From a virus, in the IMG/VR virus record IMGVR_UViG_3300006409_000042: a stretch of DNA of 43,164 nt; one strand, 5' to 3'. The position numbers and the translations under genes are program-made. The notes beneath the pieces are model-generated. The model ran no database searches. It was not told the origin of the DNA and was given only the letters and a program-made list of their open reading frames with translations. Every line of letters starts with the position of its first letter. Position 1 is the stretch's first letter. Of the stretch, positions 1 to 43,164 are shown piece after piece.

Positions 1-70
1 GTTCTAACGTACAAGACTCAAGAAATGAGTGTGACTGGAGAAGCAGTTGGAACTGGCGATGGCTCTACAA
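1..70 (+). repeat. Terminal overlap, copy 1 (circular assembly)
   Basis: 1..70 matches 43095..43164 except G/T at offsets 33 and 40; reading frame continues across the junction (GYVLTYKTQEMSVTG). Confidence 0.95.
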
Positions 71-1113
71 CCGAATTCTTGCTCGACTTCTATCCTGTGA
101 AATCTGGATCGCTGACAGTCTACGTTGATGGTGTTGCGAAAACAGAGGGAACGGATTACACGGTAGACTACAACACTGGAAAGATAACTTGCACGACAGC
201 ACCAGCAGCTGGAGCTTCAATCACGGCAGATTACATCTACTACAAGGGCAGCAAATCTGAATTCTATGTCCAAACGATTGAACATCTCGTTGGCAGGATT
301 GTTAGAATCGTGCAGAATGGAGTTACTTATCACCGCAGGGTGATCAAGCAAGGGATCGACACATCATCAGATTCTCTTGGTGCGAGGTACATAAAGGTGT
401 TCCCGCCACTCCCATCGGAGATTAGGGGAAGTGGAGAGAACACTGTAAGGACCGAATCACAGAGCTATGAAATCGTTGGACATCATCTCGTAACAGCATA
501 CGAGTGGTTCAGTGTTGCAGCTTGGGCTGTCAAATACCGCTACAGGTTTGGCTTTGGCTTCCCCAAGGGCAACAACAATTGGGGCAAGGATTACAGGGAT
601 CCAAGGGAACAGAGGTATGAAGGTATTCCAGATCCTGTCAGACCTGGCTACAATGGCAACGACATCGCAAGAGTTCTTACGGGCAGCGGTCCACTGAGTT
701 GGAGCCTGAATGGTAGAAGGAGCGGTGTCTGGGACCTCAATGGCAATGTTTGGGAGTGGGTTGACTTACTAATAGGCAGCGAAACAGACTTCGTAATCTC
801 GCAAGGCTATCCAGGAGAAGGTCACTTACTTCCAACAACTGGTACAACATCAGGAGCCTCGATGTGGGTTGCAGAGCTTGAAGATTCTTCACAAGAGCTT
901 GCGGAACTCGGTATTCCTAAAACATTGAGTTCCACGCCAAATCCAGAACTCGATGACATGCGCTATTGGCTTGACGAGACTCGTACTGGAGAACGTGCTG
1001 CTCTCCGGGGCGGGGCTTGGGGCTATGGCTCGCGCGCGGGTGTCTTCTCGCTGAGCCTCAACGGCGCCCCCTCGGATACGTGGGGCGACGTCGGCTTCCG
1101 CGGCGCCTTCTGA
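1..1113 (+). CDS. DGR target protein, C-terminal part (tail fibre/receptor-binding protein, CLec/FGE-sulfatase-like fold); true start at 42597, ~536 aa when joined
   Basis: Motifs HLVTAYEW, GNNNWG, VWDLNGNVWEWV, RAALRGGAW...VGFRGAF typical of CLec DGR targets; GTGDGSTTEF..LTVYVDG..DYTVDY Ig-like insert; VR in the last 40 codons. Confidence 0.93.
   Translation, partial: VLTYKTQEMSVTGEAVGTGDGSTTEFLLDFYPVKSGSLTVYVDGVAKTEGTDYTVDYNTGKITCTTAPAAGASITADYIYYKGSKSEFYVQTIEHLVGRIVRIVQNGVTYHRRVIKQGIDTSSDSLGARYIKVFPPLPSEIRGSGENTVRTESQSYEIVGHHLVTAYEWFSVAAWAVKYRYRFGFGFPKGNNNWGKDYRDPREQRYEGIPDPVRPGYNGNDIARVLTGSGPLSWSLNGRRSGVWDLNGNVWEWVDLLIGSETDFVISQGYPGEGHLLPTTGTTSGASMWVAELEDSSQELAELGIPKTLSSTPNPELDDMRYWLDETRTGERAALRGGAWGYGSRAGVFSLSLNGAPSDTWGDVGFRGAF
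994..1106 (+). repeat. DGR variable repeat (VR)
   Basis: 113-bp ungapped match to 1566..1678; 14 mismatches, all at TR adenines (10 A>G, 3 A>C, 1 A>T). Confidence 0.98.
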
Positions 1114-1118
1114 AAAAT

Positions 1119-1171
1119 CTGGGAAACTGGAGGTCTGGTAAAAAGCTGGCTCTGGAGGTCTGGGAATCTGG
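1119..1171 (+). repeat. CTGG-rich tandem motif array downstream of VR
   Basis: Seven CTGG within 53 bp, including the 12-bp direct repeat CTGGAGGTCTGG at 1127 and 1152. Confidence 0.75.
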
Positions 1172-1518
1172 CGAGCGAAAAACACGAGAGACTCAAAATC
1201 TACAAGAAAGCCTACGACCTCACTCTCTATCTTTTACCTCTTTCAGAGAAGTTTCCAAAACCTCAACAACATAATGGGCTCGCGAGCGAGTTGCGTAAAA
1301 CATTGCTCGATATGCTGATGAAAATTGTTGAAGCGAACAACAGCAAGAGTGTTATTGCTCATGAAGAGATCGATGCATCGATTGAGAAGCTCAAGATCAT
1401 CCTAAGACTTTCCAAGGACCTCAAGTACATCAGCATCAAGCAATATGAGCATGCATCAAAGATGCTGATCGAGATCGGAAAGATGAATGGTGGTTGGCTA
1501 AAAGCGAACACATCATGA
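1168..1518 (+). CDS. avd: DGR accessory variability determinant (Avd-like four-helix bundle), probable CTG start, 116 aa
   Basis: Frame open upstream of the ORF-track TTG (1291): LASEKHERLKIYKKAYDLTLYLLPLSEKFPKPQQHNGLASELRK...LRLSKDLKYISIKQYE...EIGKMNGGWLK, an Avd/bAvd-like pattern; GGAGGT at 1154-1159 precedes CTG 1168; lies between VR and TR. Confidence 0.88.
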   Translation: MASEKHERLKIYKKAYDLTLYLLPLSEKFPKPQQHNGLASELRKTLLDMLMKIVEANNSKSVIAHEEIDASIEKLKIILRLSKDLKYISIKQYEHASKMLIEIGKMNGGWLKANTS

Positions 1519-1565
1519 GTCATGGTCATCCGTGGCGGGATGACGCGGGCCGGGCTCGGACACCC

Positions 1566-1678
1566 CGTGCTGCTATCCGGGGCGGGAATTGGGACAATGG
1601 CTCGAACGCGGGTGTCTTCTCGCTGAACCTCAACAACGCCCCCTCGGATACGTGGAACAACATCGGCTTCCGCGGCGC
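1566..1678 (+). repeat. DGR template repeat (TR)
   Basis: 21 adenines including 8 AAY codons in the VR frame; identical to VR at all non-A positions; ends in G/C-rich TCGGCTTCCGCGGCGC then diverges (AATATC vs CTTCTGA). Confidence 0.98.
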
Positions 1679-1787
1679 AATATCGTCGTGGATATAGGTG
1701 AGGTGACTACGGTTGCCTCACTGTCCAACGACGATACAGAGCCCGGTACCCGCCGCTGCTCAGCAATGGGCAGCGAAAAACAAAAAA

Positions 1788-1850
1788 GGTGGGGTGGAGT
1801 TAGTAGGTTCCCGAAAGCTCTGCCCCACCAAGCCACCCTCTTATGAGGGT
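1788..1850 (+). ncRNA. Structured TR-RT spacer (part of DGR RNA): two stem-loops
   Basis: 1788-1800 GGTGGGGTGGAGT pairs with 1817-1829 GCTCTGCCCCACC (13 bp with G-U); ACCCTC-TTAT-GAGGGT perfect hairpin at 1835-1850. Confidence 0.6.
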
Positions 1851-1855
1851 CTTGC

Positions 1856-2899
1856 TTGAAAACTTATGATAATCTCTTTGAGATCGTTTGCTCTTTTGAA
1901 CATCTCCTCCGATCCTTTTATCTTTGTCGCAAGGGTAAAACCTACCGCATTTATGCTTTGGAATTCGAGGCAAACCTCGAGGAAAATTTGTTCGAATTGC
2001 AAGAAGAACTTCGCACGGGAATGTGGGAGCCACAAGGCTACACGACTTTCTATGTTTACGATCCGAAAAAGCGCTTGATCAACGCTCCTACTTTTCGAGA
2101 CCGCATCGTTCACAGAGCTGTTCATGATGTTATTGAACCAATTTGGGAGCGAATTTTCATTTATGATTCTTATGCATGCAGAAAGGGTAAGGGAACTCAC
2201 AAAGGTGTGGATAGGTTGACAAAGTTTCTGAGGTCGTATCCACCAAAACAGAAAGTTTATTGCTTTAAAGCAGACATAGAGAGTTATTTTGCAAGTGTTG
2301 ATCACGAAATTCTGTTCAAAATCATCAAAAGAAAGATCGTGGATAAAGAATTACTCTCTGTTATTTGGAAGATTATCGACAGCTACCACGAAGAAGGAAA
2401 ACTTGGTGTCGGCATCCCACTCGGCAATCTGACATCTCAACTATTTGCCAACATTGTTCTCAATGAACTCGATTACTTCATCAAACACGAGTTGAGGGTT
2501 AAACATTACATCCGCTACATGGATGATTTCGTGATGCTTCATCCAGATAAAAAGCAACTTTGGGCTTGGAGAGATGAAATAGCAAAATTCTTGAAGAAGC
2601 TCAAGTTACAATTGCATCCAAAGAAGCAGATCGTTTTTCCAGCCAGCAAGGGCATCGACTTTTTGGGTTATATTGTTTTTAGAGATCATCGGAGGGTTAG
2701 AAGAAGGAATGTTCACCGCTTTTATCAGCGCCTCAAGAAGATAGCAAATGGGACCTTCGACAAAGATCCAGAACAATCGATAATGTCTTGGATGGGCTAC
2801 ACTATCCATGCGGATGCGTACGGACTCAACAAAAGCATAGCAAAGAAGTATCCAATTCTCGAAATCGGGTTGAAGAAGTTTTATCCAGATACCAAATAA
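1856..2899 (+). CDS. DGR reverse transcriptase, 347 aa (TTG start)
   Basis: KKRLINAPTFRDRIVHRA, YDSYACRKGKGTHKG, ADIESYFASVDH, GIPLGNLTSQLFAN, YIRYMDDF, GIDFLGY; adjacent to TR. Confidence 0.97.
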   Translation: MKTYDNLFEIVCSFEHLLRSFYLCRKGKTYRIYALEFEANLEENLFELQEELRTGMWEPQGYTTFYVYDPKKRLINAPTFRDRIVHRAVHDVIEPIWERIFIYDSYACRKGKGTHKGVDRLTKFLRSYPPKQKVYCFKADIESYFASVDHEILFKIIKRKIVDKELLSVIWKIIDSYHEEGKLGVGIPLGNLTSQLFANIVLNELDYFIKHELRVKHYIRYMDDFVMLHPDKKQLWAWRDEIAKFLKKLKLQLHPKKQIVFPASKGIDFLGYIVFRDHRRVRRRNVHRFYQRLKKIANGTFDKDPEQSIMSWMGYTIHADAYGLNKSIAKKYPILEIGLKKFYPDTK

Positions 2900-2949
2900 A
2901 GAAATCGAAACTTATTTATACTATCTTATAAGTAAGTTATAACATCGGG

Positions 2950-3123
2950 ATGTCTGTGAAGGTGGAAGTGCCAAGACTTAAGTGCCAACGTTGCGGACAT
3001 GAGTGGGTTCCAAGGAAGCCCGAAGTAAAGAAATGCCCGAAATGCAAATCCCCATACTGGAATGATCCATCGAGAATGAAGAAAAAGCGAACTCCGAAGC
3101 ACTTGCGCGAAAGAAGGAGTTGA
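2950..3123 (+). CDS. Small zinc-ribbon protein, 57 aa (below ORF-track cutoff)
   Basis: MSVKVEVPRLKCQRCGHEWVPRKPEVKKCPKCKSPYWN...; two CxxC motifs; AT-rich TATA-like tract at ~2910-2945 upstream. Confidence 0.8.
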   Translation: MSVKVEVPRLKCQRCGHEWVPRKPEVKKCPKCKSPYWNDPSRMKKKRTPKHLRERRS

Positions 3124-3321
3124 GTGGTGTTAAGGGTGTTGGGTGCTACAGCCTCAAGGGTCCGGATGCGGGTCGGGATGCATTTGGCGGCTTCGTTATC
3201 CAAACTCTTCTCAAGCGTAGCTAAGCTTAACTTAGAGGTTGCCACAGTTTTGCAAAGTTGCTCAAAAATCCTTGAGCTTAAAGGCAAGAACTTCTCTTTT
3301 TGCGAACCACAGGTGGTGTGA

Positions 3322-4413
3322 ATGATTGTCGAGCATGTCAGGGACACCAAGGGGGGAATGAGGGTCTACAAGCTCGATGGCGTTTTGTTGCACACGAATC
3401 CAGGATCTACACTCGAATCTATTCTCCACCAATTATCGCAATTCGGTAAACCATACTTCACTTCGATGGACTTCAAAGGGAATCAAAAGCGCATAAGTGA
3501 AGCTCTGTCATCTCTCTATAGAAAAGGAGCTCTTTCGAGAAGCAAGGGGATCATCAGTTTGAGGGGTAACGAGCGCTTCTACTTGTACTTCAGCCACAAA
3601 CTCGCATCTCTCCACGACAGACTTGTCGAGCAATTCTTGGCCGAAAACTTGCCAGACAGAATTGTTGACATCTACGACAGAATAAAATATGGCAAGGAAA
3701 TCTTGAGCAACTACGACATCAGGAGCGAGTATGGAACTGTGGATCTGACACCTCTCGAGAACTACATCCGCAATGGCTTGTTGGCATCGAAACATATCAA
3801 GAAGTACCAAGGTCGCTATGTCGATGCGACATTCTACTACAGTCCAGAACTCGAACAGAACATTGACAGGATAATCGAGGAGAAACTCGAATTGTCAATA
3901 CAGAAGAGGCACGAGGCGATGAAGAAGGGCAGAGAGTTCGAGAGCTTGCTTTACGAAGCTCTCTCAACTCTTTTTGAAACAAACAGAATCGCAATACAGA
4001 TCTTCGAATTCAACAAACAAGTTAGGAAGCAATTGCCAAATGGAAAGCTTCGAATCTTTGACCTCGTTGCCTACGCGATTCCAGTCATAGAAGTAAATGG
4101 CAAGTGGAAAAGGCTAAAGTGGTTCCATGGAAGCATAACGATTGTTTTCGAGTTTAAGTACAATTTCAGAGTTACGAAAGGTTTTCTCGCTGAATATTAC
4201 TTGGATGTCAAACAAGCCTATGGTGATCTTGCAATTCCAGCGCTCGTTGTGGATGGCAGTGTTTACGATTCAGCATGGGAGTTTTGCAGACACTATGGAA
4301 TCTGGATCATTACTGGTTCTTCCTTGGAGACCCTTCTGAATGCATCGATGGCTCCGCCTTCACAGGCATCCCCATTGGAGGTGGAGCCATGTTGGTTCGA
4401 AACTATATCGTGA
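3322..4413 (+). CDS. Winged-helix-like N-terminus plus Mrr-like PD-(D/E)xK endonuclease domain, 363 aa
   Basis: KGREFESLLYEAL...RIFDLVAY...IVFEFKY...AWEFCRHYGIWII resembles the type IV/Mrr catalytic pattern. Confidence 0.65.
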   Translation: MIVEHVRDTKGGMRVYKLDGVLLHTNPGSTLESILHQLSQFGKPYFTSMDFKGNQKRISEALSSLYRKGALSRSKGIISLRGNERFYLYFSHKLASLHDRLVEQFLAENLPDRIVDIYDRIKYGKEILSNYDIRSEYGTVDLTPLENYIRNGLLASKHIKKYQGRYVDATFYYSPELEQNIDRIIEEKLELSIQKRHEAMKKGREFESLLYEALSTLFETNRIAIQIFEFNKQVRKQLPNGKLRIFDLVAYAIPVIEVNGKWKRLKWFHGSITIVFEFKYNFRVTKGFLAEYYLDVKQAYGDLAIPALVVDGSVYDSAWEFCRHYGIWIITGSSLETLLNASMAPPSQASPLEVEPCWFETIS

Positions 4414-4601
4414 CAGGAGTTAGTTTAGAGGAACTCGAGCGAACAGTGTTGGAAGAGATCCGCCGATATGGCTCGAGGCTCGTGAGCCTCGAAGTGGAAC
4501 GCAGAGATGATGGATTGTACGACATAGATGTCGAGTACGAGGATTTGGTTGTGGATGAAGGGTTTAGGAAGCTGGTGAGGGGGCTTTGCAATGCCAACTA
4601 A
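4389..4601 (+). CDS. Hypothetical protein, 70 aa
   Basis: ATG 4389 after GGAGGTGG; overlaps neighbours in operon fashion. Confidence 0.65.
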   Translation: MLVRNYIVTGVSLEELERTVLEEIRRYGSRLVSLEVERRDDGLYDIDVEYEDLVVDEGFRKLVRGLCNAN

Positions 4602-5148
4602 GTACAAGGCTATTAAAGTTTACAAGCGTGGCAAAAGTGTCGCGGAGATAATTTGCGGGCGTTATGAACCAAACATAGATTCTGCGTGCAAGCACTCTGG
4701 AAACTGTAAGAATGAGGTTTTAAGAACTCTCGGAGAATTTAGCGAACTTCGTTGCTTTGCAAAAGAGTTGAAGTTTCCCTATACCTCTGAACACGAGTGC
4801 TTGAAGTGTGGTAAGAAGGTTGTTGTTGAGAACAGTACTTCCGTGCCCACTGGTTGGTTGTTGCGCAACGATGGCGTTACGCTATGTGACAAGTGCAAGG
4901 ATGAGCAAGATGATCTTGTAGAGTTCCTCAAGGAGATATATGAAGCAAAACTTGCGTTGGAATTTGCAATTAATGTGCTCGACAAAACCAATATCCTAAT
5001 CGGAAGAAGAAAGGAGATCAGAGGGCAATTGCAAGCATTGGTTGCAAAGCTCAAGCAAATGATCGTGGATTGCAGGGTGAGTAAACCTACTGAGGAAGAG
5101 CTCAAGGCTGAGATCGAGAAAATAAAGGCTATCGTTCAGATGGGGTGA
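4591..5148 (+). CDS. Hypothetical Zn-finger/coiled-coil protein, 185 aa
   Basis: CLKC...LCDKC motifs and C-terminal heptads. Confidence 0.7.
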   Translation: MPTKYKAIKVYKRGKSVAEIICGRYEPNIDSACKHSGNCKNEVLRTLGEFSELRCFAKELKFPYTSEHECLKCGKKVVVENSTSVPTGWLLRNDGVTLCDKCKDEQDDLVEFLKEIYEAKLALEFAINVLDKTNILIGRRKEIRGQLQALVAKLKQMIVDCRVSKPTEEELKAEIEKIKAIVQMG

Positions 5149-5423
5149 TACTCTTGTCAGACAAGTTGACAATACCATTGGGTCGAACTTGGGTGGGTTA
5201 CGAGTTTATCACCATTCAGCGCTACAAGCGGAAACCAAGATTCAAAATAACAAGTACTATCAAGTACTGGAGTGGAAAGTTCAGAACACTTGGCATAAAA
5301 TACGCCAAAACCGCTGAGGAAATTATAGATATAATAAACAACGAAATGCTGATTCCAATTTTCAAGTTGCCAAGGGAGGCAGAGGAGAAGATCCGCAATT
5401 TTTGTAAGGGGTGCGAGCAATGA
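5145..5423 (+). CDS. Hypothetical protein, 92 aa
   Basis: GTGA overlap with upstream gene; operon packing. Confidence 0.65.
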   Translation: MILLSDKLTIPLGRTWVGYEFITIQRYKRKPRFKITSTIKYWSGKFRTLGIKYAKTAEEIIDIINNEMLIPIFKLPREAEEKIRNFCKGCEQ

Positions 5424-6019
5424 AGCAAGTTCCCAATCCGTTCTTCGAGGTATGTCAGAATAACAAGGACCACCCATACCACAACAAGCAATGCGATGAG
5501 AGTTGTCCCGATAGAGACCTTTGCATGAGAGGGGAATTGATAGACATCAAAGAGTTTCTCGGTTGCAACGATTGCAAATACAGCGGCATAGCGAACATTA
5601 ATGGCGATAGGCATGTTTGTTTGGCGACTGGAGATATAGTCCTGATAGAAGAGCTCCAACAATGCCCCCTTGACACGAATCCATTGCAAAAGACAATCAC
5701 GCCAGAAGAAGTGCGAAAGTATGGATTGTTGCTCGAGGAGGCAATTGAAATTTTGAAGAGATTGAATGACACGATTTCCAGGATAAGATATTCTTTTGAT
5801 CGCAACGACCTCGAGGCATTGCTTTATGGCAAAACAAAGCTGCCCAAGAAGACAATCAGAGCTGTTTTGGATGCTATAGAGAAGGCGAGAAACGCTGATG
5901 AGAAACACGCTTTGAGGAAGTTCATTGCAACGATGGGCGATGTACGCTACAAGGATGTTGTCGTAGTGCTTGATGAAATCGAGAGGTTGAGCGAGAGGTA
6001 CATGGGGGATGAGCGATGA
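5420..6019 (+). CDS. Hypothetical Cys-rich protein, ~199 aa
   Basis: ATG 5420 overlapping upstream stop; several CxxxC/CxxC motifs. Confidence 0.7.
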   Translation: MKQVPNPFFEVCQNNKDHPYHNKQCDESCPDRDLCMRGELIDIKEFLGCNDCKYSGIANINGDRHVCLATGDIVLIEELQQCPLDTNPLQKTITPEEVRKYGLLLEEAIEILKRLNDTISRIRYSFDRNDLEALLYGKTKLPKKTIRAVLDAIEKARNADEKHALRKFIATMGDVRYKDVVVVLDEIERLSERYMGDER

Positions 6020-6384
6020 ACGAATTGAAACTTGTAGAGATACTTGCCAATAAGGGCGAGCCAATCGTTAACATAGTAAAGGAACACGCCTTGCTTCGCT
6101 TGGAAGATCCGAATCACATTTTCGCCATAATAAGCTACGATGCGGTCAAGGATCTCAGCAACCACATTCTTCTGATGAAGCCCTTACCAAAGGACATCAA
6201 AGCTCTGTCATCAATCCTTTCCAAATATGGTATCAAGCGCTTGTACTTGGCGATAGAAGTCGATAACAGGAAGACAGCTGGAAAAGTCATTGGCAAGAAA
6301 GGCTGGAAGATGAAGATGTTGAGCAAATACATCGGAATGCCACTCAAAGTTGTCGTAGATGGTTCTGGAGGGGATGACCAATGA
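6016..6384 (+). CDS. KH-domain RNA-binding protein (archaeal NusA-KH-like), 122 aa
   Basis: AIEVDNRKTAGKVIGKKGWKMKMLSKYIGMPLKVV carries the KH GxxG loop (IGKKG). Confidence 0.65.
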   Translation: MNELKLVEILANKGEPIVNIVKEHALLRLEDPNHIFAIISYDAVKDLSNHILLMKPLPKDIKALSSILSKYGIKRLYLAIEVDNRKTAGKVIGKKGWKMKMLSKYIGMPLKVVVDGSGGDDQ

Positions 6385-6659
6385 ACACGTGGATAAAGAC
6401 TGGCAGACTTTACATCAGGGCCGATGACATCAAGCAAATATACTACAGACCAACGAAGGACAGAAATGGAAGGGATGGCTTCGAATTCTTCGCTGTTACG
6501 GACAGGAAGAAGCCTCGCCTCGGATTCTTCAGGTTGAAGAGTGAGAGGCAAGCCAAGAAAGCGATTGAATTGCTCATTAAAAGCTTGGTACATGGAGGAA
6601 TAGTGGACTTCGATCAGATTGTCGAGAGCGCAAAAATACGCGTTGAGGTGAGAGAATGA
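6381..6659 (+). CDS. Hypothetical protein, 92 aa
   Basis: ATGA overlaps at both ends; GGAGGG SD upstream. Confidence 0.7.
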   Translation: MNTWIKTGRLYIRADDIKQIYYRPTKDRNGRDGFEFFAVTDRKKPRLGFFRLKSERQAKKAIELLIKSLVHGGIVDFDQIVESAKIRVEVRE

Positions 6660-7378
6660 ATGTAATATGCAAGGCTTCTATTCTTAAAACAGTAGTACAA
6701 GCTCTCAGACCTTTTGTCAGCGAGGCAAAGTTTCGATTCAACGATGGACTCAATGTCAGAGCTGTGGATGCCAGCAATGTCGCGATGGTCATCGTGAAAG
6801 TACCATTGGATGCTTTCGAAGCCTTCGATGCGAAGGAAGAGATCGTGGGTGTGGACATAGACAGACTCAACGATTTGTTGAAAGGACTGAAAAAGGACGA
6901 TTTAGTAGACATCGTTTTCGATGGAAAAGCAATAAAGTTGCGAAGCGGGAACATGGCATACGAGCTTAAAGCCATAGATCCTTCGGCAATAAGAAGGGAG
7001 CCTAAACAACCAAGCTTGGATTTGCCAGCCAAGATAACTTTGAAGGTTGAAGAAGTCAAGAAGTTCATTTCTCTTGCTAAAAACATATCTGACAGCGTAA
7101 TTTTCAGAACCGACAAAGAATCGTTCTACGTAGAAGCAAAAGGAGATATCGATAGGCTCGTTCTCGAAATCGATTCTGCGGATCTTGAAGAGTTCGAGGG
7201 CGCTGAAGCCAGAAGCATGTTTGGCTTGGATTACTTGGAAATGATGCTAAAAGTCGCATCATCTGACGATTTGCTCACGATACATCTTGGCACCGATTAT
7301 CCAGTGAGGTTGCACTTCGAAATCGGAAGTGTCGTTGTGGAGTATTTCTTGGCTCCAAGAATAGAGTACGAGGGATAG
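6656..7378 (+). CDS. pcn: DNA polymerase sliding clamp (PCNA), 240 aa
   Basis: RAVDASNVAMV, IDPSAIRREP, EAKGDID, EARSMFGLDYL, LLTIHLGTDYPVRL, YFLAPRIE: archaeal PCNA, closely resembling Archaeoglobus PCNA from memory. Confidence 0.96.
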   Translation: MNVICKASILKTVVQALRPFVSEAKFRFNDGLNVRAVDASNVAMVIVKVPLDAFEAFDAKEEIVGVDIDRLNDLLKGLKKDDLVDIVFDGKAIKLRSGNMAYELKAIDPSAIRREPKQPSLDLPAKITLKVEEVKKFISLAKNISDSVIFRTDKESFYVEAKGDIDRLVLEIDSADLEEFEGAEARSMFGLDYLEMMLKVASSDDLLTIHLGTDYPVRLHFEIGSVVVEYFLAPRIEYEG

Positions 7379-7380
7379 CA

Positions 7381-7623
7381 ATGTATGTAACTCTCAGAAG
7401 CATTGGTGTTGAAGATTCGATGAAGAAAAGGACTTACAAAGCAAAGTTGCAGAACACTGGAGACATAGACATCACGATAACAATCAAGGCTGAAACAAAG
7501 GAGGACTTGAAGAGATTTCTGAGAACAATAAAAAAAGGCGCTGTTTTCGAGCTGAAGCTCGAACCGATTAGCAGCATCAATGAGCGAAGTCTTGACGATT
7601 TTGTGGAGTTCGAGGGGGATTAA
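7381..7623 (+). CDS. Hypothetical protein, 80 aa
   Basis: ORF in operon after pcn. Confidence 0.65.
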   Translation: MYVTLRSIGVEDSMKKRTYKAKLQNTGDIDITITIKAETKEDLKRFLRTIKKGAVFELKLEPISSINERSLDDFVEFEGD

Positions 7624-7625
7624 CA

Positions 7626-7754
7626 ATGCAGATTGTCATTGTCATCGGAGCTGTAAATTGCAAGCATCATGGACTCATGACACTCGAGATGTGTCAGAAA
7701 TGCCCCTATTTTGGCGGATTCGTCGGATTCAAACAAGTGAGGTGTAACAGATGA
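7626..7754 (+). CDS. Small Cys-rich protein, 42 aa
   Basis: MQIVIVIGAVNCKHHGLMTLEMCQKCPYFGGFVGFKQVRCNR; GAGGGGG SD; fills the gap and overlaps the next ATG. Confidence 0.55.
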   Translation: MQIVIVIGAVNCKHHGLMTLEMCQKCPYFGGFVGFKQVRCNR

Positions 7755-7942
7755 TGGCAGCGTTATCAATTCTGATTCTAATTTATTTTGCAATTGGGGC
7801 TTGGGTAGGCTTTGGAGCCACAAAATACCACAAGAAGCCCGAGGACAAATTGATCACGTTGCTTTTAGCTATGGTGCTTTGGCTTCCAGTTCTCGTTTGG
7901 GCTTTTGTTGACGAACTCAGGAGTGGTGGAGGATATGAATAG
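7751..7942 (+). CDS. Small membrane protein, 63 aa
   Basis: Two hydrophobic segments. Confidence 0.7.
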   Translation: MMAALSILILIYFAIGAWVGFGATKYHKKPEDKLITLLLAMVLWLPVLVWAFVDELRSGGGYE

Positions 7943-8639
7943 GACAAAGATCGAATGGACCGATTTCACTTGGAACCCTGTAACTGGTTGCTTGCATAAT
8001 TGCCCCTATTGTTATGGTCGCAAAATCGCTAATCGCTTCAAAAAGCTATTTCCGTATGGCTATGCTCCAACATTCCACTCTGAAAGACTGAAAGAGCCAT
8101 ATAACAGTGTTCCAAAGAGTTTCAGATCGAGGAATCCGTACCTCCCAATGGGTAGCGCTATGATCTTCACAGTCAGTATGGGAGACCTTTTTGGTGCTTG
8201 GGTGCCAATAGAGTGGGTTCACAAAGTCCTCAATGTTGTCAAGGACAACTCGCAGCATGTATTTCAATTTTTGACGAAGAATCCGAGAAGGTACTCGTGG
8301 TTCGCATTTCCAAAGAACACTTGGATTGGAGCGACATTAGATGGTGTGAATCTTGCAAATCTGTACGTGGCTAAATCTTGGTTGCTCAGAGCCAAAACTC
8401 CATCGGTCAGATTTCTGAGCTTTGAACCATTGCTAAAGCAACCGAGTGTTTTTGAGCCAGATGATTTCGAGGGCATCGATTGGATAATCGTTGGTGCCCA
8501 AACCAATCCTTATCGCCCACCTAAGCCAGAGTGGGTGGAACGCATAATAAAGCCAGCAAGAGAACTTGGAATCCCAATTTTCCTCAAGAACAACTTGCGA
8601 TGGCCAGAGAAGATCCAAGAATTTCCGGAGGTGCGATGA
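7935..8639 (+). CDS. DUF5131 / phage Gp37Gp68 family radical-SAM-like protein, 234 aa
   Basis: TKIEWTDFTWNPVTGCLHNCPYCYG (CxxxCxxC), SMGDLF, FQFLTKNP, FLSFEPLL, IDWIIVG, IPIFLK. Confidence 0.9.
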   Translation: MNRTKIEWTDFTWNPVTGCLHNCPYCYGRKIANRFKKLFPYGYAPTFHSERLKEPYNSVPKSFRSRNPYLPMGSAMIFTVSMGDLFGAWVPIEWVHKVLNVVKDNSQHVFQFLTKNPRRYSWFAFPKNTWIGATLDGVNLANLYVAKSWLLRAKTPSVRFLSFEPLLKQPSVFEPDDFEGIDWIIVGAQTNPYRPPKPEWVERIIKPARELGIPIFLKNNLRWPEKIQEFPEVR

Positions 8640-8643
8640 TGCC

Positions 8644-8766
8644 ATGTGTTGCGAACTCTGCCCTCACTTTCCTTGCAACATGTGGATCGAGGGCCACAAC
8701 GATTGCTGCCACGAGTGCGAGTTGTACTTCGATTGTTTTCCAGAGGAGGCCGATTCGTGTGGATGA
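8644..8766 (+). CDS. Small Cys-rich protein, 40 aa
   Basis: MCCELCPHFPCNMWIEGHNDCCHECELYFDCF...; GGAGGTG upstream. Confidence 0.55.
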   Translation: MCCELCPHFPCNMWIEGHNDCCHECELYFDCFPEEADSCG

Positions 8767-9127
8767 GTTTCTGAAGATTGCCAAAGATAAGGGATTGCTT
8801 GATCTCTTGGATTGCGATTTCCTGAAGGGGAAGGTTCCCTATGGCGAATACTGGTGGTGCGAAAAGTTCTCTGAACTTACAGGCTTGCCACCAATAATAA
8901 CGATATACGATTGCATTGAACTCTGTCCTAACAACTTTCTTTCGGATGTCGAACTCAAGGATGAACTCAGAATTTACATGGGTCCAAAATACGCGAGAGT
9001 TCCGAGAGGAGTTGTTGTCAAGCTCGTGGCTGTCGTGAACAGAAGGATGGCGATTTTCGAGTGGAATGGCGAGCGATACAATTGTCCGATACGATTGCTC
9101 TGGCGAATTCGGGAGGGATCAAGATGA
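8759..9127 (+). CDS. Hypothetical protein, ~122 aa
   Basis: Likely GTG start at 8759 after GAGGAGG; the upstream part of ORF-track 8531..9127 overlaps real genes. Confidence 0.6.
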   Translation: MDEFLKIAKDKGLLDLLDCDFLKGKVPYGEYWWCEKFSELTGLPPIITIYDCIELCPNNFLSDVELKDELRIYMGPKYARVPRGVVVKLVAVVNRRMAIFEWNGERYNCPIRLLWRIREGSR

Positions 9128-9321
9128 AGGGAGCTTGCAACAACCCGAAGAGCTATTACTTCGATACTGAGGTCGATGAGGAATTCGAGCCAGAAGAATG
9201 TGGGCTTAGAAAATGCAAGTATTGCCCGCACTTCATAAGGGCTGACGAGTTGGATGACTTAGCTTACAGAGAGTTGGAAAGGGAAAGAGATAGGCTTGGG
9301 AGAATGTTCGGGCTATTTTAG
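9124..9321 (+). CDS. Small acidic Cys-containing protein, 65 aa
   Basis: ATGA overlap; GGGAGG SD. Confidence 0.6.
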   Translation: MKGACNNPKSYYFDTEVDEEFEPEECGLRKCKYCPHFIRADELDDLAYRELERERDRLGRMFGLF

Positions 9322-9334
9322 GAGGTTTGATATA

Positions 9335-9775
9335 ATGAGAGAGAACGAACGCGATAGAGCAACATTCTTCCGATATCTTGCTACAAAATTAAAGGGCTTG
9401 GACATTCTGAGACACTTGCATCTGTCGGAGGTACAAGACTCAATTGCACATGTATTCTGCAATAAAGATTGTCCTCTGAGGCAAGAGGCTGAAGATGGGA
9501 TGTGCGGCAGGGAAGATTGTATACGCTACACTCGCGAGTTTCTGAAGCATTGCAAAGCTCCCCTTCTTACGAAATCTCTTGGAAAGTTGAAGCTATATGG
9601 AAACGAGAACGTCTTCCTCTGCAAGCTTTGTGGAGCGCCATGCATATACATAGGTCCAGCACTTGCATGGTTTCCTCCTAATTTTTGTCCCTACGATGCC
9701 CAAAAAGATGCAGAGTGGAAGAAAATCGATAGAAATGACTTATTTAATGCGATAAGGGAGGTAGATGCAAAATGA
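9335..9775 (+). CDS. Hypothetical Zn-binding protein, 146 aa
   Basis: GGAGGT SD at 9321; CxxxC/CxxC motifs. Confidence 0.7.
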   Translation: MRENERDRATFFRYLATKLKGLDILRHLHLSEVQDSIAHVFCNKDCPLRQEAEDGMCGREDCIRYTREFLKHCKAPLLTKSLGKLKLYGNENVFLCKLCGAPCIYIGPALAWFPPNFCPYDAQKDAEWKKIDRNDLFNAIREVDAK

Positions 9776-10419
9776 CAGCAATTCTCCGATTAAATCCTGT
9801 TTTTCTCGATATCGAAACGACTGGCTTGGACCCCATCCCGACTGAAAAGAAAACAGAGTGCGAGATAGTAGCAATAGGCGTAGGGTACATCGAGGATGAC
9901 AAGCTCAGAGTCGAAGTGCTGTCGAGGGACGAGTACAGCGAAGACGACATGATTGTAAAAGCTATCTACAAGCTCACTGAAAACGATTCGAATTGCATAA
10001 TTGGATACAACATCAGCTTTGACATACCCTTTATTTCTGCGAGATATCTAAAACACGAGTACAACTCGTCGCTCGTTACGCGATTGAGGCAGCTTTATCG
10101 CGTGGATCTTATGTATGTTGTTACGAGGTATCTCCAACCCAACAACAAGCACGTAAAACTGAAAGAAATCGCGGAATATCTTGGCCTTCCATACGATTCT
10201 GAGATATCTGGCAGAGATATACCGAAGTTGTACGAGGAATCGAAATTTGCGGAGATAAGGGCCCATTGCCAGAGAGACATCGAGACAATTTTTCACTTGT
10301 TCCTCAGATTGAAAGATCTTTGCAAACACAACATCCAGCGCCGCTACAGAATCGATCTACCAATCGAGTTCGAGGGAGAGATGGAGGGATGGAATCGTGT
10401 TCTTAGTTCTGTGGGTTGA
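9772..10419 (+). CDS. DEDD 3'-5' exonuclease (PolB-exo/RNase H-like), 215 aa
   Basis: VFLDIETTG (ExoI), IIGYNISFDIPFI (ExoII), HCQRDIETI (ExoIII). Confidence 0.9.
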   Translation: MTAILRLNPVFLDIETTGLDPIPTEKKTECEIVAIGVGYIEDDKLRVEVLSRDEYSEDDMIVKAIYKLTENDSNCIIGYNISFDIPFISARYLKHEYNSSLVTRLRQLYRVDLMYVVTRYLQPNNKHVKLKEIAEYLGLPYDSEISGRDIPKLYEESKFAEIRAHCQRDIETIFHLFLRLKDLCKHNIQRRYRIDLPIEFEGEMEGWNRVLSSVG

Positions 10420-10606
10420 GAATCATTACAATGCTAAGTTGGAGGGGTACGAGCAAATCGTGAACGCAAAACCTTTCAAGTATTTCGACGAGGCCAAAGA
10501 ATTTGCCGAAGATCTGTATGACAGCAAGCTCAATCCAGAAGCTGACTTTGTTGCAATCCTTCCTTGCTTCGCTTTCTTTGGAGGTAACACCAATGAGGGC
10601 AATTGA
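10397..10606 (+). CDS. Hypothetical protein, 69 aa
   Basis: ORF bridging two genes with overlaps. Confidence 0.6.
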   Translation: MFLVLWVENHYNAKLEGYEQIVNAKPFKYFDEAKEFAEDLYDSKLNPEADFVAILPCFAFFGGNTNEGN

Positions 10607-11618
10607 GTTAATTCTCGACAAGATAAACGAGCGCGACTCTCTATACAAGCAAACTTGGAAGCAATTGCCACTCGAAGATCTCATAGCGATGGCCCGAGTA
10701 AAGTCTTACAGATCCTCAACAATGCTCCAGACTGGTTGCAAGGAAAAATTACTCGACGATTTGGTCGATGGTGCGGCCTATTTCATTTTTGCCATAGAAA
10801 GGATGCTGGATGAGCCTGACAAAGAATTAAGCGAACCAGGATGGCGAGAAGTTGGAAGCATTTACTACTTCATTGACGAAAAGAACGATCTGATATACTT
10901 CAAGCATAGGGCCGATCCTCCAGGCTTCAAGCGGAGGCTAATATTCTCAAAAGTCAAGGAATTGTTCGATGCTCTTCCAGCACGGTCCACTGTTAAAGAT
11001 GTATTGAAGCAAGCAAGGGAGATGGAACTCAAGATTTCTGATGCTACTGCGAGGTACTTGATGCACATATTCTCGGCTCACAACGACTTCGAAGCCAAGC
11101 TTGTGAAGGCCCACAAGAGAGGCTCGGAAATGATCCTTGTCAAGGGTACCGAACTAATCAATTTCCGAGAACCAAGAGAGCCAGTAAAACCGAAGAGGCG
11201 TGGGAGGAAGCCAGCGTATGACGAAGAGAGTGTTATTTGGATTTCCCATCGCTACTTCCAATACGCTATCCACGATGGCAAGTTGATCATCCGAGTGACA
11301 AATAAAGATGGCAGAAGGTTGTGGTCCAGAGTTTACGATTACGATAAAATAAAAGAGCTCTTCGAGAGTTTACCAGAGGAAGCTTATGCTGAGGACATAG
11401 CAAGAGTTGCTGAAAAACTTGAACTCAACATTGACAGGAAAGTGGCATCATCGTTTCTAATGCCAATCTTCGCCAATTATGTCGATTTCGATGCGGAACT
11501 CGTGAAAGAGGGGAGAAAACTCAAGCTCATCAAACAGTCGTTCTCGCTCTCTGAGGACATAAAGATGAAATTGAAGCAAGAGAGGGAGCTCATCGGCAAC
11601 ATGTACGATGGCACGTAA
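10593..11618 (+). CDS. All-alpha NTP-pyrophosphatase-like (DUF1599/MazG-like) N-terminus plus duplicated C-terminal domain, 341 aa
   Basis: ERDSLYKQTW..LEDLIAMARVKSYR...KLLDDLVDGAAY; repeats KVKELFDALP...HNDFEAKLVK and KIKELFESLP...YVDFDAELVK. Confidence 0.5.
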   Translation: MRAIELILDKINERDSLYKQTWKQLPLEDLIAMARVKSYRSSTMLQTGCKEKLLDDLVDGAAYFIFAIERMLDEPDKELSEPGWREVGSIYYFIDEKNDLIYFKHRADPPGFKRRLIFSKVKELFDALPARSTVKDVLKQAREMELKISDATARYLMHIFSAHNDFEAKLVKAHKRGSEMILVKGTELINFREPREPVKPKRRGRKPAYDEESVIWISHRYFQYAIHDGKLIIRVTNKDGRRLWSRVYDYDKIKELFESLPEEAYAEDIARVAEKLELNIDRKVASSFLMPIFANYVDFDAELVKEGRKLKLIKQSFSLSEDIKMKLKQERELIGNMYDGT

Positions 11619-11621
11619 GCT

Positions 11622-13154
11622 ATGAGCATCAGAGACCGCATAATAACTATTCTCCAGGAGAAACCTCGCACTTTAAAGGAATTGGCCGAGCTTACTGGTT
11701 ATCCTGTACCATCCATCGAGTGGCATCTCTTATCGCTGCCAGTCGAGAGGAGGTATGTTGGCAGCGAGACATACATAGTCTTGGTTGACAGCGAGATTGA
11801 TAGTCAATCTCATGATGATGGGTTGACAAAACTCAACGAATCAAAGCAATCTCCATCCTCCATTTTTGAAACAGAGCAATCACATCATGGGTTATCATAT
11901 CGTATCTCAAAGAATGGCCGAGCAATCACAAAAAGTAAGGACACGAGACCAAGAACACATGTTGACAATGTGGTTGACAAACCTCCAACATGGGTGGTTG
12001 ACAAACCCTTGGACCTTAGGGATATAGGCATACTCGAGAACTTATGTGAGAGAGCTAAGCAAATTCTGAAATTGTTATACGAAGGCTTAACTCAAAGCCA
12101 GATTGCCAGAAAACTCAGAATATCGAGGCAAGCGGTACACAAGTGGGTTAAGAAATTCATAAAATGGGGATTCATCGCAGAGAAAGGGTCTCATTGGGGC
12201 TTCGGAAAAAAGAGGGACAAGTTATATGTCGTTAAGAAAGCTATCATCGCATTCATAAAGGCACACAGCAAACCCAATTGTCAACCACGCAACAACAGGG
12301 ATGTTAGCTCCCCGCAAAAGCTCCCGATCAATGTGCACCGCTTGCAATTGGCTTATCACATTGTCAACCAAAATCAACCCTTCTCAACCGAATGTCAGTC
12401 GTACCTCAAATCGTACACACCAAAGGGTTGGACTGGCCACGTATACTTGATCACTGTCAACAGCATAGTTGTCCGGATCCGGGCGTTAAAGTACAAAGTC
12501 GTAGCAGAACTTGCTGAAGATGTTGAATTTATCGATAAATCTGCGGAGGAAGCAGCAGCTGAAGTTATACGGATGTTGGATAGGGCTGTTCAAATATGGC
12601 TTCGAGAGCAATATGCTAAGGGTGTCGAAATAGAGCTCGACAAGCCTTACCTATTGAGCAAGCCAGAATGGGCTTTGAAGTCAAAACTCATCCAAAACAT
12701 CATGAAGAAATTGCGCAACGAAAGTCGAACTAAAACATTGATGCAAAATGGAGGTATTGTTGAAACATCTCCGATTCGCTTGAATGAAAGACTATGGATT
12801 GATGCCAGTCATGGTGAAGGCCACATAGAGTCCGACAATCCAGAGGAGATCGATTTGGTAAGAGAAGGGTTGGAAGCAGCAATTCAACTTAAGCCACAAA
12901 TCCAGCAAATCCAACAACGCATAGATGCTATAGAGGCTTGTATTGCTGGTGGCATGTCGCAGCAAAACTTCGAAGACATAATGAAGTCCATGTTTTCGAG
13001 CATAGAAAAGAGAATAGAGCGCCTCGAAAGACTTTTCCTTGAGAGGGTCGAGAGAGCTTCGAAGCAGGATAGAATGATCCAATTGATTAACGCAATCGCC
13101 ACGCTGATGGTACGTCTCGACAATATCGAGAGGATGATCAAGGGAGAGCCATGA
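11622..13154 (+). CDS. Multi-HTH DNA-binding protein, candidate replication initiator, 510 aa
   Basis: N-terminal wHTH (PRTLKELAELTGYPVPSIEWHL), second HTH (GLTQSQIARKLRISRQAVHKWVKKF), C-terminal coiled coil; contains iteron-like repeats. Confidence 0.6.
   Translation: MSIRDRIITILQEKPRTLKELAELTGYPVPSIEWHLLSLPVERRYVGSETYIVLVDSEIDSQSHDDGLTKLNESKQSPSSIFETEQSHHGLSYRISKNGRAITKSKDTRPRTHVDNVVDKPPTWVVDKPLDLRDIGILENLCERAKQILKLLYEGLTQSQIARKLRISRQAVHKWVKKFIKWGFIAEKGSHWGFGKKRDKLYVVKKAIIAFIKAHSKPNCQPRNNRDVSSPQKLPINVHRLQLAYHIVNQNQPFSTECQSYLKSYTPKGWTGHVYLITVNSIVVRIRALKYKVVAELAEDVEFIDKSAEEAAAEVIRMLDRAVQIWLREQYAKGVEIELDKPYLLSKPEWALKSKLIQNIMKKLRNESRTKTLMQNGGIVETSPIRLNERLWIDASHGEGHIESDNPEEIDLVREGLEAAIQLKPQIQQIQQRIDAIEACIAGGMSQQNFEDIMKSMFSSIEKRIERLERLFLERVERASKQDRMIQLINAIATLMVRLDNIERMIKGEP
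11782..12370. repeat. Iteron-like TGGTTGACAA cluster (candidate replication origin)
   Basis: Exact copies at 11971 and 11995 (+) and 12278 and 12361 (-); near copies at 11782, 11820 and 11960. Confidence 0.65.
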
Positions 13155-13936
13155 GCTACATTAAACTCAAGGAGATCGAGGATTGGCTCGATAAACCTCT
13201 TAGCAAAAAGATAGAGATTGCTGAACGAATAATCCAAGATGCTTTAAAGCAAACAACAAAGCAAGCTGTAGCTTTTAGTGGTGGAAAGAATTCTTTGGTC
13301 TTATTACACTTGGTCCTTCAATTCGAGCCCAACATTATAGTTGTCTTCTGCAATACTGGTGTTGAATATCCCCAAAATTTAAAGTTTGTCAGGAGAATTG
13401 CCAGAGAATGGAACTTGAATTTCTACGAGCTAAAGCCAGAGAAGAATTTCTGGCAGATCGTAAAGAAGTATGGCTTTCCAGACCACAGAAGGTGGTATAA
13501 AAAGGAGCCCAAGTGTTGCTGGTATCTCAAGAACAAGCCAGCCAATGATTTCTATAAGAGCAACAACATCGATTGTGTGTTCACTGGAATTTCCGCATTT
13601 GAGTCAAGGACAAGAAAACTCCACATTGCGAACAAAGGACCACTTTATTGGACGAAGAGGATAGGCGATACGAAATTCAAGAGGCCAATTTTAAGAGCGC
13701 ATCCCTTGGCTTATTGGACAGACAAGGATATTTGGGAATACATCGAAGTAAAACAACTTCCGATCAATCCAATCTACGATTTTGCAGATAGAAATGGTTG
13801 CATGACTTGTACTGGCTTCATTGGTTGGGAGAAGCAACTATCTCAAGTGAATCCAGCGTTGTATCGAAGAATCATGCATATGATGGGAAAGAGAGTTCTG
13901 TCGGATTATGGAGGAATAGAGTTTGAGGACACTTAA
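13151..13936 (+). CDS. PAPS-reductase-family (PP-loop, DndC-like) protein, 261 aa
   Basis: AFSGGKNS PP-loop, FCNTGVEYP, KCCWYLKNKP, HPLAYWTDKDIW, RNGCMTC; lacks the C-terminal ECGLH of true CysH. Confidence 0.88.
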   Translation: MSYIKLKEIEDWLDKPLSKKIEIAERIIQDALKQTTKQAVAFSGGKNSLVLLHLVLQFEPNIIVVFCNTGVEYPQNLKFVRRIAREWNLNFYELKPEKNFWQIVKKYGFPDHRRWYKKEPKCCWYLKNKPANDFYKSNNIDCVFTGISAFESRTRKLHIANKGPLYWTKRIGDTKFKRPILRAHPLAYWTDKDIWEYIEVKQLPINPIYDFADRNGCMTCTGFIGWEKQLSQVNPALYRRIMHMMGKRVLSDYGGIEFEDT

Positions 13937-14657
13937 GGTAATCGATTTATTTTGCGGTTGCGGAGGGTTCAGCTTGGGATTTGATTATGCTGGTTTCGAG
14001 ATAATCTACGCTCTCGACAAGTGGGAAATTGCTTGCAGGAGCTACAAGGCTAACTTTCCTCACGTTGATGTCCATTGCGAGGATGCTTTAAATGTGGATC
14101 CCAAAGACATTCCGAATTGCGACATAATTATAGGCTCTCCACCTTGCCAGGACCACAGCGTTGCGAATCACAAGCGAACGCACGATACATCTCTCATAAA
14201 CTGGTTTTGGGAGATAGTCCGCAAGAAAAAACCGAAGTACGTGATCATGGAGGAAACGCCCCTCGCCAGAGACTACCTTCCTCCCGATGTCCCGAAAGTC
14301 AGAATATACAGGATGTCCGACTTCGGAGTTCCACAACTGAGAAGGCGATTGTTTGCTGGAGATTTTCCCGAACCCAAAAAACAACCCGTGGATGTTATAT
14401 TTCCAACTGTTCTTGCGAGCGAGTACAGAAGAGGATGGAAGACATCGCGCGGAGGGTTGAGTAAAGTCTTCCGCAGAAGAAGCTTGATTCCAGAGGCAAA
14501 AATCGTTCAGACTTTCCCGCTTGATTACGTAGTTTATGGAACTCTCGAAGAGCAATACGCGCAAATAGGCAACGCTGTCCCACCTTTGATGGCGTACAAA
14601 CTTGCCGAAGCTATAATGTTGGTAGAAGAGGGCTTTTTGGAGGTGGAATGGTGGTAG
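13923..14657 (+). CDS. C5 cytosine DNA methyltransferase, 244 aa (TTG start)
   Basis: DLFCGCGG (I), GSPPCQ (IV), MEET (VI variant), PQLRRRLF (VIII), QIGNAVPP (X). Confidence 0.92.
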   Translation: MRTLKVIDLFCGCGGFSLGFDYAGFEIIYALDKWEIACRSYKANFPHVDVHCEDALNVDPKDIPNCDIIIGSPPCQDHSVANHKRTHDTSLINWFWEIVRKKKPKYVIMEETPLARDYLPPDVPKVRIYRMSDFGVPQLRRRLFAGDFPEPKKQPVDVIFPTVLASEYRRGWKTSRGGLSKVFRRRSLIPEAKIVQTFPLDYVVYGTLEEQYAQIGNAVPPLMAYKLAEAIMLVEEGFLEVEWW

Positions 14658-14899
14658 AAATCTTGCTTTTTTCGGCCAGATGGTGTGCTCCTTGTAAAAT
14701 CGTCAAGCAATATTTGAGAGAGCGAGGGATCGACTTCAAAGAGGTCGATGTCGAAAAGAATGGAGAATTGGCGAAGAAATATTTCGTTCAATCGCTGCCA
14801 ACTATTGTGGTGCTTGAGAACGAAGTGCCAATCGCTTCTATTGTTGGATCGGATTTGTCGCGGTTGGAGAGCGTTTTGAGGGAGATACATGGATGTTGA
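14648..14899 (+). CDS. Thioredoxin/glutaredoxin-like protein, 83 aa
   Basis: FSARWCAPCK, EVDVEKN..LAKKY.VQSLPT. Confidence 0.9.
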   Translation: MVVEILLFSARWCAPCKIVKQYLRERGIDFKEVDVEKNGELAKKYFVQSLPTIVVLENEVPIASIVGSDLSRLESVLREIHGC

Positions 14900-15050
14900 C
14901 AAGTTGATTAGCGACATCGAAAGGTGGCTCGACGAGGAAGTATGCGAGTATTGCGAGTGGAGTTGGGAGTGTCCGAACGAAATTGAGAGTTGCATCTACT
15001 TGAAGATCAAGAAATTGTTGGAGTGGGTAAAAGAGGATGAAGGGGATTAA
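14889..15050 (+). CDS. Small Cys-containing protein, 53 aa
   Basis: MDVDKLISDIERWLDEEVCEYCEWSWECPNEIESC...; GGGAG SD; overlaps both neighbours. Confidence 0.6.
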   Translation: MDVDKLISDIERWLDEEVCEYCEWSWECPNEIESCIYLKIKKLLEWVKEDEGD

Positions 15051-16323
15051 AAGCCAAGAAGCGGCAAAAGAAATAATCGTATTCCTTTCTCATCAAGTTG
15101 AGTGTGTGGGCAAACACCCTTATGTCGAAGACTACTTTAATGAGCTCCTTTTTTCGGTAGTTCCTTTCTATAAGTCCAACAATAGTATGGGCTTTCGCCA
15201 TAAGTTCGGTAGTAGTCATCGCCTCGTTTACGACAGTGGAGGTTTCCAATTCCTTACGGGCAAGTTGAAAAATCCAGATCCACTCAGAACTGTTGCTGTT
15301 TACAAGAAAATGGGCTACACTAAAAAAGACATTCTTATCCAACTCGACCTTCCACCAGCGTACTATCAGAGTTGTGAGGATCGTCGGAAATTGATAAGAA
15401 AGTCAGCTGAATTCTACCACATCATGCTCGAACACGTTCCAGTCATTCCAGTGGTTCATGGTTGGACCCTCGGAGAATTATTGGAAAGTTTAAATCTTAT
15501 CGAAGATCCGGACAGACTCGCTCTCGGAACATATCACGCCACAACAAAGGACACGAATTTGTTGGGTATCGGAACTTTTTCGGGGATAAATAACTCTTAC
15601 GAAGGACCGAAACACGATCATCCTTTGGATGCCCAATATACTCGCAAGATCGGACTTGGTGTTTATGCAGCTGATACGCATCCAGCTCCTCAAGTCGGCA
15701 ACCAACATAAGCCCGCTGGATCCAGCAATGGCAGCAATGGAAAAGACCTCACACCTGTCAATGTCATCTTTGAACGCCTCGCCACAGCCCTAAATTTGCT
15801 GAGAGATAGAGAAGTGTTCCTCCTTGGAGCCGCAAACATAAATTTCATGCATCTCGGCTTCCTCGGTGGAGCAAAATTCTCGGATGGCTCGAGTTGGAGG
15901 ATTGCGGCAAGGTTCTGGACCATCTATTTGCCAGAACACGTTGGGGTTCCAGTAGGTGTCAAGAGAAACAAGCTCGGATCCAAAGAACTCAACTTGCTCA
16001 GAGAGGTTCATGCGGATCCCGACTATATCTTCCACGACATTCCATTCGATATTCTTGTCAAAGCATTCAAGGCTCACAAGAAAGATGGTTTTACTGTCAG
16101 AGCACTCCACAACGCTTGGGTTGTAAAAAAAGAGGAAGAAATAGCCAATGAATTTGCTAACGATCCAGATCGCTATTATTTTTATCTTTCAAAGCGTTGG
16201 GAAAACAGCCCGTACTGGAGAAGTCGCCTGAATTTGTTTTGGAAGAACATCAAACAATCTTGGGTGCAAAGCGACCTTGAAGTCTTCTTGAGGAGAGAGG
16301 CTAATGAACGAGCGCGAAATTAA
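15037..16323 (+). CDS. tRNA-guanine transglycosylase (TGT)-fold protein, DpdA-like DNA base-exchange enzyme, 428 aa
   Basis: YDSGGFQ motif, QLDLPP, IPVVHGW, LALG, VFLLGA, FSDGSSW follow the TGT barrel motif order. Confidence 0.8.
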   Translation: MKGIKSQEAAKEIIVFLSHQVECVGKHPYVEDYFNELLFSVVPFYKSNNSMGFRHKFGSSHRLVYDSGGFQFLTGKLKNPDPLRTVAVYKKMGYTKKDILIQLDLPPAYYQSCEDRRKLIRKSAEFYHIMLEHVPVIPVVHGWTLGELLESLNLIEDPDRLALGTYHATTKDTNLLGIGTFSGINNSYEGPKHDHPLDAQYTRKIGLGVYAADTHPAPQVGNQHKPAGSSNGSNGKDLTPVNVIFERLATALNLLRDREVFLLGAANINFMHLGFLGGAKFSDGSSWRIAARFWTIYLPEHVGVPVGVKRNKLGSKELNLLREVHADPDYIFHDIPFDILVKAFKAHKKDGFTVRALHNAWVVKKEEEIANEFANDPDRYYFYLSKRWENSPYWRSRLNLFWKNIKQSWVQSDLEVFLRREANERARN

Positions 16324-16969
16324 GGAGTTGTTGAAGAAAACAATTTTAAGGAACTTCGATGCGATTTACGAGGGTTCGGTATTCGATGTGCTTGGGCTTT
16401 ATGCTGACAACATAATTGGCTTCGAGATCAAGGGAGATAACGATAAGCCGATGAGAATCCTCGAGCAACTTCCTCAATATGTTTACATTTGCGATGCTGT
16501 TTTCTTAGTTTTGGGTCCTAAAGCTAAGATGCCAGATTGCTTGCCATCTTGGATTGGAGTCTATAAGGTGAATGAGACTCAAGATGGATTCGAGTTGTTG
16601 AAAAGTGGGGGGATCGAGTTCATTGAGAGGGATAATTACAAGTTTGTGCATCACAGCACGTATTATTTTAGTGATGAGAGGTCATTGAGGAGCAAGAGGT
16701 TGCACTACTTGAAGAAGAACTCGCTACCATTTTATAGGAAGTTCACGACACACTTACCAGAAGAGAGTTTCTTCTATGGGTTTTTGAGAAAGTGGATGAT
16801 ACGTTCGATCTTTGGAGATGAATTTGCAGAATTCGATGAGGTCGAGGAAGCGATGATAAAATTCCTCGCCGAGTATAATAAAAACAAGTCAAAGAGAAGA
16901 CTCTTACCTCCAGAAGGAAAGAAGAGAGTCGAATACATCACGTTTTCGGATTTTGAGGAGTTTTTGTAA
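16304..16969 (+). CDS. PD-(D/E)xK nuclease-like protein (sce7726/MmcB-like), 221 aa
   Basis: FDVLGL...IIGFEIKGDNDKPMRILEQLPQYVYICDAVFLV. Confidence 0.6.
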   Translation: MNEREIKELLKKTILRNFDAIYEGSVFDVLGLYADNIIGFEIKGDNDKPMRILEQLPQYVYICDAVFLVLGPKAKMPDCLPSWIGVYKVNETQDGFELLKSGGIEFIERDNYKFVHHSTYYFSDERSLRSKRLHYLKKNSLPFYRKFTTHLPEESFFYGFLRKWMIRSIFGDEFAEFDEVEEAMIKFLAEYNKNKSKRRLLPPEGKKRVEYITFSDFEEFL

Positions 16970-16981
16970 AAAATTGTCAGA

Positions 16982-17263
16982 TCAGACTTCGTGCATTTTC
17001 TTTTCCATGACTGATTTCATCGCTTCGAATTTTATAAGCCAGTCTTCACACTCGATTTCGAGTTGAACTTCGCCAATTCTTCCCTTGATTTTGCTGAGAA
17101 AGTTCCACAACTCCGCGACAAACTTGTAGTCTAATATTGCAACAAATGGCACTCCTTGCCAATCAGCGCTGAGATTTATGACAGTTTGAGTCCACGCGTA
17201 CCAACGACCTCTTTTTTTACTCTTCTTCACGTACTCCTTAACATCACACACCTCGTACTTCAT
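16982..17263 (-). CDS. Small putative transcription regulator (AbrB/swapped-hairpin-like), 93 aa
   Basis: KKRGRWYAWTQTVINLSADWQGVPFVAIL resembles the AbrB/DUF2080 pattern; TATA-like TTATTATA 22-29 nt upstream, flanked by palindromes. Confidence 0.6.
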   Translation of the reverse strand: MKYEVCDVKEYVKKSKKRGRWYAWTQTVINLSADWQGVPFVAILDYKFVAELWNFLSKIKGRIGEVQLEIECEDWLIKFEAMKSVMEKKMHEV

Positions 17264-17311
17264 GTTCTACAGTAGAAACCTACCTATAATAAGGTTTCTA
17301 CTGTAGAACAT
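17262..17311. promoter_or_regulatory. Perfect 20-bp inverted repeat enclosing a TATA box; each arm holds the palindrome TTCTAC(A/T)GTAGAA
   Basis: ATGTTCTACAGTAGAAACCT (17262-17281) / AGGTTTCTACTGTAGAACAT (17292-17311), 10-nt spacer. Confidence 0.8.
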
Positions 17312-17343
17312 TGGGATTTCTCCATTGTCTCAACTAATCTCTC

Positions 17344-17354
17344 TTTTAAAGTCC
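17344..17354 (+). promoter_or_regulatory. Late promoter motif (terS)
   Basis: TTTTAAAGTCC; AAGTC 25 nt before ATG 17374. Confidence 0.75.
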
Positions 17355-17373
17355 ATCCACAACAAGCGCAACC

Positions 17374-17829
17374 ATGAGTAACTCCGAAAATGTTGCGCAA
17401 CTCTTGAACCCGAGATGCAAGATTTGCCGCTCCGAACACCTTGAGGAAATTAATCAAATGTTGATTGAAGGGCGTCCTTACAGCGAGATCATCGCAAAAT
17501 TCCCCGATTTAAAGCTTAGTAAGTCCAACATAACCAGGCACAAGAGACACTTCAATTTCGTGAAGAGGGGTGTGGAGAAGTACTATCAACAACTCGAGGA
17601 GGGAGCCGATAAGGTTGTGGATGAGATCAAAGCTTTGAACGATATAATTGCCAGGATGCGCAATTACGCTATGAAGGTCGATCCCGAAAAGAAGCCAAGG
17701 GTCGTGGAAGTATGCACGAACGCTATGTTTAGAGCGATCAAACTTAAGCACGAGCTCGCTGGCAACATTCAAGATCCAGCCTCCAAGCTCTTAGCATTGT
17801 TTGAAGAAGCTTTGAAGGAAGATGAGTAA
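17374..17829 (+). CDS. terS: Terminase small subunit (putative), 151 aa
   Basis: CKIC plus HTH (YSEIIAKF..LSKSNITRHKRH); directly upstream of terL. Confidence 0.75.
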   Translation: MSNSENVAQLLNPRCKICRSEHLEEINQMLIEGRPYSEIIAKFPDLKLSKSNITRHKRHFNFVKRGVEKYYQQLEEGADKVVDEIKALNDIIARMRNYAMKVDPEKKPRVVEVCTNAMFRAIKLKHELAGNIQDPASKLLALFEEALKEDE

Positions 17830-19150
17830 GCTCGACGATTTGATATCGGAACTCGGCAAGGACAAAAAGAAGATTAAGCAAGCCATAAGGGATCCAGTTC
17901 TGTTCACACAAATATTCCTAAACCACGAGCCCCACGAAGCTCAAAAGCTGATCCTCCGCGACAAGCATCAGTTCATAACTGTTGTTGCTGGCAGACGTTT
18001 CGGCAAGACCAAAGCGATGGCGTTTTCGGCCATCCACTACGCCATAACTCATCCTGGATCCATTCAGTTCATCCTCGCCCCATCCTACAACCAAGCAAAT
18101 ATCATGTTTTGGGAGATAACGACCCTACTTTCTAAATCGATTCTTGTTCACCTCATCGAGCGAGTCTACAAAACTCCCTTCAGCAAGATTATATTTAGGA
18201 ATGGCAGCGAGATCCACGCTCGCTCGACAACAAAGCCAGAGTACTTGAGAGGCCACAAGGCGCATAGGGCAATCCTCGACGAAGCTGCTTACATTCCCGA
18301 TGATGTCATCAGCCAAGTTGTCGAGCCAATGTTAGCAGATTTCAATGGATCATGGATCAAAATCGGAACGCCATTCGGAAAGAACCACTTTTACGATTCC
18401 TACCTCAAGGGGCAATCGGAAGAGTTCGAAGACTACAGCAGCTATCGCTTCCCTTCTACAGCCAATCCCCATATCAGTCACGAGTTCATAGAGAAGAAAA
18501 AGAGAGAGTATGGCGAGAACTCGATCATTTTCCGCACAGAATACCTCGCGGAGTTCGTAGAGGACCAGAATGCTGTTTTCAGGTGGGCCGACATCCAGAG
18601 AAACATCTCCAACATCGAACTCGTCGATATGGGGCAGCCAGGGAGAATCTACGCTATCGGTTGCGATCTGGCGAAGTATCTCGATTATACGGTCATCATA
18701 GTACTTGACATCACGAATAAGCCCTTCAAACTCGTCCACTTCCAGCGATTCAACCGCCGCCCCTACGCCGAAACGATATTGAAGTTGAAGGAATTGTACA
18801 AGCGCTTCAACTACGCCAAAGTTTTGATCGATTCCAGTGGTGTTGGAGATCCAGTACTCGAGGACTTGCAGGATATCGGAGCTGAAGGATATGTCTTCAC
18901 TGCAAAGTCGAAGGTCCAATTGATCCAGCGCTTGCAAGCGGCAATCGAGAATGGCGAAGTCAAGTATCCATACATAGAGGAGCTGATAAAAGAGCTACAA
19001 TTCTTCGAGTATCAACTCACGAGGCAAGGAATAAAGATGGAGGCGAGGCAAGGCATGCATGATGATTGTGTCATAGCGTTGGCCCTTGCTGTGTGGGCAG
19101 CGGGTCACGGAGGCAGATCGTTGAGGAGGGTTTATGGAGTCGTTGGCTGA
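17822..19150 (+). CDS. terL: Terminase large subunit, 442 aa
   Basis: AGRRFGKT Walker A, ILDEAAYI Walker B, GCDLAKYLDYT and HDDCVIALAL nuclease motifs. Confidence 0.96.
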   Translation: MSKLDDLISELGKDKKKIKQAIRDPVLFTQIFLNHEPHEAQKLILRDKHQFITVVAGRRFGKTKAMAFSAIHYAITHPGSIQFILAPSYNQANIMFWEITTLLSKSILVHLIERVYKTPFSKIIFRNGSEIHARSTTKPEYLRGHKAHRAILDEAAYIPDDVISQVVEPMLADFNGSWIKIGTPFGKNHFYDSYLKGQSEEFEDYSSYRFPSTANPHISHEFIEKKKREYGENSIIFRTEYLAEFVEDQNAVFRWADIQRNISNIELVDMGQPGRIYAIGCDLAKYLDYTVIIVLDITNKPFKLVHFQRFNRRPYAETILKLKELYKRFNYAKVLIDSSGVGDPVLEDLQDIGAEGYVFTAKSKVQLIQRLQAAIENGEVKYPYIEELIKELQFFEYQLTRQGIKMEARQGMHDDCVIALALAVWAAGHGGRSLRRVYGVVG

Positions 19151-19151
19151 T

Positions 19152-19163
19152 ATTTAAAGTCTA
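19152..19163 (+). promoter_or_regulatory. Late promoter motif (portal)
   Basis: ATTTAAAGTCTA; ATG at 19181. Confidence 0.75.
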
Positions 19164-19180
19164 AATCTGCCCACTCTTAC

Positions 19181-20401
19181 ATGCTGAACAGAATCATCCG
19201 TAGGTTCTCGAATGACATGCCCAAGACACAAAGAAGAAGGGAGTTCAAGTACAAGTCCGACAAGGCAATTCTTGTAGCCAAACCATTGGAAAGTTCACCT
19301 GGATTCGACCCTCGTGTTAACTACGACGAATACGAATGGCTTTACAATATAAGCGAAGACGCTCAAGCCCACCTTGAGACCATCACATACTTGGTTGTTG
19401 GAGCTGGCTTTCAGTTCATCGGCGAGCCGAAAGCTGTTGAGAGGTGCGAGGAGTTTGCAGCTGAAGTCGGATTTTGGGACATCTTGGAAAACGATGTGTT
19501 AACTCATCTGATTTTTGGAAACGCTTACAATTTCATTGTCGAGGAGGACAACGATTTTGGTTTTACTCTTCAAGTTGTTCACCCAAAGCGTGTCAAAATC
19601 GTAACGGACGAGTATGGTAGAATACAATTTTATTGGTACGATTACAACGCAACATTCATTGGAGATCCAGAGTACAAATTCGAGCCAGAGGATGTCCTTC
19701 ACTTCCGCTTTAGGCAATTTGCGGACAATGTTTATGGTTTGAGCTTGTTGCACAATGTCTATAATAAACTCAGCATAAAGAATAAGATAGAAGCGACAGC
19801 AGCAGCCATGGCCCATCGTGATGCCCACCGATTGCTTTGGGCCAAGGTGGAGTTAACTCCAGAAGATGAAGCAATAAATCCTAAGACTGGAAAAACATAC
19901 GCTGAGGAGAAGCTTGAGGCTGTGAACGAGTTGCTCGCTGATAGGGTGAAAGATAACCTTGATGGAACTTTTACTGTGAGCAACAATCTTGTTTTTGATC
20001 AAACTGTTGAATTGAAGGACCTATCAGCCTCTCACGACTTCGCAGGCATAGCGAAAATACTCGAGCATCTGCAGCGGCAGGTGGATAGAGCTCTGAAGGT
20101 ACCGAAAGTTTTCTTGGGGGAGGCTGAGGGTAGCAACAGAGCCACGTCATACAACCAACGTCGCACGTTCATGCTGTTCATCGAGAGTATCCAGCGCAAA
20201 TTCGAGGCTGAAATCAACAGAAAGCTGATTCCACGCATCACTGATGCAGATGTCAGGTTCAAGTTCAACAATCCGCTCAGGGAGGACTACAGCGATTGGG
20301 TCGATCAGGCGGTCAAGCTGTATCAAGCTGGCGTTGTAACGCTTGGAGAAGCAAGAGAATGGATCGATCTGCCACCAGAACCACCAAAAGAGGAAGAGTA
20401 A
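19181..20401 (+). CDS. Portal protein, 406 aa
   Basis: Follows terL; LIFGNAY, VHPKRV, EDVLHFR..DNVYGLSLL, ALKVPKVFLG. Confidence 0.9.
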   Translation: MLNRIIRRFSNDMPKTQRRREFKYKSDKAILVAKPLESSPGFDPRVNYDEYEWLYNISEDAQAHLETITYLVVGAGFQFIGEPKAVERCEEFAAEVGFWDILENDVLTHLIFGNAYNFIVEEDNDFGFTLQVVHPKRVKIVTDEYGRIQFYWYDYNATFIGDPEYKFEPEDVLHFRFRQFADNVYGLSLLHNVYNKLSIKNKIEATAAAMAHRDAHRLLWAKVELTPEDEAINPKTGKTYAEEKLEAVNELLADRVKDNLDGTFTVSNNLVFDQTVELKDLSASHDFAGIAKILEHLQRQVDRALKVPKVFLGEAEGSNRATSYNQRRTFMLFIESIQRKFEAEINRKLIPRITDADVRFKFNNPLREDYSDWVDQAVKLYQAGVVTLGEAREWIDLPPEPPKEEE

Positions 20402-20402
20402 C

Positions 20403-21896
20403 ATGGATCCAACGAAGACAAAGCTCCTCAGAAAAGAGTATGTTAAAGCGCTGAGAAAGCTTTCAGAATCGGCAAAGCGAGAAATCCTGGAAGTTCTCGG
20501 TACTACAGATGCGATTAACGAGGCGACAATCGGGGAGATAAAGCAAATCGTATCGAAGCACCTCGCTGGCGATAAGGCTGAAGAAGTTGTTGCTTACTAT
20601 ACTCAGCAATTCTGGCAGCGCGGAGCTGATTTCGCAAACAGACAGCTGAAGCGCTATGGCATCACGATAGAAATACCGCCACATCTTGGCATTCTCGACA
20701 ACGAAACTTTGCTCCAGCTCGAGAACTTGCAGCTCGATCTGATCAAGGGCTTGAGCGAGGAGACGAAGAAGGCTTTAGCTTTCCAGTTGAGAGAAGGGAT
20801 AATTAGAGGAGAATCGATATCGGAGTTAACTAAGCGGGTTAAAGAGGTAATAAACGATACAAAATGGAAAGCAGAGCGTATTGCAAGAACGGAATCCACG
20901 AGAGTTTTTAATGCCGCAGCAATTGACCGCTATCAGAAAGCTGGCTTGAAGAAGTGGAAGTGGTACGCAGCTGCTGACGAGCGCACTTGTCCGATTTGTG
21001 GAGCGAAACATGATAAGATATTCAACATCGGGGACCCTACCCCACCAGCGCATCCGAATTGCCGGTGCACGACATTGCCTTACTTCGATAAAGAAAGTGA
21101 AGAAGAGCGAAAAGAAGAATTTGGGGTTGGAATTCCTGAGATCGACGAGAAAATTGGAAAGGCTTTGGACGATTTCGAAAAAGCGTTGAAGGAAGAGGGT
21201 AGCTTTACGAAAGCTGTTAATCGTGTTGTAAATGGTAGACCATTGAGCGTGATTGAGTCTGAGAGAATAGGAAAGGAAATTTACAAAAGCTACATGAAAG
21301 GAGCCAGTAAGGATTTGAGGGAGAGAATACAATTATTGTTACCCACAAAGGTCAACAGAAGGTTGATAGAGAAAGCGGGAAATGTGCAAATTAATTATCA
21401 GAAGTCTGGAAATCCACATTACAATTGGTGGAAGAAGAGAATTACGCTGATAAGAGGGGTTGGAAGTGAAAACGAGTGGCGTGATTTTCTCCATGAATAT
21501 GGCCACCACTTGGAGCACTATGGCGCTGAAGATGTCGTGAAAGAGTTTTATCTCGCGAGAATTAGGAAGAGAGGCTACAAGTTGAGGCGACTGAACGAAT
21601 TCAAGAACTACGAGTTCGTTGGATATGATGTTTACATTTTCGAAGGCTTCGAGCACATAAGTCCGTACATGGGAAGATTTTATCCATCAAAGTTGGCTAA
21701 GGATTCTGTAAGAAACTTGATGAGAATCAAGGAGAATCCCGAAGTCATCGAAGATCTGAAGGGGGACATAATGACAGAGTTCGTGAGTGTCGGTTTAGAG
21801 CATTTCGCCACGGAGGAATCGATGAAGAAGTTGTACGAGGCTGACAGAGAAGTCTTCGCGTTTTTGCTTTCCGTGTTGAGGGGAGATTTTATATAA
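20403..21896 (+). CDS. MuF/SPP1 gp7-like minor head protein with C-terminal HExxH extension, 497 aa
   Basis: AERIARTES...WKWYAAADERTCPIC...PPAHPNCRC (MuF), then ~270 aa containing LHEYGHHLE and TEFVSVGLE. Confidence 0.9.
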   Translation: MDPTKTKLLRKEYVKALRKLSESAKREILEVLGTTDAINEATIGEIKQIVSKHLAGDKAEEVVAYYTQQFWQRGADFANRQLKRYGITIEIPPHLGILDNETLLQLENLQLDLIKGLSEETKKALAFQLREGIIRGESISELTKRVKEVINDTKWKAERIARTESTRVFNAAAIDRYQKAGLKKWKWYAAADERTCPICGAKHDKIFNIGDPTPPAHPNCRCTTLPYFDKESEEERKEEFGVGIPEIDEKIGKALDDFEKALKEEGSFTKAVNRVVNGRPLSVIESERIGKEIYKSYMKGASKDLRERIQLLLPTKVNRRLIEKAGNVQINYQKSGNPHYNWWKKRITLIRGVGSENEWRDFLHEYGHHLEHYGAEDVVKEFYLARIRKRGYKLRRLNEFKNYEFVGYDVYIFEGFEHISPYMGRFYPSKLAKDSVRNLMRIKENPEVIEDLKGDIMTEFVSVGLEHFATEESMKKLYEADREVFAFLLSVLRGDFI

Positions 21897-21920
21897 TATT
21901 AATAAGGAAATAGTGGTAGA

Positions 21921-22250
21921 ATGGAATGGAAGATAGTAGTCAAACACAAAGAATTGCCAGATAAAGTAGAGATAATTGGTATGGGCAGCGACCCTCATAA
22001 TCCAATCGAGGTCACAGCAAAGTCATTCGGTACTCTCGGGAAAAGAGCTCTGGAGAGAATTCGACAGGAGATGAACTCCAGACCGACATTTCTCGCGTGG
22101 CTCATAAAATCGGAAAGAGACCTATATTTATGGAGGTATGCAGCGAATAAATTGGCTGATTCGGGAGAATGGATCGTTAAGGATAACTTGCCAGAAGTTA
22201 AGCCTCCAAGAATGCCCGATTCGGAAGATGGTGTAACTTTGGTGTATTAG
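21921..22250 (+). CDS. Hypothetical protein, 109 aa (candidate immunity partner of the MuF extension)
   Basis: Preceded by AT-rich TTTATATAATATTAATAA; lies between MuF and the prohead protease. Confidence 0.65.
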   Translation: MEWKIVVKHKELPDKVEIIGMGSDPHNPIEVTAKSFGTLGKRALERIRQEMNSRPTFLAWLIKSERDLYLWRYAANKLADSGEWIVKDNLPEVKPPRMPDSEDGVTLVY

Positions 22251-22260
22251 CTTATCAGCA

Positions 22261-22273
22261 TTTTAAAAGTCTA
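22261..22273 (+). promoter_or_regulatory. Late promoter motif (prohead protease)
   Basis: TTTTAAAAGTCTA; ATG at 22291. Confidence 0.75.
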
Positions 22274-22290
22274 TTCTGGCAGACTCTCAC

Positions 22291-23652
22291 ATGCAATTGG
22301 TAGTCAGATCTCTCAAAACCAAAGAGGACGAGAAAAACGTATATGTTGAAGGATACGCTTCTGCCACTGTTGAGGACCTCCACGACGAAATAATAACCGA
22401 AGAAGCCTTACAGGAAGCGGCAAGAGACATCGTGAATCCGCCTTACAACAAGGTTTTCATCGGGCATGCGCCCCTAATAAAGAGAGACTTTGACATCGAG
22501 GATGAGATACCAATCGGAAAAGTTGTGGATGCAGCTGTAAAAGAAGACAGAGGAATATTGAAGCTCTGGATAAAGGTAATGCTCAACAAGGCACATCCAT
22601 ACTTCGAGCTAATTTACGAATCTCTTAAAAATGGATTCCTCGATGCGTTCAGCATAGGCTTCAAGGTACTCGAGAGAAAGGGCAATAAGATAAAGAAATT
22701 GCAAATACTCGAAGTATCACTTGTCGGCATCCCTTCAAACCCTGAAGCTGTTGTCGAAGATGTTTACGAGAAGAACTTGGTTATTAAAGGCATATCTCCT
22801 CGCCACACATTCAAGTATGGCAAGGATGAAGAATCGCCTTGGAGGAAACCGAATTTGAGTGATTTTACTGATGAGCCTTGGGAATCATTGAGCGAGGACG
22901 AGCAACAATTCATCGCAGCCCACTTTGCTTGGGCTCCCAAGAATCCACCAGACCGCTATACAGACTTGAAGTTCCCACACCACAACCCGACCAAACATCC
23001 AAAACCGCACGCTGTCAACTTGAGAGGAGTAATCGCTGGCTTTGTCAGACTATCTGTTGCAAAATTGCCAGAGGAGGACAAGCGCAAAATATATGCTCAC
23101 CTATCGGCCCACTACAAAAACGATTTTGGAAGGGAGCCACCAGAATATAGATCGCTTCTTGATGTTGGTGTTGTACTGAAGACTCTTCAGATCGACGAAG
23201 AGGTACTTCTTAAGGCGCTCAAACTTGAAGAGGAAGCAACTGACCACTCTGCTTTAAAAAGTCTAAATTCACGCCAAGAAAACATGGAAGAAGTAGAGAA
23301 AAGGGTTAAGGAACTCGAAGCGACAATCAGCGAATTATCGGAGAAAGTCAAAGAACTCGAGACAAAGAACAGTGAACTCACAGCTGAAAACGCTAAACTC
23401 AAAGAAGAAAACGAGAAATTGGCAAACGAGGTCAAGCAATACATTGAACGTGAAAAAGCTGAATTGATTGAGAAGATCAAGGCTTTGACTGACGAAATCA
23501 ACGAAGAAGAACTCAAATCAAAGGATGTTACTGATCTCAAGGAATTCTACTTGACGATCCTCGAGACCAAGGTACTCAAAGCGAAGTCAGCGCCTCCGAA
23601 GGTTAAGGTTGGCGGGAATTCAGATGAGGTTAGTTTTGAGGGGGTGTTCTAA
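22291..23652 (+). CDS. HK97-type prohead protease fused to a middle domain and coiled-coil scaffold, 453 aa
   Basis: VEGYAS...DEII, IGH, FSIGFK, LEVSLVGIPSNPEA; C-terminal ~120 aa of heptads. Confidence 0.92.
   Translation: MQLVVRSLKTKEDEKNVYVEGYASATVEDLHDEIITEEALQEAARDIVNPPYNKVFIGHAPLIKRDFDIEDEIPIGKVVDAAVKEDRGILKLWIKVMLNKAHPYFELIYESLKNGFLDAFSIGFKVLERKGNKIKKLQILEVSLVGIPSNPEAVVEDVYEKNLVIKGISPRHTFKYGKDEESPWRKPNLSDFTDEPWESLSEDEQQFIAAHFAWAPKNPPDRYTDLKFPHHNPTKHPKPHAVNLRGVIAGFVRLSVAKLPEEDKRKIYAHLSAHYKNDFGREPPEYRSLLDVGVVLKTLQIDEEVLLKALKLEEEATDHSALKSLNSRQENMEEVEKRVKELEATISELSEKVKELETKNSELTAENAKLKEENEKLANEVKQYIEREKAELIEKIKALTDEINEEELKSKDVTDLKEFYLTILETKVLKAKSAPPKVKVGGNSDEVSFEGVF
23253..23265 (+). promoter_or_regulatory. 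Internal late promoter motif within the protease gene
   Basis: TTTAAAAAGTCTA; AAGTC 25 nt before in-frame ATG 23284. Confidence 0.65.
23284..23652 (+). CDS. Nested in-frame capsid scaffold protein, 122 aa
   Basis: MEEVEKRVKELEATISELSEKVKELE... coiled coil starting exactly at the motif-defined spacing. Confidence 0.6.
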   Translation: MEEVEKRVKELEATISELSEKVKELETKNSELTAENAKLKEENEKLANEVKQYIEREKAELIEKIKALTDEINEEELKSKDVTDLKEFYLTILETKVLKAKSAPPKVKVGGNSDEVSFEGVF

Positions 23653-24552
23653 ATGCCCATAACAACTACTGAATTGGGAACTGGAGTGATGAACAGACAG
23701 CAAGCCAATCGCTTCATACAAATGGTACAAGAGCAAGCGATCTTGCTGAAGAAATGCAGAGTTCTGGCAGTTAACCATCCCAAGGGTCAGATCGACAAGA
23801 TTGGTGTAGCATCAAGGATTCTGAGATCCCCAACCGAAGGAGAAACTGTCGCTTCCGAAGCATCAGTAACGATAGGCAGCGTGAACTATGATACTGTTAA
23901 GGTCATGCTCAAGTATGGCATAACGATGGAAGCTATCGAGGACAACATTGAGCGCGAAAACCTCGCGAACACTATTGCAAGGATAATGGCCCAGCAATTC
24001 AGCGTAGATCTCGAAGATCTCGCCATAAACGCAGATACAGCTACTGATCCAGCAGATCCTGACTACGACTTTCTGAAGATCGACGATGGTTGGATAAAGC
24101 AAGCTGCAACTGGAACCCACACTTACGATCATGGTGGAGCTTCGATTGATAAGGAGCTCTTCAGCAACTTGATCAAGGCTTTACCGAACAAATACAGAAG
24201 GCCAGGGCTTGTGTGGATAATGAGCCCCGATCAGCTCGAAGCCTTCAAAGACTACCTAACGAACAGAGCAACTGCCGCTGGCGACGCCCTCCTGATCAGC
24301 GACAAGGAAGTCATGCCGAGGGGCTTCCCAGTAATTACGCCACCTAAGTGGCCTGATGACCAAGTCTGGCTTACGATTCCACAAAACCTCATTGTGGTCA
24401 TCCAGAGGAACATAACTGTCAGGAAGACCACGCAGAGCGATGAGGTGATCGACAAGGACCTCTACGCCAAGTATGCATTGACAGCAAGGGTCGATTTCAT
24501 AATCGAAGAGAAGGATGCGATTGCAAGAGCCATCAATGTTGCAGCACCTTAA
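23653..24552 (+). CDS. Major capsid protein (HK97 fold), 299 aa
   Basis: Position after protease/scaffold; QANRFIQMV, GQIDKIG, AQQFSVDLEDLAINAD, DDGWIKQA. Confidence 0.9.
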   Translation: MPITTTELGTGVMNRQQANRFIQMVQEQAILLKKCRVLAVNHPKGQIDKIGVASRILRSPTEGETVASEASVTIGSVNYDTVKVMLKYGITMEAIEDNIERENLANTIARIMAQQFSVDLEDLAINADTATDPADPDYDFLKIDDGWIKQAATGTHTYDHGGASIDKELFSNLIKALPNKYRRPGLVWIMSPDQLEAFKDYLTNRATAAGDALLISDKEVMPRGFPVITPPKWPDDQVWLTIPQNLIVVIQRNITVRKTTQSDEVIDKDLYAKYALTARVDFIIEEKDAIARAINVAAP

Positions 24553-24573
24553 CCCAATTTTTAGGTGGTTTCG

Positions 24574-24903
24574 ATGGTCGTAATCAAAGAGAACTTTGGT
24601 GAAGGTGGAGCGAACTTAGCTCCTGGAGGGGCTCAAGGTTCACCTGACCTTGCACAAGCATTGAGAGATATTGCCGACGATCTTGCAACGATAAAAGACA
24701 TAATCAACGATCTTAAGGCCAAGTATAACGCATTGGTGGATCTCGTGAATGAGATAAAGGCCGATTACAATGCGCATTGTGCTGCGACAGGACTGCACTA
24801 CGATGGTACCACGAATGTAACAGACACGACCAATGTTGTCACGACAGCCGATGCTGAGAAGAGCACTCAGCCCGATTTTGCACCAAAGACGATTAAAGGT
24901 TGA
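24574..24903 (+). CDS. Putative capsid decoration/head fibre protein, 109 aa
   Basis: Immediately after MCP; coiled-coil core. Confidence 0.55.
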   Translation: MVVIKENFGEGGANLAPGGAQGSPDLAQALRDIADDLATIKDIINDLKAKYNALVDLVNEIKADYNAHCAATGLHYDGTTNVTDTTNVVTTADAEKSTQPDFAPKTIKG

Positions 24904-24916
24904 GGAGGTGATTTAG

Positions 24917-25081
24917 TTGAAGTTAAAACTCGTTAATGCTCCAACATACATCTCCAAAGAGTTCAAGCTGAAGAAAGGCGAAATTGTAGAAGTCAAGGAC
25001 GAGAAAGTTGCAGAAAGAATGCTCGCAACAGGACTCTTCGAGACTGTCGAGGAGAAGAAGAGCAAGCCAAAGAAAGAGTGA
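24917..25081 (+). CDS. Small head-associated protein, 54 aa (TTG start)
   Basis: GGAGGTGA SD; MKLKLVNAPTYISKEFKLKKGEIVEVKDEKVAERMLATGLFE...KKE, typical of small post-MCP ORFs. Confidence 0.7.
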   Translation: MKLKLVNAPTYISKEFKLKKGEIVEVKDEKVAERMLATGLFETVEEKKSKPKKE

Positions 25082-25087
25082 AGGGCT

Positions 25088-25528
25088 ATGCCCTTCCCAA
25101 CGATTAGCGATGTCAGGAATAAGCTTGGAGATGCTTACACCACCGACCCACCAGATACGATAATCCAATCTTTTTTAGATAGAAGAATCGCGCAAGTCAA
25201 AGAGCTCACTGGCAGGGACTTCTCCGATTTTGTTCCTGAATCTATCTTCAAGTGGGTATTGTACTACGCTTGTGCTGATGTAATTGCGAGAGATTTGAGT
25301 GGAAAAGATTCTGCCGATGCTCTCGAGTACACCTTAGCTGAGTTGAGGGAGAGCAAGGATCCGAATGTCAAGTTGAAGCTCCAACTCATGGAACTTTTCA
25401 GACTTGAAGCTGATGAAGCCTTGAAAGTGTTTCTCAGATCACAGAGATCTTATGCCAAATACGAAGTGGATCCAGAAACGCAAGAAACTGTTGTTAGACC
25501 GACTTTGTTCAAGAGGTCCGCCCCGTGA
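25088..25528 (+). CDS. Head-tail adaptor (connector) protein, 146 aa
   Basis: Synteny; FPTISDVRNKLG..DTIIQSFL pattern. Confidence 0.65.
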   Translation: MPFPTISDVRNKLGDAYTTDPPDTIIQSFLDRRIAQVKELTGRDFSDFVPESIFKWVLYYACADVIARDLSGKDSADALEYTLAELRESKDPNVKLKLQLMELFRLEADEALKVFLRSQRSYAKYEVDPETQETVVRPTLFKRSAP

Positions 25529-25536
25529 GGGGGAAT

Positions 25537-25818
25537 ATGGACAGCAAGGACTGGCAGGAACTCGTGCAACAATTGCTTTTGGATGTTCAGAAAACGAACC
25601 AAGAACAACTTAGGATGCTCGGAGAACTGAAGGCTGATTTGGAGGCGATAAAACAAAAGCAAAAGGATCAGTCCTTAATTCTCGATAGGCATGAAAAGGA
25701 CATATCTAACTTGAAGCAAGTACAAGAGAGACACAAATCCTATTTTAAGATAATTGGTGGAGCTTTTACGGTGATTGTCACGATTGTTTCGGCGTTTATT
25801 GCGTTCTTTAAATCGTAA
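25537..25818 (+). CDS. Coiled-coil protein with C-terminal TM helix (XhlA/holin-like), 93 aa
   Basis: Heptads then IIGGAFTVIVTIVSAFIAFF. Confidence 0.65.
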   Translation: MDSKDWQELVQQLLLDVQKTNQEQLRMLGELKADLEAIKQKQKDQSLILDRHEKDISNLKQVQERHKSYFKIIGGAFTVIVTIVSAFIAFFKS

Positions 25819-25819
25819 G

Positions 25820-26104
25820 ATGACAAAAAACAATATAAAGGATACAAAGAAAAATTTGAATGTGACCGAGAGTCTCAAGGCGATTAAGGTCCTTAAAATC
25901 GCCAAGCAATTTTTTGAGGACAATTTCTCCGACTTACTCGATGTCCAACAATATGGCCTCGCAATTGTTGTCAAACCAAGGAACTACGATGAAGTGCGAG
26001 AATTCATAGAGAATGTGCTCAAGTTCGAGGTTCCAGAGTTCGAGAGAGAGTTTGAGCGCAAGGAGAGAGAAATCGAAAGAGAAATGGAATTGGAGTTGGA
26101 GTAG
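25820..26104 (+). CDS. Hypothetical protein, 94 aa
   Basis: ATG right after the upstream stop. Confidence 0.65.
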   Translation: MTKNNIKDTKKNLNVTESLKAIKVLKIAKQFFEDNFSDLLDVQQYGLAIVVKPRNYDEVREFIENVLKFEVPEFEREFERKEREIEREMELELE

Positions 26105-26581
26105 ATGCCAACTCAAGAGGAGGTTTTACAAGCCATACAAGAAATGGGTTGCGCAACATACAAGCAACTCAAAGAGCGATTCAACTTGCAATATAAAGGC
26201 AACAGCAACTTACCTCAAAGAATTAAAGCATTGCGAAAGCGCGACTTGATTGCAATCGCGAGGTTTGGTGGTAAAACGATCTTTCTGCCCAAGGAGTTCG
26301 AGTGCACGATAAGCGAGGCTGAACAAATATTGCTCGAAATGGGCTTCAAGAAGAGGAAGCCAGGGATGCAGAAGGGAGCAAGGATAATAAAGGAGGAATC
26401 TATGCTTAAATTGCTCAACGAAATCAGGAGCAACAAGTTAATAAGCATCTGGCAGCTTAAGTGCAAGCTCAATTGGAACAACAACACCTTGAAAAAATAT
26501 TTGGATGTACTCGTGAAGCGTGGCTACATATTTGAAATAAGAGTTGGTGGGCTCCGGCTCTTCACGACATCCCTTCTTTAG
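26105..26581 (+). CDS. Tandem winged-helix DNA-binding protein, 158 aa
   Basis: Two wHTH-like halves (ATYKQLKERF...IKALRKRDLI; SIWQLKCKLNWNNNTLKKYLDVLVKRGYI). Confidence 0.75.
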   Translation: MPTQEEVLQAIQEMGCATYKQLKERFNLQYKGNSNLPQRIKALRKRDLIAIARFGGKTIFLPKEFECTISEAEQILLEMGFKKRKPGMQKGARIIKEESMLKLLNEIRSNKLISIWQLKCKLNWNNNTLKKYLDVLVKRGYIFEIRVGGLRLFTTSLL

Positions 26582-26738
26582 GTCTTTTTTAAAACAGCCC
26601 ATACGCATGGGCCATTTTCAGCGCGATATATTTCTTAGCTTAATTTCATAAAAATTAGACACTTGATATTTTTGAAAATGGAGCGAAGAGAGTAACTTTT
26701 TTGTCATTTATAAAGTCTCCTCGTTGTTGTCTTCGGGC

Positions 26739-26750
26739 TTTTAAAGTCTA
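26739..26750 (+). promoter_or_regulatory. Late promoter motif (membrane genes); variant copy TTTATAAAGTCT at 26707
   Basis: TTTTAAAGTCTA; ATG at 26768. Confidence 0.75.
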
Positions 26751-26767
26751 TTATTGCATGACCCCTC

Positions 26768-26995
26768 ATGAAGCCACTACAACCAGAATCGTTGTTGCAA
26801 AAAGCGGAGCTAAAAGCAATCGTGACACTGATTATCTTGCTGACATTCCTTGTGAGCTATGCGTATTTGCTTAAAGTTGCAAAAATAGAGGTCTCGATAG
26901 ACACGGACACTTTCAAGCTCCTCTTGCAGACTTTGCTAACATTGCTTAGCGTGGCTGTTGGGGGTTGGCTGTTCAAGGGGAGGGAGGAGAAATGA
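26768..26995 (+). CDS. Two-TM membrane protein (holin-like candidate), 75 aa
   Basis: Two hydrophobic helices, charged C-terminus. Confidence 0.7.
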   Translation: MKPLQPESLLQKAELKAIVTLIILLTFLVSYAYLLKVAKIEVSIDTDTFKLLLQTLLTLLSVAVGGWLFKGREEK

Positions 26996-27282
26996 TGGTT
27001 AATGTGTTCGATGACCGCAAAGGATCGGTAGCACACATACTCGCTGGTGGCGTGACAAAATTCGTTCCAGCGATGTTCGTAATTTTTGTCGCCTACGAGT
27101 TCATAGAGCACGTTTATCTCAAAGGCAAAGAACGAGAAGCGAACTTTCTTGGAGATTTCTTCGAGTATTCATTCGGAGCAATGCTTATGATGGTGCTCTT
27201 CGACCTCCTTGGCTGCATTGGTGTTGTTGTGTTCATGGCTTTCGTTGCTGGACTTTGGTACATCATGGGTAAGTGGAGATGA
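26992..27282 (+). CDS. Multi-TM membrane protein, 96 aa
   Basis: GGAGGA SD, ATG 26992; hydrophobic segments. Confidence 0.7.
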   Translation: MMVNVFDDRKGSVAHILAGGVTKFVPAMFVIFVAYEFIEHVYLKGKEREANFLGDFFEYSFGAMLMMVLFDLLGCIGVVVFMAFVAGLWYIMGKWR

Positions 27283-27404
27283 AATTGATAATTTTGGTTC
27301 CACGTGAAGGATACATCGAAGTAATAGAAGTTGGTGATGAGCTGAAAATAAGGAAGCTGCCAAGGAGCTATGACTTCAATCAGCTCAAGGAGGGGTGGGG
27401 TTGA
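27279..27404 (+). CDS. Small hypothetical protein, 41 aa
   Basis: MKLIILVPREGYIEVIEVGDELKIRKLPRSYDFNQLKEGWG; ATGA overlap, fills the gap. Confidence 0.55.
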   Translation: MKLIILVPREGYIEVIEVGDELKIRKLPRSYDFNQLKEGWG

Positions 27405-27712
27405 GTTTCGCGAAAATCCTGGAAAAGAAGGGAATCGATGTAACGCTGATCAAAGTATTCGAGCAAGATATTGATGGATATTTGGAGGAATCAGAGCAAG
27501 TGGAAACTATTAGGGCTGTAATTTTGCCACTTAAATCCGAAGAGTTGAGATTCTGGCAAGAGGCTGGAATAACTAAGGCATCGATGAAGGCTTATGTCGA
27601 TGTCGAGCTTGAAATTGGCTGGCAGATGGAGATAGATGGCAAGCGCTACATTATAAGAGCTTACGAGAATTACCAATCGTACAGAAAAGCAATTCTCGAG
27701 GAGGCAGTATGA
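27395..27712 (+). CDS. Head closure (SPP1 gp16-like) protein, 105 aa
   Basis: Synteny; beta-rich ...IGWQMEIDGKRYII. Confidence 0.7.
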   Translation: MGLSFAKILEKKGIDVTLIKVFEQDIDGYLEESEQVETIRAVILPLKSEELRFWQEAGITKASMKAYVDVELEIGWQMEIDGKRYIIRAYENYQSYRKAILEEAV

Positions 27713-28146
27713 TTCGAATTAGGGACATTGACAAGACACCAGACTTGCTAAAAGCCTTGGAAGATGAGAAGGAGAGAATACTGAGTTTAGTCGGGGCATT
27801 CCTTGAAGATCAGATAAAAAAGACAATATCTCATGGTAGAGCTGAATGGCCACCACTCAGCCCAGAAACGATTAAACGCAAAGGCTCATCTAAACCATTG
27901 CTCGACACTGGACATCTTAGAGACTCAATCACCCATAAGGTTGAGGGAAATGCTGTAAAGGTCGGAGTCTTTGGTGAAGAAGCTATAATCGCAGCTGTTC
28001 ACGAATTCGGAACTACGAGAGCTGGAAGAGGGCATAAGGTTGTCATCCCAGCCCGTCCATTCATAAGACCTACGTTTGATGAGAACATCCAAGAAGTTGA
28101 GAAGATCGTTGGCAGAGAAGTTGAAAAAGTCATAAGGAGGCTTTAA
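27709..28146 (+). CDS. Virion morphogenesis/tail completion protein (Mu gpG-like), 145 aa
   Basis: WPPLSPETIKRKGSSKPLLDTGHL, AAVHEFG, IPARPF. Confidence 0.88.
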   Translation: MIRIRDIDKTPDLLKALEDEKERILSLVGAFLEDQIKKTISHGRAEWPPLSPETIKRKGSSKPLLDTGHLRDSITHKVEGNAVKVGVFGEEAIIAAVHEFGTTRAGRGHKVVIPARPFIRPTFDENIQEVEKIVGREVEKVIRRL

Positions 28147-28149
28147 ACC

Positions 28150-28647
28150 ATGCTCGAAACGAAAATCTGGCAGGAGCTCTACAATTCAATCCCAAAGCAA
28201 GTTGAGATTGATGGAAACATAGTTGATGTTAAAATTTACAGGGCTAAGCAAAAAATCAAGCCATCTTACCCCATGGTCCTGGTAAACTTTTTGGATCCAG
28301 TGGTGGATCTGAACACTCCATTAAACCATGTTTTCAAGGTGGAACTTTCAAACGAGAGCGTGAAGTACACGAAGGGTGTCGTGCTGAGACAATCTATCGA
28401 CTTGAGCATATACGATAGAAGTGTGAAGAGGATAGCAAAACTTCAAGAGATCTATTATTTGTGGGCCCTCAAACTCAAACTCACGGATGTGACAATATCG
28501 CGAGTTTTGCCACCGAGAAATTTGGACTTTGTTGAGAGTGGGTACATTTATAGGAGAGCAATCGAGATTGTTTGCAAGTACAGTGTTACGTGGGAGGAAC
28601 TCGTGGGGATGATAAAGGAAGTGGAATTCTCAATAGACACCCAATAA
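28150..28647 (+). CDS. Tail terminator/neck protein (putative), 165 aa
   Basis: Synteny between neck genes and sheath. Confidence 0.6.
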   Translation: MLETKIWQELYNSIPKQVEIDGNIVDVKIYRAKQKIKPSYPMVLVNFLDPVVDLNTPLNHVFKVELSNESVKYTKGVVLRQSIDLSIYDRSVKRIAKLQEIYYLWALKLKLTDVTISRVLPPRNLDFVESGYIYRRAIEIVCKYSVTWEELVGMIKEVEFSIDTQ

Positions 28648-28654
28648 ACCCCTT

Positions 28655-28664
28655 TTTTAAAGTC
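28655..28664 (+). promoter_or_regulatory. Late promoter motif
   Basis: TTTTAAAGTC; AAGTC 25 nt before ATG 28685. Confidence 0.7.
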
Positions 28665-28684
28665 ATTTTTCTTAAGAACCCCCA

Positions 28685-28909
28685 ATGTTTGGTTTCCTCG
28701 GAGAGTTCGAAGACAGGGTGGATGTTGCCAGGACATCGTCCACTCTGCTCAATGTAGCAACGCACTTCTTAGTCGTTCCATCGAAGAAGCGCATCTATGT
28801 TTGGTGCAGATCCAAGGATGTTGAGAAAGTCAAGAAGATATTTGGCAGAGAGCTCATCGAAGTGAAGGAGTTGAAGGGAGACATGAGGTTAGTCGTAGGA
28901 ACGTACTGA
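28685..28909 (+). CDS. Hypothetical protein, 74 aa
   Basis: Preceded by the promoter motif at canonical spacing. Confidence 0.7.
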   Translation: MFGFLGEFEDRVDVARTSSTLLNVATHFLVVPSKKRIYVWCRSKDVEKVKKIFGRELIEVKELKGDMRLVVGTY

Positions 28910-28949
28910 TGTACTTGGTTTGCATGTTGGAGCTCAATGGAGGGAGTGG

Positions 28950-29285
28950 ATGCTGAAGTTGCTGAAGAGATTGTTGGGGCTCGAAAAGATTTGGGTGCGA
29001 AGGGAACGCTATAGTTGCGTGGATTGTTGCGTTGTTGAGGCGAAAAGATGTTATTTGAAAAACTTAGGATTCGACGAACAAACATTCAGTCAAGAACTCG
29101 CAAGGGAACTCGGAACTAATATGATTAATACGTTTTGGATCGATCACAATACGAGAGGCGTTAAAGTCTCGATATCAACTTATCCATACTTGAATTACGA
29201 TCCAATTTGCTATGTTTTCGGATTTGAAGAAGGTGAAGTGGAGGAGGCCCTTAAGAGGGTAGCATCTCGAAGCCCCGTGGTGTAG
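28950..29285 (+). CDS. Hypothetical protein, ~111 aa; last 5 codons overlap the tRNA
   Basis: GGAGGG SD before ATG 28950; stop TAG at 29283-29285 lies in the tRNA D-arm. Confidence 0.6.
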   Translation: MLKLLKRLLGLEKIWVRRERYSCVDCCVVEAKRCYLKNLGFDEQTFSQELARELGTNMINTFWIDHNTRGVKVSISTYPYLNYDPICYVFGFEEGEVEEALKRVASRSPVV

Positions 29286-29482
29286 TGGCAATCATGCCAG
29301 GCTTTGGAGCCCCCCACAATGTACCAGTGCAAGCAGCGAGTTTGGGTATGCGAGTAGGAGTAACTTGGTTGACGAAAGTTTAGTGACACCCGCAATGACA
29401 AACTAAGGCGAGCAGAATACCCTTATTACAACTTGGGGGGCGAAGAAACCTGGCGACCCCCGTTCGAATCGGGGCGGGGCTA
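29271..29482 (+). tRNA. trnQ: tRNA-Gln(UUG) with 140-nt intron (29308..29447) at canonical position 37/38
   Basis: Acceptor AGCCCCG/CGGGGCT+A73; D-arm GTGT..TCAT; anticodon stem CCAGG/CCTGG, loop CT-TTG-G|A; T-arm CCCCG-TTCGAAT-CGGGG; full BHB: bulge GG|A, helix CTTT/GAAG, bulge AA|A, outer helix GCCCCC/GGGGGC. CCA not encoded. Confidence 0.93.
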
Positions 29483-29489
29483 TTCCATT

Positions 29490-29501
29490 TTTTAAAGTCT
29501 A
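29490..29501 (+). promoter_or_regulatory. Late promoter motif (sheath/tube); preceding T-run may also terminate the tRNA
   Basis: TTTTAAAGTCTA right after the tRNA; sheath TTG 29544 has its own GAGGTGA SD. Confidence 0.7.
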
Positions 29502-29543
29502 TTTTCAGCCATGAAACCATGAATGGAAAAGAGGTGATCGAAA

Positions 29544-30611
29544 TTGCCGAGTCTTAGTTCAGCGATCAAAATAAACATAAGGGATGCCACAGCAGCTATT
29601 CCAGGGCCAGCCTATGGAAAGCCCATTGTCATCGGCGAAGATCCAAACAAACTTGATTTGTTCAATCAAGTGAAAAATTACTATAGCCAAAGTGATGTCG
29701 AAAATGACTTCGGAGCCGACTCACCGATAGCCAAAGCAACAGCCAAGGCTTTCATGCAAGGAATTTCGGAGATAAAGGTAGTCAATGTGATGAAGGACGA
29801 TGGCGCTGGAAATGCTGTTGCAGATTACGATACTGTTCTTGCCGATCTCGCTGAGAGGGCCGAGTACGACATAATAATTCCGACAATTGGTGCTGGAGAT
29901 ACAAACACTCAAAAACTCGTTGATCACGCGGGAGTGTACAATAAGCTCCTGATCCTCCCCTTCATAGGTTCGGTTGCTGATGCTCAAACAACTTTCGCAG
30001 CTCTAACAGCTAACGAGTTTGTCTACGCCATAGCCTACGATGCACTGACAGAGGGAGAGGTCGCTGGAGCTGTTGGAGGCGTAGTTGCAACGCTTAAACC
30101 TTGGCAAACCCCAGAATGGGTTGTCGTGCAAGGAGTGAATCCAGCGAGCTACAAGGACAGCGAAGTGGATCAGCTCGAGACGAACAACATAGCGACAATA
30201 ACAGAAGTCGCTAAGGCTGTACTTTCTAACGCTCGAACATTGGATGGAGGGAGAGTTTACATTTCCAGAAGTAAGATCTACCTTGCCGAAGTAATCAAAA
30301 CAGAGCTCGTGAACTTGAAGCTCAAGCTTAACAACATGGGTAAAGCCATACCATTCACACCATCTGGATTGCAAGTGGTCAAGTCAACCATAGAGAAAGT
30401 TTTGAGAGTGCAGCAATCCCTTGGAGTTCTAAAGCCCGATTGGACCGATGCCGATGGAAACTTGCACAGAGGTTTCGAAGTGACAGTTCCAGCCTACGAG
30501 GACATCTCCGATGCTGACAAGGCTAATGGCGTTCTAAAAAATGTCTCGGTTACAGCCTACTTGATGAACTATGTCGAGAAGATCGAGCTCGATCTCGTTA
30601 TAACTCTGTGA
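29544..30611 (+). CDS. Contractile tail sheath protein (DUF3383-like), 355 aa
   Basis: PAYGKPIVIG..YYSQSDVENDFGADSPIAKA, IPFTPSGLQVVKSTIEKVL; followed by tube. Confidence 0.85.
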   Translation: MPSLSSAIKINIRDATAAIPGPAYGKPIVIGEDPNKLDLFNQVKNYYSQSDVENDFGADSPIAKATAKAFMQGISEIKVVNVMKDDGAGNAVADYDTVLADLAERAEYDIIIPTIGAGDTNTQKLVDHAGVYNKLLILPFIGSVADAQTTFAALTANEFVYAIAYDALTEGEVAGAVGGVVATLKPWQTPEWVVVQGVNPASYKDSEVDQLETNNIATITEVAKAVLSNARTLDGGRVYISRSKIYLAEVIKTELVNLKLKLNNMGKAIPFTPSGLQVVKSTIEKVLRVQQSLGVLKPDWTDADGNLHRGFEVTVPAYEDISDADKANGVLKNVSVTAYLMNYVEKIELDLVITL

Positions 30612-30621
30612 GGTGATGTAG

Positions 30622-31023
30622 ATGGCGACCGAGCAATACAGTATTGAGGACATCAAGGTTTTCGTGGATGGAGTTGAGCTCGATGGGCTTAAAGAGCTCG
30701 GAATAACCCCCAAAGACAAGGACAATGTCAAGCCAATCAAGGATTGGGCTGACAGGACAAAGGGATGGGCAATTAAGAAGAACACCGATGCTGAGGGCTC
30801 TATAACATTGCTTATGTCTGCCGAGGCGAACACACATCTTATGGAGATTGCGGAGAGCAAGAGGCCAGTACAAGTCGTAATAGTTTCGGAGAACGTGGAG
30901 CAAACGAGATGGAGCAAGATAACGATTGATCAGTGCCACTTCTTCTTGCCAGAGGTTAAGCCAGATCCAGAGGAGCCCAAGCTGACTTGGGAGTTCATAG
31001 GAACGAATTACAAGAAAGAGTAA
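30622..31023 (+). CDS. Tail tube protein, 133 aa
   Basis: YSIEDIKVFVDG..., GSITLL; position after sheath. Confidence 0.8.
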   Translation: MATEQYSIEDIKVFVDGVELDGLKELGITPKDKDNVKPIKDWADRTKGWAIKKNTDAEGSITLLMSAEANTHLMEIAESKRPVQVVIVSENVEQTRWSKITIDQCHFFLPEVKPDPEEPKLTWEFIGTNYKKE

Positions 31024-31040
31024 AAATCCATTTATCTCAT

Positions 31041-31051
31041 TTTTAAAGTCT
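31041..31051 (+). promoter_or_regulatory. Late promoter motif (tail chaperone)
   Basis: TTTTAAAGTCT; ATG at 31070. Confidence 0.75.
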
Positions 31052-31069
31052 TTTTCTTAAGAAGCTTGC

Positions 31070-31333
31070 ATGGAAGTGAAGATTGGTGATAAGGTTTACG
31101 AACTCGAAAAGCCAAGTGGCTACAAGCTTTTGAAGGCTGTAGGTGAAGACAAGGATCCAGCCGACATAACCAGGGATCTGATTTTGCTTACTGTCAAAGA
31201 ACCAAAGCTGACGAAGAAGGATGTTGAGGAAATGGATCCTGAAACTTTCTTCACGCTCGGTGCCAAGATAAACGAATTGATTGGAGAGGACCTAAAAAAA
31301 TTGGAAGTGTTGAGGAAATCGAGCGAGAAGTGA
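31070..31333 (+). CDS. Tail assembly chaperone, 87 aa
   Basis: After tube; small acidic protein with slippery site near the 3' end. Confidence 0.8.
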   Translation: MEVKIGDKVYELEKPSGYKLLKAVGEDKDPADITRDLILLTVKEPKLTKKDVEEMDPETFFTLGAKINELIGEDLKKLEVLRKSSEK

Positions 31334-31512
31334 GGGAAGAGCTCGGGCTTTATGTGATCGCAAAAGAGTTGTGCGTGGACATTGAAGAGGTTAAGAGTTG
31401 GAGTGTTGACAAGATCATAAGGTGGTCCATAGCTCTCAAGCTTATGGGGCAAGAGGCTAAGAAGCAAGTTGAACAACCGCAACGAAAAGAGCATTTAATT
31501 GTCTTTCGATAG
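31294..31512 (+). CDS. -1 frameshift extension of the tail assembly chaperone (gpGT-like)
   Basis: A AAA AAA (31294-31300) in correct phase; -1 frame open 31300..31512 (IGSVEEIEREVREELGLY...). Confidence 0.75.
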   Translation, partial: KKIGSVEEIEREVREELGLYVIAKELCVDIEEVKSWSVDKIIRWSIALKLMGQEAKKQVEQPQRKEHLIVFR

Positions 31513-31542
31513 CTTTTTATTTTTGATTTTAAATTTTGATTT

Positions 31543-32922
31543 GTGTCGATCAAGAAAAAGGTTGCAATTCTAAAAAAGCTCACGAAGAACGAGCTCGTTG
31601 AGATTTGCAAGAATTATGGTATCAAAGGCTATTCGGGCTTGAGTCAAGCTAAATTGGCAGAGCACATAGCGAAGAATTGCAACTTGAGTTTAGAGGAACT
31701 CGAAAACCTCGCCAACTCATTCATCGAACAAAGGTTGGTGGCGAAAGTCAACGATGCCAGAGATCATTTCTTGCTGAAGAAAGTTCAGATCGAGCACTTC
31801 AGCGATGACATGGTGATTGCCGATGTCGCTGGCTACAGAGTAAAGATATCCAATCTTGGTAAAGAGGATTTCTCTTACTCTTGCGACGAGAAGTGTGCCG
31901 ATTATGTTTACCAAGTTAGGAAGGGGAGATATCCATTTTGCAAGCACTATCCAGCTGTTCTTGCAGAGTTGGTGTATCAAGGACTGGTAGATTCGAGCAA
32001 GCTGAACAACATTACAGGCAGAGTTCTCGAAGCCTTGCTGAATTTGGTTGAGGAGAGAAAGAAAGAAGAGGGTTTGCTGAAACCAGTTGGGAGAGACATC
32101 GAGAACAGCTTGAGGCAGGTTGTCGAGGATTATGTTGAAATTTCGAGACAGAACTCAAAAGTTGCAAGAGAAAAGTATCACAGTCCTCCAGAGAAGGTCT
32201 TCGAGATTCTTACAGAGCAAGCTTTCCAGCTTCTTGAGTTCGACACTATTGTAAGGACCAAAGAGTCTGGATGGGATCTACTTGTCATTGGCACGCATGC
32301 AACCCCACCATACATCGCTGTCATCGAATGCAAAACAGCAACAAGCGGAGTTTACGATTACATAACGAGAAATCCAGACTACTTGATCAAGCTGAAAACG
32401 TATTGTATAGATTTGGTCAAGGAAAAGTTGTTGGGGGTATACAAAGATTACGTTCGCTACATGGTTGTAGTTGGTCCAGACTTCCCTGTAGATATCGAGA
32501 GGTTCACAATGCAGTTCAGACACATGACTGGCGGAATTAAGCTCTCTTTCTTACCAGCACAAACGCTCGTGTACTTGGTGAAGAAATACAGAGAGAACCC
32601 TATTTTAACGCACGACTTGCTCGCAATGCTCTTCGAGTCGGAGAAAATCATCAGAAAGGAGGATGTTGACAGGCTTTTTGAGGAGGCTGACAGGAGAATA
32701 GAGAGCTTAATCGAGATTGCAAGGCAGAGGCTGAGGGAGCGGTTTAGAGAGTTTGCTGCCAGAACAGCCGATGCTTGCTTTGTCAAGATGGATGAAATTT
32801 TACTTCAAACACTCATTTACGATGTATTGAACGCTTTGCAACCTGACTTGGTCAAGATGGGGAAGAAGAGCACAACAGGTGTCACGACAATCCACTTGAA
32901 ACACGATTACTTCAAAATTTAG
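31543..32922 (+). CDS. HeH/Rho-N + SWIM Zn-finger + PD-(D/E)xK endonuclease-like protein, 459 aa (frame continues past the TAG to 33042)
   Basis: KKLTKNELVEICKNYGIKGYSGLSQAKL; SCDEKC...FCKH; FEILTEQAF...GWDLLV...VIECKT. Confidence 0.7.
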   Translation: MSIKKKVAILKKLTKNELVEICKNYGIKGYSGLSQAKLAEHIAKNCNLSLEELENLANSFIEQRLVAKVNDARDHFLLKKVQIEHFSDDMVIADVAGYRVKISNLGKEDFSYSCDEKCADYVYQVRKGRYPFCKHYPAVLAELVYQGLVDSSKLNNITGRVLEALLNLVEERKKEEGLLKPVGRDIENSLRQVVEDYVEISRQNSKVAREKYHSPPEKVFEILTEQAFQLLEFDTIVRTKESGWDLLVIGTHATPPYIAVIECKTATSGVYDYITRNPDYLIKLKTYCIDLVKEKLLGVYKDYVRYMVVVGPDFPVDIERFTMQFRHMTGGIKLSFLPAQTLVYLVKKYRENPILTHDLLAMLFESEKIIRKEDVDRLFEEADRRIESLIEIARQRLRERFREFAARTADACFVKMDEILLQTLIYDVLNALQPDLVKMGKKSTTGVTTIHLKHDYFKI

Positions 32923-33156
32923 GAGAAAGTTCTGAATGGATTGGTTGAGGAATTCGTTCGATTGCTTGAGGAGGAATCCAATGTCCAACAAAAGCGGACT
33001 GAATTGAAAGAAGATTTGATAAAGTTCCTTGAGCTTCGTTAATTTTTTATTACCTCAAAATTTCTTGGATCATTGGCAATCGCTTGGCAATCACATTGAT
33101 GTTACAATCTTTTTCTTGGGCGTTCCACCACATACACTCTTCTTTAAGGTGGTAGA

Positions 33157-33558
33157 CTATTTATCCATGTCTGGGATAATTGTGCACCTACACATCAAGT
33201 GGAGTGGCGGTAGTGGAGCGTTCTTATCTCCGATTTTAAATGATTTCTCATGTAGCTCCCTGCATTTGTCGCATGTAGCTTCATCATCCGTTGAGAGCCA
33301 CTTGTAGCGCTTAACTCCAGCCTCTTTGTAGCGTTCGAGTGTGGCTTTGTTTGCTTCAACCGAGCGAGTATAATCTTCTATCAATTTGTTCGCCTTCTTC
33401 TTGACAGAATCGTATCCATATCTGCTTGCGTGGGAGATCATGTGCGCTATTGCCGTGTTTATGGCTTCTTCGACACTTGAGAAAATCCCTTCTTTTACGA
33501 GTTCCTCTAAATACTCATATACGACTTGCGGAAGTTGAATTTTCTTGAGTTCGCTCAT
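33157..33558 (-). CDS. Ribbon-helix-helix (CopG-like) domain fused to a MuF C-terminal Cys/His domain, 133 aa
   Basis: KKIQLPQVVYEYLEELVKEGIFSSVEEAINTAI; RYKEAGVKRYKWLSTDDEATCDKC...PPLHLMCRCTIIP. Confidence 0.75.
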   Translation of the reverse strand: MSELKKIQLPQVVYEYLEELVKEGIFSSVEEAINTAIAHMISHASRYGYDSVKKKANKLIEDYTRSVEANKATLERYKEAGVKRYKWLSTDDEATCDKCRELHEKSFKIGDKNAPLPPLHLMCRCTIIPDMDK

Positions 33559-33559
33559 A

Positions 33560-33748
33560 TTATCGCAATATTTCTTGGATAACTGGCAAGCGTTTTGCTA
33601 TCACGTTGATGTTACAGTCTTGTTCTTCGGGGTTCCAGAGCATGCACTTTTCTTTAAGACATTTAGCTAATTTAATAGACGATGTTTCGCCTCCAACCCA
33701 CTCGAAGTAAAATGGACATATCTTAGCATTTTCAGAATTTTGGTCCAT
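33560..33748 (-). CDS. Small Cys-rich protein, 62 aa
   Basis: ICPFY...CLKEKCMLW...DC; AAGATG start; operon with the RHH-MuF gene. Confidence 0.65.
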   Translation of the reverse strand: MDQNSENAKICPFYFEWVGGETSSIKLAKCLKEKCMLWNPEEQDCNINVIAKRLPVIQEILR

Positions 33749-33780
33749 CTTTTTCTTCCCACCGAATAGCATATTTTCTT

Positions 33781-33792
33781 TTTTAAAGTCTA
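33781..33792 (+). promoter_or_regulatory. Late promoter motif (tape measure)
   Basis: TTTTAAAGTCTA; AAGTC 25 nt before ATG 33811. Confidence 0.78.
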
Positions 33793-33810
33793 TCAAATTT
33801 TAGTTTTTCG

Positions 33811-36375
33811 ATGGAAGCTTTGAGAGGGTTGTATGTTCTGATCGAGTTCGTGGATAAAGCTTCTGAACCCATTAGACAAGTTTCTAAATCTGTAACTGAC
33901 TTTAAGAGAAATTTGGAGACTACTGTAAAGCCCATTAAGGATTTGCAGACAGAAACGATGAAGGTCAAGCAAACGACAAAGCCAGTACAAGACCTTGCCT
34001 CTGCATTCGATAGGGTCAAAGTGAAAGCCTCCGAATACGTAACTTCAATGAAAACGAAGCTCTCGCATTTGACCGAAATCGTAGAGAAGCACAAGAAAGC
34101 CATAGCTGCAATAGGTACAGCTCTCTCGGCAATTGGATATGGAGGCTTCAGAGTGTTTGGAGGCTCCGCCAAAGATTTCGAGCGAGCGATCCTTGAGATG
34201 CAAGCCCGAACAACTTTGACAACCGAGCAACTCAAAGAAATGACAGAAGTTGTCAAGGATCTTGCAAGAGCTAACTCTGACTCATTCAAAACGATATCAG
34301 AAGTCGTAACAATTCTAACCGAGAGATATGGCTACCTCGGGAGAGAAACGAAGGAAACAGCCCAAGCAATACTCGACTTCGCCAAGGTGACAGGGACAGA
34401 TGCTGTAACAGCTGCGAATTCGATAAGTGTTGCAATGAAAGCCTTCAGTATTCCAGCTTCGCAAATGTATGAGGTAACCGATACGCTAATCGCAGCCCAA
34501 CAGCGCTTCGGTGTTCAATCGGCATACATCATCGAGCTGCTGAAGAGCAACGCAGCCCCACTAAAAATGCTCAACCTATCGTTCAGCGAAGCTGTTGGGT
34601 TACTCTCAGCCCTTGAAGCGAATGGTGTTAATGTTTCGAGGGCTTTAATGGGGCTGAGATCCGCAGCAGCCAAAGGCATCGATGTCAAGAAAGCTTTGAG
34701 AGAGCTTGCCGAAATAGAGGACTCGACAGAGAGAACGAGGAGAGCTGTAGAGATATTTGGCTCATACGCTGGTCCTGGCTTGGCAAGAGTACTTGAAGGT
34801 GGTACCGAAGCTCTGGATAAATTCATGTTGAAGATGGATGATGTGAGAGGAACGACCAAAAAAGCATCTGAAACAATTGACAAGAGCTTATCGGAGCAAA
34901 TTGGGATCTTAAAGAACAATCTGACGATTCTGGCTGTTGAAATTGGCAAGACTTTGTTGCCAGTAATGAAAAAGGTTGTTGCAATTCTAAGAACTTTAAC
35001 AGACACGTTCGAGAAACTTCCAACTCCAATTAAGGGACTCATTGGTGTCGTAGCTGGATTGGTAACAGTTGTTTCAGCTGTTGTAGGTCCGCTGTTGGTT
35101 CAAGTGGCGGCAATCACTTGGCTTGGTTTAAATTATAAATTGAAAGCAACGATTTTAGGATTAACTACAACACTCAGAACATTTGCAGTATCTCTCTGGA
35201 CAACCTTGGCACCTCTCCTCCTATGGATCGCTTTAATTGGAGGATTGATAATGGCAATCCTACTACTCCAGGATGTACTTGTCAAGGGTTGGGAGAGAAG
35301 TTATCTCGGGCAGTTCGTCAATTGGCTCCTCGAAAAGCTTCCCTTCCTCAAGCCAATCGCCGAAGGCGTTGGCAACGCCATCAACTGGATGAGGCAGAGT
35401 ATAGACTGGTTGTCGAGTGAAATCGGCGAGTTCGTATCCTGGATCCAGCAAGGACTTGACACATTAGGTCCCCTCAAATATGCCATACTCGGCCCCGCTG
35501 GAGCAATCTTATTCCTGGCCCAAAACTTCGACAAAGTAACCTCTGCAATCAAGAACTTCATCACTTGGATAAAAAACGCGTGGAAAACCCTAACAGAGAA
35601 CCCGATCTTCAATCTGATCAAGACTCTGACACCATTTGGAGCAGCATTAAAAGCCTACGAGATAGTAACAAGAAAGACAATCGAAACAAAAACAATCAAC
35701 CTCATCGAAACTTCAAAGAAAGAAGAGCTCCTCAGAAGAAACGTGACTGAGGAGGAAATCAGGAGAAAAGCGATAGAGCAATACGAATACATCAAATCAA
35801 TCAAATTACAAGGAGTAACAAACGAGGAAGAAATCAAGAAACAGCTTGAGACCAAGTTCGGTGAAGTCATCATCAATCCCGAAATAATTCCGTACGTAGG
35901 CAAGCCAGAGTACGACAAGAAATTCTACGAAGAGGGCTCGATTAAGTTGAAGGTGGAAGAGCCAGTTTTCAAGCCAATAATCGAGAAGCCAGATATGTCG
36001 TGGCTCGATACATTATTTTTACACATTAAGCCAGTAGTCGAAGCCATCAAACTCCCATCTCTCTACGCTCAAGCTCTCATCAAGCCCATTATAGCGGATA
36101 TCCCCAAGCTTCCAGAATTAGTTGGAGTTGTGAAGTACATTCCTAAACTTATTAAGCCAGAGCTTCCAAGTGGCATACTCAAATCAGTGGAAACTCTCCC
36201 AACCGAGCTCATCCACGCAACTTACCAAACGATGATCCACCAACCCATGACTCAAACAACCTACAACCAACCGATTACAATCAATAAGCTCGAAATCAAA
36301 ACAGACAATCCAGATCAATTCTTCAAGGAGTTCATCAGAAAGCTTAAGCTGAAGCATTATGCGAATCCAGGATAA
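33811..36375 (+). CDS. Tail tape measure protein (TP901-like core), 854 aa
   Basis: FVDKASEPI, AILDFAKVTGTD, VTDTLIAAQ, EIGKTLLP; long helical Ala/Thr-rich protein. Confidence 0.92.
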   Translation: MEALRGLYVLIEFVDKASEPIRQVSKSVTDFKRNLETTVKPIKDLQTETMKVKQTTKPVQDLASAFDRVKVKASEYVTSMKTKLSHLTEIVEKHKKAIAAIGTALSAIGYGGFRVFGGSAKDFERAILEMQARTTLTTEQLKEMTEVVKDLARANSDSFKTISEVVTILTERYGYLGRETKETAQAILDFAKVTGTDAVTAANSISVAMKAFSIPASQMYEVTDTLIAAQQRFGVQSAYIIELLKSNAAPLKMLNLSFSEAVGLLSALEANGVNVSRALMGLRSAAAKGIDVKKALRELAEIEDSTERTRRAVEIFGSYAGPGLARVLEGGTEALDKFMLKMDDVRGTTKKASETIDKSLSEQIGILKNNLTILAVEIGKTLLPVMKKVVAILRTLTDTFEKLPTPIKGLIGVVAGLVTVVSAVVGPLLVQVAAITWLGLNYKLKATILGLTTTLRTFAVSLWTTLAPLLLWIALIGGLIMAILLLQDVLVKGWERSYLGQFVNWLLEKLPFLKPIAEGVGNAINWMRQSIDWLSSEIGEFVSWIQQGLDTLGPLKYAILGPAGAILFLAQNFDKVTSAIKNFITWIKNAWKTLTENPIFNLIKTLTPFGAALKAYEIVTRKTIETKTINLIETSKKEELLRRNVTEEEIRRKAIEQYEYIKSIKLQGVTNEEEIKKQLETKFGEVIINPEIIPYVGKPEYDKKFYEEGSIKLKVEEPVFKPIIEKPDMSWLDTLFLHIKPVVEAIKLPSLYAQALIKPIIADIPKLPELVGVVKYIPKLIKPELPSGILKSVETLPTELIHATYQTMIHQPMTQTTYNQPITINKLEIKTDNPDQFFKEFIRKLKLKHYANPG

Positions 36376-36397
36376 TTCTTCAAGAATTCTTGACACT

Positions 36398-36409
36398 TCT
36401 TAAAGTCTA
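36398..36409 (+). promoter_or_regulatory. Late promoter motif (baseplate)
   Basis: TCTTAAAGTCTA; ATG at 36427. Confidence 0.72.
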
Positions 36410-36426
36410 TTCTCTTCCTCGGCAAC

Positions 36427-36972
36427 ATGGAGAATGTATTGCTCGACGATATTGAGCTTGAGGCTGTTCAAGTAGTCGATTTAACCGAAAAGACCACGGT
36501 TCCAGAGCACAGAGTCGAGAAGCAATTCAGCATATCGGACCACATCATCCTGGAGCCAGCCGAATTCTCAATCGAAGCAACAATCGACACATCAACAAAA
36601 CAGAGACTCGAGGCACTAAGAGACTCAAAAAAGTTGTTCACGTTTGTCTCGGAGCTTCATGGCACGTACGACAACATGGTTGTTCTCAGTCTCTCCTTCC
36701 GACCTCTCGATTTGAGCAACTTGCAAGCTTCTATCCACATCAAGCAAATACGCGTGGCTGAAACGAAGACTGTCAGCATTCCGATTTCTGTAACTCCAAG
36801 CGAGGAGGAGGTAAAGGGTAGCACAACCCCCACCAATCCACTCGATGGCTGGATGGCCCGCCACTTTGAGGAGTACAAGAAGGAGGTACCAGAACAACCT
36901 CAGCAAAGCTTGTTGGATAAAGCTCTCGGATTCGTTAATTGGCTTACTGGTGGGCTTTTTGGAGGGGTGTAA
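36427..36972 (+). CDS. Baseplate/tail tube initiator-like protein, 181 aa
   Basis: TTVPEHRVE..ISDHIILEP, TYDNMVVLSL, IKQIRVAET; after TMP. Confidence 0.75.
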   Translation: MENVLLDDIELEAVQVVDLTEKTTVPEHRVEKQFSISDHIILEPAEFSIEATIDTSTKQRLEALRDSKKLFTFVSELHGTYDNMVVLSLSFRPLDLSNLQASIHIKQIRVAETKTVSIPISVTPSEEEVKGSTTPTNPLDGWMARHFEEYKKEVPEQPQQSLLDKALGFVNWLTGGLFGGV

Positions 36973-37254
36973 ATGGAGATTGGGAGATTGCCATTCGACA
37001 GAAATATTGGCTATCCTCAGAAGCAGAGTGTTAAGATAGGTGGCAGAGCTTACTTACTCTTCTACAGATGGAATGTGAAAGGTTTCGCTGTCCTCCGGAT
37101 AAGAGACATTGAAAGTAACGAAATTCTGTTCGAGGGCAAGCTCGTGGAAAAGAAACTCTTCGAAATCAGAGACACGAAAACATACGAAACACTATTCGTG
37201 ATTCTGCCTTGGAAGGTTACGGAAAGCGATTGCGAGGTTTGGGCGTTCTGGTGA
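36973..37254 (+). CDS. Baseplate plug-like small protein, 93 aa
   Basis: Synteny; GRAYLLFYRWN. Confidence 0.65.
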   Translation: MEIGRLPFDRNIGYPQKQSVKIGGRAYLLFYRWNVKGFAVLRIRDIESNEILFEGKLVEKKLFEIRDTKTYETLFVILPWKVTESDCEVWAFW

Positions 37255-37258
37255 TAGC

Positions 37259-38095
37259 ATGCTCTGGCTCCGGCACATTGAAGTGAGGGTTGGAAGCTTA
37301 CTTTTCACATCCAACGAGCTCGACATCGAATTCGAAGTTGAAAAGAAGGAGGGTGAACCTAAGACAGCAACGATAATCGTTTACAACATCTCCCAACAAA
37401 CGAGAGAACAGATTAAGACTGATATTGATGTGGAATTGAAAGCTGGCTACAACGATGACTATGGCACGATCTTTTATGGCAAGGTTGCGAGCGTGGATGT
37501 TGCCAGGAAGAGAGGAGATGAAGCAACGATAATAGAGTGCACGGATTCGTCAATCGATCTGAACAAGGAGCCAGTGGTGGTCAAGTATCCAGCTGGAACA
37601 GACGCATCGCGAGTAATCCAAGACATGTGCAGCGCTTGTGGAATCGCTATTGGCAAGATTGAGAACACTGGTGTAACCTTCGAGAAACCATTTGTGTTCC
37701 AAGGAACCCCCAAGGAAGTCATAGATGAGGTTGTAAAGCTGATCAATGGCAAGTTAAGGACAAGAAAACAATGGGATGGTTGGATGATGTCATCAATGCC
37801 AAAGTTTGGCGAGGAGTATGTTTTCACGATTGAGAACAATATGGCATTTCTAACAAAAGACAGGCTGTCTAACGAAGCCGAAGTACTCGAGTCAGAAACA
37901 GGATTGCTGGAAGTTAGTAAGATTAAGGACGATCAAGATAAATTCAGGATAAGGGCTTTGTTGAGGTGGAAAATACAAGTTGGCAGTGTTGTGGTTGTGA
38001 ATTCTGAAAAGCTAAGCGGACAATTCGTAGTTTCTTCATACAAGCATGTTTGCAAGGGCGGAGAGTACTACACGGAGGTAGAGGTGATACCGTGA
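37259..38095 (+). CDS. Baseplate hub protein, 278 aa
   Basis: IEFEVEK..ATIIVYNIS, ELKAGY..YGTIFYG, ETGLL; synteny. Confidence 0.8.
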   Translation: MLWLRHIEVRVGSLLFTSNELDIEFEVEKKEGEPKTATIIVYNISQQTREQIKTDIDVELKAGYNDDYGTIFYGKVASVDVARKRGDEATIIECTDSSIDLNKEPVVVKYPAGTDASRVIQDMCSACGIAIGKIENTGVTFEKPFVFQGTPKEVIDEVVKLINGKLRTRKQWDGWMMSSMPKFGEEYVFTIENNMAFLTKDRLSNEAEVLESETGLLEVSKIKDDQDKFRIRALLRWKIQVGSVVVVNSEKLSGQFVVSSYKHVCKGGEYYTEVEVIP

Positions 38096-38634
38096 TCGAC
38101 GAGTTGCTGAAAATTTTGGACGAGAGGATTGAAAGAAAACTCGCGAGGATGAATACTGCTGCTTTGGGGGTAGTAACTCAAGTCGATTTACAGAAATTCC
38201 GCTGCAATGTCAAGTTGAAGAACAAAGTACATGGCAAGGAGGTAGAGTTGTTTGAAGTGCCAATAGCTGTGCAAAAATTTGGTTCTGGAAGCGTGATTGT
38301 GGCCCCATCGGAAGGGGATGTTGTCGTAATAATATTCTCTAAACACGAGTTGGAAGAGCAACTGAAGAACAATGAAATCGTGCAAGTAAACGAGATCCTT
38401 CGTTTCGGCATCAACAACGCCATAGTGATAGCGGGCATCCACACGTTGGTGGATCCAATTCCACAAATAAACCAAGATGAAATACTTATCCAGCACAAAT
38501 CGGGCAATTACATCAAATTCCAGCAAGATGGAAGAGTAGTCATCAAGGGAGATGTCTACATCGATGGCGACCTCGATTTCAAAACCATAAGGGGAACTAA
38601 CGCTGACGATGGTACTTGGCACAACCCACCCTAA
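38092..38634 (+). CDS. Baseplate spike (Gp138/gpV-like), 180 aa
   Basis: NTAALGVVTQVD, EVPI, PSEGDVVVIIFS, C-terminal TWH. Confidence 0.8.
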   Translation: MIDELLKILDERIERKLARMNTAALGVVTQVDLQKFRCNVKLKNKVHGKEVELFEVPIAVQKFGSGSVIVAPSEGDVVVIIFSKHELEEQLKNNEIVQVNEILRFGINNAIVIAGIHTLVDPIPQINQDEILIQHKSGNYIKFQQDGRVVIKGDVYIDGDLDFKTIRGTNADDGTWHNPP

Positions 38635-38640
38635 CTCGAT

Positions 38641-38652
38641 TTTTAAAGTCTA
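38641..38652 (+). promoter_or_regulatory. Late promoter motif (wedge)
   Basis: TTTTAAAGTCTA; AAGTC 25 nt before ATG 38671. Confidence 0.78.
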
Positions 38653-38670
38653 TTGGCTCCATAGCTCTCG

Positions 38671-39024
38671 ATGACATGGGATTTCAAGTTCTCTCAAGGG
38701 GATCTTGTTATTAACGAATTGAAAAGACTCGAGAGGGTAACAGAATTCGAAAAGATAAAGCAGCATGTGTGGTTTCTCCTTAAAACTGTCAAAGGTACAG
38801 ATTTGTTCAATCCAGAGTTTGGAGTTGATTGGTTGAAGATAAAGCGCTCGGGGCTGAACAAGGCTTTGATAGAACACGAAATCAAAAAAGCCCTCGCAAG
38901 TTACGACAAAATAAAGTCCGTGGATAGTGTGGAAATTTCTGACCCCGATTCTAATGGAAAATTGAGTATAAAGCTCACTCTGACAGTTGATGAGGGGAAA
39001 GTTGAGACCGAGGTGGTCGTATGA
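38671..39024 (+). CDS. Baseplate wedge, gp25/DUF2634-like, 117 aa
   Basis: LKTVKGTDLFNPEFGVDW. Confidence 0.82.
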   Translation: MTWDFKFSQGDLVINELKRLERVTEFEKIKQHVWFLLKTVKGTDLFNPEFGVDWLKIKRSGLNKALIEHEIKKALASYDKIKSVDSVEISDPDSNGKLSIKLTLTVDEGKVETEVVV

Positions 39025-40112
39025 ACTATGGAGTCACGGATTACGGATTTGTTGTCAAACCATTCAATGCGATATTGGATGGGCTGAAGCAAAGGGCTAA
39101 ACTTTACCTCGGAGAAATAGACTTAAGCGAGGATTCCGAATTTCTGGCATTCCTAAAGACCATAGCTTACGACATAGATATGCTCTGGCAGCTGTTGGAG
39201 GATGCTTATTACGCTGGCTACATAGAGTTTGCCACAGGACAGAATTTGGATCGCTTAGTTGCAATTCTCGGAATTAGAAGGAAGCAAGCCACCAAAGCAA
39301 CTGGAATTGTAACTTTCAGTCGCTCAACACCAGCTACGAGCAACATCGTGATTCCAATAGGCACAAAGGTTGCTACAGCCGATGGGTCGGTGATTTTCCA
39401 GACAATAGAGGAGGTCATATTGCAGCAAGGTCAGACAAGTGTAGATGCAGCTATAGAGGCTGTTGAACCAGGATCTCACGGAAATGTCGCCGAGAACACT
39501 ATAACCAAATTACTCGATCCGATAAGTGGAATCGAAAGCGTAAACAATGCATCTCCAACAAGCGGAGGCAGCGATGCAGAGTCTGACGAGGAGTTGCGTT
39601 ATCGGGCTATAACATATGCACCATCCGCAAAAGCAACAGTTTATTCCATAAAGGCCGCATTATTGCAAGTAGAAGATGTCACAGATGTTAATGTTGAGGA
39701 GGACTTTGCAGAGTGCAAGGTAACAGTAACAATCGCTGGAGGTAATGATGCTGACATAACCAATACGATTGAGGATGTCAGGCCAGCGGGAATACAAGTA
39801 ATATGGCAACGTCCCTCGATAAAAACTATCACAGTAACTGTTTCTGTCACAAAAATTGCTTCCTACGATGCAGCGACAGTTCAAGCAAATGTTCAAGCTG
39901 CTATCGACAACTACATCAATTCATTGCCCATTGGCGAGGATGTCGTGTATTCAGATCTGGCTAAGGCAATTCTTGCGGCTAAGGGTGTTGATGACATCAA
40001 CAGCCTCGAGGCAACAGATGGAGTAATCACAATAAACGCATTTGGGCAAGCTTTGACAATAGAAGCCAACGAGAAAGCTCAAGCTGGAGCCCATGAAATC
40101 ACGGTGACATGA
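39021..40112 (+). CDS. Baseplate J-like protein, 363 aa
   Basis: ATGQNLDRL, ATKATGIVTF, EAVEPGSHGNV, GGSDAESDEELRYR. Confidence 0.93.
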   Translation: MNYGVTDYGFVVKPFNAILDGLKQRAKLYLGEIDLSEDSEFLAFLKTIAYDIDMLWQLLEDAYYAGYIEFATGQNLDRLVAILGIRRKQATKATGIVTFSRSTPATSNIVIPIGTKVATADGSVIFQTIEEVILQQGQTSVDAAIEAVEPGSHGNVAENTITKLLDPISGIESVNNASPTSGGSDAESDEELRYRAITYAPSAKATVYSIKAALLQVEDVTDVNVEEDFAECKVTVTIAGGNDADITNTIEDVRPAGIQVIWQRPSIKTITVTVSVTKIASYDAATVQANVQAAIDNYINSLPIGEDVVYSDLAKAILAAKGVDDINSLEATDGVITINAFGQALTIEANEKAQAGAHEITVT

Positions 40113-40113
40113 G

Positions 40114-40347
40114 ATGAAGAAGTTGCTTATCTTGCTCGGATTGCTTTGGATGTACACTTTAGCGCTTCTTCTTGTTTGTACGTTCCTTACAGCTTACATT
40201 TCTCCAGCAAAAAAGACCATCATATATGTCGATATTTTCGGAGAGGCGAATTACGAGTATTACATGTTTATGGTTATCGTTTCGGTAATGACTATCTCTC
40301 TTTATTATTTGCTTGAAAAATTGGAGGGGGAAAATGGCAAGCGCTAA
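40114..40347 (+). CDS. Small two-TM membrane protein, 77 aa
   Basis: Two hydrophobic helices; inserted between wedge genes. Confidence 0.6.
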   Translation: MKKLLILLGLLWMYTLALLLVCTFLTAYISPAKKTIIYVDIFGEANYEYYMFMVIVSVMTISLYYLLEKLEGENGKR

Positions 40348-41935
40348 GGAGATGCTGTCGAGAATCTCGAGCGCTTATAGGAAAGATGAAGATAGCAACA
40401 ATTACAAAATTCTTTCCACGATTGCGGAAGAGCTGAGCGAGATAGAGCAAGTTATCGAGGAAATAAAGGTGGCCCGCTTCGTAGAGGTTGCAAGGGGTAG
40501 ATCTCTTGATTACATAGCCAAACTCTTCAATCTCACGAGAAAATCTGGAGAGAGCGATGACGAGCTTCGCGGAAGGTTGCAAGTTGAGTTGCAAAAGTAC
40601 TTGAGTTGTGGGACACTCAAAGATATTTTGGATGTAGTAGTATACTTTACGGGCCTCGACAGCAAAGACATCAAGGTCGTCGAAGCTCCAAAAGCCATAC
40701 TCGGATTTGGTGAAGGATCGTTCGGGAACAATGTATTCGCTTCCCCCAAAGGTACATTTCGGATAGAGCTTTTAGAGGCGCCAATCCTTCAATTGAATTT
40801 GAAAGCTCTTTACAACGCCATAGATGTCGTAAAGGCAGCTGGCGTGTATTTCCAAAGAGATGGGACTCGCTTGTGGTATAAGATTCTCGCTCTCGCCAAG
40901 GGAGATTCTACAGTAGTGGTGCTTATATCCACGCCACTTGGCTTTGGTTACGATGGGTTCGGGGGTGGCCCATATGGGGGATTCTTGCTTGTGGTCAAAG
41001 CTGATGCGGAAACGAGCAACATCGATTTGTCGATTCTGGTAAGTTCCGCAACGAAAGCCAGAACTAAAAGTGGGCTTGGCTTCGGTCATGGCAGATTCGG
41101 AGAGCTTGGATTTTCAGAAAGGTTGGATGTTGCAATTGTAGCCTTAGCATTAACCTTGCTAAATGCAACTTTAGCCCTATGCGAGAATGCCGAAACGAAG
41201 TATCAAGTCGCCCCTTTAGGCTTCGGACAAAGCGGATTTGGACTGGTATCATTTGGAGATAAATTGCTTGTGATCGTAAAGGGTGATGTCGATCTGATAG
41301 ACCTCATGATTTTGCAGACCTCCAACACAAATGCTGAAATTAGTAGTGGGCTTGGATTTGGGTATGGCGCCTTTGGTGAGTTGGGGTTCTCAGACAGATA
41401 CGATGCAGCAACCATTAAGTGGTTGCTCGAAACACTTTCAGCAATTCTCGCAATTGTAGCACCACAAGCAATTGCAATTAGTATCCACACGTACTTCTCT
41501 TTTGGCGAAGGAGGATTTGGATATTGGCAATATGGAGGAGGAACTGTATCTTCAGCATCGGAATTGGATTACGTGGAAAAGAAGCGCATAACCTATTCCA
41601 GCGCTACGAACTTCACGAAGATGAAGTTCAATCTACGCCAGAATTCTGCTTCAACTGGTTGGATAAAGATTGAATATCAAATAGTTGCTCCCGATGGAAC
41701 AGTAAAAGTTCCGTGGACAACATTGTGTGAGGTATATGGTGAAGGATCTGGATCATTTAATGTTAGTAGCGCATCTTGGTCAAGCGATCCAAACTTCGAC
41801 AATGTTTATGAGCTAATGTTGGATTTATCTCTTGTTTATGGCGATACGATAGAGTTCAAGTTGCTTATGAAGAACTCGGATACCGAAGCTTGCTATAATG
41901 ATATATTCGATGTTTGGGGCTATCAAGCTCTTTGA
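40334..41935 (+). CDS. Baseplate wedge I-like protein with GFG repeats, 533 aa
   Basis: ARGRSLDYIAKLFNLTR..ESDDELR N-terminus; six (G/S)FGxxxFG motifs. Confidence 0.75.
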   Translation: MASAKEMLSRISSAYRKDEDSNNYKILSTIAEELSEIEQVIEEIKVARFVEVARGRSLDYIAKLFNLTRKSGESDDELRGRLQVELQKYLSCGTLKDILDVVVYFTGLDSKDIKVVEAPKAILGFGEGSFGNNVFASPKGTFRIELLEAPILQLNLKALYNAIDVVKAAGVYFQRDGTRLWYKILALAKGDSTVVVLISTPLGFGYDGFGGGPYGGFLLVVKADAETSNIDLSILVSSATKARTKSGLGFGHGRFGELGFSERLDVAIVALALTLLNATLALCENAETKYQVAPLGFGQSGFGLVSFGDKLLVIVKGDVDLIDLMILQTSNTNAEISSGLGFGYGAFGELGFSDRYDAATIKWLLETLSAILAIVAPQAIAISIHTYFSFGEGGFGYWQYGGGTVSSASELDYVEKKRITYSSATNFTKMKFNLRQNSASTGWIKIEYQIVAPDGTVKVPWTTLCEVYGEGSGSFNVSSASWSSDPNFDNVYELMLDLSLVYGDTIEFKLLMKNSDTEACYNDIFDVWGYQAL

Positions 41936-41936
41936 T

Positions 41937-41948
41937 TTTTAAAGTCTA
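41937..41948 (+). promoter_or_regulatory. Late promoter motif (tail fibre/DGR-target operon)
   Basis: TTTTAAAGTCTA; nearest ATG 41965 opens a 25-codon ORF; the 42020 gene has a GGAGGGAG SD. Confidence 0.7.
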
Positions 41949-42019
41949 ATTTTGAAGCCAAGCTATGGAGATCCGAGTTGATGTCAGATCTGAGATAAAA
42001 CTCTTCAGGAGGGAGTCAG

Positions 42020-42382
42020 ATGCCAGGAAAGATAATAACTGACGCGGGACTTAACGAACTGGCAAAACTCCTTTGCGGACAGGGGACACCGATGGCTTAC
42101 ATAGCATTAGGAACAGGTACCACAGATCCAACAACATCTGATACAGCTCTCGAGGCTGAAGTCATAAGGAAGCAAGCTACAGCGACTGTAAATGGTAGCG
42201 AGGTCGAGTTCGAGATAACGATCAATCCAGGGGATATCGTTGACAAGAACATTACCGAGATAGGGTTGTTCAACGCTCCTTCGGGAGGTGTTATGTACTA
42301 CAGAGAAGTTAGAAACCCCCTATACTTCGATGCCACTGTTGGAGCTGTCATCAAAATAAAATGTTCGTTCTCGAGGGGTTGA
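42020..42382 (+). CDS. Tail fibre collar/N-terminal-domain protein, 120 aa
   Basis: ITDAGLNEL, YIALGTG..PTTSDTALEAE, ITEIGLF. Confidence 0.82.
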   Translation: MPGKIITDAGLNELAKLLCGQGTPMAYIALGTGTTDPTTSDTALEAEVIRKQATATVNGSEVEFEITINPGDIVDKNITEIGLFNAPSGGVMYYREVRNPLYFDATVGAVIKIKCSFSRG

Positions 42383-42388
42383 TGAACT

Positions 42389-42595
42389 ATGAGGCAAAAG
42401 TTTTTGGTTAATACGGTTGATGGAGAGAAGGAGATCGTGGCTGACAGATACATCATCGAAGGCGATGAGTACGTGTTTTTGAATGGCAACGAAGTCGTGG
42501 ATCGCATTAAAATCACCGATGTTGTTGGGACTGTTAATGAAGAAGGCGAGATGGAATCGGGTATAAGGACTGTTTTCTCGAGGAGCGTGATGTGA
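42389..42595 (+). CDS. Hypothetical protein, 68 aa
   Basis: Operon packing; GAGGGG SD. Confidence 0.7.
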   Translation: MRQKFLVNTVDGEKEIVADRYIIEGDEYVFLNGNEVVDRIKITDVVGTVNEEGEMESGIRTVFSRSVM

Positions 42596-42596
42596 T

Positions 42597-43136
42597 ATGC
42601 CCACGTACACACCAAAATGGAATTTGGAAAAACCCGATAGGGGACAACTCGATTGGGATCTGCCGATTAATGCGAACTTTGACAAACTTGACAAGGCTGT
42701 GTATCAAGCGTTAAACGCTCACACTGGAGACAACGATTACGATGAAGAACTACCATTGCCAGATTTGCCAAACAGAGTGCTTTGGCTCTACGATTCAACT
42801 AACAACATGTGGGTTGAAATTCACCAAGTGTACATCCCGTACTTCATCAGCGAGGGATTCAGCCAGCCAGCCCTTAATGGATTGCTATTGGGGGGCTTTT
42901 GGATCGATAAGTATCAGTGCTGTCACCCCAAGGCTACGAGGTTCAGCAGAGGAACAGACACACCGAACTCTCCTGGCACAGTGGCAGCAGCTTCTAAACC
43001 ACATGTTGTTCCATGGACCAACATAAACTGGTGGAACGCTAAAACAGCTGTCGAGAACAGGAACCTAATAACTGGAGAGAAAGCCACAGGATATGTTCTA
43101 ACGTACAAGACTCAAGAAATGAGTGTTACTGGATAA
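42597..43136 (+). CDS. DGR target protein, N-terminal part (continues across the junction into 1..1113)
   Basis: YTPKWNLEKP..WDLPINANFDKLD fibre-type N-terminus; GGFWIDKYQC, KPHVVPWTNINW first half of CLec; TAA at 43134 is GAA in the copy at 40-42. Confidence 0.88.
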   Translation: MPTYTPKWNLEKPDRGQLDWDLPINANFDKLDKAVYQALNAHTGDNDYDEELPLPDLPNRVLWLYDSTNNMWVEIHQVYIPYFISEGFSQPALNGLLLGGFWIDKYQCCHPKATRFSRGTDTPNSPGTVAAASKPHVVPWTNINWWNAKTAVENRNLITGEKATGYVLTYKTQEMSVTG

Positions 43137-43164
43137 GCAGTTGGAACTGGCGATGGCTCTACAA
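43095..43164 (+). repeat. Terminal overlap, copy 2
   Basis: Matches 1..70 with T for G at 43127 and 43134. Confidence 0.95.

Follow-up and report, generated by a model that had tools for sequence, protein, structure and literature searches.

DpdA-family proteins have been proposed as the signature of 7-deazaguanine in viral DNA (PMC10516641). The bacterial DpdA of S. Montevideo, for which a crystal structure is available, has a TIM-barrel TGT fold, a characteristic active-site set, a structural zinc site (CXCX2CX22H) and Ins8, the latter two being conserved in DpdA (PMC10164549), and its partners are DpdB (a ParB-like ATPase) and DpdC. Singleton viral DpdA proteins, such as those of the Salmonella phage 7-11 group and archaeal HRTV-29, consist of the TGT-fold catalytic domain only and are encoded in genomes that lack preQ0 synthesis genes; they are expected to use host preQ0, and its scavenging by DpdA-only viruses is by now an accepted concept (PMC6884629, PMC8651126). 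DpdA4 (DUF6610, PF20314), found in haloarchaeal viruses such as HVTV-1, is a diverged protein that is confined to archaeal viruses and that standard annotation fails to detect (PMC10516641). A transglycosylase fold does not guarantee modified DNA, since DpdA3 and DpdA4 could not be made to work in E. coli by the authors who tried, and the DNA of Orion, a singleton-DpdA phage, is unmodified (PMC6884629, PMC10516641).

Here we describe a locus at positions 13151-16969 of a 43,164-nt window (the whole stretch of DNA analysed), whose first and last 70 nt form a repeat at 97% identity, so that it looks like a complete genome. The first-pass annotation had read the region as a candidate DNA-modification system of five genes. 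With a probability of about 0.6, the region is instead a mosaic, in the distal part of the long early operon of a complete archaeal tailed virus, in which DNA-modification and anti-defence genes were acquired independently of one another; its main component is a TGT-fold enzyme with a DpdA-type active site, from a new, rare, zinc-less DpdA-like subfamily.

The overlapping, co-directional arrangement noted earlier is evident: six ORFs lie on the + strand, neighbours sharing 10-20 nt, and an upstream HTH gene (11622-13154) overlaps the first of them by 4 nt. Genes are co-directional and overlapping across nearly the entire genome, however, and overlap alone therefore cannot define a dedicated operon; gene order within a co-directional viral operon is not sufficient for inferring a pathway. 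[quoted passage not shown] HVTV-1, in contrast, carries all five of these genes beside its own DpdA4 gene.

A TGT-fold protein lacking the structural zinc site

The ORF at 15037..16323 (+ strand) encodes a 428-aa protein with a TGT-type (beta/alpha)8 barrel, a probable DNA guanine transglycosylase. All three active-site aspartates (the general acid within DSGGF, the base-binding Asp and the nucleophile) are present: D66, D104 and D283 show little or no variation in an alignment of the zinc-less family (A1), and they align with D95, D130 and D249 of ArcTGT and with the invariant D52, D92 and D227 of a second group of relatives (A2). H141-G142 is invariant in both alignments and supplies the His-Gly of the DpdA base pocket; motif order suggests that it corresponds to H181-G182 of S. 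Montevideo DpdA (PMC10164549). The TGT/DpdA-like identity assigned in the first-pass annotation is thus upheld, down to the catalytic Asp positions.

The structural zinc site (CxCxxC...H) is missing from A1, where the aligned stretch is free of Cys and the consensus has W in place of the His, whereas the A2 relatives retain CxCPxC and HN. C23 and C113 are the sole cysteines of the 428-aa protein, which also lacks Ins8 and carries, at 159-235, some 75 inserted residues that are variable and of low confidence. Conservation of the zinc site has been stated for the DpdA family as a whole (PMC10164549), which counts against a DpdA-like reading here. A TGT barrel can nevertheless keep its full catalytic set without this site, a finding that bears on the folding and DNA binding of TGT-type enzymes.

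The loss of zinc, the insert and the unmodified DNA of Orion would also fit a protein that no longer exchanges bases, serving as a DNA glycosylase, a DNA-binding protein or an inactive relic in a region that yields 5mC and perhaps a sulfur mark. We consider this unlikely: the three Asp residues, His-Gly and the glycine-rich strands remain invariant or nearly so although family members have diverged to 23-45% identity, and retention of active-site residues over such distances indicates purifying selection on catalysis.

None of the Pfam, PHROG, NCBIfam or PADLOC models matches the protein itself, and phmmer against the PDB returned nothing. PF01702 does not match it at E<=0.1 and matches only 4 of 40 family members; because the known phage proteins DpdA1 and DpdA2 likewise escape this model, it is a weak criterion. 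Neither NF041059 (bacterial DpdA) nor PF20314 matches, and any relationship to DpdA4 is undetectable (hhalign probability of 0.7% to HVTV1_69). Searches of phages 7-11, 9g and nt-1 with PF01702 and NF041059 mostly missed the known DpdA proteins; 9g DpdA1, the one compared, gave only a 36-column local match by hhalign (probability 42%). The 428-aa protein differs from singleton viral DpdA in belonging to a separate small family, and from bacterial DpdA in that no DpdB or DpdC partner was seen with it and that its nearest sequence relatives are archaeal and TgtA-like.

At E<=1e-30 the family comprises 60 cluster representatives among 1.84 billion proteins, with members in viruses or proviruses of Thermoproteota-type MAGs (one is labelled Odinarchaeota). 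No match was found in 50,697 phage records when the 428-aa protein and its TGT-positive relative P0093 were used as tblastn queries, and an IMG/VR scan returned no relative.

Accessory genes flanking the transglycosylase-like gene

The first gene of the region (13151..13936, + strand) encodes a 261-aa PP-loop protein of the PAPS reductase family (PF01507, 1.1e-31; phrog_424, 3.8e-45), with 4Fe-4S-type cysteines and an AF2 pLDDT of 95.5. Structurally it comes closest to the Fe-S APS reductase 2goy, with which, as with DndC, SspD and BrxP, it shares both the fold and the CC...CxxC cluster ligands. The SGGKNS PP-loop, C122-C123, K127, ESRxR, C217 and C220 are invariant or nearly so in an alignment of 42 sequences (A3). 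The catalytic Cys that reductases carry in ECG[LI]H is missing: no Cys follows C220, part of a CMTC motif, and A3 contains no conserved C-terminal Cys. All scores against the CysH/APS reductase NCBIfam models fall far below their cut-offs. The protein therefore cannot act as a canonical assimilatory reductase, in agreement with the earlier view that its tail is not of the ECGLH type and that sulfate assimilation is unlikely.

BrxP is the best PADLOC match (8e-21), followed by SspD (5e-7) and DndC (4e-4), and PDB 21fy, 'PptA', matches the profile at 1.6e-7. DndC, SspD and BrxP work with a P-loop ATPase (DndD, SspC or BrxC), a partner required for phosphorothioation (PMC12914056), whereas no such ATPase was found among the 30 ORFs scanned here. 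Many archaeal and bacterial viruses carry a PAPS-like gene on its own. We suggest that these viral genes be treated as independent accessories, probably anti-defence in function, and not as DpdA partners or sulfur-metabolism genes.

Downstream lies a short, apparently orphan C5-cytosine DNA methyltransferase (13923..14657, + strand), which matches PF00145 (3.2e-43), TIGR00675 (7.7e-34, above its cut-off) and the PADLOC type II methyltransferase model (1.6e-54). FCGCGG (motif I), PPCQ (IV), QLRRR (VIII) and GNAVPP (X) are present, placing it among the C5-methyltransferases; the whole protein has 244 aa, and its target-recognition region is unusually short. It is followed by an 83-aa thioredoxin/glutaredoxin-fold protein with a WCAPC motif (14648..14899, + strand; PF00085, 1e-10; PF00462, 1.4e-9; phrog_22, 2.7e-14) and a 53-aa Cys-rich ORF (14889..15050, + strand; CxxC...C...C) with no family match in Pfam and PHROG scans.

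The last gene (16304..16969, + strand) encodes a 221-aa protein resembling phage P4 cII, sce7726 and MmcB, probably of the PD-(D/E)xK fold, as evidenced by matches to NF033832 (sce7726, 4.9e-12), phrog_984 (1.6e-10) and PADLOC 'cll' (5.5e-4), an ESM Atlas feature score of 0.95 to PF26915 (Phage_P4_cII) clusters, structural similarity to sce7726 (TM 0.52) and MmcB-like proteins (TM 0.44), and a visible D28...E41-x-K43 motif. The downstream nuclease proposed earlier is therefore plausible, but the restriction-modification-like system built on it finds no support: three genes separate this gene from the methyltransferase, and nothing links it to either modification.

Gene neighbourhoods of the relatives

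Alternatively, the genes could form an integrated pathway in which the Fe-S PP-loop enzyme turns a deazaguanine placed by the TGT-like protein into a new base, and DNA left unmodified is cleaved by the nuclease. The PP-loop enzyme would here have its own thioredoxin and perhaps also a DUF5131 radical SAM enzyme. Translational coupling is probable given the gene overlap, pairs of a PP-loop and a TGT-like protein have precedents, such as QueC with DpdA, and the genome of HRTV-29 has a PAPS reductase gene as well as DpdA (PMC8651126). Only three other lineages (L002/L006, L011 and L021) have a PAPS-like gene adjoining a TGT-like gene or in its vicinity, the genes concerned representing three divergent subfamilies; the copies in L011 and L002 share no more than 23-24% identity with the protein in the window.

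The five-gene set was not recovered elsewhere. Detectable matches to the methyltransferase, thioredoxin, 53-aa and nuclease-like genes were found in 0 of 43 loci carrying a TGT-like relative, many of them on contigs of only 2-4 kb in which the absence of a neighbour is weakly sampled. TGT-like relatives with 78-80% identity (L001/L004, L005) have no PAPS-like gene within the 8.7-9.7 kb fetched, and the link fails in reverse as well: none of the four loci with the closest PAPS-like homologs (50-82% identity; L051-L054) has a TGT-like gene within 6 kb. With this linkage largely absent and PAPS-like genes so often solitary, an integrated pathway appears improbable, and the four genes adjoining the TGT-like gene are separate, swappable accessories and not one new five-gene pathway.

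A more common neighbour than the PAPS-like gene is a radical SAM gene (family A4), which adjoins the TGT-like gene in about seven other loci and occurs in L002/L006 as a DUF5131-PAPS-TGT-like tandem. In the window, a homolog lies outside the region, at 7905..8639 (+ strand); its product is a DUF5131 (Gp37/Gp68) radical-SAM-like protein with a CX3CX2C motif (PF07505, 3.1e-40), homologous to A4 over its full length (hhalign probability 96.6, E 5.6e-10), and is a possible, unproven partner. In loci centred on the radical SAM gene (L055-L058), however, a TGT-like gene is present in 0 of 4. Proximity in three lineages and about seven loci, respectively, leaves room for some functional coupling of the TGT-like protein with PAPS-like or DUF5131 proteins. 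The radical SAM family is not QueE-like (hhalign probability of 0.1% against HVTV-1 QueE); its NCBIfam matches are PA0069, mob_pairB and Rv2578c-like. A pairing of the RaSEA/ArcS type was likewise rejected, as the NCBIfam results include no RaSEA model match and the TGT-like protein retains its catalytic Asp residues.

Proposed role of the transglycosylase-like protein

Reasoning from folds, conserved residues, neighbourhood patterns and analogy, we propose that this highly diverged DpdA/TGT-type enzyme of an archaeal tailed virus probably puts a host-made 7-deazaguanine into viral DNA. As in TGT and DpdA, D283 would, once the viral DNA has been replicated, attack the C1' of one of its guanine nucleotides, while D66 would serve as general acid/base and the base edge would be read by D104 and H141. 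A 7-deazaguanine would then replace the guanine; because the virus has no preQ0 synthesis gene, the likeliest candidate is the preQ0 that its archaeal host synthesises for archaeosine, and the modified DNA would thereby be protected from host restriction. The C5-methyltransferase would add 5mC separately. The PAPS-like protein, acting independently of the transglycosylase, would most likely carry out substrate adenylation or sulfur transfer after the fashion of DndC, SspD, BrxP or TtuA, perhaps with reducing power from the thioredoxin encoded next to it; the P4 cII-like protein would be an unrelated accessory with a nuclease fold.

That the protein acts on host or viral tRNA instead of DNA, for instance restoring or altering an archaeosine-type modification during infection, is hardly probable: although its closest counterparts among solved structures and sequence models are tRNA enzymes (ArcTGT/TgtA, with 1.7e-42 for the A2 group), it lacks the C-terminal tRNA-binding domains, as well as the zinc site, of ArcTGT (PDB 1iq8; 577 residues in the solved chain), has His-Gly where the alignments suggest a Gln in tRNA TGTs, and shares the SSW motif after the nucleophile with phage DpdA1, and a DpdA-family protein is present in every virus known to have 7-deazaguanine in its DNA (PMC10516641).

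As a DpdA-like enzyme, the protein would extend probable deazaguanine marking of DNA to viruses and proviruses of Thermoproteota-type MAGs. Because the family escapes the Pfam, PHROG, NCBIfam and PADLOC models, a survey would count such viruses among the unmodified ones. It is conceivable, at long odds, that A1 adds a sixth lineage to the viral or proviral DNA transglycosylases and that, in lineages where a DUF5131/SPL-like radical SAM enzyme or an Fe-S PP-loop enzyme adjoins it, its own activity or subsequent chemistry yields an undescribed DNA base. Candidates for such a base include a sulfur- or carbon-derivatised 7-deazaguanine; in the window, the three enzymes would be spread along one early operon.

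A zinc-less family of TGT-like proteins

The 428-aa protein encoded at 15037-16323 (plus strand) has no match in Pfam, PHROGs, NCBIfam or PADLOC when searched directly, and none in the PDB as a single sequence; it is placed in the TGT superfamily by comparison of family profiles. When 1.84 billion cluster representatives were searched exhaustively with the family profile, 559 proteins reached E<=1e-3 but just 60 reached E<=1e-30, indicating that the core family is rare. Its members (aligned as A1) range from ~340 to 620 aa, a spread due mostly to a barrel insert that varies in length and is predicted with low confidence; it occupies residues 159-235 of the 428-aa protein (window 15511-15741). 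The more distant matches (aligned as A2) are proteins of 330-400 aa; among 42 sampled, 37 match PF01702, 36 have archaeal TgtA as their best NCBIfam model (down to 1.7e-42) and 19 match the DpdA model NF041059.

Homology between the two alignments is clear (hhalign probability 100, E 3.6e-63, 340 columns). Common to both are DSGGF, LDxP, glycine-rich strands, an invariant His-Gly (H141-G142), and the nucleophile Asp together with the motif that comes after it, S-x-W-R...A; this post-nucleophile motif also occurs in DpdA1 of phage 9g. The TGT/DpdA assignment proposed in the first-pass annotation is upheld and sharpened. The alignments differ at the structural zinc site of TGT and DpdA proteins, which is conserved across DpdA (PMC10164549): A2 retains CxCPxC and the His of HN, whereas the corresponding stretch of A1 is without cysteine, and mostly has Trp in place of the His. 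The family is also unrelated in sequence to DpdA4/DUF6610, the archaeal-virus-specific subfamily described earlier (hhalign probability 0.7% against HVTV1_69 of haloarchaeal virus HVTV-1), and a scan of the 428-aa protein with PF20314 gave no match. The family to which the protein belongs is rare, lacks the zinc site, derives from TgtA and has an active site of DpdA type; it escapes current models. Its missing Pfam TGT match is not unusual, as six-frame PF01702 searches of KJ419279, NC_015938 and NC_021529 also missed the published DpdA genes of 9g, 7-11 and nt-1; the Pfam TGT model is thus ill suited to screening for viral DpdA.

Probable source of the base

Most archaea make preQ0, for archaeosine. 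As first reported from the sequence, no genes to make such a base were found in the genome: FolE, QueD, QueE, QueC and QueF were detected neither by Pfam scans (30 ORFs) nor by tblastn using the corresponding proteins of HVTV-1. Viruses encoding DpdA only are the largest group described (PMC6884629), and similar hijacking of host preQ0 has been proposed for the archaeal virus HRTV-29 (PMC8651126). We consider it probable (roughly 0.6) that the TGT-like protein puts host preQ0, or a base closely derived from it, into viral DNA as a mark; less probably, it acts on tRNA, uses another base or is inactive as an enzyme.

A mosaic of independent modules

The region 13151-16969 had been put forward as a candidate operon in which a PP-loop enzyme, a C5 methyltransferase, a thioredoxin, the DpdA/TGT-like protein and a nuclease could form a modification-restriction system. 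Six ORFs are indeed present, successive ones overlapping by 10-20 nt. Flanking the TGT-like gene are a PAPS_reduct domain protein (13151-13936; PF01507, 1.1e-31; phrog_424, 3.8e-45), a C5 DNA methyltransferase (13923-14657; PF00145, 3.2e-43), a thioredoxin-fold protein with WCAPC (14648-14899; PF00085, 1e-10), a 53-aa Cys-rich ORF (14889-15050; CxxC...C...C) directly upstream of the TGT-like gene and overlapping it, and a protein of the sce7726/phage P4 cII/MmcB-like group (16304-16969; NF033832, 4.9e-12; Atlas score 0.95 to PF26915). Membership in this group, together with a D...ExK motif, makes a PD-(D/E)xK fold plausible for the last of these. The 53-aa ORF has no family match and no relatives in related loci.

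All window proteins were searched against 43 loci containing a relative of the TGT-like gene, drawn from metagenomes, MAGs and assemblies, and neighbouring ORFs were clustered. The proposed five-gene system is not supported by this comparison: the methyltransferase, the thioredoxin, the 53-aa ORF and the P4 cII-like gene have no detectable match in the 43 loci. A PAPS-like gene adjoins the TGT-like gene in L002/L006 (as a tandem DUF5131-PAPS-TGT-like arrangement) and in L011; in L021 one is found on the opposite strand, at a distance of ~2.5 kb. The proteins of L011 and L002 are only 23-24% identical to that of the window. No PAPS-like gene is present within the sequence fetched around TGT-like relatives of 78-80% identity (L001/L004, L005). 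Conversely, the closest PAPS-like homologs (82, 55, 51 and 50% identity; L051-L054), all in virus-like contexts, have no TGT-like gene within 6 kb, and lone PAPS-like genes occur in Sulfolobus monocaudavirus SMV2, Methanosarcina virus MetMV and many bacteriophages.

The nearest of these homologs lies on a 19.3-kb contig of GCA_029259415.1 (L051), which appears to derive from a relative of the window virus, with DUF5131 (66% identity), PAPS-like (82%) and multi-HTH (~43%) proteins in common and an exonuclease also present. Its gene order differs from that of the window, a Cdc6/Orc gene stands at the end of the locus, and no methyltransferase, thioredoxin, TGT-like or nuclease-like gene is found within 6 kb. 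Differences of this kind are typical of a variable accessory region, in agreement with the published comment that PAPS reductases of phages are clustered in variable anti-defence hotspots (PMC13551039). The region 13151-16969 is a mosaic of independent modules.

The PAPS-like family (>200 relatives) has a true PP-loop, SGGKNS, along with CC...K, ESRxR and GCxxCT, all of them invariant or almost so. The predicted model (pLDDT 95.5) is best matched by the Fe-S APS reductase 2goy, with the sulfurtransferases TtuA and NcsA lower in the list. The protein has no cysteine past CxxC, which makes CysH thiosulfonate chemistry impossible and confirms the earlier view that a role in sulfate assimilation is unlikely. 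Its best match in a defence library is BrxP (8e-21), followed by SspD and DndC; its profile also matches the solved structure of 'PptA' (PDB 21fy_C, 1.6e-7) and, weakly and in the C-terminal Cys region only, QueC-like Cap9 (PDB 9nto_B). Phosphorothioation needs a P-loop ATPase partner (PMC12914056), and none was found among the ORFs scanned in the window. The protein most likely catalyses ATP-dependent adenylation or sulfur transfer, with either a nucleic acid or a small molecule as substrate. The adjacent thioredoxin, in a pairing that is not conserved, is a plausible reductant.

The commonest neighbour of the TGT-like family is a radical SAM family protein of ~240 aa, which adjoins the TGT-like gene in L003/L040, L014, L015, L024/L042, L032 and L038 and lies three genes away in L007, although these loci represent only about four lineages. 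It has an invariant CX3CX2C, matches Radical_SAM and, weakly, DUF5131, and resembles the PA0069, mobile-pair-B and Rv2578c families, which group with spore-photoproduct-lyase-like enzymes. By hhalign against HVTV-1 QueE it is not QueE-like, and that identity was rejected. The window DUF5131 gene (7905-8639) shows full-length homology to this family (hhalign probability 96.6). Four loci centred on other family members have no TGT-like gene, and we regard the partnership as a lead rather than a finding. PP-loop and DUF5131-type radical SAM genes recur near the TGT-like gene, though the links are weak, which leaves a small chance of new base chemistry. In L003/L040, a 325.6-kb contig from a MAG labelled Nitrososphaerota, the TGT-like gene and its radical SAM neighbour lie in a block of small, mostly unannotated genes (RHH, HTH) that borders exosome, SBDS and proteasome genes and resembles a provirus or island integrated into an archaeal chromosome.

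The viral genome

The 43,164-nt window derives from an archaeal tailed virus, with genes for PCNA, a PolB-type exonuclease, the DUF5131 protein and a retroelement reverse transcriptase, as well as structural genes encoding MuF, prohead protease, HK97/P2-type capsid, baseplate J and related proteins. Almost all genes lie on the plus strand, many overlapping. Two large ORFs are the putative terminase (17822-19150) and portal (19181-20401), based on 55% identity to an L002 gene with Terminase_6 domains, after which L002 has a Portal_Mu gene. A 70-nt terminal direct repeat (1-70 and 43095-43164; 97% identity) suggests a complete genome, either circularly permuted/circular or terminally redundant; its two mismatches would point to assembly from a mixed population. 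A diversity-generating retroelement comprises a 113-nt variable repeat (994-1106), placed 3'-terminally in a tail-fibre-like gene (DUF2460/T7 tail fibre matches), an 88% identical template repeat (1566-1678) and an RVT_1 reverse transcriptase (1856-2899).
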